A DNA stretch of 64,000 nt from Massalongia carnosa (GCA_965645245.1 OZ287074.1:682001-746000), one strand, 5' to 3'. Positions 1 to 64,000 are shown, numbered from the stretch's first letter. Translations and numbers: made by a program. The notes: generated by a model from the sequence alone, not told the origin.

Positions 1-203
1 ATCTTTCTCCCATCGAGAATTGTTGGCAGGTTCCAAAACAAACGGTTGGACGTCAACCTCATTGGGATGATGATACCACAATTGCTGCAATTAAGGAGGG
101 TTGGGCCAAACTTTCTCAGGCAAAAATCAATCAACGGATCGATTCAATGCCCAAAAGAATTGATGACGTGTTAGACATGCAGGGTAAGCTTACTGGATGG
201 TAA
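1..203 (+). mobile_element. C-terminal end of a Tc1/mariner DDE transposase, cut by the window edge
   Basis: The frame from base 3 reads LSPIENCWQVPKQ...GWAKLSQAKINQRIDSMPKRIDDVLDMQGKLTGW* (TAA 201-203). This matches the Tc1 'DLNPIExxW' and 'SMPxRxxxVxxxxGxxTxY' motifs. A possible right TIR lies at ~255-283, but no TA follows it. Confidence 0.8.
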
Positions 204-1150
204 AATAGCTGTAGTTGTGGATGTAAATGTAAATCCAACAAATCGCTAAATTTTGGTGTTCGGCCATTTTTGTCACGCGCGTGCTTGCTTCCGCTTCTGT
301 TCTCCTTTTCTCCCCTTCCCCCTCCCCCCTTTCACCTTCGCCCTTCTTCACGCACGAACCCCCCGGCGTTTTGACTTGCTGAAAAGGTACTTTGATTATC
401 CAATTTCCACCACATCTTCCCCCTACCTTACTGTATCTCATCCCATTTGCCCACCGTGCAAATATCGTGTTACACATCACATCACATCGAACAGACCCCA
501 GGTACACATATCTAAGTTATCTAACCATTTACTATGCTTGGAGGCGCATCGCTGAAGATCAAGATCCAGCCACATGATTCACGATACGTCAATGGATCGA
601 ATCGTGAAAACCACCAACCAGAAGACCATAACCAAAACCAAGACCAAGACCAAAATAAAAACAAAGCCTGTGCTCTTCCACGCTCTGACACATCAATTGT
701 GGACACTAATGCAGCATTCCATGAAATTCCCCGAGACTATAAGATGATCGATAATAGTTCAGATCCATGGCTCTCATCCCTCCCTCTTCTCGTTTTTTGT
801 TGTCGTGACTATAGATGCTATTTATCTGGAATCGGAAGCCACTGTGCGCGATTCTCGAATAATATCAATCTGTGCGCCAAAGCTTGGTTTTGGAATATTC
901 ACATAACTCAAACTTTTCTTCTCATATGCGCGGGTCATGCTCCTAGGCATGTTTCATATTTGAAGTCTCCATGGTGGAAAATTTTACCAATTACCTACAC
1001 CTGAAGAATCTATAAAAGACCAAGTTTCCCTCATGTCCTGGAGCAACGTCCGCTGGGTTGAACATACGACCGTTCATTGAACCTTTGCCACTCCACTCCC
1101 CTCCACTCTCCTAAAACACCCGTGCACTCTCCTCCTTTTGCGATCTGACG

Positions 1151-2136
1151 ATGACAGCACGTAGAACCAAGTAAGTGCGGGCCAATTGCGCGGCATTCCA
1201 CGAATCTCGTCCCGGCAGATAGAAGCTAACCCGGGACTCCTCAAGCTTTCCCAACGTCCGGGCCTGTCTCTTCGACATGGACGGCCTACTTATCGACTCC
1301 GAGGATATCTACACGCACTGCAACAACATCATCCTCCACCAATATGGCAGGCCTTCTCTTCCCTGGAAAGTCAAAGCTCAACTCCAAGGCCGGCCCGGCC
1401 CCGAAGTAAGCGTCCCCTTCCCTCAATACATAGCCTTCCCAAAGTAACCCTCTCTCCCTAGGCTGGCGAAATCTTCCACGCCTGGGCCCAACTCCCACTC
1501 TCCCGCGCGGATTTCCTTAGCCGCCAAGCCGCGCTCCAGCGAAAAAACTTCCCCACTACCCAGCCCCTCCCCGGTGTGCTCTCCCTCTTATCCCACCTCG
1601 CCGCGGCCAACATCCGTCTGGCCCTCGCCACCTCGTCGCACGCGGCCAACTTCCGCCTGAAATCCGGCCATCTGCCTTCCCTCTTTAGCTTCTTCCCCCC
1701 GCACAACCGCGTACTCGGCGACGACCCGCGCATCCCGCCCGGCAAGGGTAAGCCCGCGCCCGACATCTACCTACTCGCGCTCGAGACGCTCAACGCCGAG
1801 ATCCGCGCCCACGGCGGCGGCGAGCGCGAGATCGCCCCGGAGGAATGCATCGTGTTTGAGGACTCGGTGTCTGGGGTCGAGGCCGGGAGGAGAGCAGGCA
1901 TGCGCGTGGTGTGGTGCCCGCATCCGGAGCTATTGAAGGAGTATGCGGGCCGCGAGCGGGAGGTGTTGGCCGGTTTGACAGGGAAGTTGCAGGACGAGGC
2001 GGTGAAGGAGGTATTGGAGGAGGCAAGGACGGACGGGAGGGTGGTTGGGAGGGCGGGAAGGCTGGATGATGGCTGGGGGGAGTTGCTAAAGAGTTTGGTA
2101 GGGTTTCCGTACGGGGGGTATGGGATTGGAGTTTAG
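1151..2136 (+). CDS. HAD-superfamily phosphatase, pseudouridine-5'-phosphatase/HDHD1 (YKL033W-A-like); 2 introns
   Basis: ATG at 1151; introns 1171-1245 and 1406-1461. The spliced product has motif I ACLFDMDGLLIDSE, then LATSS, GKPAPDIY and VFEDSVSG. Confidence 0.88.
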
Positions 2137-2896
2137 GGGTGGAATGGAAGTGGACTGGTGGAGAATGAATGGTATGTGGGGCTGGAAGGTAATGGAGGAA
2201 GGCTAGAGGTAGAAGGAGACAGTTTCCTGTCTGTTTGCTTACTTGCTTGCTTGCTTCTCTGCTTGCTTCTTCAAGCGCGTGGGTGGGCGGCTTCCTGCTC
2301 GTTTTGTGCCCTTTTTTGCGGTTTCTTTCTTTTTTTCCCCCTTGCCACTTGTGTGTGTGTGTGCGTGCGCGTGCCCTTTCCTTTCCCCCCTTCTTTGTGT
2401 GGGTGGATAAGAGATAGATTGGTAATGGTAATGGTGATATTGAGGGTGGTTTTTTTTAAATTAATAGATAATGAAGACCTATTCATTTCTTTTCGGGTTT
2501 TAGGAATGGATATACATAAATATATTATATAGAGAATTCATATTTTGGGGGTTGAGACTTGATGGACTGGATGGATTTGAGCAACGTAGCAAATGGAAGA
2601 GAGAAAGAGAGGTTTTCCAATTGCGTATAGTGTAGTGGGGGAACAAGGACACGGGGGAAGGGTGGAAGCATGTTTTCTCTTGTGGAACGAAACCTAGGTG
2701 AGGTGAGGGGAAGGCGGATTTTTTTTTTCTTTCCTAGTTGGATGGATATGTAGGTAGATAGATAGATAGATTAGATAGATAGATAGGTGCTAGTTCTTTC
2801 GATATACCACATAATAATCTATCTCTGCGTCTGTTTGTTCCGTCCATTTTCCTTCCCTTTCCTCCCTTCCCTCCCCCCGCCGTCCCTTCCTCCAGC

Positions 2897-4364
2897 TCAT
2901 GAAAAGAAAAATGCGTTCCCAGCCGAATCCGTCCGTTTCCCCTTGCTGTAGTCACGCGCGGGATCGAATTCCTCCCACACGGAGGCAGGGAAGATATGCT
3001 TGTTGCGCTCGTACCAGCGGCGATCGACCACTTTGGTGAAGTTGGGGTCGTCGGTAGCGCCCTCAAGATGGGAGGTGGCCGGGTAGTGGTGGGGGTGAGT
3101 GGTTGATGAATGGGGGGTGGGGCGGTGGGTTAATGAACGCGGGGGGATGGGATGGAGGGATGGAGGGGGAGGTGAGGGGGAGGAGGAGGGGGAACGGGAT
3201 AGGGATGGAGGAGCGGGGAGCGTGGAGGCGTAGTCGAAGAGGGGGATGTTGGTTGGGCCAAGGGTTTTGTTGACGATGAAGTAGTAGAGTTCGTAGTGCT
3301 GGGGTTTGGAGAAGGAATTGTTAGTTGAGATTTTCCCCTTTTCTTGTACGCTTGTATGAAAGGAGAGGGAACAAAGGGAAGAGCTTACATGAGGGATGAT
3401 GACTTCGCCCCTCACCAGCATCAAATCATCCACCCCCACCCTCGCCCATTCCCGGCGACTGTTCGCCCTCTCGCCAGCCCCACCGACGCCCAGCTCCGCG
3501 CCGACTTTCCGGCTCCGGTCCAGCAGCAGCCAAACGTAATCGCCCTTCTTGACCTTGCACGCGCCGCCAGGGATGTTGGTGCCGTCGTAGAAGACGAAGG
3601 GCACAAGGATCTCGGTCGCTTTGACGGCGTCTTGCATCGCGAGGAACTCCTTGCGCAGCTGCTCCCGTGTCTGGACTTCGCGCAAGAGGGCCGATTTCGT
3701 CAGGACTTTGGGTGCGATGCTCACGGTCGAGTTGGGGCCCAACCGTCGCTTCTCAACGACCGCGCGGGAGGAGGGGTGGAGGATGGCTGGGGACGCCGTT
3801 ATTGATGGGAGGCCATCTGGGGTGGTACTGGATCTTGAAGCATCTAGGGCAGACGATGCCGGTTCGGTGTTGCGCTCGCCGTCGTCGTCCCTCTCCTCGT
3901 GGTCATCCTCCACCCCAAACGACAGTTTCCCTTTGGCGACTTGTTTCCGTTTCTTCTTTCGCAATTGGGGCGTCGAAACACTGTGCTTTGACCATCAGTC
4001 CCTGCCTTTCGCGAATCTCGTACCTTGCATTCCCATTCTGCCAAGAAAGGACAGATTAGGATCACTCATGACGCTGATATGAAAATTCTTACCCGTCACT
4101 CGGGGTCACGGTGCCAGATGTCGAGGCGGGTGTAGCTGAAGAGGTGACAAAGCGGCCAAAGCTTCCTCCCTGTGATTCACGCTCCTTTTGCTCGAGCGCT
4201 TCGGCGCGTCGTTTGCGGAAGTCGGATAGATGGACCAGGCCGACGGTCTGGGATTTGAGAAGATCTTCGGCAGTTGACGCTTGAGAGGTGAAACGGGAAT
4301 TGTGAGAAGGGTTTGGGGTGGGATGGCGAGAAGGATCGCCTGAGGATTGGATGGAGGAGGCCAT
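2897..4364 (-). CDS. XAP5: XAP5/FAM50 family nuclear protein; 2 introns
   Basis: N-terminal SQASTAEDLLKSQTVGLVHLSDFRKRR, central PFVFYDG and DDLMLVRGEVIIPH, C-terminal VVDRRWYERNKHIFPASVWEEFDP. Introns at ~4092-3981 and ~3388-3299. Confidence 0.92.
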
Positions 4365-5590
4365 TGCGCATTCAATTGGAAGGTGCAAAAAGCAGTTAAT
4401 AATGAGATATGGATCAAGACGTTATGGAAGAAGTGAAAGTGTGAATTTTATTTCAACGTCTATTCTTCGGCCGACCTAGCGCTAGTTCATTTTCATCTTT
4501 TGCACTAGCCCAGCTCTGAATAAATCCTTCTAACTCCTTTCGGGTGCCTTATTCTTGCTCACAATCCGTACAAAGTAACACTCGAGAATTATATAGGCAT
4601 AGCCGATGATGTGAGCCAGTTATGCTACTTCTGTTACTATCAGTCTCCGAAGTCTTTTGAGGAAGTCTGGCATCTAGGCCGCAACGAACGACTCGTTCCA
4701 TTGTATCGCTCGCCGTTGATTGTAGGATGCAGTTTAACCCAAGCTCTTTAGTAAACAAATCATATTACGTTGATGCTCAGCATTCCTACTCAAGTCTCCA
4801 AAACCTCTGGAGCTTTTTGTTTTCCATACTATGGGCGGATCTTTCATAACAAACGTCGTCAGTTTCTACCCCTTAAACATCGCAGCACCTCTTTAAAGCT
4901 ACGATTATACAATAGAATCAAGGAGAGCCTTAAGTCGCTAGTTGAAGCTCCTTTCGTGGAGTAGTCTCGCGTACTAGGAGAAACAGCTGGTTCAATTTTC
5001 CGAAAGGTTCAGGCTCGGTTGATCAAGGACATGGCTGGACCAGTATGCATAGAACAGTCAGGTGTAGCTTATTGCTAAAAACGAGGAAGAGAAGCTTCAA
5101 GTTACTGAATCGATCTGTTCGCAGCTCATCATTGGAGTCTTGGTATCTTGAGGGTGGATGTGGGGTTTGGACTTCACTTCCAGACTGCTGCGCTTCGTAT
5201 GCTGACCCAGCAGATGTCGTAGCTGATCGCTATAACTTCACGTTTCCCACTCAGCAGATTTCTACTCTAACGAGCAAACATATGTCAGGGAGTAATTATG
5301 GATTTGACTATCCATCCCGAGTTTCAGACTCAAATTAATTGCGTGGTTATGTCTTTCAACCCTAGCCCTAAGAAATTATCTTCTCACCGCCGTCTTTTCA
5401 ATTCTTTCCTTTCCCCCAAGAAGTAACAATGTCGTTGTATCCTTCACTCATGCTTCAGTTTGCTAATAAGAACCCCCCCCCGTTTTGTTTGTTATCGCTG
5501 TACAGGACACTCTCTGATGCTCATGTTTACACTTCCTGCCGAGACAACTAATAGCCACCTCAAGACAAGTCTATCGTAGATCATAACGTC

Positions 5591-7022
5591 ATGGACTTTT
5601 CGCTTCGCTGTAATTCTTTGAAATGCCGAGCGCAGCTGAACGAGAGAGCTGTGGTGACTACTTGCAGGTGTGTTCTTTACATCCATGCTCAGTGAAGCTC
5701 ATACTAAACCCTTTTGCATAGTCATATCTTTTGCACCGCATGCTCCGACTCCTTAGGTCTAAGTGCGCCAACTGGTGGGAATCGAATCTGTCCAGCCTGC
5801 CAGACGAGTCTCCCCAACCCTGATGACGCGGTGTCAACGCAACTGAACCCAACGGAGGATTATAAAACGAGCGTTCTCAGTGGCTTGACGCCTAGCACGA
5901 TTATGGAATGTGCTGGGCGAGGCCTGGCGTTCTGGAGCTATCAGTCTACACAGGAAATGTATACCCACTCGGGGAGGACTTGCATTCATGGCTAACATTC
6001 ATCTAGCGTCTATCAAGAATACCTAGCAAAAACCTTGACTGATAAATATGGCAATCTCAGCGTGCAGGTGGACAAAATAATCAACGATGCGAATGTAGAG
6101 CTTGAAATTCTCAACCAGAAGCTCGCTGGTAAATACGACCTACTTGACGTCAAGCCATTACTAATGCTATTGGCAGTCATGCAAGTAGACCAAGATAAGC
6201 TTAAGATGGAGAACACCAACCTCGTAGCCGCCTTCCGGGAAAAGAGCCGTAAGCACCAGCAAACACAAGAGTTATATGATCGGCTCAAACGCAAGGAGAT
6301 GACCGCTGCAACGCAATCAGCGGCTTACGATTCTGTGGATGAAGTCCTGGGGTCCATCTCTAGTCGCCAGGACCAGATTCAGTCAGATCTCTCCCATCCG
6401 TATCAATTCATGTCAAGACCATATGGGCAGCAAATCTTCTCTCATTCGTCCAATGAGCTTAAGGGATCGCGGCAAGCGCACGGCAAGGATAGGACTGGAA
6501 GCAATGGGGGTTATGGCAGCATGGCACCTCCTACAACCCGGGTTATAGGGTTCGAAAACAGGTCTTTCGAATTTGGTAAATCTTGCCTCAAATATGACAG
6601 CTCTTCTAACAGTCTACTAGGTCAAGGTTTGCCAACGCCAGCTCAACACCGTAACCAACTAGGCGGTATCCACCCGTCCGGAAGCCAGTTTCACACGGGC
6701 AACTATCTCAATCCAGGCCATAACTTAGCGGGAGGGTTGCAACAGACACCTTCCCAACGCCAACCACTAGCCAACGTAGGTTCTAGCAGTCTAAACCGAT
6801 CCGGCGTGAGTGGTTATGGGATGAGCGCAGGTATGAAGGTGGGGCGACAGCAAGGCCAGTACTTCTACCTTTTTCTTCAATGCAGGGTGGGGAGACGTGT
6901 TCGTGCGGTTTGCTAAAATCCTTTCAGGTCCACGCTCCAGGGGCCTTACGCATCAAACCCATGAACGTAACGGAGGTCATCTTGTTCATCCTCTTGCGCA
7001 ATCTCAACAGGGAGCACCATAA
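5591..7022 (+). CDS. HEI10: HEI10/CCNB1IP1 meiotic RING E3 ligase; multi-intron, 3' end uncertain (6916-7022)
   Basis: Spliced N-terminus MDFSLRCNSLKCRAQLNERAVVTTCSHIFC...CPACQTSL...NPTEDYKTSVLSGLTPSTIMECAGRGLAFWSYQ, followed by a coiled coil (FREKSRKHQQTQELYDRLK) and a low-complexity tail. Confidence 0.88.
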
Positions 7023-7489
7023 TGACGGTACCTGCTGCTGATGTTCACAGCTCGTCTATCCTGCCGCATTTTAACATTTACTTTAGAGCCATGGCTTTTG
7101 CTTCGGGTTGCTTTACATCAATAGCACTGGAAATCTTAAGATCTCTCATAATAACACTCTTTACCTCGATACCTTGTTCTCCCCTGAAAATAGCTTGGTC
7201 AGGATAATAAGACTCGTGTTCACGGTATCATCCATTGAAATCCAAGTTGAATGCATTTTTGGGAAATATTCTCCCGTACAAATTCCATATCCGTCGATTT
7301 CAATCCAATATTCTTTGTGAAATTTCGACCGCATCAGGACGCTGAGCATTTCAGTTCCAACTTAAACAGTACTTATTTGTAAAGTTACTTGTCAAGCACC
7401 TTTCACACTCTATGTGGGCTTACCATAAATTGAGAGATCTTTCTGCTACAAAGCTTGGCTCAGGCATAATCCTCCTTCTCGCGCTCTAA

Positions 7490-8254
7490 ATGGCCGATCA
7501 CCCTCTGAATAGCCTTTTGCTACTTCCTCCTATACAAGATTCTCTACTCAGCAACCTTAACGCCCATGACTATGTAAATCTTCGACTAGCCGGTATCTTC
7601 AACCTCGCAGCTAGTCGTACCGTACTGGGGAGAGTGCTGGGCGCTCAGTGCGATGAGCCAAGGCTTCAACCAGGGACCAACGTGGTGATCCCTGGGCCCT
7701 GTCCCAGCGGTCCTCAGTGGAATGTCAGGATGCAATATTGTGACGAGGATCTTTTACCCGTACATCAATTTCGGCGCCACAATGTCTGCGAACCATGCCG
7801 AGACTACCAAAGAGACTATTGGTCTGCACCCATACAAGAATTGACTTTAAGTCGTTTGATATGCAAATGCAAGAAACACAGCATGATGATCCGAAGACGT
7901 CTCGACGAGGGCCACGACGGCTGTAATTGCTGGGCATTCATTCATGAGGGGTGGAAGTGCCGTAGCTGCTACAATCAGCGGAGGATATTATGCGATGTGG
8001 GCGGGCAGGTGCGGTGCAACGAATTACGCACAATCCACAAGGTCAAGAATCGACGGTCTAGAACCGGCGCGAAGAAAACCGTTTTTGGGGAAATGCGTAT
8101 ACGAGAGGCGTGTCCAGGAGGAGGAGGCCTGTGTGGCGCCAAATCCTGGACGTTGGTTGGAAAAAAGGATGATGATGGAAATCCACTTCCCCACTCTTTG
8201 GCTACCTTTATGTGTATTCAGTGCGACGGAGAGTATGTGCCCCTAGTGGTATAG
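7490..8254 (+). CDS. Cys-rich hypothetical protein with an F-box-like N-terminus
   Basis: Uninterrupted 254-aa ORF starting at ATG. N-terminal LLLPPIQDSLLSNLNAHDYVNLRLA; several CxxC/CxC motifs (VCEPC, CKCKKH, CNC, WKCRSC, CIQC). Confidence 0.65.
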   Translation: MADHPLNSLLLLPPIQDSLLSNLNAHDYVNLRLAGIFNLAASRTVLGRVLGAQCDEPRLQPGTNVVIPGPCPSGPQWNVRMQYCDEDLLPVHQFRRHNVCEPCRDYQRDYWSAPIQELTLSRLICKCKKHSMMIRRRLDEGHDGCNCWAFIHEGWKCRSCYNQRRILCDVGGQVRCNELRTIHKVKNRRSRTGAKKTVFGEMRIREACPGGGGLCGAKSWTLVGKKDDDGNPLPHSLATFMCIQCDGEYVPLVV

Positions 8255-8310
8255 GAGACATGTGCATTCAGTGCGACGGAGAGTATGTGCCCCCAGTGGT
8301 ATAGGAGACA
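8211..8310 (+). repeat. 50-bp direct tandem duplication spanning the stop codon of the 7490-8254 ORF
   Basis: 8211-8260 and 8261-8310 are identical except for two T/C differences. Confidence 0.95.
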
Positions 8311-8713
8311 TGTTGCTTCGCTGTTTTACAAAAAGTCATCCACTCATGCTACAATTTTAAGACCGGCGGACTTCGATCTCACACTATGCTGAAGATCAAC
8401 ACTGGATATTAACAGCAGTCAACAGATTCGCGAGGCATCCCGTTTTCATCTATATCTTTACTTGTTGCCTCTAACTAATACGGTTTTCATCAAATCCGGT
8501 CATTCTTTATCTGCTCCGTTCATTTCGCCCTCCGGATGCATCCGAGTCTCTCCTCTAACCTCAACACAAGCTGGTACCTTACGACAAGGAACTTCCTCGC
8601 CCATGCTTCTCCGTTTTCTCAACTAAACGTTGACTGCTATATTTTCTCTCACCAAAATATCAATTAACCAACTTCAGCAACCTAACCATCATACCGATCT
8701 ACCAATAACCGCC

Positions 8714-8938
8714 ATGCCGCCAACACTCGAGCATCTCCTCGGCGGTATCTACCCCATCCAAGTCTCTATCCTGCGCAACCTCGACCCCCACGATTTTCAG
8801 AACCTTCAGCTCGCCGGCCTTCGCCTCTCCATCAGCTGCGCCGTACAGCGCAAATACCTCATCCCCCGATCCCAACCCTTTCCGCGCAACCATCACTACC
8901 GCGTCCGCCCTCGCGGTACCGCCTGCGCTGCCAGGTAG
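8714..8938 (+). pseudogene. Short or truncated paralog of the 7490-8254 F-box-like protein
   Basis: MPPTLEHLLGGIYPIQVSILRNLDPHDFQNLQLAG aligns with the N-terminus of the upstream ORF; it stops after ~74 aa. Confidence 0.55.
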
Positions 8939-11722
8939 CTTTTGAGATGATGATAAGATGTTGTTCATAGCGCTCTTTTCAATCGCTCCCTATCTATCTC
9001 TTTCTTATTTCCAGCACCCCCGGGCGGATTTCAGTATGGAAACTAGCTCTCTACGTATCAGAGTTCTTGACAGCTCCGATTGATACCGCAGCGTTATCCC
9101 TGGTTCCCCCCACGAAATCGATCAAATCGCGCTGTCGCTTGTGGGCGCCCTCATTTTCTCAACGCAGTTCTACTTATCCTCAAATACAGCTATAGGCACC
9201 AGTCTCGGTTTCAACCAGTCAACGAATCAATTTTTTGTAGAGCAGAGCATACGAACACCTACCTACCTACCTACACACAAACCTGCATATCTGTATACCT
9301 ACCAACATGCATTAATAGCGATTGGCGATGAGGAATTAGGCAGATTCAAACAGCCTATATCGAAGATAGACGGGGAGCAAAGAGAGACAGAGAGTTTGTT
9401 GAAGGATGCAAGCCCGGGGTGGTTATATATCTTTCTATCTAGTAAAGTAGAACACGGCACAATCATTATGTATGTAGTAGGATGTCGAGGTTTGATAGAG
9501 GAAATCCTATTAGGATTTACGGACGGATATATTTATTTTTCTTACTTGCAATTTCATTTATTTACTTTATCATTAATTTATTGAGTACAACTTGATCTAA
9601 GTATCTAGCTCGACATGCTGTACCAACTCCCGATATTCTTCTTTTTCGCATTGATAGCTCCCTTTGTTTTGGCTTTAACATGGTTCGGTCTAACAGTAGC
9701 GTGGGCATTTTTGCCAGGAGGCAGGCACGTAATTAATTTTGCTGAACGTAAAAAAAAAACCTTGGAAGCACTCAGTTCCTGTACATACATACTACTCTCC
9801 ATTAGCCCCCATAAACTTTAGAATTAGAATACATATTTCCATCCCCATATAACCAACTCCCTGCCCCCCCCCCCCCCCATCCATCCAATCCAAGAAATCG
9901 TTTCGTTTTCGTTTTCGTTTTCGCCCTAGCTAACAGGTTCCATCAAACCCCGATCTTCCCACCCATCTCTCTGTTTCTCCCTCTACGTAACGTATCCATC
10001 AATCTTTTCCGTCTTCTTCAATCTGTTGTACCCCTTCCTTCCTGCTCCTTCTCGCTTGGGTATAATAAGAGAAAAAGAGAATGTGCGAATGGAGACGGAA
10101 CGAACAAACATAGGTAGGTAGGGAGGTAGATAGATAGGTCAAAAAAAAAAACCGGGGGAATAAAAACCCCCCTGATCGAGAGGGAGAGAGAGGGAGAGTT
10201 GAGGGGAAGCGTCAAAATCCACGAATCCAACCCATCATCCACCCGAATCTCGCAATAGCTTCCGTAGTCGGGGGTTTTTTTATAAAGAAATTTAAAAGAA
10301 AAGAAAAAGAAAAAGCAGCCTAGCTAGGCGAGTAAACAAAACACTACAGTGATAGGTGGATAGATTTGACTAAACTAGGCTAGGCTAGACAGATTCAGGA
10401 ACATACACGTGAATCGTACGAAAGGGGGTCGGGTTTGTCTGGCTGGGGGGTTGGAGGAAGAGAGGAGGGGAGGAGACAAGCGTGCTTAAGGTGAATCCAT
10501 TCATTCCATTGGGTCAGGCGAAAAGGAAGGAAGGAATGAATGAACAGAGAAGAAGAAGAAGAAGAGGAGGAGGAGGAGGAAGAAGAAGTAGGATGAGGGG
10601 CTTTTGGTTGGCGATAAGGTGGGTTTTTGAAATCCTTCCGTATTAGATTAGGGGTTAAATGTTGTTCTTTATCCGTCTATGTCCCATCTATGTCCATCTA
10701 ACGTGTTAGGCAAGTCTCCTATGACCACCAAGACCGAGCGCCCGAGAAGCCCCCTTCTCCGAGATCCCGACCCGGATGAGCGAGAAGCAAAATATCCGCG
10801 GCAACCAACGATAATGGCATCTGCCTCAAAGACGCCAGCGCCCCTTAGATTACTCCTAGCCTTCCATCTTCTCTCTCTCTCTCTCTCTTCCCATCACGCC
10901 CCTCCCTTCTCTTCATCCTCCTTCCGCCCGCCGGCTGGCCTAACCCCTAAAGGCTTATGATGCTCAAGCAACAAGCTTTCCCCACCTGCTCCCAAACCCT
11001 GCGCACAACCCCCTCTTTCCTACTCTCGCCTTCCGCTCTACCGTTGCTCTCGTGGCCGTCTGTCCCCGGTGCTCCATCGAGAAGCTCGTCCTCCGCGTCA
11101 TCGCATTTCGTGGATGATGGGATCTTGTGGTATTGGATAAGTCGCGCGTAGCGAGAGATGGGCGACCAACTTCCAACGCCGTGTACGGCGCGTCAGAACG
11201 CATTTAATCCGTGAGAGTGGGTGGTGGAGCGGTCGCGCGGGTGTCGGTCGCGTGAGGAGTGTACAAGCCATCGGGCCATTGGAGATTGAGAAAGGATGGC
11301 TGTGCAAATTGAGAGAAATGGAAGCATAAAGTTGAGTTCGCTTTTTTGAATGTTGTATCCTTATCTTTTGGATTCAACAAGATCTGATGCGTGAATGGTG
11401 TTTGGAAAATTATTCGTAGCTTGTGGAGCGATTTTGAATCGGGGCTTCGGCAGCCGGGTATAGGTATATGATCTCCGTGAGGCTGAAGCCCACAACACCC
11501 AAGCAATCAAAAACAGTTGATTGGAGCCGAATATTGGCTGCTTGCTGCTTTCCGACCTTGGGTGGTTCGTTTCGCGACGAAAGATTGCACCTTGGCTCTG
11601 AACCTCGCCATCGAGAGCACATTGAGCATGATTCATGACAGCCGTTCAAAACCAATCGTGAGCGGACTGAATCCTCGTGAATACGACATCTTGTAGTAAA
11701 AACCTTAACTCCTCTCCAAAGC

Positions 11723-14390
11723 TCAACCCTGTCGTTCAGAACTGAATCTTCGAGGAGTACGCAAAGGGCTGGGAATTAAATCCGGTGGTCCAGCCTCACC
11801 GGCGGATCCCGGTGTGTCGGGATGTGGACTTCCGTATGAAGCATCCGGGTCGGAGTAGTCGCTCTCTTCACCTTCGTTGGAGAGCATCCATCGATCTCGC
11901 GCCGCCAGATGAGCCATGGACGGCATCGTGGGGCTTCGATGGTGTGGCGTTAAAGGACTGATGAGCATTGGGGAGGATAGATTGCTCGACCCCCGACTCG
12001 TCCTAAGACTTCGGCTACTAATCCCAGTGGTTTGTGTATTGTTCCGCCTTATGCCGACATGGTTTGCCGAATAAGGTGGTAAGGCTAACAGTCTTGGGCT
12101 GTTCGCTTCCAATTCTGCGTCTGGATCTGGAATAGCCTTTGGCCCGTAAAATCCTTCAGCGCTGGGGTGATGTTGGAGCTCGACTGGCATTGAGGGATTG
12201 TGACCCACTGGACTGGTCGTGTTCATCCTAAATTTGCGTACTGCAGCTTCGTAGGGAGAAATCTCTACCTCGCTTCCCGCAAGCTCGATTGGATTAGTGA
12301 TAGGTAATTCTATTATCTCTCTATCCGTAGGGGCTTCGATGATAGCTCGACTGTTACCCTCGACCTCTACAGGACGGTCTGGGTTTTGACCTCCAGAGAA
12401 CCAGCGACCAAGCTTAGACCGAAATGATTCGTTCGCATTCACCGACTTCCGTCTAGCCTTTTCATCTGCAGTGCTGACAGCTTTGCGCCGACATATACAT
12501 ACGTACACCAGGATGCCGATCACGCATGAAGACGCGGTGCCGGCGCCGACTGCGATGCCAATTAATGCGCCCTTGCTCAAACCATGCTTCCCGGAAGGCC
12601 CAGCTCCTGGTTTCGTGAGAGAGCTATTACTCGGGGGGAAAATACTGACAAGGTTTCGGTTTGTTGATGCGTCCGCGGCGAATATCGTTTGGTGTACCGA
12701 GAAATTGTTCCGCTCATAATCAACCACCAGGTAAGTTTCTTGAAGAAAGGCCCTTCCAATCGTGAACTGTGTGTCATTGGCAGCTTTTCGAAGTGGAAAA
12801 TAATATGTTGGAGGAGAGTACGGGGTGGCGTTCAATTTAGGAAACGGATACGTAAGTTGTAAGTCGAAAGCTTGATACGGGAGTGACACGGATACTGATT
12901 TTGTCGATCCTGGCAAGTCTGCTAGGACGAAGTCAAAGGTTAGGTTCCAGTTCATGAGGGTGTCCCGTTGAGGCGAGTCGCTGCGAAAGGTATATAGCCG
13001 AACATCTTCGTTGTATGTCAAGCCAAGCGCCTTTTCGAATTTACCACACACGGACTCTGGAAGCCAAAGATAAGGGGTTGAGGAATCTATTTTATATAGA
13101 GCAACGTCGGCTAGTCCGAGCAAAGTGACCGAATTGCTGGCCCATCCCGGACTTGCTTTGGAACTCGGAGACGGGTTTGCGTGCACGGTGATCTCATTCA
13201 AAGCTACGATTGGATCGAGATTGGGATCCAAGTCGAAACTGACGTTGTGCGGTTGAAATTTATTGGCATCGTAGCCGCCAAGGGTAAGTGACGAAGGCAC
13301 ATGTTTCAAGCGGTAATATGCGCCTGCGGTATATCCATAGCTAAGGCTCGGAATGAGCCCCAGAGTCTCTACCATACTACTAAGAAATGTCTTCTTGTCC
13401 TCGCTGGTGATGTTTGGCGCGGTAAAACCATCGTTGCTGTTTGCCGGTACGGCACCGTTGCTGAAATTGGTTGGGATGATACTGAGACCAAGGAAGCCAA
13501 GCCAGTAATCGGTGATGTTGACAACGCCTACTGCTTGGGATGGGACTGAAATCTGTTCAGAGAGGGCAATAGAGTCAAATCCATAGTCCCCGTAGCCACC
13601 AAACCCAAGCTCCTCATCAAGCCCAAGTGAGTACACCCCGGTCTTGTCCCAGGTGCTGGATTCATTTGAAAAGAATATGCCGCCACGCTTAGCCTCACAC
13701 GCAGCATCTAGAAATTGACCATCGTCAGCATCAGATCTCGCTTATCAACTATCAGGCTTCGCCAGCGAAAACATGAGTCTATCTGTTCATCAGGGCTTGC
13801 AAATTGACCGGGAAAGAACTTTCCTCCATACTCTGCCCTTCCTTTGACAGTGAGAAAGATCCACTGTTGTGCGCACAATATCTTCTGCTCTTGTTTTCGA
13901 ACCCCATCGCCCCCCCCCCCCCCCCCAAAGACAGAAAGACGCACGCTGCTGAGAACGTCGGGGATGGAGCTTCGCAGTCCAACGAAGGCGATAAAAAAAA
14001 TGTAAAAGACATACTTCCATCACAGCCTCCACCAGGACCTATGACCCAAGTCTCTCCACTCGCTGTGCTGACGAAGACGTCCACCCACTGCGGAGGCGTC
14101 CCCACTCTAATCGATACCCTAAGTAGATAACTTAGTACATGAAGCAGGCATGCCCCCTCGTGAGAAGTCTTACGGGCTCCAGAAGCCATCATACCCAAGC
14201 CTAAACAAACATCAACGTCAACCGCTGAAGCTTGCACGTCGGTGGCGGGAGGAGGAACATACCAATCCGTCCTTACCGGCACCGCAACCGCCGTCGCCGT
14301 CTTGTTGTCAGCATTCACCACTGCAACGACGGTGCAGATAACAGCAACCAGGCATCGTATCGACAAGTGGGCGCTTGATGTGTTGTTCAT
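11723..14390 (-). CDS. Type-I membrane pepsin-fold (peptidase A1-like) protein, probably catalytically inactive; 3 introns
   Basis: Signal peptide; spliced WLGYDGFWSPVSIRVGTPPQ; VSTASGETWV; GFLGL, SLTLGGYD, IDSSTPYLWLP, IGRAFLQETYLVVDYE; a TM helix (GALIGIAVGAG...ILVYVCIC) and a ~250-aa Ser/Pro-rich tail. Confidence 0.88.
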
Positions 14391-14798
14391 CTCAAAGAAT
14401 CTTCCAGACGGCCACCTTGGGGGCCAAACAGATAGGCTAGCATCAATTAAGATGTGGGCAGAAAATAAGGCTCCGAGGACAGCAGGTGTTCGATGAGCGA
14501 TCAGAGGTGCAACCAGGGCTTATGGGTTGGTTTGCGATGATGCGGAAGCTCTTCCATCACCCTTGTGGGAATGATGATGAACCGGATGGAATCAGAGTCA
14601 GGACGAGAATGCAGAAGACAAGCACACTGCTGTTACGAGGTGCAACGAACGACTTGCTGGAAAACGTCGCACCGCCGTAACGGTCGGGGGTTGCGCAATG
14701 ATTAGGGAATGGGGGGAGGGGGCTGAAAGCGGGATTTCGCTTGTTTAGAGAGTGGGTTCGGGTAATAACTATACCGAGTACATGTGAGCTGAGCTGGT

Positions 14799-14842
14799 CT
14801 GGATTCTGGATTCTGGATTCTGGATTCTGGATTCTGGATTCT
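14799..14842. repeat. (GGATTCT)n microsatellite, ~6 copies
   Basis: Seen directly. Similar short arrays occur at ~15705 (GAATACC)n and ~15974 (TACGCTG)n in the same divergent intergenic region. Confidence 0.9.
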
Positions 14843-17800
14843 CCAGCGCCGAGGTCTTGCCTCTCTCTCTCTCTCTCCAAACCATAGTGCCTTTTGGTTC
14901 CGGTTCGCCACTTTTCATTCCCCAAGCAGGAATACAGAGTTTGCGTGCAGCAAATGGTTCACACCGGCGACGGGTAAATCTCGACCGAGTTACGGGTTTT
15001 TGATCATGTTTGAACAGGCTGACACGCTGATTGGACCATGAACGGAAACAAATCACAAAGAGATAAGATTACCTAATTTAAGCACGGATAGGCGTCCCCT
15101 TTTTCATCATTCATCTCACGCCTGGCTTCGCATAGAAGACGACGAAGCGAGGTGTCTGTCTGTACCGTCAATTTCACAAAAAAACCTGCTAGCGTCTATG
15201 GTGGATCCAACGGTGGGGCCGGACTTTGCCCCGATACGGAGTAGAGACTTTAAAGAGGCCTAGCATGTCCCGTAATCCCAGACTCTCGACATCTGGATCG
15301 GCCAATTGAAGTGCAATGCAAGCTCATTTACCCTGTAGCCTCGTGGGCTGACGGCCAAAGCGTCTTCTTCCTCGGTTGCTCTTAATCTTCAAAGTCTGAC
15401 CCACACCCCGACGTGGGAAAACGCTGTCAGGCTGGTACCTCTCTGTAAGGCACCATCCAATACAGAGTACATTGTGTTTCATGTGGAAAAGCAGAGATCC
15501 TGAGTCTCGTGCCCATCCGACTACAAAAAAGTATGGGCAGGTTGATAATGACCTCAACTATCTCTTCAACGGCAAGACAGTGGGTTGTAAGTAATGAACA
15601 GACGGCAGCCAGCGTGCCTAAACCACTGTCACTTCAGGACTCTAGCCTTGCCTGAACTGCGCGATTGCACCACTGTAATCACTCGACAGGCAGTGGAATA
15701 AGATGAATACCGAATACCGAATACCGAATACCTTAGTGGTGTATGATGTACTGAACAGACTAAGTATGTATGTACCTTGTACCTCCCAGCTCCGTTCGAG
15801 AGGCAACACATGAAAAAGATCCAAAAATGGAATAGACCGATCGGTAGCTTCTCAAGGGACGGCACTCGTACGGTATTGAATGGTATTGGTCCGGGCTCTG
15901 GGTACTTGACCCTGCGCAGTGGTTAAGGAACAGGATTCTGTCCAGAGTACTCTGCACTGTTTGACTCTAGTACTACGCTGTACGCTGTACGCTGTACGCT
16001 ATACGCTATAAGCTATACGCTCTACACAGTATGCTGTACAAGGTATGTTATGAGCTAGTGTATAAAGTACTCGGTACACAGTTACTCTGTACTCCGCACT
16101 CTCGTGACTCTGTACCTACTTAGCATGGCTATGAACCAGCCCGGGGTCATGGCTCTTCCGAATTTCTTTCGATAACGCATCATTCGTAAGCTAAGACTCC
16201 TGGACGCTGATCAAACAGAAATCTTCCCTTATGTAATCCTATCCAGATCCAATCATCGTACAGCATTCTTGACCACTTTCGCCTTCGTCGCCGAGAGCGA
16301 GCTGCGCCGTCCACGGCATTGGCGGGAGATCCCCTGGCTTAACTGCGTCTTCCATCCATATTCAGTGGGCGTGGTCCAGTCTCAACGCCTTACAGATTTC
16401 CCAGATTCATCAGGCCATAATCGACTATAGTAGCCCGATTGGGGTGAAAATCCCTAGCTTTAACCTTGTTTCGCGATGCTTCTGGCGCAACGACTGGATG
16501 TTGACGATCAACGGCGAGGACTAGCGCACGGGAGATGAGGGGTGGCATAGCCTCCAAGCTCAGTCGTAGTTGTACACCACGCTCGGGTTCTGCCTGACAA
16601 GTAACAAGCGACTGCACATTGCACGGAATATGTCCAATCACTCGTTACTCGCCACGGCTTCTTCCTTTCTATCATCCTTGACCATCTTGTACCATTTGGC
16701 ATCGCGCATCGCATCCATTCGACCACTCCGCCACGTTGTCCTGTGCGACCTGCGCATTCTCTGCACCCAAGACCCTCCGATAGTACGCCGAAAGATCTTT
16801 ATGATCTATGATTAGGGAGAATCGGTTGCTCTTGATAATCCTCATCAAAGTCCAGGCCGGCTAATGACTTGGCAGGTATGAGGATTGTAAGTAGCACTAG
16901 TTAACGGCTTGACAGGAAAGAAGGTCCCTCCCGCCATTCCCCTCCACAGAGTATTCTGTAATCCGTACCCTCAAGCGAGATTGAAGTTCCGCCGAGCAAG
17001 AGCCCTCTATAGTCTGCACTGTACATACTGTGTAGTACCCGAGTACAGTGTACCGAGCACCGAGCAAGCATATGCGGGCTCCATTATTGGTTCATGAAGA
17101 CGGCTAATCCCGATTGTCGACCTGCAGACTGCAGCAGCCTCATGGCCAAGCATGGTGCGTTGGATTGCTGGTTGGATGATTGTGTGTTGTTTTTCCAGCT
17201 TCGTATCCTGGATGCATACGTTGTACTCCCGTCGGCTGACTCGACAGCCATTCCTGGTCCGTCGACGCAACGATGGCGATTCCCCGTCTGACTTTGGTAG
17301 GGCTTTGCAGTGTGATTTGATAGCTATTAATTACCGTATGCAGGACTGGTCAGGGTTCTCGCCAGAACCCTGTTTTTATTGCCTGTGTGTCACCTCTCGT
17401 TGCTTTCCTCTCTTTATACGCTCATTCAATGGATGGATCGTTCAACCACCCCCCCCCCCACAAAGACCCCAACCTCAACCCCAAACCCCCCAAAACCAAA
17501 GTATCGAGTACTCCATCTGTACTTCGTACCTCTGTACATAACAAAAAAGCCAAATAATATTAAATCGTCACCCACCCCACCAGTCCTGCCTCGTCTTACA
17601 TCCCCCCCCCCCCCCCAAATTAATCTACATAATTTCGCCATCGTGCCATCCTAACTATAGTCTTTTCTATCATTCAGCGCTGCTCGGGAGTCATTCTTCT
17701 CAGAGCTCTTTCGGCCGTCTTGACTGAATAGTGTCAAGCTTCCGCCTGTCGTTACAGTGTGCCTAAACGATGCCTGAGTAGATTCTAATAACTTTCCTCG

Positions 17801-17894
17801 TCTTTCGTCGAACCGCTACAGACAATTCTTCACATATTATCATCATTTCATTCTTGCGAGCATTTGCACTTGGGAGATAGGTTCACAATACAGC

Positions 17895-20800
17895 ATGGGT
17901 CGCTCGCAGCTCCTGGGGCTTTTGCTCCTCTCCCTTTCGTTCACTTCGGCTGTGTCTGCTGCTATAGTCCCCGGGGATTTCGTGCAACATCCACGGTGTA
18001 AGTTGCCTTGAGAGAATCGGGTCTTCGCACAATCTTACCACGCTCCAGATCGCATTCGCCGCCGGGCCTATTTGCAGAATACCACGAGCCAGGCCTCCAC
18101 CGATACCGTCACTCCCCTGAAACCACCAATAGCGGATATCTCGCCGCCGTCAACGATCGTCACTACTTCTAACAGGGGAGATCAAACGTCGCTCTCTACA
18201 GCTAGCATTTTGCTCTCATCCACGACGGCCAGCACTTCCATCGGGGCAGATCAAACGTCGCTCACTCCAACTAACATCTCGCCATCGTCTACGATCGTTA
18301 CGACTTCTAACGGGGAAGATCAAATATCGTTTGCTACGACTGCTGTGGTCTCCCTCAACCCTCCAAGACCCCCCATACAGCAATCGACCTTCGTTTCGAC
18401 TTCGGATGTGAACATCACTGTTTCCCCACCGGTACAAACCAGGCTTGGAACCCGTCTCGGGACCGGCGAATCCCAAACCAAACCGACTGATGCTATCACA
18501 CCTAATCAACCAAAGAAGTCAGCTCCATCGGCTGGATTTAGTGTGCTCACCCAGCCAAACCCGAGTGATGGATACTCCCTCATCCTGAAAAATCCCCGGC
18601 CTTCCGCTGGGTTCAGTACGCTCGCTCTGCCAAATCCTGTTTATGGGAACTCTCTCATCCTTAGTACCCTTGCCCAACCAAACCCTAGCGGTGCGCCCAT
18701 CCAACCAAACTCGGGTTATTTTCCTGGAAAGTATGTTCCAACCGGGGCATTCCAAGGGGCCTCGGTCAACTGCTCTGGAACCCGCAGCATAAATCCCTCA
18801 GTCTCAACAATCATCGTGACAGCAACTTCAACCATTTCGAACTATACCACAACAATCCAAGCTGGCGATTCGATCCCGGCCCCTGTGCTCATCTTTCCAC
18901 CTCCGTTCTGTACCACTAACGTGGTGAAGGAAGGCCCCTTGTTCGCGGTACCGCATAGACTCACCTTTGGGGCACAGCCGGCCCCCGAGCCAGCCTTTCT
19001 GACCTTTAGCACTGAACTCGTTATCAAAAAGAACCCTGTTGTGGTTGTTCAGAGTTCCATCCCTGATCTTTACCCCCCCGCGAAGCTTTCACAGGTTACA
19101 CCAACAGTCAATGGCAACCCGCCTGCACAAAATTATCAAGGATCAGCCAACCCCGGCAAGTCAGCTGCGCCTGCACCTGCTAATCAGCCCCTGCCTGTTA
19201 CTGTCAAGCCAACTCCAACTCCCAACGCTGGTCAAAATAATCCACCCCAAAATGGAAATCCAAGCAATTCCCAGCCAGGAACAGGTGGAGGGGCTTCATC
19301 CGGTTCGAACGATAATGGAAATGTCCCAGGCTCTAGTCAAGCTCAAGGGTCAAATGGAGGAAGTGGTTCAGGCTCTAACCAGTCTCCCGGATCAAACAGC
19401 GGAACTGGGTCAGGTTCTAATCAACCTCCGGGATCGAATGGAAATACTCCTAGTTCCAATCAACCTCAGGGATCGAACGGAGGAAGCGGATCAGGTTCTA
19501 ACCAGTCTCCCGGATCAAACAGTGGAACTGGGTCAGGTTCTACTCAACCCCAGGGATCGAACGGAAATGCTCCCGGTTCCAATCAACCACAGGGATCGAA
19601 CGGAGGAAGTGGATCAGGTTCTAACCAATCTCCCGGATCAAACAGTGGAACTGGGTCAGGTTCTAATCAACCGCAGGGATCGAATGGAAATGCTCCCGGT
19701 TCCAATCAACCACAGGGATCGAACGGAGGAAGTGGATCAGGTTCTAACCAATCTCCCGGATCAAACAGTGGAACTGGGTCAGGTTCTACTCAACCCCAGG
19801 GATCGAATGGAAATGCTCCCGGTTCCAATCAACCACAGGGATCGAACGGAGGAAGTGGATCAGGTTCTAACCAATCTCCCGGATCAAACAGTGGAACTGG
19901 GTCAGGTTCCAATCAACCACAAGGATCGAATGGAAATGCTCCCGGTTCCAATCAACCACAGGGATCGAACGGAGGAAGTGGATCAGGTTCTAACCAGTCC
20001 TCCGGATCAAACAGTGGAACTGGGTCAGGTTCCAATCAACCACAAGGATCGAATGGAAATGCTCCCGGTTCCAATCAACCACAGGGATCGAACGGAGGAA
20101 ATACTCCTGGTTCCGGTCAACCTCAATCAGGATCGGATGGAACTGTCCCTGGTTCGGGTCAAATGCCAGAAGCAGCTGGAAAAGGACAAGCTCCAAGCGT
20201 TGTAACTGTGGGCAATATTCCTGTATCTATCGGTCCCGCAGGCGTGGTTATAAACTCTCAAACCATTCCCGCCGGAGCTTCGCGAACCGCTGTTGTTGTC
20301 AACGGGGAAAGTATTGTGGTTGAGCCGTCTCAAATCGTATTTCCTGAAACAACAATACCGTTGATCGTTAACCGCCCGGCTCCAACCAAATCAGTGACCT
20401 TGGGCAATGTTCCCGTCGTTCTGCAGCCTGACAACGTCGTCATTGGCACCCGAACCTTCACGCCTGGTGTGAATGTCGCACCTATTGTGGACCACGGACA
20501 GACTTTTCATCTAGACGCATCCCAGTTCTCGTCCCCCGAGACCACAATTGATCTTCCCAAGCCTGGTGCTCCTTCGGTGGCAGCAGCGGGATTAGTAACA
20601 GCTGGGGGTCAGGTTTTCCGTGTAGGCTTTTCTCAGGTACAAGCTCCAGGGCTCACCGTCGCTCTTCCCACAGACGCCAAAGCCTCATCGTTTGTCTACA
20701 AGGGACAGACCTTTGAGGTCAATCCTTCACAGATAATTGCTCCGGACAGAACCATCGGCCTCCCCCAGGCACAGCAAACTCCTTCGCATGCTGTGTTTGT

Positions 20801-22271
20801 ATATAATGGTCAGACTTTATCTGTTGAAGGATCAAAGCTCATTACTCCTTCGACTACCATTGACATTCCTGGTGGTTCGGGGACTGTGGTCTACAACGGG
20901 CAGACCCTTACAATCGGGCCGTCTCAAATTGCAGGGCCCAGCACGACAATCCAATTTAGGCAAATCCCGGCGGGTATTACTGCTGCCCCTTCCATAACTA
21001 TCGCTGCAGGCCATACTTTTGCCCTAGGCCCTTCGGCTGCAGTTTTTGGATCTTTGACCTACTCATTCTTGCCGGGCCAGGCCCCTACGACCATCTTGGA
21101 TCATGGTCAGGTTGTTACCATTGGTCCCAATGGTGTTCAGATTGGTGGCACTACGATACCCGTTCCTGCTCCTCCGCCAAACTTTTCGCTGGTCACGGCG
21201 GGAGGGTTGACCTTTTCTGTAGCGCCGTCGGAGGCTGTTATCGGAGGCCACACATTCACCGTCGGATCAGACAATACTCCCACAACAACGGTCATCAATG
21301 GTCAAACAATCAGCATAGGCCCACATGGCATTGGGCTGGCTAGCACAACAGTTGCGCTCCCGGGAGCCGAACCGACATTTTCGCCTGTCACCGCAGGAGG
21401 CCTGACGTTCTCTGTTGCGCAGTCAGAAGCCATCATTGGAGGTCGCACATATACTATTGGATCGGATTCAGCACCTACAACCACCGTTGTCAACGGGCAA
21501 ACTATCAGCATCGGCCCTCATGGTATAGGGCTGGCGAGTACTACGGTGGCCCTACCTGGATTCGAACCAAGTTTCTCGGCTGTGACTGCTGGTGGTTTAA
21601 CATTCTCCGTGGCGGCATCAGAAGCCGTAATTGGAGGTCACACATTCACGATTGGGCCAGGCAGCAAGGCTACCACCACGGTTATTAACGGCCAAACGAT
21701 AAGCATTGGTCCCCATGGGATCGGTCTTGCCACCACTACCGTTGCTCTCCCACCATCCCAGTCAAGCTTCTCCATCGTTACCGAAGGCGATCTGACCTTT
21801 TCTCTTTCTCCCTCGGAAGCCGTCATCGGTGGGAAAACTTTCACCGTTGGACCCGGATCTGTGCCCATCACTACTGTCTTGAATGGCGAGACTATAACCA
21901 TCGGTCCCAGTGGTATTGGTCTTAAAGGGACGACAGCAGCTTTGCCAACACCGACCGGAGCCCAAACGCCATCGGCTGTGACGGTCGATGGATTGACATT
22001 CTCCGTCGAACCCACCGACGTTATCATTAGCGGGACCACTTATCCCATTGGCGTTGGAGCCACCCCTACCACCATCGTCGTGGGTACAGAAACCATCAGT
22101 CTTGGCCCGGGAGGCATAGGACTGCCTTCCACCACCATACCGGTGCCATCCAGTCCTTCCAGTACCGGCTCCACCAAACATTCTGGTGCTTTATCGCAGA
22201 TTGTCTCGGCGAACACTCTTTTGCTTTCCGCGTTGCCAGCGAGCTTTGTATTACTAGTATTTTGTATGTGA
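17895..22271 (+). CDS. Large secreted, probably GPI-anchored, repeat-rich cell-surface protein (~1440 aa); 1 intron
   Basis: ATG at 17895 gives signal peptide MGRSQLLGLLLLSLSFTSAVSA. Intron 17998-18048 joins it in frame (YRIRRRAYLQN) to the long ORF. It has an S/T-rich region, G/S/N/Q repeats, ~60-aa beta-rich repeats and a hydrophobic C-terminus. Confidence 0.85.
19347..20084 (+). repeat. Coding tandem repeat, 6 x 123 bp (41 aa)
   Basis: Unit GSNGGSGSGSNQSP-GSNSGTGSGS(N/T)QPQ-GSNGNAPGSNQPQ, nearly identical at DNA level. Confidence 0.95.
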
Positions 22272-22900
22272 TGGGAGTACACTCGGGATTTCTGTATGGG
22301 ATAACTTTTACGATTCATGACGAATGGACGATCTCAGGGGGAAAACACATAAATTGTAATCTTAATGTCGGATCTGCCCTGGAGGAAAAACGGTGACGTG
22401 ACGACGGATGGAATATGCAATTTTGTAACGGGATTTTCCCATTTCGTTTCTGGTGGATAAAGCATTTCAACACACCCCCTCTTGGTTTGTTCGGTCGCAG
22501 TGCAAGGGACAGGCGTGGGAGGAGAGCAGTTCATGGGACGGTGACTATTCTCACATACAGCAAGCATCATTATAATCTAGAAAGCAATAAGCCATGAACC
22601 CCTGAACTTGAATCGCGTTTCCCATCCGTCCGTCCCTTGCTCAATCCATCAAGGACCCTTGGGTGTATATAGGGGTACGGGGAAGTTCATTCATCCATCT
22701 CGGCGCCTACATATTTTACCCACGATATCTGCATCGCCACCATGAACCCTTCCTTCTTCCCCTTCCATCCATCCATTCGTTTGTTCAGCAAATTACCGAA
22801 AAAGCATTACCAGCACCCGCATCACCAGCACCCACAGCGCTCATCACGCCCCAACCCCACATCTAAATACCTACCTACATACATACACGCCAACGCCCAT

Positions 22901-22979
22901 CCATCCAATCCATCCAATCCATCCAATCCATCCAATCCATCCAATCCATCCAATCCATCCAATCCATCCAATCCATCCA
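22901..22979. repeat. (CCATCCAAT)n minisatellite, ~9 copies
   Basis: Seen directly; lies in a low-complexity intergenic region with further microsatellites such as (GTGC)n at ~23280. Confidence 0.92.
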
Positions 22980-25074
22980 CTTCATTATCTCGTCTCTTTT
23001 CATTATCCCTTTTTCTTTCTTTTTCCCACCACGCCGATCCCCCGGATCCGATCACTCGCGACGCCCGCGTGGCCTCTCGCCTAGATAGGCATTGCAGCGT
23101 TGCATGCGCGCGTCCGGTCCGTCCATCTGCACACTCGCCGAAAAAAAGAAAAAAAGAATAAAGAAAATTAAGACAGTTGGGGTCCAAAGCAAACCCCCTC
23201 CCCCAAGGTCCCTCTTGTTGGGGAAAAGAGCAGAGAAAGGAGGTTTGTATAGATACGGTTAATATTTTCTCCTGCAGGTGTGCGTGCGTGCGTGCGTGCG
23301 TGTGTGCGTGCGTGTGTGTAACTCGGTGCCTCGACTAGGTACCAAATTCCCCATGATCGACGCACCCGCGGAAGTAAGTATGTGGGGAAGGGACGTCATG
23401 CATGTAAGCAAGTAGGTACATATATATATATGCATGAATGAAATGGGTGCGAGACGCACGTCCGAAAATCCTTCAATTTCAGGGTTAGGTTTATGAATGG
23501 GTGTGTACCTATGTATTGTATTGTACCGTTTTTGAAAGGGATGGATGGAAGACAGGGGGGGGATCTGACGTGCATTGACTAACCTACTTAGTTTATTTTT
23601 CCTTCTTCTTTTTCCTTTCCTTTCCTTTTTACTTCCTTGGCAACAACGGGAGGACTTTGGCTGAGAACGGAAAGGTTTGGATGGGAAGCTGCCAAGAGGT
23701 AATTAGGTATATGTGAACGCGGTTCCGGTTTGGGAAACGGGTTCTGGACTGGGGAGGTAGGTTATGTAGGTACTCCATACTCCTCCGTACATGGGATGTA
23801 AATTACCGTATTGTTCTCCCTCTCCCTCTCCCTCTCCCTCTTATCAACGTTTCGGGGGCGGGTAAGTAATTAACCGGTATACAGACACGAGGGGGCGAAA
23901 TGTGAAATGCCACGAGAAAGCGTAAGTGGATGGAAGTTAAAAACTTTAGGTTTACCTGTTGCTTACTCTGTACACGTGGGCGTGTGCGTGGGCGTGTGGG
24001 CGTGGGCGTGTGGGTGTGTGCGTTTGTATGCACCAGGGGGGGCGAGGGGATTTGACTTTGCAATTTTCCCCAAGAGATAACATAGGTAAATGGTTGATGG
24101 TTGGTTACATACGTATGTGCTGATTTGTTGGGAGAGGGGGAGTTGGGTGGTGGGAGATTTGGTTCAACGTACATACCCAATTACATGCAGGCTCAAGTAA
24201 CTGACTGTGTACTTCGTATGTACATACATACAGTACCTGTGTTATTTTTGGGATTTCAAATACCTACTGGGTCCGATGATGTAGATAGATGGATAATAGT
24301 CTGGCATCGTACCTAGGTATTTTAAGTATGGTTGAAGGGGAGGAAGGGGATCGTCCGAGCGGAGCGGGAGCGGGAAGGCTACATACAATTTTGTGGGCTT
24401 GGCTTGTGTAACTAGTTATATATATGCTGTTGGGGTTAGGCTCGCAGGAGAAGGGGATCGAGGGAGTTATGTACATACCTATGTATGTACATAGGTAGGT
24501 CGTTGGGGAGGATTTGTCCGAGAAATGAGGTTTTGGGATGGATGGACGGATGGATGGATGGGTGGACAGGTATTTCTGTTGCCCTTCCTCCTCCTGCTGC
24601 TGCTGGATACCCCTCTGGTTGACCCAACCTATCTATCCATCTATCTTTAACAGCCGCCCCCTATCATCTTGCTAGGTGACCAACGGACTAGCGCCTGCTC
24701 AGAAGTAAATCGAAAGAGAGGGAGGGGGGAAAGAAAAGTAAGTGAGGAAAGGCGACCGGCATGGAGTAGAGGGGGAGACATCCCCTGGGTTCATCAAGCG
24801 GCGGGGAGCACCAACGGAGAAGGTAATAACGCACGGGTACGATATCGGGGTTGGAGGATGTACAGAGTATGAGAGTAAACAACATACGTAGGTACATACA
24901 GAAACGCTCTCAAGCTTCCGTGCCCATCACGGTGAGGAACACAAGAACCACTCCTTCGGTCACACGCGTGGAACGCCTCCTACATGCCCAACCCAACCGC
25001 TATGCACCCCTTCCTACCAATCCCAGCCGAATCCCACCCCAAATCTTACACACACCCTTTCTACCTTCAACAAT

Positions 25075-28000
25075 TCAAGGAACAAAAAGCCTCGAATACC
25101 CCACTACATCCACCCGGCAACAAACGCACGTTCCGAAATTGTTCATCGCGAGACTAATCCTGCAATCCTCGCACAGACTCAGGCAGCGACATGGCCACGC
25201 CAGTACTGTTCTCGGGCTCGTCTGGCAGACCACGCACTGCGGCCCTCCCGCGCCTAGCCCTTCGCCACCATTCTGCCACGTGCCACTAGTCGACGACGCA
25301 GCATTGTGGTTACCGTTGTTGGCGTGACGGTGGGAGCTACGGCGGGAAACGAGAAGGTGTTCGAGGAGCTGGGTTTCTTCGTCAGCCGTGAGGATACCAT
25401 CCCTGCGAACAGGATGAAAAGCGGAAGGGCGGTAAAGGGTGGAAGTGAGGACACGTGCACGCTCGAATTCTTGAGCGTGCCGGAAGGAGGAACGGGTCAC
25501 GATATGGTCGCTAGCAAGGTGGTGGGCGAGCATTCGGGCTTCTTGGCGCTCAGCAGGGTTTTTTGGGTCAAGCAGCTGTGCGAGATGGACCGGATCAAGA
25601 GCGTGGTCCGTGATGGGAATAGAGTCACGGGTAAACCCATATGGGTCTTCTTGCGTAGGGGTTCGGTTACCGGATCCATTACCATCGTCATCGGTTTCCC
25701 ATTCCCTTTCATTTTCATAAGTGGCAGATGATATCACGCTGGTGGTGTCATCGTCTTGTTCGCTGGCTTGGTAAGTGCCGCTCTCGTCTCGCTCTCCCCA
25801 CCAGCCGCCGTGAAACCACCATTCATAAAGTCTAGAGTCTAGGGTTCGCTGTTCCTCTTCACCCCAGGAGTCGGTTGCATATTGGAGCCTCTTCTTCGTT
25901 TCTGCTTCAACATCAACGTTGTCATTTTCTGGCAATGAGAGCACACCGTCTTCTGACAACAGCCAAAACTCGAGTGTTCTAGGCTGAGTAGCTTTCTCTG
26001 AATTCTCTTGAACGTTTTGTGGTTTTGCCTGATGTATTGGGTTCAAAAGCCACCTCGGTCTTCGCGCGATCCCCATCCAGTCAAGAGCCTTGATGAGCCC
26101 CAAAGCGAGGACTCCTGTCAAGAGCCGGAAAATCCCAGCAAAAAATTCCCATGCCATGATGTAGCGTCCGCCTCTTTCCAGTGCACCTACGCCATCCGCC
26201 GCGGCCCTTGAACTCCTCTCGTTTGGGCCCGACTTCAATATCTTGGTTGTCTTCTCCCGCGCGTATCCACTTGTGGAAGTCTTCGATTCATTCAAAGCCT
26301 GAGCTCGTGTGCTTTCCGCCAAGCCAACACCAGGCACAACCCCTGCAGTAAAATCATGGGGCGCTCTCTTCGATGGTAAAAGAGAGGCTTCAAGTTCTTG
26401 CATCCTCTCCTCCTCTAGCCACGTCCATCTACTGACATTGATCTGTCGTCCTTCATTGAGGTACACCGCTTCACTTGCCACTGTCAAGACTGTGAATCCC
26501 GCTTTGAGAAGGGCAGAGTAAAAGTCCTCATGCATCCGCAAGCGAAGGCTAGAAAATTGCGCGGTAGCTAGCAAGTTCCGATGGGCTATCGAAAATCTCT
26601 CCAGCACTGAAGTAGGAACCGGCTCTCCGTTAGGAGGTGAAAGAACGGAAATAATCATTGCGAGAAGATAGATGCAGGCACAGACACAGATGCCAACGAG
26701 AACAAGGAGATGGGGTATGAAACCAACAATGCATACCGTGGGAAATCTCAAAATAATCGCATCCATAGCCGTGGTAGGACTAAAGGTAAGAAATCCCCAT
26801 ACAAAAGAACCCATGAAGCACATGCCCCAGATGCCGGTATTGATCAATCGAAAACTAGCTTGCATGTTTAACATCCCAAGAATCTGGCTTGTGAGATGGT
26901 TCAGCGAGGATATCAGTCCCATCAATAGAACTTCAGGCGGTGTGTTCTGGCTGTCAAAAAATACGTTCTTAGAAACCAGTCCAATCACTTCCGAAGCTGC
27001 CATGCCGTCGCTGCTAGAGTTTGGGCCACCAACTTTGGGCAAACCGAACGGAGAAAGACCAAGTTGGTTGCTTATCATAGCCTCAGCTTCCGCAAAGGCG
27101 AGTGAATGCTCAAAGATGGACATGCCAGTCTCGGTCATAATAAACCGTCCTTGAATTGCGCATGAGAGATTTTCGATAAACTGGCTGAAGCAGAGGGACT
27201 GAAATAACGGCCAAAGCAGAGACAACGAGCCTTTCACAAGAGCTGGGTCACGTGTGGATGGATCCTGAACCATACCGACTAATAGACATGAATCCATATC
27301 CCCTTGCCAAAAGAGGAGCGTTGAACTGAGATAGTAGAGCAACCCTCCGTCGCCGGCAAAATCTAGATCACTCTGTTTGTGCAGCTCCCCATACTTAAGC
27401 GACGAAAATCGTGGAGAAGTTTGACAACGCATGGCTTCTAAGAGGTTCTTAATGTGAAATAAGAACAGGATGACTGGGCCGATTCGTAGAGCGAATCGCA
27501 AAGAAAACCCTAAGACAAGTGGCCGCCGAGGCGTCGCATAGACGGAAGTCCTATTGAGAATGACGGCCTATATGTAATCAGCAATCTATCCAAGCAGTCT
27601 TTTGACACTCATTCGGCTCCCGAAAAGTAGGGCAAAGGAGTCGAAAATGACCTGCGTGCTTTCATAGCAGCAGATATTGCTGATGACGTGAAATCTCGAC
27701 AATCTAAGATGCCTTCTAGAATTTTATCAGGTACGGTTGACGGGGCTTTGAAAAGGCGGCTAGTCATTGAGAAAAAGCGGCGCTTACCAATGTAAAGCAG
27801 GTCAATGCCCATTTACTAGTCATGTAGGTAAAGATTCCCCCAAAATTTCTCAGATGCTGAAAGCTGAACGCAGTATTCACCACCCCCCCTTGTACCCTTC
27901 CTGTCACCGTCAATCTAGCAGCGGTGGAGGCAGCGGTGGCGGCAGCGGCGCTTTGGATTGACAACCTTCCTGAAAGTGCCGCTGTGACCGTAGTATTCCT

Positions 28001-28285
28001 CATCTCCCCAGTAGCTTCTGCAATTACACTTCCGCCCTTTCCGAGGCCTAGTAGACTGTCGATGCGATCCGGCGTGGAGACGAGTACGAAGGATGCGATC
28101 CGCGTTATCATTCGGGGTACGGCCATGAAAAGATCTCTCCGTGACGGATTAAAAATGGAGGTTGCATTGGAGGCCGATGTCATAAACTGGTCCAGCTTCG
28201 AGATAAAAGGGGTCGAGGAGGATAGTAGAGTAGCCGGGGATACTGCCAGGGCCACGCCATTTGCAATAGCATTGGTCGATGTCAT
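25075..28285 (-). CDS. ASI3: Asi1/Asi3-type multi-pass membrane RING E3 ubiquitin ligase; 1 intron
   Basis: GIFTYMTSKWAL, ETGMSIFEHSLAFAEAE, RFPTVCIVGFIPHLL and a C-terminal RING CVVCQTSPRTVLAWPCRCLSLCEDCR...CVCCR. Intron at ~27787-27569. Confidence 0.85.
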
Positions 28286-30539
28286 GGTGCTTGGGGATAT
28301 TCTTTTAGGTAGCGACTGTTGAGCAAAGGCATGCCGTATTCATCCCACCTTTTTCCTCTCAAATAATCAATCGAAAACCGGGGAAATGATTGTTGTATGG
28401 AGAGTACGATAGTTAACAGATGTGCGATATGCTATGCAACGATGTTGTTGCAATGTATATAAGCACTTGAGATGTGAGGTAATTACGATTACTAAGCATA
28501 TTTAGTTACTCCTGGTCGCCCCTTTTACCGAAAACTTTCAGTCTTTATATAATTACCTCAAACTGAGTATCGTGATTCATATCATGATAAGCTTAATTTA
28601 CATGTATCGCTCATGAATAAATAAAATAAAAAGTAATTGTCGTCGTCATATTGTCCTAGCCGATTCGGCAAGAGAAATGATTGATGGTGAAAGAAAAGAC
28701 GGCAACCAAGAGACCAAAATACGTGATATTGAGGACTAAAACTGAGATTCATAACAATATCTCAATAAGGAGGTTCTTGAGTTTAGTTTCAAATAAAATC
28801 GGTAGGGAGAAATCGACTGCTCATTCTCTTATCTCTAAATCTCAGACATTTCCTAGCTCTTTGGTACGAACGAGTACACGCATTTTTCATACTGAAGATT
28901 GCGGTGAAGTAAGTAATGGCAGCTTATATGAGTTTCAACACACGCTGCTTTAATTTTCACATGCTTCCTTTTCAGCAAATATTTTCAGATATCTGCTTCA
29001 GGTCCTTTTCATGCACCTAAAAAGATCAAATTGCTCATATAGAACGCAACCCCGACCGCGAGGACTTCCTTACATAAGATGGGCTTGGCCCAGAAACTTG
29101 ATACCCCAGAGTTAACGTGCAATGAACTGTACTCTTCTTGTCAACAACCAGACCACATTGAGGGGGCAGGATAGCAGCATCAATGTCTGCAGGCAGCCAA
29201 TGACGTGCAGCACTAAGTCACGGCACTCCAGTTACCTGGCTGTAGCACCCCTAGTTTGTAATCCCTGCAGCCAGTTAGGATAAGCGCCATCGCCATGACA
29301 CTCCCAGCAAGTGTGATGAAGCTTATGAGAATAAGGAACAACAGCACGTAGTCTGATGCTTTTCATCCTAATATCCCCAAGATTTAGGCATGTAAGAAAT
29401 ACGGGCTAGGACAAAAGCTAGTGCACTTGTCCTCCATCATGTAAGTAAAAATACCATTGCACACTAATTGCAGGAAACTCAGTCACTCAAGGTAGATTGG
29501 CGTGTAAGGTAAACTTGACAAAGATTTTAAAGGAACTTCTATCACCGATTGGCATGTAATACTGTAGTCTATAGCGTTCGAACATCAGGTGGAAATAGAG
29601 ATTTCTTTGGGCTACTTAGGTCGGCCTAAGAAGAGCGGTAGTCGAGACTGCTTTCTTGTAATTACCTAGAGATAACTCCCTAGAAGGCGCCACAGAGGTA
29701 AGCTTACAGCATTATACAGCGCATCTAGTGGCGAGGCTTGTAACTTGAACCCATTTCTCATAGCAGGAATCACATTTCGGAGCTGATAATAAGCACTGGC
29801 TTTGATTTTTGATGTTATAGTTCGGATGAGACGTTTGAATTTTCAGGCCAATAAAAGCGTTTAGCATCCATCCGCTATTAAACATAAAATTACAACAGCG
29901 ATAAAACTGTTCATTCATCGAGAATCTTGAGATATATCGAAGTCCAGTTCCAGCATCTACGGAAACAAAACCGTTTTGTGGTCAGCACTAGACTAAAGCC
30001 TATATGTATTTAGCGTCGAGATTATGAACCTATAAATTGGACTCCTACGCCACTCGCTAGGAATGGCTGTAAGGTACAAAGATTTTATTTATGAAGATGA
30101 AAGCCACATACGAACGCCGCTTAAGAAACCGACTACCCTCTAACAGGTTCTTGTCGTAACGGTTTATTACGAATGGCGAAAATGCCTCCAGATGCCTAGC
30201 GGGCTTGCGTAGAATACTGAAAACTGCTAGAGATGTCAAAAGGATTCCCTGAAATGGACGATATCATAGCAGGAAGAAACTATGTAGAGGGACAACAGCG
30301 TACGTCATCCTCGATAGACTTCCCTATTAAGGTGAAATAAATATCGAAGCACGATGCTGCCAAAGGTGATATTCGCCTCAATTGCGGGCCTCATAGAGCC
30401 TGCTCTAGCCGGTTCATGGATCTGTGCACGTTGCAATCTCATTGTCATCTTTTCACGCACCGAGGATATGCTAGCTTCGATAAGGCTAACCGCCATGCTT
30501 CCCCTTGAAATAATGGATGTTTCCATACAGACGGACCTA

Positions 30540-32342
30540 CTATACCTTAAAAACTCCCGCTTTGCTAATTATCCCATCGAAAACACAAGTGTTTTCAACG
30601 GGAACATACTGTTTTGTGATAACCTTGATGACTTCCTGCGCCACAATTCCTCCCGTCAGCGCCGAAATATTGTGCAACTCCGAGCCGTTGGCGCGGTCCA
30701 GCTCGACAATAATATCCTTGGTTTTTGCCATGCAGGGCTCAGGATTAAAGTCGATCATTGACCTTTGTAGATTCTTGATAAATATGCTGATAATGTCTAC
30801 CATGCTCCCTGTAAAGTCTACAGCTATCCCGTTCTCTCCAGTGGAGATTTTACCTTTCCACTCTAGGCCGCGTCCCTTGTTGTCGATAAAGTAGTCATAA
30901 CTTAAAAAAGCAACATGAATTGGTAGAAGCGACTCGTCATCCTGGAGTTCCTGGGATAAATATTTTGCTGTGCCATCCCAATCTGTGGGACTTGACGGTT
31001 TAAGGATTCGGATGGGCCGGCCTTTGATTAACTTTACGAAAGCGGCCCCTTTACAGAATGCCTCAATTTCTTGTTCGTCAACTGGATATCTTCTCTGCAA
31101 CTCGTTTTCGAGTAAGCGAACTTTCGAGATGACTTCCGCTAGGTCTTCACGAGCTTTCGCTTTGTAGATATTCTGAAGTTTAATGTAATCAACAGATTTT
31201 GCTTTCATGTCGGGCAGAGCTCCGGGAAGTGGCAGTTCTTGATGACTGGTATGAAAATCTCTTATTGCATGAGCAATAACCCAGAAATTTTCAGACTAAC
31301 TCTTTAGCGACGGGATATTATTTATGGAACAAAGTAAATTACTCACATCTGGTTTAAGACTTTTACAATCATCGGCTTCAAAAACCTCGCGCAGGCCAGT
31401 AGATATCGAAGGAGGATTGAGACTCTTCAGCACCGAAGCCGCTGCCTCGTCGTAGTTTTCTTCTCCACTTTCGGCATTTTCATTCCTCGCTCCCTGTTGT
31501 ACCATTGCCTTGAAATCCTTCTTCTCACTATAGCTTGATGGGGGTTTATCATCATGCAAATCTTTCCATAAATTCAGGTAATGGAGCAGCAAGAGCAAGT
31601 ACGGAACATGCCCATGTTCATGGTCGCCCAAAGTTTCAAGATTATGGGTCTTTTCATAAACAAAATCCAGCAACTTTGGCCAAGGGTTGAGAAGACGAAG
31701 ATCTTGTGTAGAGTCTGGGTCAGGGTGAGTGTCCACTATAGGGCATTGAAATGGTAGTTGGACGGAGAAATGGGAGTAGAACCCAATCGAGTGAATGTAG
31801 AAAAGTGGTATTGCGCATCTTGAGGCATAATCTGAGATCTCACTGAGGATGCTGAGTGATCTGGTAGGCCCGACTAACAAGATTAGGTTGTGCTGATTTA
31901 ATACATCTCGTCTGTTCACGTAGACTTCAGTAGACTACAAGAGCTAGTCAGCTTCAACATCCTGCCTTATATCGACCACGTCCACACTTACTTCCTGCAC
32001 TGCATTTATCCAAACCTCTGGATTCAGTTCTTTAAGATGCTTGGAGCTTTCCTCTGCCCTCGACCGGCCAAGGCTTTCTTCTGTCAAGAAGAAATTGACA
32101 CCTAAATCGCTTTCGCTCACAACAGCTTCATCGACAATGGTGAAATTGCCCACGCCAGGCAGGATTAAGTTCTTGAGGGTCTCCACCCCAACCACGCCTG
32201 TACCTGAGTTCAAGAGTAGCACACTGGCCTCCTCGAGCGCCTTCTGCCCATTGGCGGCCCAGAGACGAAGTTGCCTATCGTATTTCTTTTCCTTAGCTGT
32301 GGGGCCTTGAAGAGGTGGAGGGGTTGTTTGCCGCGTAGCCAT
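30540..32342 (-). CDS. ULA1: NEDD8-activating enzyme E1 regulatory subunit (NAE1/APP-BP1); 2 introns
   Basis: KYDRQLRLWAANGQKALE, ETLKNLILPGVG, DLRLLNPWP, HGHVPY, ENYDEA, LPLPGALPDMKA, ELHNISALTGGIVAQEVIKVITKQYVP. Confidence 0.95.
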
Positions 32343-32767
32343 CTCATCACCCCTCCGAAAATGAAAGGTCAGGAATAAACTCGTATTTAAGCTGCAAATA
32401 AATACCGGAGAATTTTATTGGTGGACGACAATGGCGCAAGGTATACGTACCGTTTGGTATTAGTGGGAGTTTGAGTATGCATAGTAGTTAACTAGTTCTG
32501 GCCTGGTGAAGCCCTTCCATTCCTAACTGGGTTAATTTACGTCCTCTCCCTATCATTTTCTTTACTAGTAATTATACGTTGGAAATGTGTGGCCGCAACC
32601 ATTCTTTCTAACTGTGCTGCTAGTGTAGTTATGCAGCGGTGTTAAGGAGGATATGGCCATTGACTGATCTCTTGCACAGATGTTCACAAGCTGTTAGCCA
32701 TCGTTTATGCAGAACTATACCGGTCCCACCCTTTTACTTCTCCTTTTCCTTCATAACATCTCCTGAA

Positions 32768-33731
32768 ATGACCGACATCGAGACCGCCAAACGCAACGCA
32801 GCCGTTCGCGCCGTAGCGGATCACTTCGATCCCTCCGCGAAATACGTTGGTATCGGCTCCGGCAGCACAATTGTCTACGTGGTCGAAGCTATACAAGCCC
32901 TTAAAGACGACCGCACCGCCCACATCCAGTTCGTCCCAACCGGTTACCAGTCCCGCCAAGTCATCATTAAGGCCGGGTTGAAGGATATTAAGTTCGACTC
33001 CCTCCCAAAGGAAACCCTTATTGATGTCGCCTTCGATGGCGCGGACGAGGTCGACGATGAGCTGAATTGCATTAAAGGAGGTGGGGCCTGTCTCTACCAA
33101 GAAAAATTAGTAGCAACCCATGCCCGAAAATTCATCTGCGTTGCGGGTAACTCACCCCGCTTCCCTTACCCACCGTCCCTCACGGAAAATCAATCTAAAC
33201 CGCTTTCTCTGGCGCTTAGATTACCGCAAATTGCAACCCCGCCTCTTAACCAACTGGCCTACAATTCCCATCGAAGTCGAACCCCTCGCCGCCCAAACCG
33301 TTCTAACTGCCCTTCACGCCCTCGGCTCCGCAACTCCCACCCTCCGTACCAACCCACTCCAAAAAGCTGGCCCTGTGAAAACTGACCAGGATAATTTCAT
33401 CGTTGACGCTCCCTTCCCAACGCTGCTCCTCCCGCACGACGTCGCCGCCTCGCAGTCCCTTCATCCCATGCACCAAGGTCTTGAGGGGAAAGGACAGCAG
33501 GGCGGGAAATGGGAGGTGGAGACGCTAGCGCGGGAGATCAAGCTTATCGAAGGAGTGCTGAGTGTAGGGTTATTTGTGGGGGAGAACGGAGCGCAGGTTG
33601 CTAAGAGGGAAGGGGGAAAGGGGGGGCAAAAGCCTGTAGCAGCGTATTTTGGGATGGAGGATGGAAGTGTCGTGGTAAAGAAAGCGACGGGCGCCGAGGG
33701 GGACGGGGAGGTGAAATTTGACCGGGCATGA
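32768..33731 (+). CDS. RKI1: Ribose-5-phosphate isomerase A; 1 intron
   Basis: GIGSGSTI, DVAFDGADEVD and IKGGGACLYQEK; intron ~33147-33219; then DYRKL...IPIEV and KAGPVKTDQ. Transcribed divergently from ULA1. Confidence 0.95.
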
Positions 33732-34033
33732 GCTAGAGTTAAGTATTTTATTGAAACGAATAGGTACTCTAGGATACGGGGATCGAGATGCACAGATATA
33801 GTGACGTGAACATATAGAGAAAAATATGGTAGGAGATCTATACTATCAAACACAAACTGGGAGCGATAACTCACGTGTACGTAACTTTCGAAATTAAGGA
33901 AAACCTACGACGATAGACGCAGTAAAAGCAATTTTTGAACCATCTCTTTCTTCTCCATTTCAACCCGGTCATAGATCCACAGCAACGAGATTCATTAGTC
34001 CCACCTCCCACAACTCAACACCCACCCAATGAC

Positions 34034-37000
34034 CTACTCCCTCTCCTCCCCTTCCGCCAAACTCAATCTCAACGCAATCTCTAGATCATCGCTCTCGGGA
34101 TCCAGCGCCGAAAAAAACGCTCCACGCCAAGGCGGCGACGCTGAAGGGGATTTCCGGGTTCGTTTGGCGTATCTAATCGGGAAGGAAGTCGTCACGCCAA
34201 AACCCCTGGCAGCGGGAGAATCAGTTTGATGACCCTCTTGCAAACTGAGGCGAATTGCTTCCGCGATATCTGCATCATTGTCATCGGCATCGGCAATAAC
34301 GAGCGGAACGGCTTCTTCAGCCATGGTTTCGCCGCCGTGCGAGTCGTGACTAACACCACTGCTCGCGCTCCTCCTTTTCTGCGCGTCATTCTCAGCCGCT
34401 TCCTCGCTCAGTAGGGTTGCATATGCTAGAATCTCATCTTCACTGGCTCCAGGTCCTAAGAGATCTAGTCCGAATCTGCCTGCTAACCGCTGTTTTTCTT
34501 TGCGCTTGGTCTTCTTTTCCTGTTCGAGCTCTAATTTCTCATTAGCTATGTAGTCCTTCAAAGCTCCCCGGCCCGTGCCCGAGAAGTGATCAGCGCCCTG
34601 ATTGCTGCCACGTTCGGAGCGGCGAGGTCGGCGCTTGTTACCCTTGTACTGTTCTGCTGCCGAAGAACTATAGCTCCAATAGCGGAGATGTGAGCCTAAA
34701 GAAACCATGCCGCGGAGGACCGTGGGATCAGGATCAAGGCAAACAGCGCCGGCGGCGAAAAGGTTGATTCCCACCCCACCTTGGGAGTCTTCGGCTTGGA
34801 CAAGCCTACGGCGCGCGCGAGACGAGAAGCGTGAATTGAGTGTACGTATGGGATCCGAAGTAGACGCTAGTGGGTCCCACGCTTGCACCAGCCCATCGTT
34901 TCCACCATGGACAATGTAGAGCGCGGAAAGCGCCAAACAAGATATTTGCGGGGAATCAGTATGGATAATACGGACTGGGATAATTGTGCCGTCCAAGCTG
35001 TTATTAATCAGAATGGGTGCGCGTATGTTCCAAATTATAATACTGCCAGTTTTTGTGCCTATCGCCAGAAATCGTCCACGCTGGCCGGGGATACCTGAAG
35101 GCGATTTTGGGAACGGTGTGTGCTGTAGTGGGGATGAAATTGGAGACGAGGTAGCCGATGAACCTATCATAGAGAGAAGCGGATCTTCAAGTATGGTCAG
35201 CACTGCGAAAGCCGACATATCCAAGGCTGTCGTCGTAATTTGGGCTGATTTAGATCCAGCTAGCTGCAACGTCGAGATGCGCCAATCTTCAAATATGCTT
35301 GTCCTAGCAGTTTCTGAATCAACTATAGAGCTGCGTCTAGGTGATTCAATATCTCCAAATGACCAAGTCTGATGCTCAGCGTCCAAGGCCACGTGATAAA
35401 ATAGTGATGAGCCTGGCTGAAAGTCTTCTCGCGTCTTGGAGGAAAGAGGGAAGTCTGGGGAGGTTGATGCGTGGCCCAACGAGTCAAGAAGCTTGTACCT
35501 TGTGTACCTTTTAACAGCTGCAGTCTGCCCTTCATTCAGCCCGCAATCTATGACAATAACCCCTTCGCCAGCCCCATTTTCATCACTGGAAGAAAAGTCG
35601 ACCTCTAAACGACGTTGCATATCCCACCCATCGCAGATTTGACGAAAGTACACAGGCTTCTTAGTAATGTAATCTTCAATCTCCTTGGTTTCGGCAGCAA
35701 TTTGTGCCTTACTAAGACCCATTCCGTCCCAAGAAGCTCTCGGCGAATAGGTGACATCGATATCAAGTTCATGAAAAGGGTCGGGCTTCGCCATGCGTTT
35801 TGTGATGTTTAAGTGAGTCCAATAGACCGAACGTCCGGTCTCCCAAGCAAGCTGTTCTAGGCGTCGTTCATCCAGCCATGCTGCGCGATTGATATTAGGG
35901 CGATCCGGGAGATTGTCAAGATAGTAGATTTCCCCCAGTGCATTTAAAACGACAGCCCATATACGACGAGCTTCATACCGGCTCGAGGAGAAGTTGTCAT
36001 CAGCTGCAATGGCTATAATGGGTACTCCAGGGCTTAAAACCCAGCGAGCAGTGACCTCGCCACGCTCGAGGCGCCGCTCCTGCATACTATCAGTACCCAA
36101 TGAATATGACGATACTATACCATGAGAGGAACCTATAAGTAAGCCAACCAATCCTTCAGAAATATCTGGAATATTGGATGTTTTGGCAATCCAAACTGAA
36201 CACACCGTCTCTAACTCGACTACCTTAGGTATACCAAGCTCTGGGTTAGATGAATCATGCAAGGATCTCAAGGTGCGGCCTCGCTTCTCTCCTACAGATC
36301 TGAAATAGACATCTCCTCCAGGAAAGCCTTCAGCATAAACCAGACCGTGCGGTTGACTGACATCCATTGGATTAGGTACGCCAACGATAGTCCCCGCCTC
36401 AAGACCATACAAAGCATCCCCAGGGAAGCGGTCAATAAAATGAGAGAAGGACTGAGGATCAGCAAAACCCCACTGATCAACCCTACTATTCCTTGGTTCA
36501 CTCAAGCAAGCCGACCCACTATCGTCCGCCCCATGAATGAAGCGAGGGGTTCGTTTGTCGGTTCCAGCCCTAAACGTAGCATGCAAATGATTGACAGTGG
36601 TGATTAGTTTTGAGCTGTAGGTAACCTGAGCATTGACATTATGGCCCAAGCTAGACCTAGAAGATCCGTGGCCGCTTGGCAACTCAAGTTCAGCAGGTTT
36701 ACCCCTGGCTAAAGATCGAAGCAACCGAGTACGAAGAATATATTCGCTGCGCCACGAAGCCAAAGCCGTTAGCCGGGTGAAAACACGTGTCTCTGAAAGT
36801 ATTGTATCGTAGCCATCATCTGCTACATTAGGTTTCCTGTCTTTTGTTGTGAGTGCTCCAGCCCCTAAAAAGAATCGTGAGAAGGCCATCCGCCAAGCAT
36901 GTGGCGTAGTGACCAAGGCATGAAACCGATGGGAGACGAGGGAGACGTCCGATAGTGACTGTGGTGGTAAATGAGAGAATACATGAGTCAAAACTTCTGT

Positions 37001-37454
37001 GGTAGTTGGTTGATTAGTAGATATCAAAGCACATGATGAAGCTTTGATACATACCATTGGGAAAATCAAAGATACTTGATTGATCCGAGTGTTGAGTTCT
37101 GTTCCTCTGAACCACCGTGAAACCGAGCCCACCACGTCTCTTCTTAGATGAGTATCTTGTTGCCTTTTCATATTCTATAATTCTCTCTCCTTGGGATCTT
37201 GTAGGAGAAGGGGAAGTAGAACTCAGCCGTTGCGATGATCGTTCCGCCAGATCAGCGACAATCCCAGTGGTTGGGATCGTTGTTTCGGTCCCAAGGCCGA
37301 CATGAGTTGAGTCGCCGAGATCTGCTCCTTGAGGAAACAAGCCTGCGGTGAGCTCATCTTGGTTGTTGACTCCATGTTGACTGTGCTGAACGATTTTTTG
37401 GGGTTGTTCGGGGTTTAAAATTTTCTGGGTTACTTTAAGGGGCTCTGATTGCAT
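34034..37454 (-). CDS. F-box/WD-like protein with C-terminal UIMs (Pof10-like); 1 intron
   Basis: Spliced F-box FPNEVLTHVFSHLPPQSLSDVSLVSHRF; WD-like HGGNDGLVQAWDPL; UIM-like EDEILAYATLLSEE, DADIAEAIRLSLQE and DDLEIALRLSLAE. Confidence 0.85.
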
Positions 37455-37717
37455 AAAATTACTTAACAGTGAATGAATGTTATTTAAGACTGAGCCAGTT
37501 TGGTTCAGTCCAAGATTGTGGTTGGAAGTAGATCGAGTTGAGGTGTCTTTAATTGAAGAGAGAAGACATTGATCACGAAACATAAGCTGAAGTTTGAAAT
37601 GTACGGTAGCCTATTACGCGCTCAGCGCAAATCACGCTCCTGAATTACCCCTGAAAAGATGATCAGAGCTAGATTATTCTATTGCCTTTCTATCCGGCGG
37701 GCCAAATCGTTATCAAG

Positions 37718-39900
37718 TCACGTAGTCTTCAAATCCCAAATGTCAGCCCATGCATTTTCAGAACCTTCCAGAGGCCCTTGCAACCGCCCAAACCGCACCG
37801 CATTCCCTTTGCTAGCTTCGGGAAGACGTAGCCAATCCCGGACAAGGCCTGGGACTTCTTCCTCAACGTGACTGACACATATCAAAGCTTGATCTTCCGC
37901 CATTCCATGTATCAGGGCATAACGTGCGTTTCCAGAAGGTGTAGTGATTATTTCCCTTTTCATTTTTACCCCATGGCGGGAAGTATATCTAAAGGAGCGT
38001 GTTTCTCCCCACGTCAAGAACAACATGCATTTATCTCGTACATTTCCATCCATCCCACTAAATGCCTCATCCAGGATCAATAGATCAGGCTTCTTTACCA
38101 TGGCTCTAACAAGGAGTGCAACCCGCTGCGATGAAAACGTTACGTCTCCAAAACGAAACTCATCTGCCCAGCTAGTGCTAGGAGGGCCGTTTTGTGGATC
38201 CTGAAGAAACTGGAGGTTCGAGCCTCTACAACCAGGGTTCAATTCCGGCTCAAACCATCGTAGACAAGAATCTACATGACGATCATTTTCAGAGCTAGCG
38301 TGAGGTGTGCCAAGGAAGGTATCAGCCCAAGCGTTTCTTATTGTTTGGCGTATCGTAAGGTTACGAGGGAAAAATCGATGGATCTCTGGAGAAGACTGCC
38401 CAATTCGAGCCTGAATATCGAAGACAGAAACTCCAGGTATACCGGGTGTTGGTAATCGGCTGTGGCCGAAGATTTTGATCCGTAAAGAGTATGACTGAGG
38501 ATGATCAGAGCAGATCAAAGACAATAAAGTAGTCTTTCCTGAGCCTGACTCAAATTATCAACATTAGGGACTGTATATATGTGGAGACCAAAGTTATTAC
38601 CATTTGGGCCAAAAATACCCCATCGTTCGCCACGTCTTACAGTCCACCACAGTCCACTTCTGATCTCGCCATTTGCATCTTCTTTCCAACCTCCTAGGAC
38701 TTGCTTCCCTCCATATTTAATATTGATAGCCTCCATTTGTACCAACGGGTCCCTCGTGACTTTAGAGGCCGGGGCCAGTTCATCAATCAATGGAAGACCT
38801 TCACGGCTAAAACCTATGTAGTTTGAGTGTGAGCGTCTGATTGGCGTTTGCAGATCCCGTTCAGGTTTGGAAGACGGTATGGAATCTTTGGCTGCCATTC
38901 TCAATGAGAGCGGATCACTATTTGGAGCGAATGAACCTAATGCTTTGACTTCGTCCAAGACCGCTTCCTTGTAGCCTTTGCTAACAATCTGTAGACCAGG
39001 CCCAAGGAAGATAATATGAGTAATCCAATCCGGTAATAGATCTTGTGGCCTCAACGCAAGTACAAGACGAGGTGATTGGGTTTGGGCAAGTCGATGCAGC
39101 AAGGGGGAGAGCGTTGTCAGAGTTGGTGGATCGAGGCCCACTGGGCATATGCATTAGCTTAAGGTCAAATCGAGCATTAGAATGCAAAGCCTACTAAAAG
39201 GCTCGTCTAACAACAGAACCTCTGGTTTGCTCAACAAGGCCTTTGCAATCCTAGCCCTTCTTATTTGTCCGTTGCTTAGATTTCCCAATGGCATGTTGAC
39301 CAAGGCGCCCAACCTCAGATCATCGACGACTCTACGTAGGCTACCTTCATCAATCCCTCTCCCTACAATGCTCTCTGATGGGTTGAGTTCAATATTTCCT
39401 TTCAAATAATCCGACACAGAATAGTCGCTCTCTTCTCTGCGACTTTCATACCTCGCACTCAGATATGCGCCATGCGATCCAGACCGACGTGGCCCACCAG
39501 TTTCATCAGTAAAACCAACGTATTGAATTGCACGGGTAGGATTTCTTGAGGGCACATCGCTCATTTGTGTCTTGATGCTTGATAGATATGGAAATGATCG
39601 AGCGGTCGGAGGAATGCAGAGGTGCTGCCCGCGCAGAATCTCGAGGAAAGTGGTTTTGCCGGAAGACGAGGGCCCTAGTACTGCCCAGTGCTCTGGTTCC
39701 ACAGATCCTGACTGAATGGAGAAGTATAAGTTAGGGAAGATCGGAGGGTTGAAGTAGTTTTCAAAGTCCTTCGATAAAGGATAATGCCGATAGAAAGTTC
39801 CATTCTGCACATGTATTATTGGAGCCTTTGTGGCGGATTGAGTTAGAGCTCTGCGTAAGCTCGGCCGCGACTGCACAGCAAAAACCGCCCGGCTCCGCAT
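37718..39900 (-). CDS. Soluble tandem-NBD ABC ATPase (YDR061W/ModF-like), probably mitochondrial; 2 introns
   Basis: Arg/Ala/Ser-rich presequence. NBD1: GPSSSGKTT, LSNGQ, LLLDEPF. NBD2: spliced GPNGSGKTT, FSSQRVAL, LILDEAF, CVSH. No TM domains seen. Confidence 0.88.
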
Positions 39901-40710
39901 CTCTGATCGTTGCTGCGCATGTTACGGAGTACTCTGATTGATTTCGTTGAATTCCGATGATTCTCTAAAGAGATCTGCGGTATGTTAGTCAGCGCTCCCG
40001 GCTCCCCAAACTAACTTTGCCTCTGGCTTAATGTTCAAGACGACAATGATTTCGACCTCACAAAACAACGTCACAATTTCACTATTTTCATGTTTATAGA
40101 GTCATCGTCGCTTGATATAATCATCATCAATGAATTATTTTTTTTTGTTATAAATTTCAACGTTTATTTATGTTTATAATGTGCAGAGCAATTTTACATT
40201 ATTTTCGTAATTGAATGTCCGATATATCCGTCGGCGTCCGAGCCGCCCGAACGAACCCCACCCGACGGCATAACCCGACACTAAAAGATAAGATAAGAAA
40301 ATATACCTGCACCACCACCTAATGACTACCTGAATTTCATAGTTGACTGAATTATAGACCTCACTCAGCGCATTCAGATTATTTAAAAATATTGAAAAAC
40401 GACTCGCTATTGTAGTAAAAGTTCTGATGGTCAGAAGGTCAAAAGGTCAGAAATATTCCGCCGGGTGGAGGGCTCTCTGAAATATCGAGAAGTTGCCTCC
40501 TCCACCTGCCATGCAGTCCTCACTTAGTGACTACCGTTTGCTCATAATTTACCTGCTGATAGAGGTCGCTCAGTAGACTCGATTGATGTAAAAATCATCA
40601 AAAACGAAGTGATGGTATAAAAGTTCTAATGTTTTGAAGATAAAAGGTCGTCTCTTCCCATCGGTTGCATCGTTTTTGCTCATTTTGTCATCATTGCTTA
40701 GCATGGCTAT

Positions 40711-41117
40711 TGTTGAGAATTGAGCCGAGATGTCTGCTTATTAATAAGAGCACTAACCGAATGCGGATCAAGCACTAAGGGTTATTTCGGCCGTGGCAAC
40801 ACATCACTAATCATTCGAGATGTCATCTATCTGCCAGCTAAGGGAGGCAAAACGGAATATATTGTTAGATGGCGAGGCTACCATTGGTTAGCTGGTCAGG
40901 CTACCATCAATCTAGGCATCCATCGTGAGTCACACGGGTGTCTACCAGGCACCTATGGAGGTGCCTAACAGGCAGCTATGGGAAGCCTACAGCATTACTG
41001 CTGTGTGACTGCTATAAAAGCAGGTAGATAGCCCACATAGATAATAACCCTCAATGACATGTATGCTTCTTATTTGCCCTACTTCCGTTTCATGATCAAT
41101 AGCCTGGTGTTTCAACA
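40711..41117 (+). repeat. Copia 5' LTR
   Basis: Matches 44747-45153 except G41005 versus T45041 (compared by eye). Confidence 0.97.
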
Positions 41118-41193
41118 GGTTATGAGCCCGGTCAGCTATTAGAGAAATAAGAAGCCATTGATATTCGACTCCACCCTAATTCGTTTCGTCCCA

Positions 41194-44100
41194 ATGTCTT
41201 CATCAGCTGCGTCAACGTCGACCACCCCGCTGGGGTCCGGAAAAGGGCCGGAAGAAGAGTCGACGAGTGAGAATGTTGATGGCCAGTATAAGGCTGGTGT
41301 GGGATTAAAAGGTGAGATTAAGGTGACAAAACTGACACAGGATAACTTTCGTACCTGGATGAAGATCATGCGACTTAATCTAATCGGTAAGAAGTTGTGG
41401 GGTATCGTCGACGGTAAGACAGCACGCCCCAGCGATTCTAGACCGAATGATCAGACGTCTTGGGAGTTTGATAATGCAACGGTTATGACCTACATCATGA
41501 CGTCTGTAGACGACGAGCAGTTGCAGCACATCGTACTCTTGGACACCGCCAAGGAGCAGTGGGACACGTTGTATCGAATTCATCAGGACATAGGAAAAAC
41601 ACGGCTGGTTCCCCTACTGCGAAGACTGTCAGCGTATCGAGCTGGACCTTCACAGACGGTGGAACAGATCGCGTCGGAGCTTAGAAAGATAGCTTCAATC
41701 ATAGGAGAAATCAGACTTGAGGAAAAGCCTTCGGATTTCTTTCTAGCTCGTACCCTTCTAGACTCGGTGGACGGCAGCGCGTATGCAATGGCCCGAGCCC
41801 TGTTGGAAGAGAAAGACGATTTGACCATGTTGATGGTCATCGAAAAGTTCAAAGAAGTTGAACAGAAGAACAAGGACAATGAGGTAAACATTCACGAAGT
41901 TGCTAATAGGGCGTCATCCGATCGAAAGTTCAGTGGAAAATGCTACCATTGCGACAAAGTGGGGCATATAAAGACCAGCTGTTTCTTATGGTTGAAAACG
42001 GATGAGGGCCAGAAGCATCAAAAGGGGAGTGAGAATACTGATCATATGTCGAATAAAACCCGAGGTAAATCATCGAACGGGGGACGGGGCCGAAAGCCGA
42101 AGAAGTCGGAAGAGGCACGACTGACCCGAGAGGATGAAGATGACGCTCGATCCGAAGCCAGCGATGCTTCAGAGTACGCCAGGATGGCTGTTGAAGACGC
42201 TGAAGAATATATTCAGGCCGCCCAATTCGAAGCCCAGGAGGAATATGCCCTGGCCGCGACTGCACGAATGGGGGCTGGATCTGAAGCCCAGGCCGCTCGA
42301 TTTGGCGCGATTGCGCAAACGGGGGCTGGCACTCCATCGAAGGAATGGATTATTGACTCCGGAGCGAGTCGGCACATGACTCCTGATAGGGGGTTATTCG
42401 TCAGCATGATGCTGATTAGGACGACAGTGAGGGTGGCCGATGGTACGGTCATTTTGTCAATTGGTAGAGGAGACGTCCTTGTACGGATGAGAAACGGGGA
42501 GAAGATACGACTGACTGAAGTGTTATTTGTCCCCGAACTCGATACCAACCTACTGTCGATACGAGCTCTTCAGGCGAAGGGAATTTCCGTCCGCTTCGGC
42601 CTGAATGGAGTCGAAATCACCCGCGGTGAGGCCTTATTGGCCACCGGAGTGTTGTCTGGATCGTCGTACCTATTGAGGCCAGCCAGAGAGGATGTGGCCC
42701 TGATTACTGAGGTAACGAAGGAGAAACACTCACCGAACCCGGCTCGGGATGATTATTTGTTATAGCATGCGCGAATGGGGCATGTCAGTCTCAAAAGACT
42801 AGAGAAACTTCCATCATTGACCACCGGAACGGGTGCGATCAAAGGAGTGGATGCAACCGCTCATTCTGATAAGTGCGTCACCTGCAAATATACCAAAATG
42901 ACGAAGGTAATCAGTCGAATGCCGCCATTGAAATCAACGCGACGAGGAGAACGTACGTTTTCGGACTATTGGGGCCCGTACAAGGTAGCGAATCTTCAAG
43001 GATCGCAATATTTCCTGTCATTTGTCGATGATTTTTCTCGTCGATCTGAGGTGTATTTTGGATCGAGGTTGACCCTGAAAGAAAACTTTCAACGATATAA
43101 AGCGAAGTTCGAAGTCGAGACTGGAGAGAAGCTAGGTCTAATTCGTACGGACAACGCAAAGGAATATCACGCTTTGGAAAAAGACCTTCTGAAAGAAGGC
43201 ATTCAAATGGAGTTTACAGACCCGTACACCCCTGAGCAAAACGGGGTCGCTGAGCGTCTGAATCGAACCCTAATGCAGATGGTTAGGGCTATGCAACTAT
43301 GGGCTGGATTGCCCAGGGAATTTTGGGGGGAGGCCTTGATGGTCGCGAATTATCTTCGGAATCGGCTCCCAACCAATACACACGGAGGGAAAATGACTCC
43401 ATACGAGGCCTGGTACGGCCGAAGACCGGATCTGGGCCACTTACGAACCTATGGATGTTTGGTTCATGCCCGTATCCCCAGCGAAAGAAGAGACAAAATG
43501 GATGTCGTCTCATTTCAGGGAGTATTCGTCGGGTACCACTCATCAAAACAATATCGAATTTATAACCCCAAAACGAAGAAAATCGGATGGCATTCGAGCC
43601 TTGATTTTTTCGAGGACTGGCCTGGGGGACCATTGTTAAACGTTCCTACCGAGTCAGGGACATGGGAAATTGACACAATTGACAGCGATTACGAGCCCGA
43701 CAAGTATCTCGACAATCAACTCATCACCAACGAGGGAGGAGATGAGGTCATTGGTGATAACGGCCAAAACAAGAATTTATCAGTAGGGGCTGACCCCACA
43801 TCTCAAATTGAAAATCCTGAAGAGATTACATCGCCAGTGGGAGCTGATCCCGCCTCTTCAAATGAAGGAATACCCACGATTGAACTGAATGCTCAGTCAA
43901 ACACAGGTATCCCTGCAACTATCGAAGGCAAATCGCCCAGAAAAAGGACTCCTACAACGACTGCATTCACCCGATCAAAGAGAGAGAGAAAGCCGTACGA
44001 CAAATACGCATTCGACAATAATCAAGCTCTTCAAACAAATGACGATCATGATCCCACTTCGTACAGTGAGGCCGTCAACGGAGACTGGCGAAAATGGAAA

Positions 44101-44628
44101 ATAGCCATCAAAGAAGAACTTGATGCCCTACTGTCAAACGGAACATTTTTGGTGGTAAATCAGCCCTCGAATCGAGACCTGATCACGTCCAAATGGGTAT
44201 TCAAGGTAAAACGTCACGGAATGGTAATGAAAATTTTCGGGGGAGCGTGCATCTGGCGAAGTGCCAAACAGCGATCGACGTCATCATCGAGTACCGAAGC
44301 CGAATACGTCTCCATGTGCGAAGCCGGAAAACAGCTCGTTTGGGCCAGCAGATTAATGAGTCAATTGCATCTGCGTCCCAACAAGGCCATTGACTTGAAG
44401 GGTGACAATCAGGGATGTTTAGCACTTATTAAAAATCCTGAACATCACTCTCGTACAAAACACATTGACGTTCAATATCACTACATTCGGGAAATCGTCG
44501 ACGATGGGTTAATTCGAATTTCCTACGTCCCCACGGCCGAAATGTTAGCTGACATATTCACCAAGCTTTTGCCACAGGCATCATTCGAACGGCTCCGGGC
44601 AAGCCTAGGGGTGAAGATAGTTAGCTAA
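41194..44628 (+). pseudogene. Copia gag-pol with one premature stop and an in-frame RT deletion
   Basis: Zinc knuckle CYHCDKVGHIKTSC; protease WIIDSGASRHM; LL*HARMGH (TAG 42763-42765 at the conserved Trp); integrase SDYWGP, RTDNAKEY, PEQNGVAER; SKWVFKVK joined directly to RNase H (SSTEAEY, DNQG, KHID, ADIFTK). Confidence 0.92.
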
Positions 44629-44746
44629 GGGGTTTGGACGTACATCGGCCGTTTGGCCCATGGCCCAGGGGACACGCCCCGAGGGCGACACGCGATGGTT
44701 GGTACAGCGAGGGCATGAGGCCATCCAGACATTCTCGGAGTGGGAG

Positions 44747-45153
44747 TGTTGAGAATTGAGCCGAGATGTCTGCTTATTAATAAGAGCACTAACCGAATGC
44801 GGATCAAGCACTAAGGGTTATTTCGGCCGTGGCAACACATCACTAATCATTCGAGATGTCATCTATCTGCCAGCTAAGGGAGGCAAAACGGAATATATTG
44901 TTAGATGGCGAGGCTACCATTGGTTAGCTGGTCAGGCTACCATCAATCTAGGCATCCATCGTGAGTCACACGGGTGTCTACCAGGCACCTATGGAGGTGC
45001 CTAACAGGCAGCTATGGGAAGCCTACAGCATTACTGCTGTTTGACTGCTATAAAAGCAGGTAGATAGCCCACATAGATAATAACCCTCAATGACATGTAT
45101 GCTTCTTATTTGCCCTACTTCCGTTTCATGATCAATAGCCTGGTGTTTCAACA
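44747..45153 (+). repeat. Copia 3' LTR
   Basis: Copy of 40711-41117, preceded by a PPT and followed by the TSD. Confidence 0.97.
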
Positions 45154-46342
45154 GCTATGAAGTACTGTCTATTCATGCATTTTGAGGTCTATTTGCTATA
45201 AATTTTACTTGTAATTCGCTAGTGTGGATTGACTTCACTAAAGGTTCCACTCAGCCTTCCAATAAGTATTGCTTCTTGATGAATACTTGCCGCAAACTCA
45301 CTTATAAATTCGTCTTTTCTTTGAGCTATCGTTACTACTTCAGTACCAGTCTTACTCCTTTTACATTACTTCTACATTTAGTGTGAGGCTCACCCTAAAT
45401 CCAACGAGCTTGTGGTAGAAGAAATACCTTTCTGGTTGGCACCCGGCACCCTGCTCTTGTCCTTGTTTGCCTCACTTCTCAGCGAAACCTGGAATCGTTC
45501 GCCTATGTGCAACCCCTTTACAGTCGGTGGATACACGGCGTGAAAGAAAAGCTACTTGTCGTAGCCGTTGCTTCCGCTGGAAGAAATGAGTTTCTTCTTT
45601 GCCTGGTCGTGTGATGTTGTGATATTCTCCATCTCACTCTAATGTCCTACTTTGCACGAGCTTATCGGCATTTATCCAAAGACCTTAAGGCAGGTATGGA
45701 ATATGACGGAAACAATCGCCCTGATCTTGCTTCATCATTTTGACTATGTACCTACTTTACTGTCACCAAAATTCTAAGCCTGCATTTGATCAACATTGCA
45801 AGGTCTGCAAAGCTCTTCTCAAAATACTCAAATGTCCTACTCTCCGGCATAGAAGGGGATTTCCATATCACGTGGACTTCTCAAACTCTCCAAAGAAAGA
45901 AAAGGAAGCTATCCGAAATAGTTTTGTTTCTGGATATGTTTATCAATCTGTTCCTCCTATTTTCTTCATAGCTAAGCTGCTTCAATGAATCATTCCGAAT
46001 CATTTTTAAACATCTGATCTGATATCATTGAGTTTTCATAGTCGCAGGACGCACTGCGGTAGCCTTCGTCGTCACTAAAGGGGGTGAAGTTAGGGCATTG
46101 CTTTGATAAGTCACTAGAGTCCTTCACTACACGAGTAACTTATATGTAACTCGTACGGCTAGAGGTTTATTTTAATAAAAATTATACTGTTCATTTGTTC
46201 ATGGTATAAAGCAACATAATGAGTTGTCGATTACTGCATTCTTTTCTAAGCCCTTCTAAGGCTTTCTTGTTGAGAGTCTCCCAAGGCTAGGGAAAGGCTG
46301 GCATCAAAATTTTATCCTGGGTTAGGGGGACCAAGAAATCAT

Positions 46343-46900
46343 ATGTTGCATCAGCTAAACAAGAAAATGAAGATTGCCACTTCCCCCCTAGAGGTTCATG
46401 TACGGTTCTATTTGTGCTCCTCTTCCAAGGAACACAATGCAGAGAGAGATAAGATGCTACCGATGAAGGGGCAGGATTTGCGGAAATGGATCGACTCTCT
46501 GAATCCCGACTACCCTGCCACGAGAAAGCTTGGTATCCTAATCACCTATACCATCTTCCTTGCGCGAAAATTATATTCGAGGGGTATAGAGACTGAGGTT
46601 TTGACGACACGCAAATCAGAAACAGGAAAACGGGTGATCATTGGTTCCGGCACGGACAGCGATTTTAAAGATACGGAAGATCTCACATATGAAATGCTAC
46701 AGCCATTAAGGCTACATTACACCTTATTTTCGAACGAGTTAACGCTAATAAGGGGCACAAGATGAAATTTGTTAGAACGAAGACCAATCAGTGTATCGTC
46801 ACATTGAACGCTTCTTGTGTGGCCTTGCTTAGTGCCACGCCCATGATGAATCGACGCTAGGATCTTCATGGCATCCTCTCTATATATTGCGAGGATAAAT
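46343..46900 (+). pseudogene. Degenerate SNF2-like helicase fragment
   Basis: After a frameshift, the frame from 46729 reads FERVNANKGHKMK...VALLSATPMMNRR*DLHGIL, matching decayed motif II (DEGH) and motif III. The upstream ORF has ILITYTIF, similar to motif Ib/TxY. Confidence 0.6.
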
Positions 46901-48434
46901 ACAGCATGACTACAAGGGAGAGGCAGTAATTCCAGGCATAGAGTTCAAGATCAAGCAATAGGCTGGGGACTGCGGGATCCGCCGTACTGGAACACTTGAT
47001 CATTACAGTAATGAGTGAGGAACGTCCTTGGAACGGCTAGGTTCACAAAGCAGAATGTCCACGCATTCCCTTACGTTTACCAGAACGATGAAAAATAGAT
47101 TTGCGGGATGGGATGATCTAGACGAGATCACGAGGACAATATTATCGAGACGAGGCGATCAATGCAGTGTTATTGGGCGGCTATAGTGTGACGGGTTTAC
47201 CAGGACGGTTTTATCAGGCGTAGTATAGAGCAGTGGTGGATTTTGAACGCAACTACTGAACCTTTTCTTCCTTATCCATGAAACATCTACTCATCTCTTC
47301 TACCCACTGCATACAGTTCATTGTCACCATTTTCGAGCATTCTACGTAAGGGAAGGGCAAATTTGCTGCTTAAGAGCAGGTAGCATTAATCGAAAAGCGC
47401 TCAACACAAACTTACAAAATCTCTTATACTTTGTGTTTCCATGAAAGAATTTTGTAGGTGGTAGATAGCACGATGCGGAAAATGCAAGAGAGAGAACCGG
47501 CAGAACCGAGAGAACCGAGAGAGCAAGTAATCGTCGGCTAGTCGCTCGCTTAATCCTCTCCCTCCAAGAAGCTAAAAACTTCGTAGGAAAGCAAAGCTTC
47601 GTAGGCTCGCAACGTTAAACCACCACTACATCACTAAAGCATCACCGCATCATTTAAATTACTATCAGATTTACTATCACATTATCATATTATTATCACA
47701 TCATAAATCATTGCTATCTATATCTACAATGGATTCTGTATTCTTACAAACACGTATTAGTGACGCTAAAACATTCTTGTTGGAAAATCCTGACGAACGA
47801 ACTGCATGCGCAGCTCAGATATTCAAAATTCGGCCTACAACGTTGTACAACTCTATTGCGACTGATAAGAAATCTTCTTTTTCTGATATGAAATCTTCTT
47901 CTATCAAGAAATCTTCTTCCAGTGCAAAAAATGCAAGAGGTGGACAAAACAAGATACTTGGGGAGCATCAAGTAAAAGCGATTCATCACTTTATTCGATC
48001 CTTACTTGCACAGGGTATTCAATCATCGCATGAAGTTGTATTCAATGCAATTGTCAGTTTAAAACGCGGGCAAAATCCTGAGTCGAGTGGACCTACTCTA
48101 CGCTGGTTCAGAACATGATGGAAAAAGAATAACCTACACAAGATCAAGACTAAGTCATTAGCAATGATATCGTGGGAGGTAACGCATTGGGTTTAGCGGA
48201 AAGCTAACCTCATCAAGGTTAGTAAAGGGGTCAAGGAGTTATAAGAAAATCTCTGCAGCAATTGTTGCTTTCTTCTTTGTGTTCGTCTTGTTTATTTAGC
48301 ATAGCTATTAGCTAGCCATCAAGACCATCATCACCACCACTTGGGTAGGCCTTCTATTGCCCACCCGTTACATTACGAACACCACTCCCATACCTCAAGT
48401 GGTCCTTCGTCCCCAAGTCCTTCTCCCGAAAAGG

Positions 48435-49664
48435 ATGGCCTCCAGCTCCTCCGCCGAGGCATCCACCCCTCTCTCCGAAGGCCAGACCTTCGATCTTCCC
48501 CCTCCGGACTTCAAAAACGAAGCCTCTCTTGCCCCTCACGTCATCACGCCTGATGCCCGGAGCCACTCGATCCAGAAATTTCCCCACGAGTGGTACAATT
48601 TTTCTATTCAAGCTGCCAATCAGATCACGTCCCTCTTGAGCTCCCTGGACATAAGAACGAGTCAGTGCGAGTCTTTAGAATCGGAGCGTGATCAAATCCG
48701 CCGTCAGCTGCGTGACTCCAATGACGAACTGATCGCGGCTCGAGCCTTGATCATCACCCTTCGCGGACACCCATTCCCCATCGGGCACGCAGACTCCCGA
48801 TCGGAGAGACTCTCGGACATTCCCAAGTTCTTGGGAAAGAAGGAGGATTTACGTTCCTGGACAACCCAACTGCACTTGAAACTTTTCGTCAATAAAGACC
48901 GCTTCACCGGAGAAAAATCAGGACTCATCTATGCTATCAGCCGATTGGAGGGGCGTGCGCTCTCCCAGGTACAACCCTATGTCAATTCACAGCACGAGAT
49001 CTCTCTGCCGGATGTACCGTCCCTCCTGTTGCTGTTGGAACATGCGTTCGGGGACCCTGACCGAAAGGCCACCGCGCAGCGTGAGCTGCGTGCCCTTCGT
49101 CAGGCAAATCGAGAGTTCCATGTGTACTTAGCAGATTTCCAACGCATCGCCCCGGACACCAATTTTGATGAGGAAGCTCAACGCGCTGCCCTGCAACAAG
49201 GTATCAGCGAAGAACTTCAACAGCTAATGGTAACGCAGCAGGTCCCGGAGGACCTCAACGAGCTGATCTCGTTACTGCAACGGCTAGATACTCGCCAGCG
49301 CAATGTCAATGCCCTGCTCCGGAAGTCCTACTCGCCCCGGTCCGCCCCATCTTCTTCTGATGCGGGGACCACACTTCGTAACCATCCGTCTGGGGGGGTT
49401 GCCCTACCCCGAACCGTCTCCCCCGCCGCCGCCGCTCCCGCCTCGCCTCCAGACGCCATGGACCTCTCCGCCTTCTCTCGAGGCAAGTTGCCCTCGGCGG
49501 AAGTAACTCGTCGTATGAACGAGGGACTGTGCCGTTACTGCGGGGAGTCCGGGCACTTTGCGGCCAACTGTCCTAAACTGGCACGAAGGGGGAAACCCAA
49601 GCCGTCACGACTCAACGAGTCTACCCTTGCGGAGTCGACGGAAAACGCAGTGCCTTCGAGCTAA
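48435..49664 (+). CDS. Gypsy Gag
   Basis: FGDPDR, LRQ, DAMDLS and zinc knuckle CRYCGESGHFAANC; ORF is open. Confidence 0.92.
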   Translation: MASSSSAEASTPLSEGQTFDLPPPDFKNEASLAPHVITPDARSHSIQKFPHEWYNFSIQAANQITSLLSSLDIRTSQCESLESERDQIRRQLRDSNDELIAARALIITLRGHPFPIGHADSRSERLSDIPKFLGKKEDLRSWTTQLHLKLFVNKDRFTGEKSGLIYAISRLEGRALSQVQPYVNSQHEISLPDVPSLLLLLEHAFGDPDRKATAQRELRALRQANREFHVYLADFQRIAPDTNFDEEAQRAALQQGISEELQQLMVTQQVPEDLNELISLLQRLDTRQRNVNALLRKSYSPRSAPSSSDAGTTLRNHPSGGVALPRTVSPAAAAPASPPDAMDLSAFSRGKLPSAEVTRRMNEGLCRYCGESGHFAANCPKLARRGKPKPSRLNESTLAESTENAVPSS

Positions 49665-52630
49665 GTCGCTCTCGAAGACCGACGGAAGGATTTCCTGTGT
49701 CAATTTCGGCTTTTTCCATATCAGAAGACTCGTTAGATGGTAGACATTTCGTCGTATCCATAGAACTCTCTGTAGAAAATCGCGTTTTGCACACACATGC
49801 TTTGATAGATTGCGGTGCTTCTGGCTATGCATTGATTGATTCGTCCTTCGCGCAAAGAAATTCCCTGCCTCTCACCCCCCTTGTCCGCCCTCGCGTCCTC
49901 GAAGTTGTGGACGGCCGACCAGCCGCGGCTGGTATGCTCACACACCTGGCCAAGTTGAAGTTGAACGTCAACGGGCATCACGAGCACGGCTCATTCCTTG
50001 TGACCCAGTTGGGTCACTATCCCGTAGTCCTGGGAGTCAAATGGCTCCAAATTCACAACCCTTTCGTCAGCTGGTCTCGAAATACTCCGACCTTCTCGTC
50101 CTCGTATTGTCGTCTGGAGTGTTTAGAGAATAAACACGTCCCTCTTGTTATTCCTGGCCTTTCTGATCTTTCGGAAGAGTCTCCTCCCCCGGAGTCTGCT
50201 TCCTCAGTGCGTCTTGACCCTCTTGAAATCCGTGAGAACAAGGTCTCTCACGCGAATCCTAAATTCTTGAAAACCACCGAGTTTATTGAACATATCGAGT
50301 TTATTGAACATCCCGAGCCCATGATCCGAGTCCCGAGTTCACGTCTTGAACCCTCGAAAATCACCAAGTTCATTGAACAAGGAATAAGAATGGATCCTCG
50401 CAAAGTTCAAACCATCAAGGACTGGATCACGCCCAAGAATGTTAAAGATATTCAAGCCTTTGTAGGATTCGCGAACTTCTATCGCCGTTTCGTCAAAAAT
50501 TTCTCCGCCATGGCCGCACCCCTGATAAAGCTGACTCGAAAGAGTGTGATCTTTTCTTGGAATCAGGAATGCGAGACCGCATTTCAAAGATTAAAGGACG
50601 CGTTCATGAGCGACCTTGTTCTGATGCATTTTGATCCTGAGAAAAAGATCGTTGTAGAAGTTGACGCCTCGGATTGGGTAGTGGGGGGAGTACTCTCGCA
50701 ACATGACGACGAAGGAATTCTAAGACCTGTGGCATTCTTCTCAAAGAAACACTCACCAGCGGAAGTAAATTATGAGATTTATGATAAAGAGCTTATGGCT
50801 ATCGTTCGTGCCTTTGAGGAATGGAGAGCTGAACTCGAAGGAGCCGCATTTCCAATACAAGTAATTTCCGATCATAAGAATCTGGAATATTTCATGACAA
50901 CGAAGCAATTGAGTACAAGGCAAGCACGCTGGTCCGAATATCTTTCTCGTTTTGATTTTCAGATTGTGTACCGCCCAGGGAAGAGTGGGGGAAAGCCCGA
51001 TGCCCTTACCAGAAGGTCTCAAGACCTACCTGAGGGGGATGATCCACGAGTGAAGATCCAACATCAAACGGTCTTGAAACCTCGAAATCTTGAACTTCTA
51101 GCGAACGGATTAGCAAAGGAATTTTCGGAAGAGAACGATATTGAAGCAGGTTCAGATCAAGAGGAAGTCAAGACCCTGGAAGAACTATGGCAGGAGGCTC
51201 TGAAAAATGATCCTTTCCCTGTCAAGATACTGAACCTGTTGCGGTCAGGAGCAAGGCACTCCAAGGATATCTCGTTAGTGGAATGCACGGAAATCGACGG
51301 TCGATTACACTATCGAGAGAAAATGTTCGTTCCCGACTCTCATGCTTTGAAAATGAGGCTCTGCGAGTCTATTCATGATAGTCCAGTGGCAGGTCACCCC
51401 GGCCGAGCCAAGACCTTTGATCTTTTACAGCGCCACTATTACTGGCCTCGATTTTATCAGTTCGTAGCGAAGTATGTACAGCACTGTCAAGTATGCGCAC
51501 GAAGCAAATCATCTCGTCAAGGGAAAATGGGAGTTCTCAGACCACTGCCCATTCCCGAGCGTCGCTGGCAAGATATCTCAATGGACTTTGTCACTGGACT
51601 GCCGGAAAGCAATGGATTCGACGCCATACTGGTCATGATCGATCGTCTGTCGAAAAGACGTCACTTCTCTCCATGTCTCACCACAATCAATGCTCAAGAA
51701 TTGGCCGAGCTCCTTCTTGGGGATATCTGGAAACTCCATGGACTACCAAGCACCATTGTATCAGATCGAGGAGTGCTTTTCGTGGCGGAGTTTTGGAAAA
51801 AGCTGTGTCAAGGGTTGGGAATCAAGAGTCTTCTGTCGACAGCCTTCCATCCAGAAACAGATGGGCAGATGGAGCGAGTAAACGCCTCCATGGAACAATA
51901 CCTTCGCAGTTACACGGATTATCTTCAGGATGACTGGGCAAATTGGTTGCCCATGGCGGAATTTACAGGAAACAATGTCGTGTCCGAAACGACTGGGTGC
52001 AGCCCTTTTCTTGCGGAGATGGGATACCACCCGCGTATGGGCTTTGAATCAATGGAACCCTCCAGGTCCCCGGCCAGTTTGAACGCAGGAGAATTCGCCA
52101 AGAAAATGCAAGATATCACGATCGTGCTGCAAGAGGAAATGAGATTCGCGCAAGCACGATACGAAGCAGGGGCCAACGAACATCGCGTGCCAGCACCGGT
52201 TTATCAAGTAGGAGACGCACTATGGCTAAGCATAAAAAACATACGTACCCAACGACCCGCTCGAAAGCTCGATTGGAAGAATCTAGGCCCATTCAAGATA
52301 TCTAAGGTGGTAAGCAAGTATGCGTATCGACTCGATCTCCCCATCGGCATGAAGATTCATCCCGTGTTTCATGTATCTCTTCTCTCGCCCGTGCCTCAAG
52401 ATTCTCACCCTGATCACGTTCCACCTCCTCCTCCACCAGTCGAAGTTGACGGCGAAGAGGAGTATGAAGTGGAGGATATCCTCAATTCCAAGAAGTTCCG
52501 GAATCACTTGAAGTATCTGGTGCAGTGGATCGGTTGGAACGACCCCACCTGGGAGTACGCAGAGTACCTCATCAATGCCAACGAAAGAGTAGCAGACTTT
52601 CACCGACGATATCCAGAAAAGCCCCGTTAA
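49640..52630 (+). CDS. Gypsy Pol in the -1 frame: protease, RT connection, RNase H, integrase, chromodomain; RT catalytic core absent
   Basis: ALIDCGAS; no YxDD; GIRMDP..W..P; VDASD, YEIYDKEL, SDHKNL; HDSPVAGH..CQVC, SMDF, SDRG, HPETDGQMER; YEVEDIL..YLVQWIGW..TWE. Slippery site G GAA AAC at 49640. Confidence 0.92.
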   Translation, partial: GKRSAFELSRSRRPTEGFPVSISAFSISEDSLDGRHFVVSIELSVENRVLHTHALIDCGASGYALIDSSFAQRNSLPLTPLVRPRVLEVVDGRPAAAGMLTHLAKLKLNVNGHHEHGSFLVTQLGHYPVVLGVKWLQIHNPFVSWSRNTPTFSSSYCRLECLENKHVPLVIPGLSDLSEESPPPESASSVRLDPLEIRENKVSHANPKFLKTTEFIEHIEFIEHPEPMIRVPSSRLEPSKITKFIEQGIRMDPRKVQTIKDWITPKNVKDIQAFVGFANFYRRFVKNFSAMAAPLIKLTRKSVIFSWNQECETAFQRLKDAFMSDLVLMHFDPEKKIVVEVDASDWVVGGVLSQHDDEGILRPVAFFSKKHSPAEVNYEIYDKELMAIVRAFEEWRAELEGAAFPIQVISDHKNLEYFMTTKQLSTRQARWSEYLSRFDFQIVYRPGKSGGKPDALTRRSQDLPEGDDPRVKIQHQTVLKPRNLELLANGLAKEFSEENDIEAGSDQEEVKTLEELWQEALKNDPFPVKILNLLRSGARHSKDISLVECTEIDGRLHYREKMFVPDSHALKMRLCESIHDSPVAGHPGRAKTFDLLQRHYYWPRFYQFVAKYVQHCQVCARSKSSRQGKMGVLRPLPIPERRWQDISMDFVTGLPESNGFDAILVMIDRLSKRRHFSPCLTTINAQELAELLLGDIWKLHGLPSTIVSDRGVLFVAEFWKKLCQGLGIKSLLSTAFHPETDGQMERVNASMEQYLRSYTDYLQDDWANWLPMAEFTGNNVVSETTGCSPFLAEMGYHPRMGFESMEPSRSPASLNAGEFAKKMQDITIVLQEEMRFAQARYEAGANEHRVPAPVYQVGDALWLSIKNIRTQRPARKLDWKNLGPFKISKVVSKYAYRLDLPIGMKIHPVFHVSLLSPVPQDSHPDHVPPPPPPVEVDGEEEYEVEDILNSKKFRNHLKYLVQWIGWNDPTWEYAEYLINANERVADFHRRYPEKPR

Positions 52631-53018
52631 CTCACACCAACCATGAAGCAATTATGCCTGCGTGGAATCAGGCCTGAAGGAGGGAGCTACTGTCATGGTG
52701 CGAATAAGGATAATCTAGGAAGGTACAGAGTAGTCACAAGAAGGTTGCTAAGCGAGATTTTGAGTCGCGGCAGGTAACGTATTGGGTTTAGCGGGAAGCT
52801 AACCTCATCAAGGTTAGTAAAATCTCTGCAGCTTTCTTCTTTGTGTTCGTCTTGTTTATTTAGCACAGCTATTAGCTAGCCATCAAGACCATCATCACCA
52901 CCACTTGGGTAGGTCTTCTATTGCCCACCCGTTACTCATGATTTGTAGATTATAGACAAGCTTAAAGACGTTACAGATCAAAATAAAGAAGAGTATTGTC
53001 AATTTCGATGAGGCAGGC

Positions 53019-53269
53019 TGTCACGATTCTACACAGCACGACCTCGGCACTCGGCACCGCCTAGGGCAATCGTAGATGGAACACGCAGGCGCTTTCGATT
53101 TCGTTCCCGCAGCTGCTAGAAGGTTCCATGACGACTATACCACATGGGTACTAGCGCAGTAGAGGATATATAGGGGCAGGTTCTGGTTGTCGATTGTCTT
53201 TTTCCTTCTTGATCTTGATTGTATTCGTTTCTAGTGTCCCTATGACTTGTCTCTAGGTAGATCATAACA
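53019..53269. mobile_element. Solo LTR A (251 bp)
   Basis: Termini TGTCACGAT...ATCATAACA; 5-bp TSD CAGGC (53014-53018, 53270-53274). Removing it restores transposase NFDEAG-FRV. Confidence 0.9.
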
Positions 53270-53484
53270 CAGGCTTTCGTGTTGAGTGTATGAAAGAGCA
53301 TCAAATTCTGACACTCACAGACGTATTAGAAGTTAGATTTTATATTCTTAGTCATTTATTCAGCAAGTTAAATATATATTTTAGTTCTATGCGATAAGTC
53401 CTGAAAATCGTAAATCTCTCACGATATTTGAATGCATCAATGCAGCGAGCGATTATTCTTCATCACCTTTAATTCTTATACAAG

Positions 53485-53772
53485 TGTCACGGTACTGCCT
53501 CGCTAGCACCCGAATCGAGTCACGGCGCTAAGTACGGCCGTTGAATACTAAGCCTTTTCATTGAACTTGCTAAGCGAGAGCTAGGGCTTGAATGATAAGC
53601 GAGGGCTAGGCTCAGCATGGTTAGCGCGATCAACGGAGAGATTATATCTTTGCTTTCGCTTTTGAGATTTTCTTTCTTCCTTGTCGAACGTCTTGTAAAT
53701 ATCCGATAGCCTACCTATATAGCAAAGACTTCGTACCACATGATCTTATCTCACCGAGTCCGTCTCGTCACA
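53485..53772. mobile_element. Solo LTR B (288 bp)
   Basis: Termini TGTCACG...CGTCACA; TSD ACAAG (53480-53484, 53773-53777). Removing it restores ILIQ-GHEIM. Confidence 0.9.
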
Positions 53773-54721
53773 ACAAGGACATGAAATCATGATGAACTGA
53801 TTTTCAAAAGAACTGTCAAAGGGAACTCGAATTATTTCTTCAGAAAACGGATTTATCTTTGACAAGATAGCACAGATGTTTCTTCAGCATTATATTGATC
53901 ATTCAGACTCTGAATCAGAAGCAGACTGAAAAATAATGCTCATGAATAATCATGACAGTCATTGTACTTCTGAGTTCATAGCTCTTGCTAATATAAATCA
54001 CATTCGTTCTTATTCACTTATACCGCATTTTACACACTGTATGCAGTCGCTTGATGTTGGAGTGTTTCAACCTTCTAAACACTGACATGATATGACAATT
54101 TAAGATGCTTTACTGGAATTCAATGTTGGGTATACATTACAGCGATTTCTTGCGGATTTTACTAAGATACGTGATAATACTTTCAAGAATTGTATTATTC
54201 GAAGTACTTTTGAGAAATCAGGAATGTGGCCTGTTAATGCTAAAAACTGCATCTCACTGCTTAAAACTTTCAAGCCGTCTGATGCTCAAGAAAAGCTACA
54301 CAATAAAGAAAAAGAGCCTACTCTTCCAATCTTGCCTCATATTCAGTCAACATCTTCAATGAATGTTGAAATAGGACTTCAAACATGCCAGAAGAAAATT
54401 CAACAAGAAATGTTGTGGAGTGATCCGGCTCGCTCAAAGCAATTTGAGTCGTTTTTTAATGATACAAAAATCGTTTGTACACAAGCTACGTTTGATGATG
54501 TATTCATACTCCGATATGTCACCGACCGTAGGGCGGCCCATGCGGGCAAAGCTATCTAAGTTATGTTACATGGAAAACCTTTTTCAGGTGTAAAAACCAT
54601 ATCCCTTGATACCTGTCCGATGTGACACTGGGTCGACGTCGGACAGGAGACGCAGAGCGAAAATCATGTGAGAACTATGACGCCTTGTGAGATAAGAAGG
54701 AAAAGAGAAGTGAGACTACTG

Positions 54722-56163
54722 TTAATCGTACAATAGTGTAGATGCCAGTGAGAATTGGGTCAGTAGACCTGTTTTCATTAGCCAAGTAGTTAATATCTTT
54801 AGAGTTTTTGATGTTTCGGTCAGCTGTTGATAGTTATTCGTGCCAGCGGCGCGAAACATCTGTTCTCTATTGTCAATAAGTCTATAGAACATAATTACGT
54901 GTTCTGGAGTTTGTCTGTGCCAGCCACATGGGCAGGCCGGTGAGGTGACGGCGGGGACCCGTCGCTGGTAGAGGAAGTCAGCTAGACCGATCTTACCGGT
55001 GCGGATCTGTATTGTCAGGGCGCTTTCTGCCTTTTTTAGCAGCGTGTGTATTTTCAGTCGTTTTTTGCTCAGTGGGACTGATTGCGCTATGGGGGGTTCG
55101 GTGACGCGATTTTGATATGCGCTCCACGAGTCGTTCCAGGCTTTCAGCTGTCGTGCTTTAATTGTCTGCATTTGTTTTTGACGAGCCAACGCTGCTACGG
55201 AGACTTCGCGGAGATGCGCTGAGGGGTCGGACCATGGTAGGTTGTGCTTTGGGTGGTTGAACGATTTTTGCGTCGATCAGTAGGTTTTTGGCCCAGATGT
55301 GCTTCAGCTCTCCCGGAGTGGATTTTTGAAGGCGTTTGCGACCTGCCTTGCCTTGGAGTTTGTTAACTATTTTGCTGCATGCGGAGAAAATGACCTTCGA
55401 TTGACCTCCGGCTCGGAGTCGATGTCTGGCCTGCGCCTGTAGCGTGTCGAGGTATACATCTATGGGTGCTATGTAAGTCTCTGCTTCAAGAACTAGAATG
55501 GGAGTGGCTTTAAAGGCACCGGCTATGGTGCGAAGGCAGTTGTTTTGCATAACGGAGAGCTTGCTCGTTGACGTTTTTGACTTTTTGACTTCTTTGGGCA
55601 TGTGCCATACGGTTGACCCGTATGTCATGACCGGACGCACTACGGCGCTGTAAACTTGCCTTGCTTTGGTGAAGGTGGCATCCTAAGTCGATGTGGAGAT
55701 TTTGTTAATGCTATGGATTGTTTAACCATTTTCTTTTGCGTTTTGCGAACGTGCGGTCTCCATTTCAATTTGGTGTCAATTTGCAAGCCCAAGACTCTAA
55801 TGCCCGTTTTTGGTTCAATTTCGGTGCTTGCAATTTTGATAGATGCAGCCATATTGAATCTTTTGGGATTTCTAGACAAGTGAATGAGTTCGTACTTCGT
55901 CGGAGCGAATAGAGATCCGTGTCGGGAAGCCCACTTTTCGCATTGTCTGTGTATTGACTCCAGAGTCTTGCAATTCTCTTCGGTGCTTTTTCCGTATGCC
56001 AAAATATTGGCATCGTCTACAAATCCTATGGCACTTGTGTTTGTGCCTGGTCGCTCACATATTTCCAATAGGTCTGCATTATAGAATAGATAAAGGATGG
56101 ATGAGAGAGGGGAGCCCTGTGGTATACCAGTTCTCACCGCGAATCGTCCAGTCGCTTTTCGAT
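54722..56163 (-). pseudogene. Tad1-like LINE ORF2 remnant (RT domains 4-7, thumb, C-terminal zinc finger), frameshifted
   Basis: TGIPQGSPLSSILYLFYNADL, GFVDD, KYELIH, LGLQIDTKLKW, VMTYGSTVW, IAGAFKATP, QIRTGKIGL..FL, CPCG..QTPEHV. Confidence 0.92.
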
Positions 56164-56967
56164 CTAAGAATGATAAAATAGAGTTGACATCTCCTTCGTG
56201 AAGTCTATATCCCAGTTTTCGTTCATCTCACTGGTGCGTTTTACGGCCCAAGACTATTGATGAATTCTACGATTGGGGTGAACGACGTCCCTTTCGCCCA
56301 GGTCAAACCCAGTTTACTCCTTAAGCATATATCAAGGGCAAGTCTAGCCGTAGCCCATGCGCCGGCGAACCGACGGGGTCTCGTTACGAGCGAGATAGAC
56401 ATTCCTTGCTCTATATACACAGACATGCGCATACTGTCCTCTCGGTCTATGCAGACGGTCTCCGTACGGTGGCCGCCATTGCATACCACGCCTCACGGGT
56501 TTTTTACGCCCACTTCGCGTTATTCACAAAGGTCTCCCGTTTATGAACCGACCATGGCTCGCAGGGATATCGACCACTGTGCTCCTGACCAGGCAGTATA
56601 GTATCGATTTTCCGTCCCTACTAACCAAAACGAGTCGAGGACAACTCGGAGGGGTGCTCGTTTGAAATTCGTCTATTAGCTCAGGGCCTAGACTGTTATC
56701 AATTAACGGGTTCCTCGTACATTGCCCTCTTCTTGTCCCAAGGGTGTCCTATTTGATGACTAGGTTGCCTCCACCATCCCCGGTACGACTCCGGTTCGGG
56801 CCGTGTTGCTCACGGTAGCCATCAATCTGATGGTTTTCATAACCCAAATCCCTTGTATCGTGTAGGGTGTGACCCTACACTATGTGTCTATATGTTTTAT
56901 TTCTTTCAGCCGGAGGGCTCCGTGTTGTAGACGAAGGAGACCCGTGTGATAGACATAGCTGACCCGT

Positions 56968-57728
56968 GTCGTACGTCTCTAGCTCTCAGCCGATGACTGC
57001 ATGAAAGGACTTGAACCTTTAAGAGTATGACCGAACGTTGTTAACGAGGTCTATGAAAATCTTATTAACGAGGTCTTCGAGAACAATAGTAACGAAGTTC
57101 CGCTGAACTCTTTTCATTCGTTTTGTGATCCATCGAGGTCTACCCGTGTCAAATCCACACCATGCCCATGTCAAAATGCATTATTTTCAGCTGATGACTG
57201 CTAGAAAGGACTTGCACCTCTAAAATATGTACTCCGATATTAACGGGATGCAGATCTGCCTTAACGAGCCCCCGCAGAACCCCCTACATAGGGACGTGTT
57301 ATTGATTTGTGGCTGTGTGTTTTGTGACTATGTGTTTTACGACTGTGTGTTTTGTGACTGTGTGTTTTGTGACTGTGTGTTTATGACTGTGTGTTTGATG
57401 ACTGTGTGCTTTGTGGTTTATGACTATGTGCTTTGTGACTGTGTTTTGTGACTCTGTGCTTTCCTCGATTTTATTTAATAGGCCGGGCCTGTTAACTGAG
57501 ATATTTTTATTCCGCTCCGTGATGGAGTTTTCTTTAGGTGGCAACATTCGCCTCGGTGCCTGTACGCGTTCTGTTGATTCCAGCTGATGACTGCATGGGG
57601 AGACTTGAACTCTCAGGAGCTAGAACGCGTGTCGACTGTGCCCGGGTGGGAGGTGATGCGGCTCCTTTGGTCCACATCTTCTTCCAGCTGATGACTGCAT
57701 GAAGGGACTTGAGCCCTTAGAAGCATGG
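56968..57728. ncRNA. Four dispersed copies of a candidate structured RNA motif, function unknown
   Basis: Core CAGCYGATGACTGCWWG-stem-ACTTGMR-stem at 56987, 57188, 57581 and 57685. The stems vary in sequence but mostly keep pairing. Confidence 0.55.
57306..57462. repeat. ~15-bp minisatellite (GACTGTGTGTTTTGT)n, ~10 degenerate copies
   Basis: Seen directly, inside the LINE chimera. Confidence 0.9.
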
Positions 57729-58650
57729 TGCAGGGACGCGCGCATGCGACCCCCCGGCGGTTGGCCTTCGAATCCTCTTCCGTACGTACGTCTGCGACGC
57801 GTGTGAACGCGTTAAATTAGCATTGTTTTGATGCGAAGAGATGGGAGCAAATCTATATGTTTGACGGTCGCCCCACGGTGAGGCCTTTGGCGTCTCCATG
57901 GTGAGGACCGATGGTGTAGAAGGAGGACCGATGGTGTAGAAGGAGGAGGACCGATCACAAGCTACGTTTAATGATATTCAATTATTTATATATCAGAAAA
58001 GAAGAGAAGATGACTTAAAACAGAAATCTATCTTTCGTAAGCGATTACGAACCTTAGGTTCAGGATTAGGGCTTACTAAAGAGAATGCTGAGAAGATGAT
58101 TGCAGCAAAGGAAAAACAAGCTAAAGAAACAGAAGCAAAGAAGCAGCATCAGACATGAATGGAGATTTGGCGTATGAAAAGAGACGTCAAATATGCCGAA
58201 GGATTGATTGCTCGAAAGCAAGAAAGAAATCGTTTACGACAAACTAAATTGCTTTCAAAACAAGATCTTGCTATTTCCTCCGAGCATCTTATTCCTATTC
58301 CCGATCCCGAAGCAATTTGGAAGGCAACAGATGTTACTTGACAAGAAGAAGAGAGAAAGAAAGCGAAAAAGACTAAATCTCAAGTATATAATGAAGATGA
58401 AGATGAGGCGGAGACAACATTCATCACAGATGTTACAGGTGATTCTTCTTTGCAAAGAGATTTTCTGCGTTTTGATGAAGACGATATTGATGAAGGCCTG
58501 CTGGGTCAGAAACCTCTACGTGGTGCAGGCTATCAACACCTCCTCGGAGGTGGCCAATATCTGATCATCGCCAAGGCTGAAGCCCACCTCGGTGGCCGTT
58601 TGAATGATCAACGTCTCTACTGATCATTCACCACTTCGAAGGCATACAAA

Positions 58651-58967
58651 GCCCATTCATTCGGAATGGCCACACCCCCTCAGGCCGAAGCCTTTCACCT
58701 CATCGAAAAAGCCCATTCAGTCGGAATGGCCACACCCCCCAGGCCGAAGCCTTTCACCTCATCGAAAAAGCCCATTTAGTCGGAATGGCCACACCCCCCA
58801 GGCCGAAGCCTTTCACCTCATCGAAAAAGTCCATTCAGTCGGAATGGCCACACCCCCCAGGCCGAAGCCTTTCACCTCATCGAAAAAGCCCATTCAGTCG
58901 GAATGGCCACACCCCCCAGGCGGAAGCCTCTCACCTCATCGAAAAAGCCCATTCATTCGGAATGGCC
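58651..58967. repeat. 59-bp tandem array, 5 copies plus a partial, each with an internal palindrome
   Basis: Unit GCCCATTCAGTCGGAATGGCCACACCCCCCAGGCCGAAGCCTTTCACCTCATCGAAAAA starting at 58651, 58711, 58770, 58829, 58888 and 58947. Confidence 0.95.
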
Positions 58968-59330
58968 AAATTTTCACATTTTCATTTGTACGACACCACG
59001 ATCTGCCCTCGATCATGGCCAGTCTATCATCTATTGAGCCAAAATGGTTAAAGAGAGAGAATGTTCGTCGAACGTGTGGAGATACACTGTCTAGTTCATC
59101 GGGTCTATAGGATTCCTAGCGCTTGAAGATCTGGGTGTATGCACCGCGTGGTAGAAGAACGATCTCGTTGCGTTCAATATGGAATAAAAGGGAGTGGTTT
59201 TACCCTGGGGGCCAGGTTTCCACTTCCTGACTGTTTTTTATGTACAATAATGTGATAGCAAATCTGATAGCCAGCAAATGTAGTAAACTAACTAGCCACT
59301 AGTATTAAAACCGGAGTCTGCCGCCTTGGC

Positions 59331-59358
59331 ATTCGAGAAATTTCCCTGAGAAGGTTCT
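59331..59358. promoter_or_regulatory. Heat-shock element upstream of HSP10
   Basis: Three perfect alternating pentamers aTTCg-aGAAa-tTTCc, plus aGAAg-gTTCt, ~140-160 bp before the ATG of a chaperonin gene. Confidence 0.75.
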
Positions 59359-59492
59359 TTGGTTTAAAAAACCAACAAACATCTATCGAGCTCAGCAACT
59401 ATCCACCCAGCCATCCATAAATCTGTCAACCAATATATTTGAACAGGCAGACAAGATATACATCCTGTAGTATAATATTATTTTTCGCAATT

Positions 59493-60004
59493 ATGGTAGG
59501 GCCCTTCATAATAATATCAAAGACCGTTAGATCCGCAGCTGACGCTCCGACAGACTACAGCTCTTAAATCGATCAAATCGCTAGCACCACTTCTCGACCG
59601 CATCCTCGTTCAGAGAATTAAGGCTGATACCAAAACTGCCGGGGGTATCTTTCTGCCAGAAAGCAGCGTAAAAGAGCTCAACGAGGCTAAAGTGCTTGCT
59701 GTTGGTCCTGGAGGGCTTGACAAGGAAGGGAAGAGGGTAACACCGAGTGTTGTACCTGGAGACAAGGTCCTAATACCACAGGTATGTTCACAGGCTACTC
59801 TTCTTCGAGTGCTTTACATGGCTTTTGATTGGGTATGTCGTGCTAATTGAGGCTATTACAGTATGGAGGGAGCCCCGTGAAGGTTGGGGATGAAGAGTAC
59901 TCGCTATTCAGGGACCACGAGTAAGTTCACAGCCTGCGTCTGGGCTTCATATAGCCAAACGACCACTAACCGTTGCTAGGCTGCTTGCCAAGATCAACGA
60001 ATAG
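59493..60004 (+). CDS. HSP10: Mitochondrial co-chaperonin Hsp10; 3 introns; absent from the ORF track
   Basis: Spliced M|TTALKSIKSLAPLLDRILVQRIKADTKTAGGIFLPESSVKELNEAKVLAVGPG...GDKVLIPQ|YGGSPVKVGDEEYSLFRDHE|LLAKINE*. Confidence 0.96.
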
Positions 60005-60658
60005 AGCCTCGCGATCTCTTTCTCTCCTGTGTACCATATGTAAACCTATTTGATAAAGCTAGTTAGTGGATCTGCGCGCCTTTCATAAAGTTTAGCGTTG
60101 CATATTCAGTAATGTAGATACTGGAGTAATATCTCTCCGCTCAAAAGCCTCTCTATCAAGCTTCAAACTGTGGTCTTAGCAATGTATCAGTACGAGAAGT
60201 CGGAAGATGTGAACTACCTTACATCGAGAGAAGATTTCGAAAGCCTTAGATCTGCTTAATGCTTCGATTAAAGCATTATGTATAGATACCCTTTTCGAAA
60301 AGGTTATAGATCTGGGAGCACTTTTCAGACCAATACTACTAACTTTCGCAAAATATTGAACCTATTTACAGTGCACACGCTCTATAACCTACAGTTAGAA
60401 TTGTTTGAAATCGTCTGATCTTAGTTTTTAACTTATTAATCCTGTACATTGCCATCCGGAAGACTCATATAACCTTGGCTTATGTAATGAGGCCAATTTT
60501 CCGTAGATTTTTCCGTAGAAAGAGGCGTATGTAATAAAACTTTCACTGTAAAGATATTTTGCCTAGGTACCTCTTATATTAGGCAAGCCTAATACTTTCC
60601 TCAGATCCGACAAAGTATCTACGACTTCATTCAGCTTCATCCTACTACAGTTATCGCC

Positions 60659-61508
60659 ATGGCATCGTCCTCAACCGGTTCATCGCCCCTCCTCTAGTTA
60701 GCTGCCTAGATCCCAATCATAGGTCCAAGGCTGACTGCTGCTCTCAAGCTCCTGTATCGCCTACCGCACAACCATTCTCACCGAACACACCACCTCTGCC
60801 TCCTCGCAAATCTCCTCTCTCGCATCTATCATCCTCCCCAAAATCGATCACCGCACTCCTCAAAAACTTACCTACACCCACAACCAGAACTTCATCCATT
60901 ACATAGCTGACGCACCCTCCGACTATCCATCTGCCGACCCCTCTGCGGGCGGCTTGACTTATCTAGTCATCGCCTCGTCTTCCTTTGGTCGCCGCATCCC
61001 TTTCGGCTACTTGGTCGAAATAAAGAAACAGTTCCTTGCACGGTATGATCCCCAGAACACGGACTTTGCATCTCTGCCACCCTATGGAGCCGCGGATTTC
61101 AACGCGCAATTGAAGAGCCTGATGGTGGGGTACGGGACGACGCAGGCGGGCAAGCAAGATGCGATTGCGAATGTGCAGCACGACATTGACGACGTTAAGG
61201 GGATCATGACAGAGAACATTGAGAGGGTTTTGGAGAGGGGGGAGCGAATTGATCTGCTGGTCGACAAGACGGATCGCTTAGGAATAGGGGCGCATGACTT
61301 TCGGGTGCGGAGCAGGGGTCTGAAGCGGCAGATGTGGTGGAAGAATGTGAAGTTGATGGTTTTGTTGGGCGTTGTGATTGTGTTTTTGATTTATCTGTTT
61401 GTGGGCTTTGGATGTGGGTTGCCAGGTAAGAAAAACTCATTTTTTGTTGGGTGAAGAAGACACTAATGGAATTATGTATTAGGATGGTCGAGGTGTGTAG
61501 GGAAATGA
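60659..61508 (+). CDS. VAMP7: Longin-domain R-SNARE (VAMP7/Nyv1-like); 2 introns
   Basis: Spliced LLYSCIAYRTTILTEH; longin domain (FGRRIPFGYL); synaptobrevin motif VKGIMTENIERVLERGERIDLLVDKT; MWWKN followed by a TM helix; last exon GWSRCVGK*. Confidence 0.92.
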
Positions 61509-64000
61509 TCATTATATGCTCGAGTGGTGCTGGGTGTACATGGCGTCGGTTACTCTGAAATATCCTGTATCATAGATAGGCGTAGCATTGATACCCTGTT
61601 TGTTGATACATATCATGACTCAATTTTAAGTATCATGCTTAAGGTTTCTGCTAATAGATGGATCCTCAAAAGCTCTTTACTATTTCCAGCTTAGGAGAGG
61701 GATAACCCATCAAAGCCTGGTAAGCGTCCACTTTTCTTTTTCGAATCCGAAGCTCCAGATCAAAAACCCATTTCTTGGATCGAACTTCCTTTCTCAAAAC
61801 CCAGCAGAGCCCATCTTCCCGCATGCAACTACTCGGTTTCTAACTACCTAAGCCCCCAAGCCCCTTGGACTTTCAAATCCCCACCAAACCCCATACGGTC
61901 GCCTTCTCGTCTCTTCTAAAACCTCCCCAACCATCCCAATCCCTAAACCAAATCCCCTATGGACTATTCGCCATTCTTCAGGCGCTGAACACTTTGCTTG
62001 TCCCAACTGAGCATAAAATGTGGTAGAAAACGAACGTGTGGCATGGGGTGCTTTTCAATCGTGTGGTAGCTTGCTAGGTAGTTCTATGTTGTCTATCAGC
62101 ATTGCCGCCGATTAGAAAAGCCAACCCTGTTTGTTCGGGCCTCGACTATGTACCAAGGGGCAACATGAGTGGAAGTGTGAGTGACGTGGTGTTGGTATAC
62201 ACTTGAAAGAAGACAGCGATTAATAAAGCATCAAGGTGAGAATTAAGTGCAAATCTGCTTTGGTGCACGGCAACCTATTTAGTAATGTATAGTATAAATC
62301 TAGGGATTTTCCGGGACTTTCAACGGTGCCCCCCCTTAATCCTCGGGAGCAGAAGGCGGCATTGCTTGCCTTGGTAAGATGCCCTGGGCCTTTCTTTATA
62401 TGTGGACGTTGTTCTCGCCTTGGTAGGGTCTCGGATATGTGCTTATCCAGTATTAATAGGTTATATATAATTTTTATTTTCGGTGTTGCAGTATTGACAT
62501 TTGGAAAGCATTCAGAACTCTCGCCCTCAAGGTAGCTAGGTGCATTTGCAATTCGGCTTGAATTGGCCGATATCATCCAAGATGATGACGGACGTGCAGT
62601 TCTAACAGCGATCGGCAGTCGGAAGGTGTGCTGTTCCGGTAACCGATTATACAGCTAGAGCCGTTCACAGCTATAATGTCAATATGAACGGCTGGACCAT
62701 ATGTAAGTTACTTTTGCTTATATATAATATATATCGTCTGCAGTCTTTGTGTGCCTGTAATCCGCAATAATGCTAGATTTGCAAGGGATGGTTTAGTCTT
62801 ATTTTTTTGGACAAGAATATCGAAACTGATATTTAGCGTTTGGGGATTAAGGTCTCTTTGGCTTTGCAGGTCGATGAATTGTTTGTCCTCAGTTAGGGAG
62901 TTATGCAGGGATGATTTTGCTATAACTACCTTATCAAATCTAGGAAAAGGAACAAAGACCAATCAGCAGGCAAAATCGTTAACGGGAATCCCTAAAGGCT
63001 GCTATGCTTGGTACGATGGCACGGTAGCCCCGTTGGTGCTCCCTTTCTTATTTAAGCTCTCTATAGGATTACTCATCCATGATTGCTTTGGTGGCTATAC
63101 TAACATTCTCAGCAACGCACGGTCCACTTTCCATGAAAAACGACCGATAGCTTGAAAGTTCAAACTAGCATATAACGAATTCTCTTAACCAGGTTCCCTA
63201 TAAGGATCTTTTTATAAGAATGGCTATATGGATTATCACCGCTCGCTGCGTGGAATAACCGCCGCCTTATGGTTGCTGCTCTCTTATATCTTCTCATACA
63301 TACCAAGACCTGGAGTTAGGTGTTTTGAATCCATGGATCTAGCCTTTTAGCTTTCAGGCTAGGTTTTTGGGTTGCATGTGCAGAATTATCTGGCCTCTGA
63401 CAGCGCTGGATCAATCGGTGTTCAAGACCAAACACTCCTTTTTGATAAGAGGAAGCCCAAAAAAGTACTTGACGCGAGACTAGCATAGGATTCTCTTGAG
63501 TAAGAGTTACACCGGCAAAATTTCGCTATCTCTGTACCGGATGATTTGCAGTCGCCTTCTGGTTCTTAATGGAATTCATCCTTCTCATACACCGGACTTC
63601 TCCGGGTAAATTACAGATAAAATCCTGTGGTAGAAAGAAAATGCCTCAAAAAGCAAAACAATAAAACTGCTTTCCAAGGACCATCCTTCAATACTCAATA
63701 TGAAGATGCACTGGAAGCCATTATTTCTCCTGGAATTTTTGGTGGACTGTAGCGACAGGCAGCTGTTTCGTGCCCAGAAAACCTTCATACGGGTTATCCA
63801 TGGATCGACGGCGGTGGACTGGTACTGGTTCAATCATGCAGCGGCCCCGGCCTAATCCCGATGTGGTCTAGTATGGCACCTTAACGGAGGTGCTGAAAAT
63901 GATACGGGAGTTAGTGGAGCTGCTACTAGTGATGATGGTGGTGCTAGTGGAAGGTTTTCCGGTTGTATACTGATTTGTATGCGGCATATGCCATCAATCG

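Follow-up and report, generated by a model that had tools for sequence, protein, structure and literature searches.

The four short sequences that recur between positions 56983 and 57723 of the window (the whole 64-kb stretch of DNA analysed) are, judging from their alignment, instances of a predicted three-way-junction motif of ~45 nt, which appears as the repeated building block of a non-coding block referred to here as X. X and the 3' half of a Tad-like LINE inserted as one unit, within one 20-nt target-site duplication. As far as sequence comparison can place it, the motif is without a catalogued family, whereas the element around it is of a known kind. Since 2005-2007, one fungus has been known to harbour chimeric LINE retroelements whose non-coding 5' partner is unexplained, and the module would offer a concrete, mutable handle on what tethers such RNAs to the LINE machinery and on why fungal LINEs capture them. 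If the motif proved to be inert, the insertion would still represent a MINE-like family outside Magnaporthe. The features discussed below are as follows (coordinates are those of the window; R1 is a covariance model built from eight copies of the module):

54480..54499, no strand assigned: target-site duplication, left copy, 20 nt, 19/20 identical to 57956-57975
54500..56245, minus strand: LINE part, 5'-truncated and decayed, comprising the last ~510 ORF2 codons (from the RT on), interrupted by frame breaks, and ~220 nt of 3' UTR
56246..57955, minus strand (a leaning): block X, ~1.7 kb, made up of the scaffold, the modules and the repeats at its end; its LINE-side boundary can be placed only to within about 56190-56246
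56246..56968, no strand assigned: X scaffold, 14-22-nt blocks identical to the related element L015, between diverged, indel-rich stretches
56678..56720, no strand assigned: probable degenerate fifth module, read by eye, between the same two scaffold blocks as L015 copy a
56983..57025, no strand assigned: module copy 1, with closing stem, 3-bp hairpin, 4-nt linker and 5-bp hairpin; R1 72.2 bits
57184..57226, no strand assigned: module copy 2, a loop variant with one plus-strand mismatch in the 5-bp stem; R1 61.1 bits
57283..57473, no strand assigned: 15-nt microsatellite, T/G-rich, inside X between copies 2 and 3
57577..57619, no strand assigned: module copy 3, proximal stem absent; R1 66.7 bits
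57681..57723, no strand assigned: module copy 4, a loop variant; R1 70.9 bits
57903..57955, no strand assigned: terminal 20-nt direct repeats where the insertion ends in X, two units complete and one partial
57956..57975, no strand assigned: target-site duplication, right copy, 20-nt direct repeat

Module copies in the window and beyond

A 17-nt core pattern, searched with up to two mismatches, matched the 64-kb window at 56987, 57188, 57581, and 57685 only, all on the plus strand. Shuffled sequence gave a mean of 0.06 core matches, and none of 100 shuffles contained four. A repeat search recovered these four as well; they are spaced 201, 393, and 104 nt apart and have 72% identity over 50 nt. 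The sequence between the copies is unrelated, except for the 15-nt microsatellite, which lies within the 393-nt gap and thereby enlarges it. The original prediction had described four copies at these positions and spacings with unrelated sequence between them, and both searches agree; the stems that it quoted are likewise all present as written. Each copy is made up of an invariant 13-nt stretch, a 4-nt linker, a 5-bp hairpin, one unpaired A, and flanks that pair with one another. The 13-nt stretch is able to form a 3-bp hairpin (CAG/CTG) with a 7-nt loop, and the loop of the 5-bp hairpin is also 7 nt long and nearly fixed. Copy 3 is closed by a 9-bp distal stem (57564-57572 / 57623-57631) instead of the proximal one, and the same distal stem occurs in L015 copy c. 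The position at 56678..56720 is probably a degenerate fifth module; R1 did not detect it at E<=10, and the same degenerate state of this position was found in another genomic copy (P0124).

A metagenome scan with an exact 17-mer returned 90 loci, 88 of which are chance matches to the 17-mer without the second hairpin. The other two, L015 and L049, are one locus seen twice. All four modules of this locus are complete; they lie 255, 63, and 77 nt apart and have new compensating stem sequences. This brings the dataset to eight distinct related copies (four from the window and four from L015/L049) drawn from two elements. The window element and L015 have ~67% mean column identity (roughly 30% divergence), and the module is conserved across both, with 20 of its 51 alignment columns invariant in elements that are otherwise ~67% identical. 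The module recurs in the diverged (~67-72%) element of a second organism, with different compensatory stems.

The covariance model R1 was built from these eight copies and run on the window with filters off. It scores its source copies at 61-72 bits; the next best match in the 64-kb window reaches 10.4 bits, with nothing higher outside the modules, and the next best among the 90 metagenome loci, which had been pre-selected for the 17-mer, reaches 28 bits. R1 is usable for finding related elements in other fungal genomes. Viral and prokaryote collections gave 0 module matches. A protein-word search with a reading frame that spans the modules gave no candidate, a HMMER search with an L015 reading frame gave three marginal matches, all to unrelated repeat proteins, and a string search of the literature for the 13-mer gave only two unrelated primer listings. 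With respect to the setting of the L015 copy, its left flank (680-724) is similar to a module's first 8 nt together with the 5' flank before them, and its right flank (1858-1885) looks, by eye, like a decayed module remainder; the L015 copy may have inserted into a module that belonged to another X copy.

The LINE-linked insertion and its published analogues

The 20-nt duplication bounds an insertion of 3,456 nt. A reverse transcriptase domain (RVT_1, E=1.9e-10) is found on the minus strand of the LINE fragment, and tblastn aligned residues 267-777 of a close relative (P0001) at 56245..54731, with 80-84% identity and frame breaks. The LINE relatives are proteins of 1119-1120 aa that combine an APE endonuclease with a reverse transcriptase (RT). 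The ORF2 span in the insertion corresponds to residues ~612-1120 plus 3' UTR, the left end of the insertion lying ~220 nt past the ORF2 stop, and tblastn found the endonuclease and the N-terminal RT half absent from the insertion. The duplication and the minus-strand RT fragment bear out the retro-insertion context that had been proposed for the motif. All module copies sit in decayed elements. Within the LINE 3' UTR there is also a 12-bp inverted repeat (54612-54647), the kind of stem-loop recognised by stringent-type LINE reverse transcriptases.

The X reading frames tested had no Pfam match at E<=1, and tblastn with three full or partial ORF2 relatives found nothing in X. X is collinear with L015 positions ~790-1857, at ~67% mean column identity, and its pattern is unlike that of coding sequence because identical blocks of 14-22 nt alternate with diverged, indel-rich stretches. 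Compared with column shuffles, the scaffold gives a modestly better consensus fold (z -2.26 on the plus strand and -2.17 on the minus), the equal scores giving no strand signal. X measures ~1.7 kb in the window and 1.14 kb in L015, and in both elements the modules are arrayed 170-975 nt from the LINE-sense 5' end. The microsatellite is absent from L015, where the modules are 63-77 nt apart. At its end, L015 has a 23-nt repeat related to the 20-nt repeat of the window, and the terminal tandem repeats of the two elements share a core. Both the L015 copy (1.14 kb) and the window copy (3.46 kb) have flanking direct repeats, which in L015 are 7 nt long (713-719 and 1858-1864); the L015 copy keeps the repeat-bearing end, without the LINE 3' part.

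X is multicopy, as judged from a spurious ORF across its scaffold, which matches five further proteins, each from a different Mb-scale contig, with 88-95% identity. These further copies presumably belong to the window's own genome. In one of the proteins (P0122), the N-terminus appears, on visual inspection, to run on into the antisense-RT stretch found in the window, and frame searches with it gave no significant match. That L015 has this junction too is weakly supported (z 3.3); a single junction seems to be common to at least two of the copies. The similarity between X and the LINE 3' UTR is not significant (best E 0.064, z <=2.2), and end-to-end pairing of the L015 copy is not above that of shuffles, 101 of 300 being as good.

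For the build of the insertion, the closest published analogue is MINE of Magnaporthe, to which X is likened by its architecture. MINE consists of a full-length, 1.1-kb, non-coding WEIRD RNA joined in the same sense to a 5'-truncated MGL LINE, and its origin is put down to the LINE reverse transcriptase switching templates (PMC2104539). The same paper describes the function of WEIRD as unknown, and states that WEIRD was found neither as solo copies nor as a similar sequence in other genomes available at the time (PMC2104539). The insertion has this MINE-like build, with a non-coding 5' part and a 5'-truncated LINE in one 20-nt duplication. The likeness extends to the size and side of the non-coding part (~1.1 kb on the 5' side; X is 1.14 kb in L015), to the 5'-truncated LINE on the 3' side, to the flanking duplication (10-20 bp in MINE, 20 nt in the window), and to the presence of multiple copies. 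On the other hand, MINE is described with many different junctions, unlike the single one apparently common to at least two copies here, and the available text describes no repeated module for WEIRD (PMC2104539), whereas X carries a module array. Two 20-nt WEIRD primers are printed in PMC3978060; they have no match in X, their best sites lying elsewhere with 5-7 mismatches, a result that concerns these two primers. Mammalian chimeric retrocopies of the U6-L1 type, which the same paper also attributes to template switching of the LINE reverse transcriptase (PMC2104539), are similar to the insertion in that a non-coding RNA is joined to a 5'-truncated LINE within one duplication. They differ from it in their 5' partner, which here is long (1.1-1.7 kb) and endowed with a repeated motif of its own.

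Pairing, folding and known RNA families

Pairs were counted in an ungapped, 51-column alignment of the eight copies, with a three-helix structure of 12 pairs (96 cells). Over the whole structure, 91.7% of the cells are paired on the plus strand and 94.8% on the minus, and on neither strand did any of 500 shuffles match the observed paired fraction or the covariation score. When the partners were slid by 1-3 columns, 28-52% of the cells were paired on the plus strand and 43-62% on the minus. Both sides change in 8 of the 12 pairs. The covarying parts are the 5-bp hairpin (87.5% of cells paired on the plus strand, 97.5% on the minus) and the 4-bp closing stem, which follows the core immediately after a single unpaired A (90.6% and 87.5%, respectively); across the eight copies, perfect pairing is achieved by five distinct sequences of the 4-bp stem and by three of the 5-bp stem. 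For these two helices, the prediction of a covarying module, here ~45-55 nt long, stands. The CAG/CTG 3-bp hairpin has no covariation support because it is invariant in all eight copies, and, like the closing G-C pair of the 5-bp hairpin, it is uninformative on pairing since it never varies. The mismatches in the stems are all transitions, and are found on both strands. The eight copies are paralogous and come from two independent elements, and related sequences can beat shuffles without any structure; the covariation is best taken as support for the predicted pairing, and not as proof of it.

A different outer stem had also been proposed for each copy. These longer stems are present; however, they are barely better than pairings between flanks of different copies, the mean duplex energy being -15.2 kcal/mol for a copy's own flanks vs. 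-12.4 kcal/mol (sd 5.4) for cross flanks, a weak margin. Folding of single copies gave z-scores from -1.55 to +0.54 on the plus strand and from -1.84 to -0.21 on the minus. The junction fold has a mean energy of -3.3 kcal/mol (plus) or -4.1 kcal/mol (minus) and is rarely the minimum-energy fold; it is so for copies w1 and Ld, on the minus strand only. Any such fold would probably depend on a partner or on tertiary contacts.

At gathering thresholds, Rfam has no match in the window, L015, or L049, and at E<=10 no Rfam match overlaps any module on either strand, in keeping with the original prediction, in which the motif had been left unassigned. Several likenesses to known RNAs were considered. 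On the minus strand, the 5-bp hairpin has a G-C closing pair and a 7-nt loop that fit the T-arm/T-loop and B-box pattern in 6/8 copies, while two window copies carry one T-loop change each; the T-loop or B-box resemblance that had been noted on this strand holds to that extent. Chance alone yields ~2.3 T-arm-like hairpins per shuffled window. Unlike a tRNA, the module has no cloverleaf, D arm, or anticodon arm, and its minus-strand arm order differs. ARAGORN found 0 tRNA genes in the window, L015, and L049, there was no Rfam tRNA match at E<=10, and the suggested tRNA-like signal, with no cloverleaf by either method, is not supported. One canonical-looking T-arm hairpin was observed elsewhere by pattern search (~21551-21567, minus strand), where neither ARAGORN nor Rfam places a tRNA; it may be chance or a relic. 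In a Pol III type-2 promoter, which had also been suggested, an A box lies 30-60 nt before the B box on the same strand; the B-box-like core is present in the same 6/8 copies, but no A box was found upstream of any module at up to one mismatch. One-mismatch A-box matches number 30 in the window vs. 21.4 expected, and the sole one in X (56574-56584, minus strand) is on the wrong side of the modules.

Among ribozymes, a resemblance to the twister-sister L4 loop had been put forward. The minimal twister-sister-like form published consists of a stem, a 5+6-nt internal loop, and a stem (PMC11620745); a C-A cleavage site belongs to this ribozyme as well. The junction strands of the module are 0, 4, and 1 nt, a layout unlike that form, and with no Rfam match the resemblance is not supported. 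The module has in common with the hammerhead a 7-nt box and a three-way junction. This hammerhead-type heptamer is found in 7/8 copies (one base is changed in copy 1), where it occupies the loop of the 3-bp hairpin and not the junction strand between helices I and II; the second conserved purine box is absent after the second hairpin in 8/8 copies, there is no Rfam match, and the hammerhead was rejected. A C/D box snoRNA was rejected as well: a C-box-like hexamer is present, the D box before the closing stem is absent in 8/8 copies, and there is no Rfam snoRNA match.

Strand and possible roles of the module

The LINE sense (minus strand) is somewhat favoured for X. The G-U wobble evidence had been called mixed, and it is, 3 cells pairing on the plus strand only and 6 on the minus only. 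The leaning to the minus strand comes from the T-loop fit in 6/8 copies, the fuller pairing of the 5-bp stem on that strand, the slightly more stable junction fold, the MINE-type build, and the three T residues (A in LINE sense) next to the 7-nt repeat at the LINE-side end of L015. The plus sense is suggested by the L015 copy, which keeps the repeat end without the LINE 3' part (as 5' truncation gives), and by G-U pairs of some stems that occur on the plus strand only; terminal short repeats are also commoner at the 3' ends of LINEs, which counts for the plus sense. Base composition is uninformative on strand.

The reading that we prefer, at a probability of roughly 40% and hence tentatively, is that X RNA is read in the LINE sense and that the module array would act as a multivalent protein-docking platform that retains X with the LINE machinery. 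With X read from the minus strand, each module would be a tRNA T-arm look-alike next to an invariant mini-hairpin. The array of 4-5 redundant modules could then serve as a docking platform for a LINE-encoded protein or a host tRNA-handling factor, and docking would keep X RNA with the LINE reverse-transcription machinery, such that X would be copied together with the LINE RNA. In the window's family, one module position has degenerated and the rest are kept, which fits redundancy. Structured, protein-binding UTR RNAs are known in non-LTR elements, for instance the 5' and 3' UTR RNAs of R2 and the 3' stem-loops of stringent-type LINEs. Like these, X is a non-coding part of a LINE-linked element with a conserved predicted fold and little conservation of stem sequence, and the fold is retained in non-autonomous copies; unlike these, the putative docking unit is a short module repeated 4-5 times, and not one large fold. 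The docking reading is weakened by the thermodynamic weakness of the junction, which is usually not the minimum-energy fold, and by the small number of independent elements, two, whose relatedness can inflate covariation scores. It is also weakened by the decay of all elements that hold copies, by the 4-bp closing stem, which pairs slightly better on the plus strand, by the constant repeat end of L015, which suggests a 3' end and hence the plus sense of a target-primed element, and by the minus-strand arm order, which is not that of a tRNA and for which no tRNA model matches. A more specific and quite improbable version is that the module imitates the elbow of a tRNA without its acceptor, as a T-arm plus a short D-arm-like hairpin that the closing stem ties into a larger RNA. 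The array might then let a WEIRD-like RNA ride on tRNA-handling or LINE proteins and become a preferred acceptor in template switching which, if true, would explain the repeated origin of MINE-type chimeras.

In a rather unlikely alternative, the element is read from the plus strand. X would then be the 3' region, the modules and terminal 20-nt repeats would form the signal for a stringent-type LINE reverse transcriptase, and the antisense LINE would be a 5' passenger. The two elements share the repeat terminus and differ at the other end (3.46 kb vs. 1.14 kb), which is the pattern of 5' truncation. Read on the plus strand, the arms follow a tRNA-like order (closing stem, small hairpin, 4-nt linker, 5-bp hairpin, closing stem), the loop of the first hairpin has a U-turn-like Y-U-N3-R-N pattern, and the G-U pairs that exist on this strand only belong to the closing stem and two distal stems. 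However, such an element would require a replicating master with 1.7 kb of antisense LINE, and the left end of the insertion lies ~220 nt past the ORF2 stop, just where a LINE 3' end is expected. Moreover, the 5-bp stem has 5 minus-only cells vs. 1 plus-only, the fixed loop fits the T-loop consensus on the minus strand and not on the plus, and MINE has both of its parts in the same sense (PMC2104539). The weak RNA fold would suit an element that works as DNA, with the modules as promoter or chromatin monomers of a 5' region, such as B-box-like TFIIIC sites and E-box-like sites, in the manner of some LINE 5' UTR monomer arrays. The B-box consensus is matched by the minus-strand 5-bp hairpin core in 6/8 copies, a palindromic hexamer lies inside the invariant 13-mer, and the distance of the array from the LINE-sense 5' end, 170-975 nt in both elements, is compatible with such a region. 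We nevertheless consider this unlikely: protein-DNA sites need no compensating changes, yet 8/12 pairs show them, and neither an A-box-like site upstream of the modules nor a tRNA-like gene was found.

An absence of present function is, in our estimation, as improbable as a role at the DNA level. The modules would be duplicated relics, perhaps of an old small-RNA-derived sequence, and their hairpins would have been kept by recent duplication, gene conversion, or templated quasi-palindrome mutation. Every copy lies in a dead element, one module position has decayed, and the stem mismatches are all transitions, on both strands; one stem arm is common to three L015 copies, which suggests recent duplication, and the chance frequency of T-arm-like hairpins (~2.3 per shuffled window) also suits relics. 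Against this, 20 columns have stayed invariant across paralogues with unalignable flanks and across two elements that are ~67% identical, the perfect stems differ among copies (five 4-bp and three 5-bp versions), and 28-62% of the cells are paired in the slid controls. Retroelements often carry ribozymes, and the module shares its heptamer with the hammerhead core and forms a predicted three-way junction with fixed loops, such that a self-cleaving or processing signal was also considered, in which X RNA would be trimmed at each module, the module being either a small ribozyme or a cleavage site of the RNase P/Z type. This is the most doubtful of the explanations and hardly to be expected, as neither strand of any module gave a hammerhead, twister, twister-sister, hatchet, pistol, HDV, or tRNA match at E<=10, the second hammerhead box is missing from 8/8 copies, the 4-nt strand of the junction (0, 4, 1 nt) varies, and four to five cuts would destroy one RNA.

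Other features of the window were recorded in passing. An HDV-like ribozyme candidate at 58493-58568 (plus strand) matches two related Rfam models over their full length, RF02682 at 26.0 bits and RF00094 at 23.8 bits, both below the gathering thresholds; it is not part of the insertion and sits closely upstream of an array of tandem repeats with 59-nt periodicity. This array (58617-59029) was recovered as six overlapping 118-nt copies, 59 nt from start to start, four of which are 95-100% identical to the reference copy, and the ORFs over it have no Pfam match. A Ty3/gypsy-type pol frame of 1017 aa at 49577-52630 (plus strand) has RNase H, integrase zinc-binding and core, Tf2-type SH3, and chromodomain domains. 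Finally, a gene with Longin and synaptobrevin domains, a host SNARE, is located at 60735-61454 (plus strand) and indicates that the window is eukaryotic nuclear DNA.
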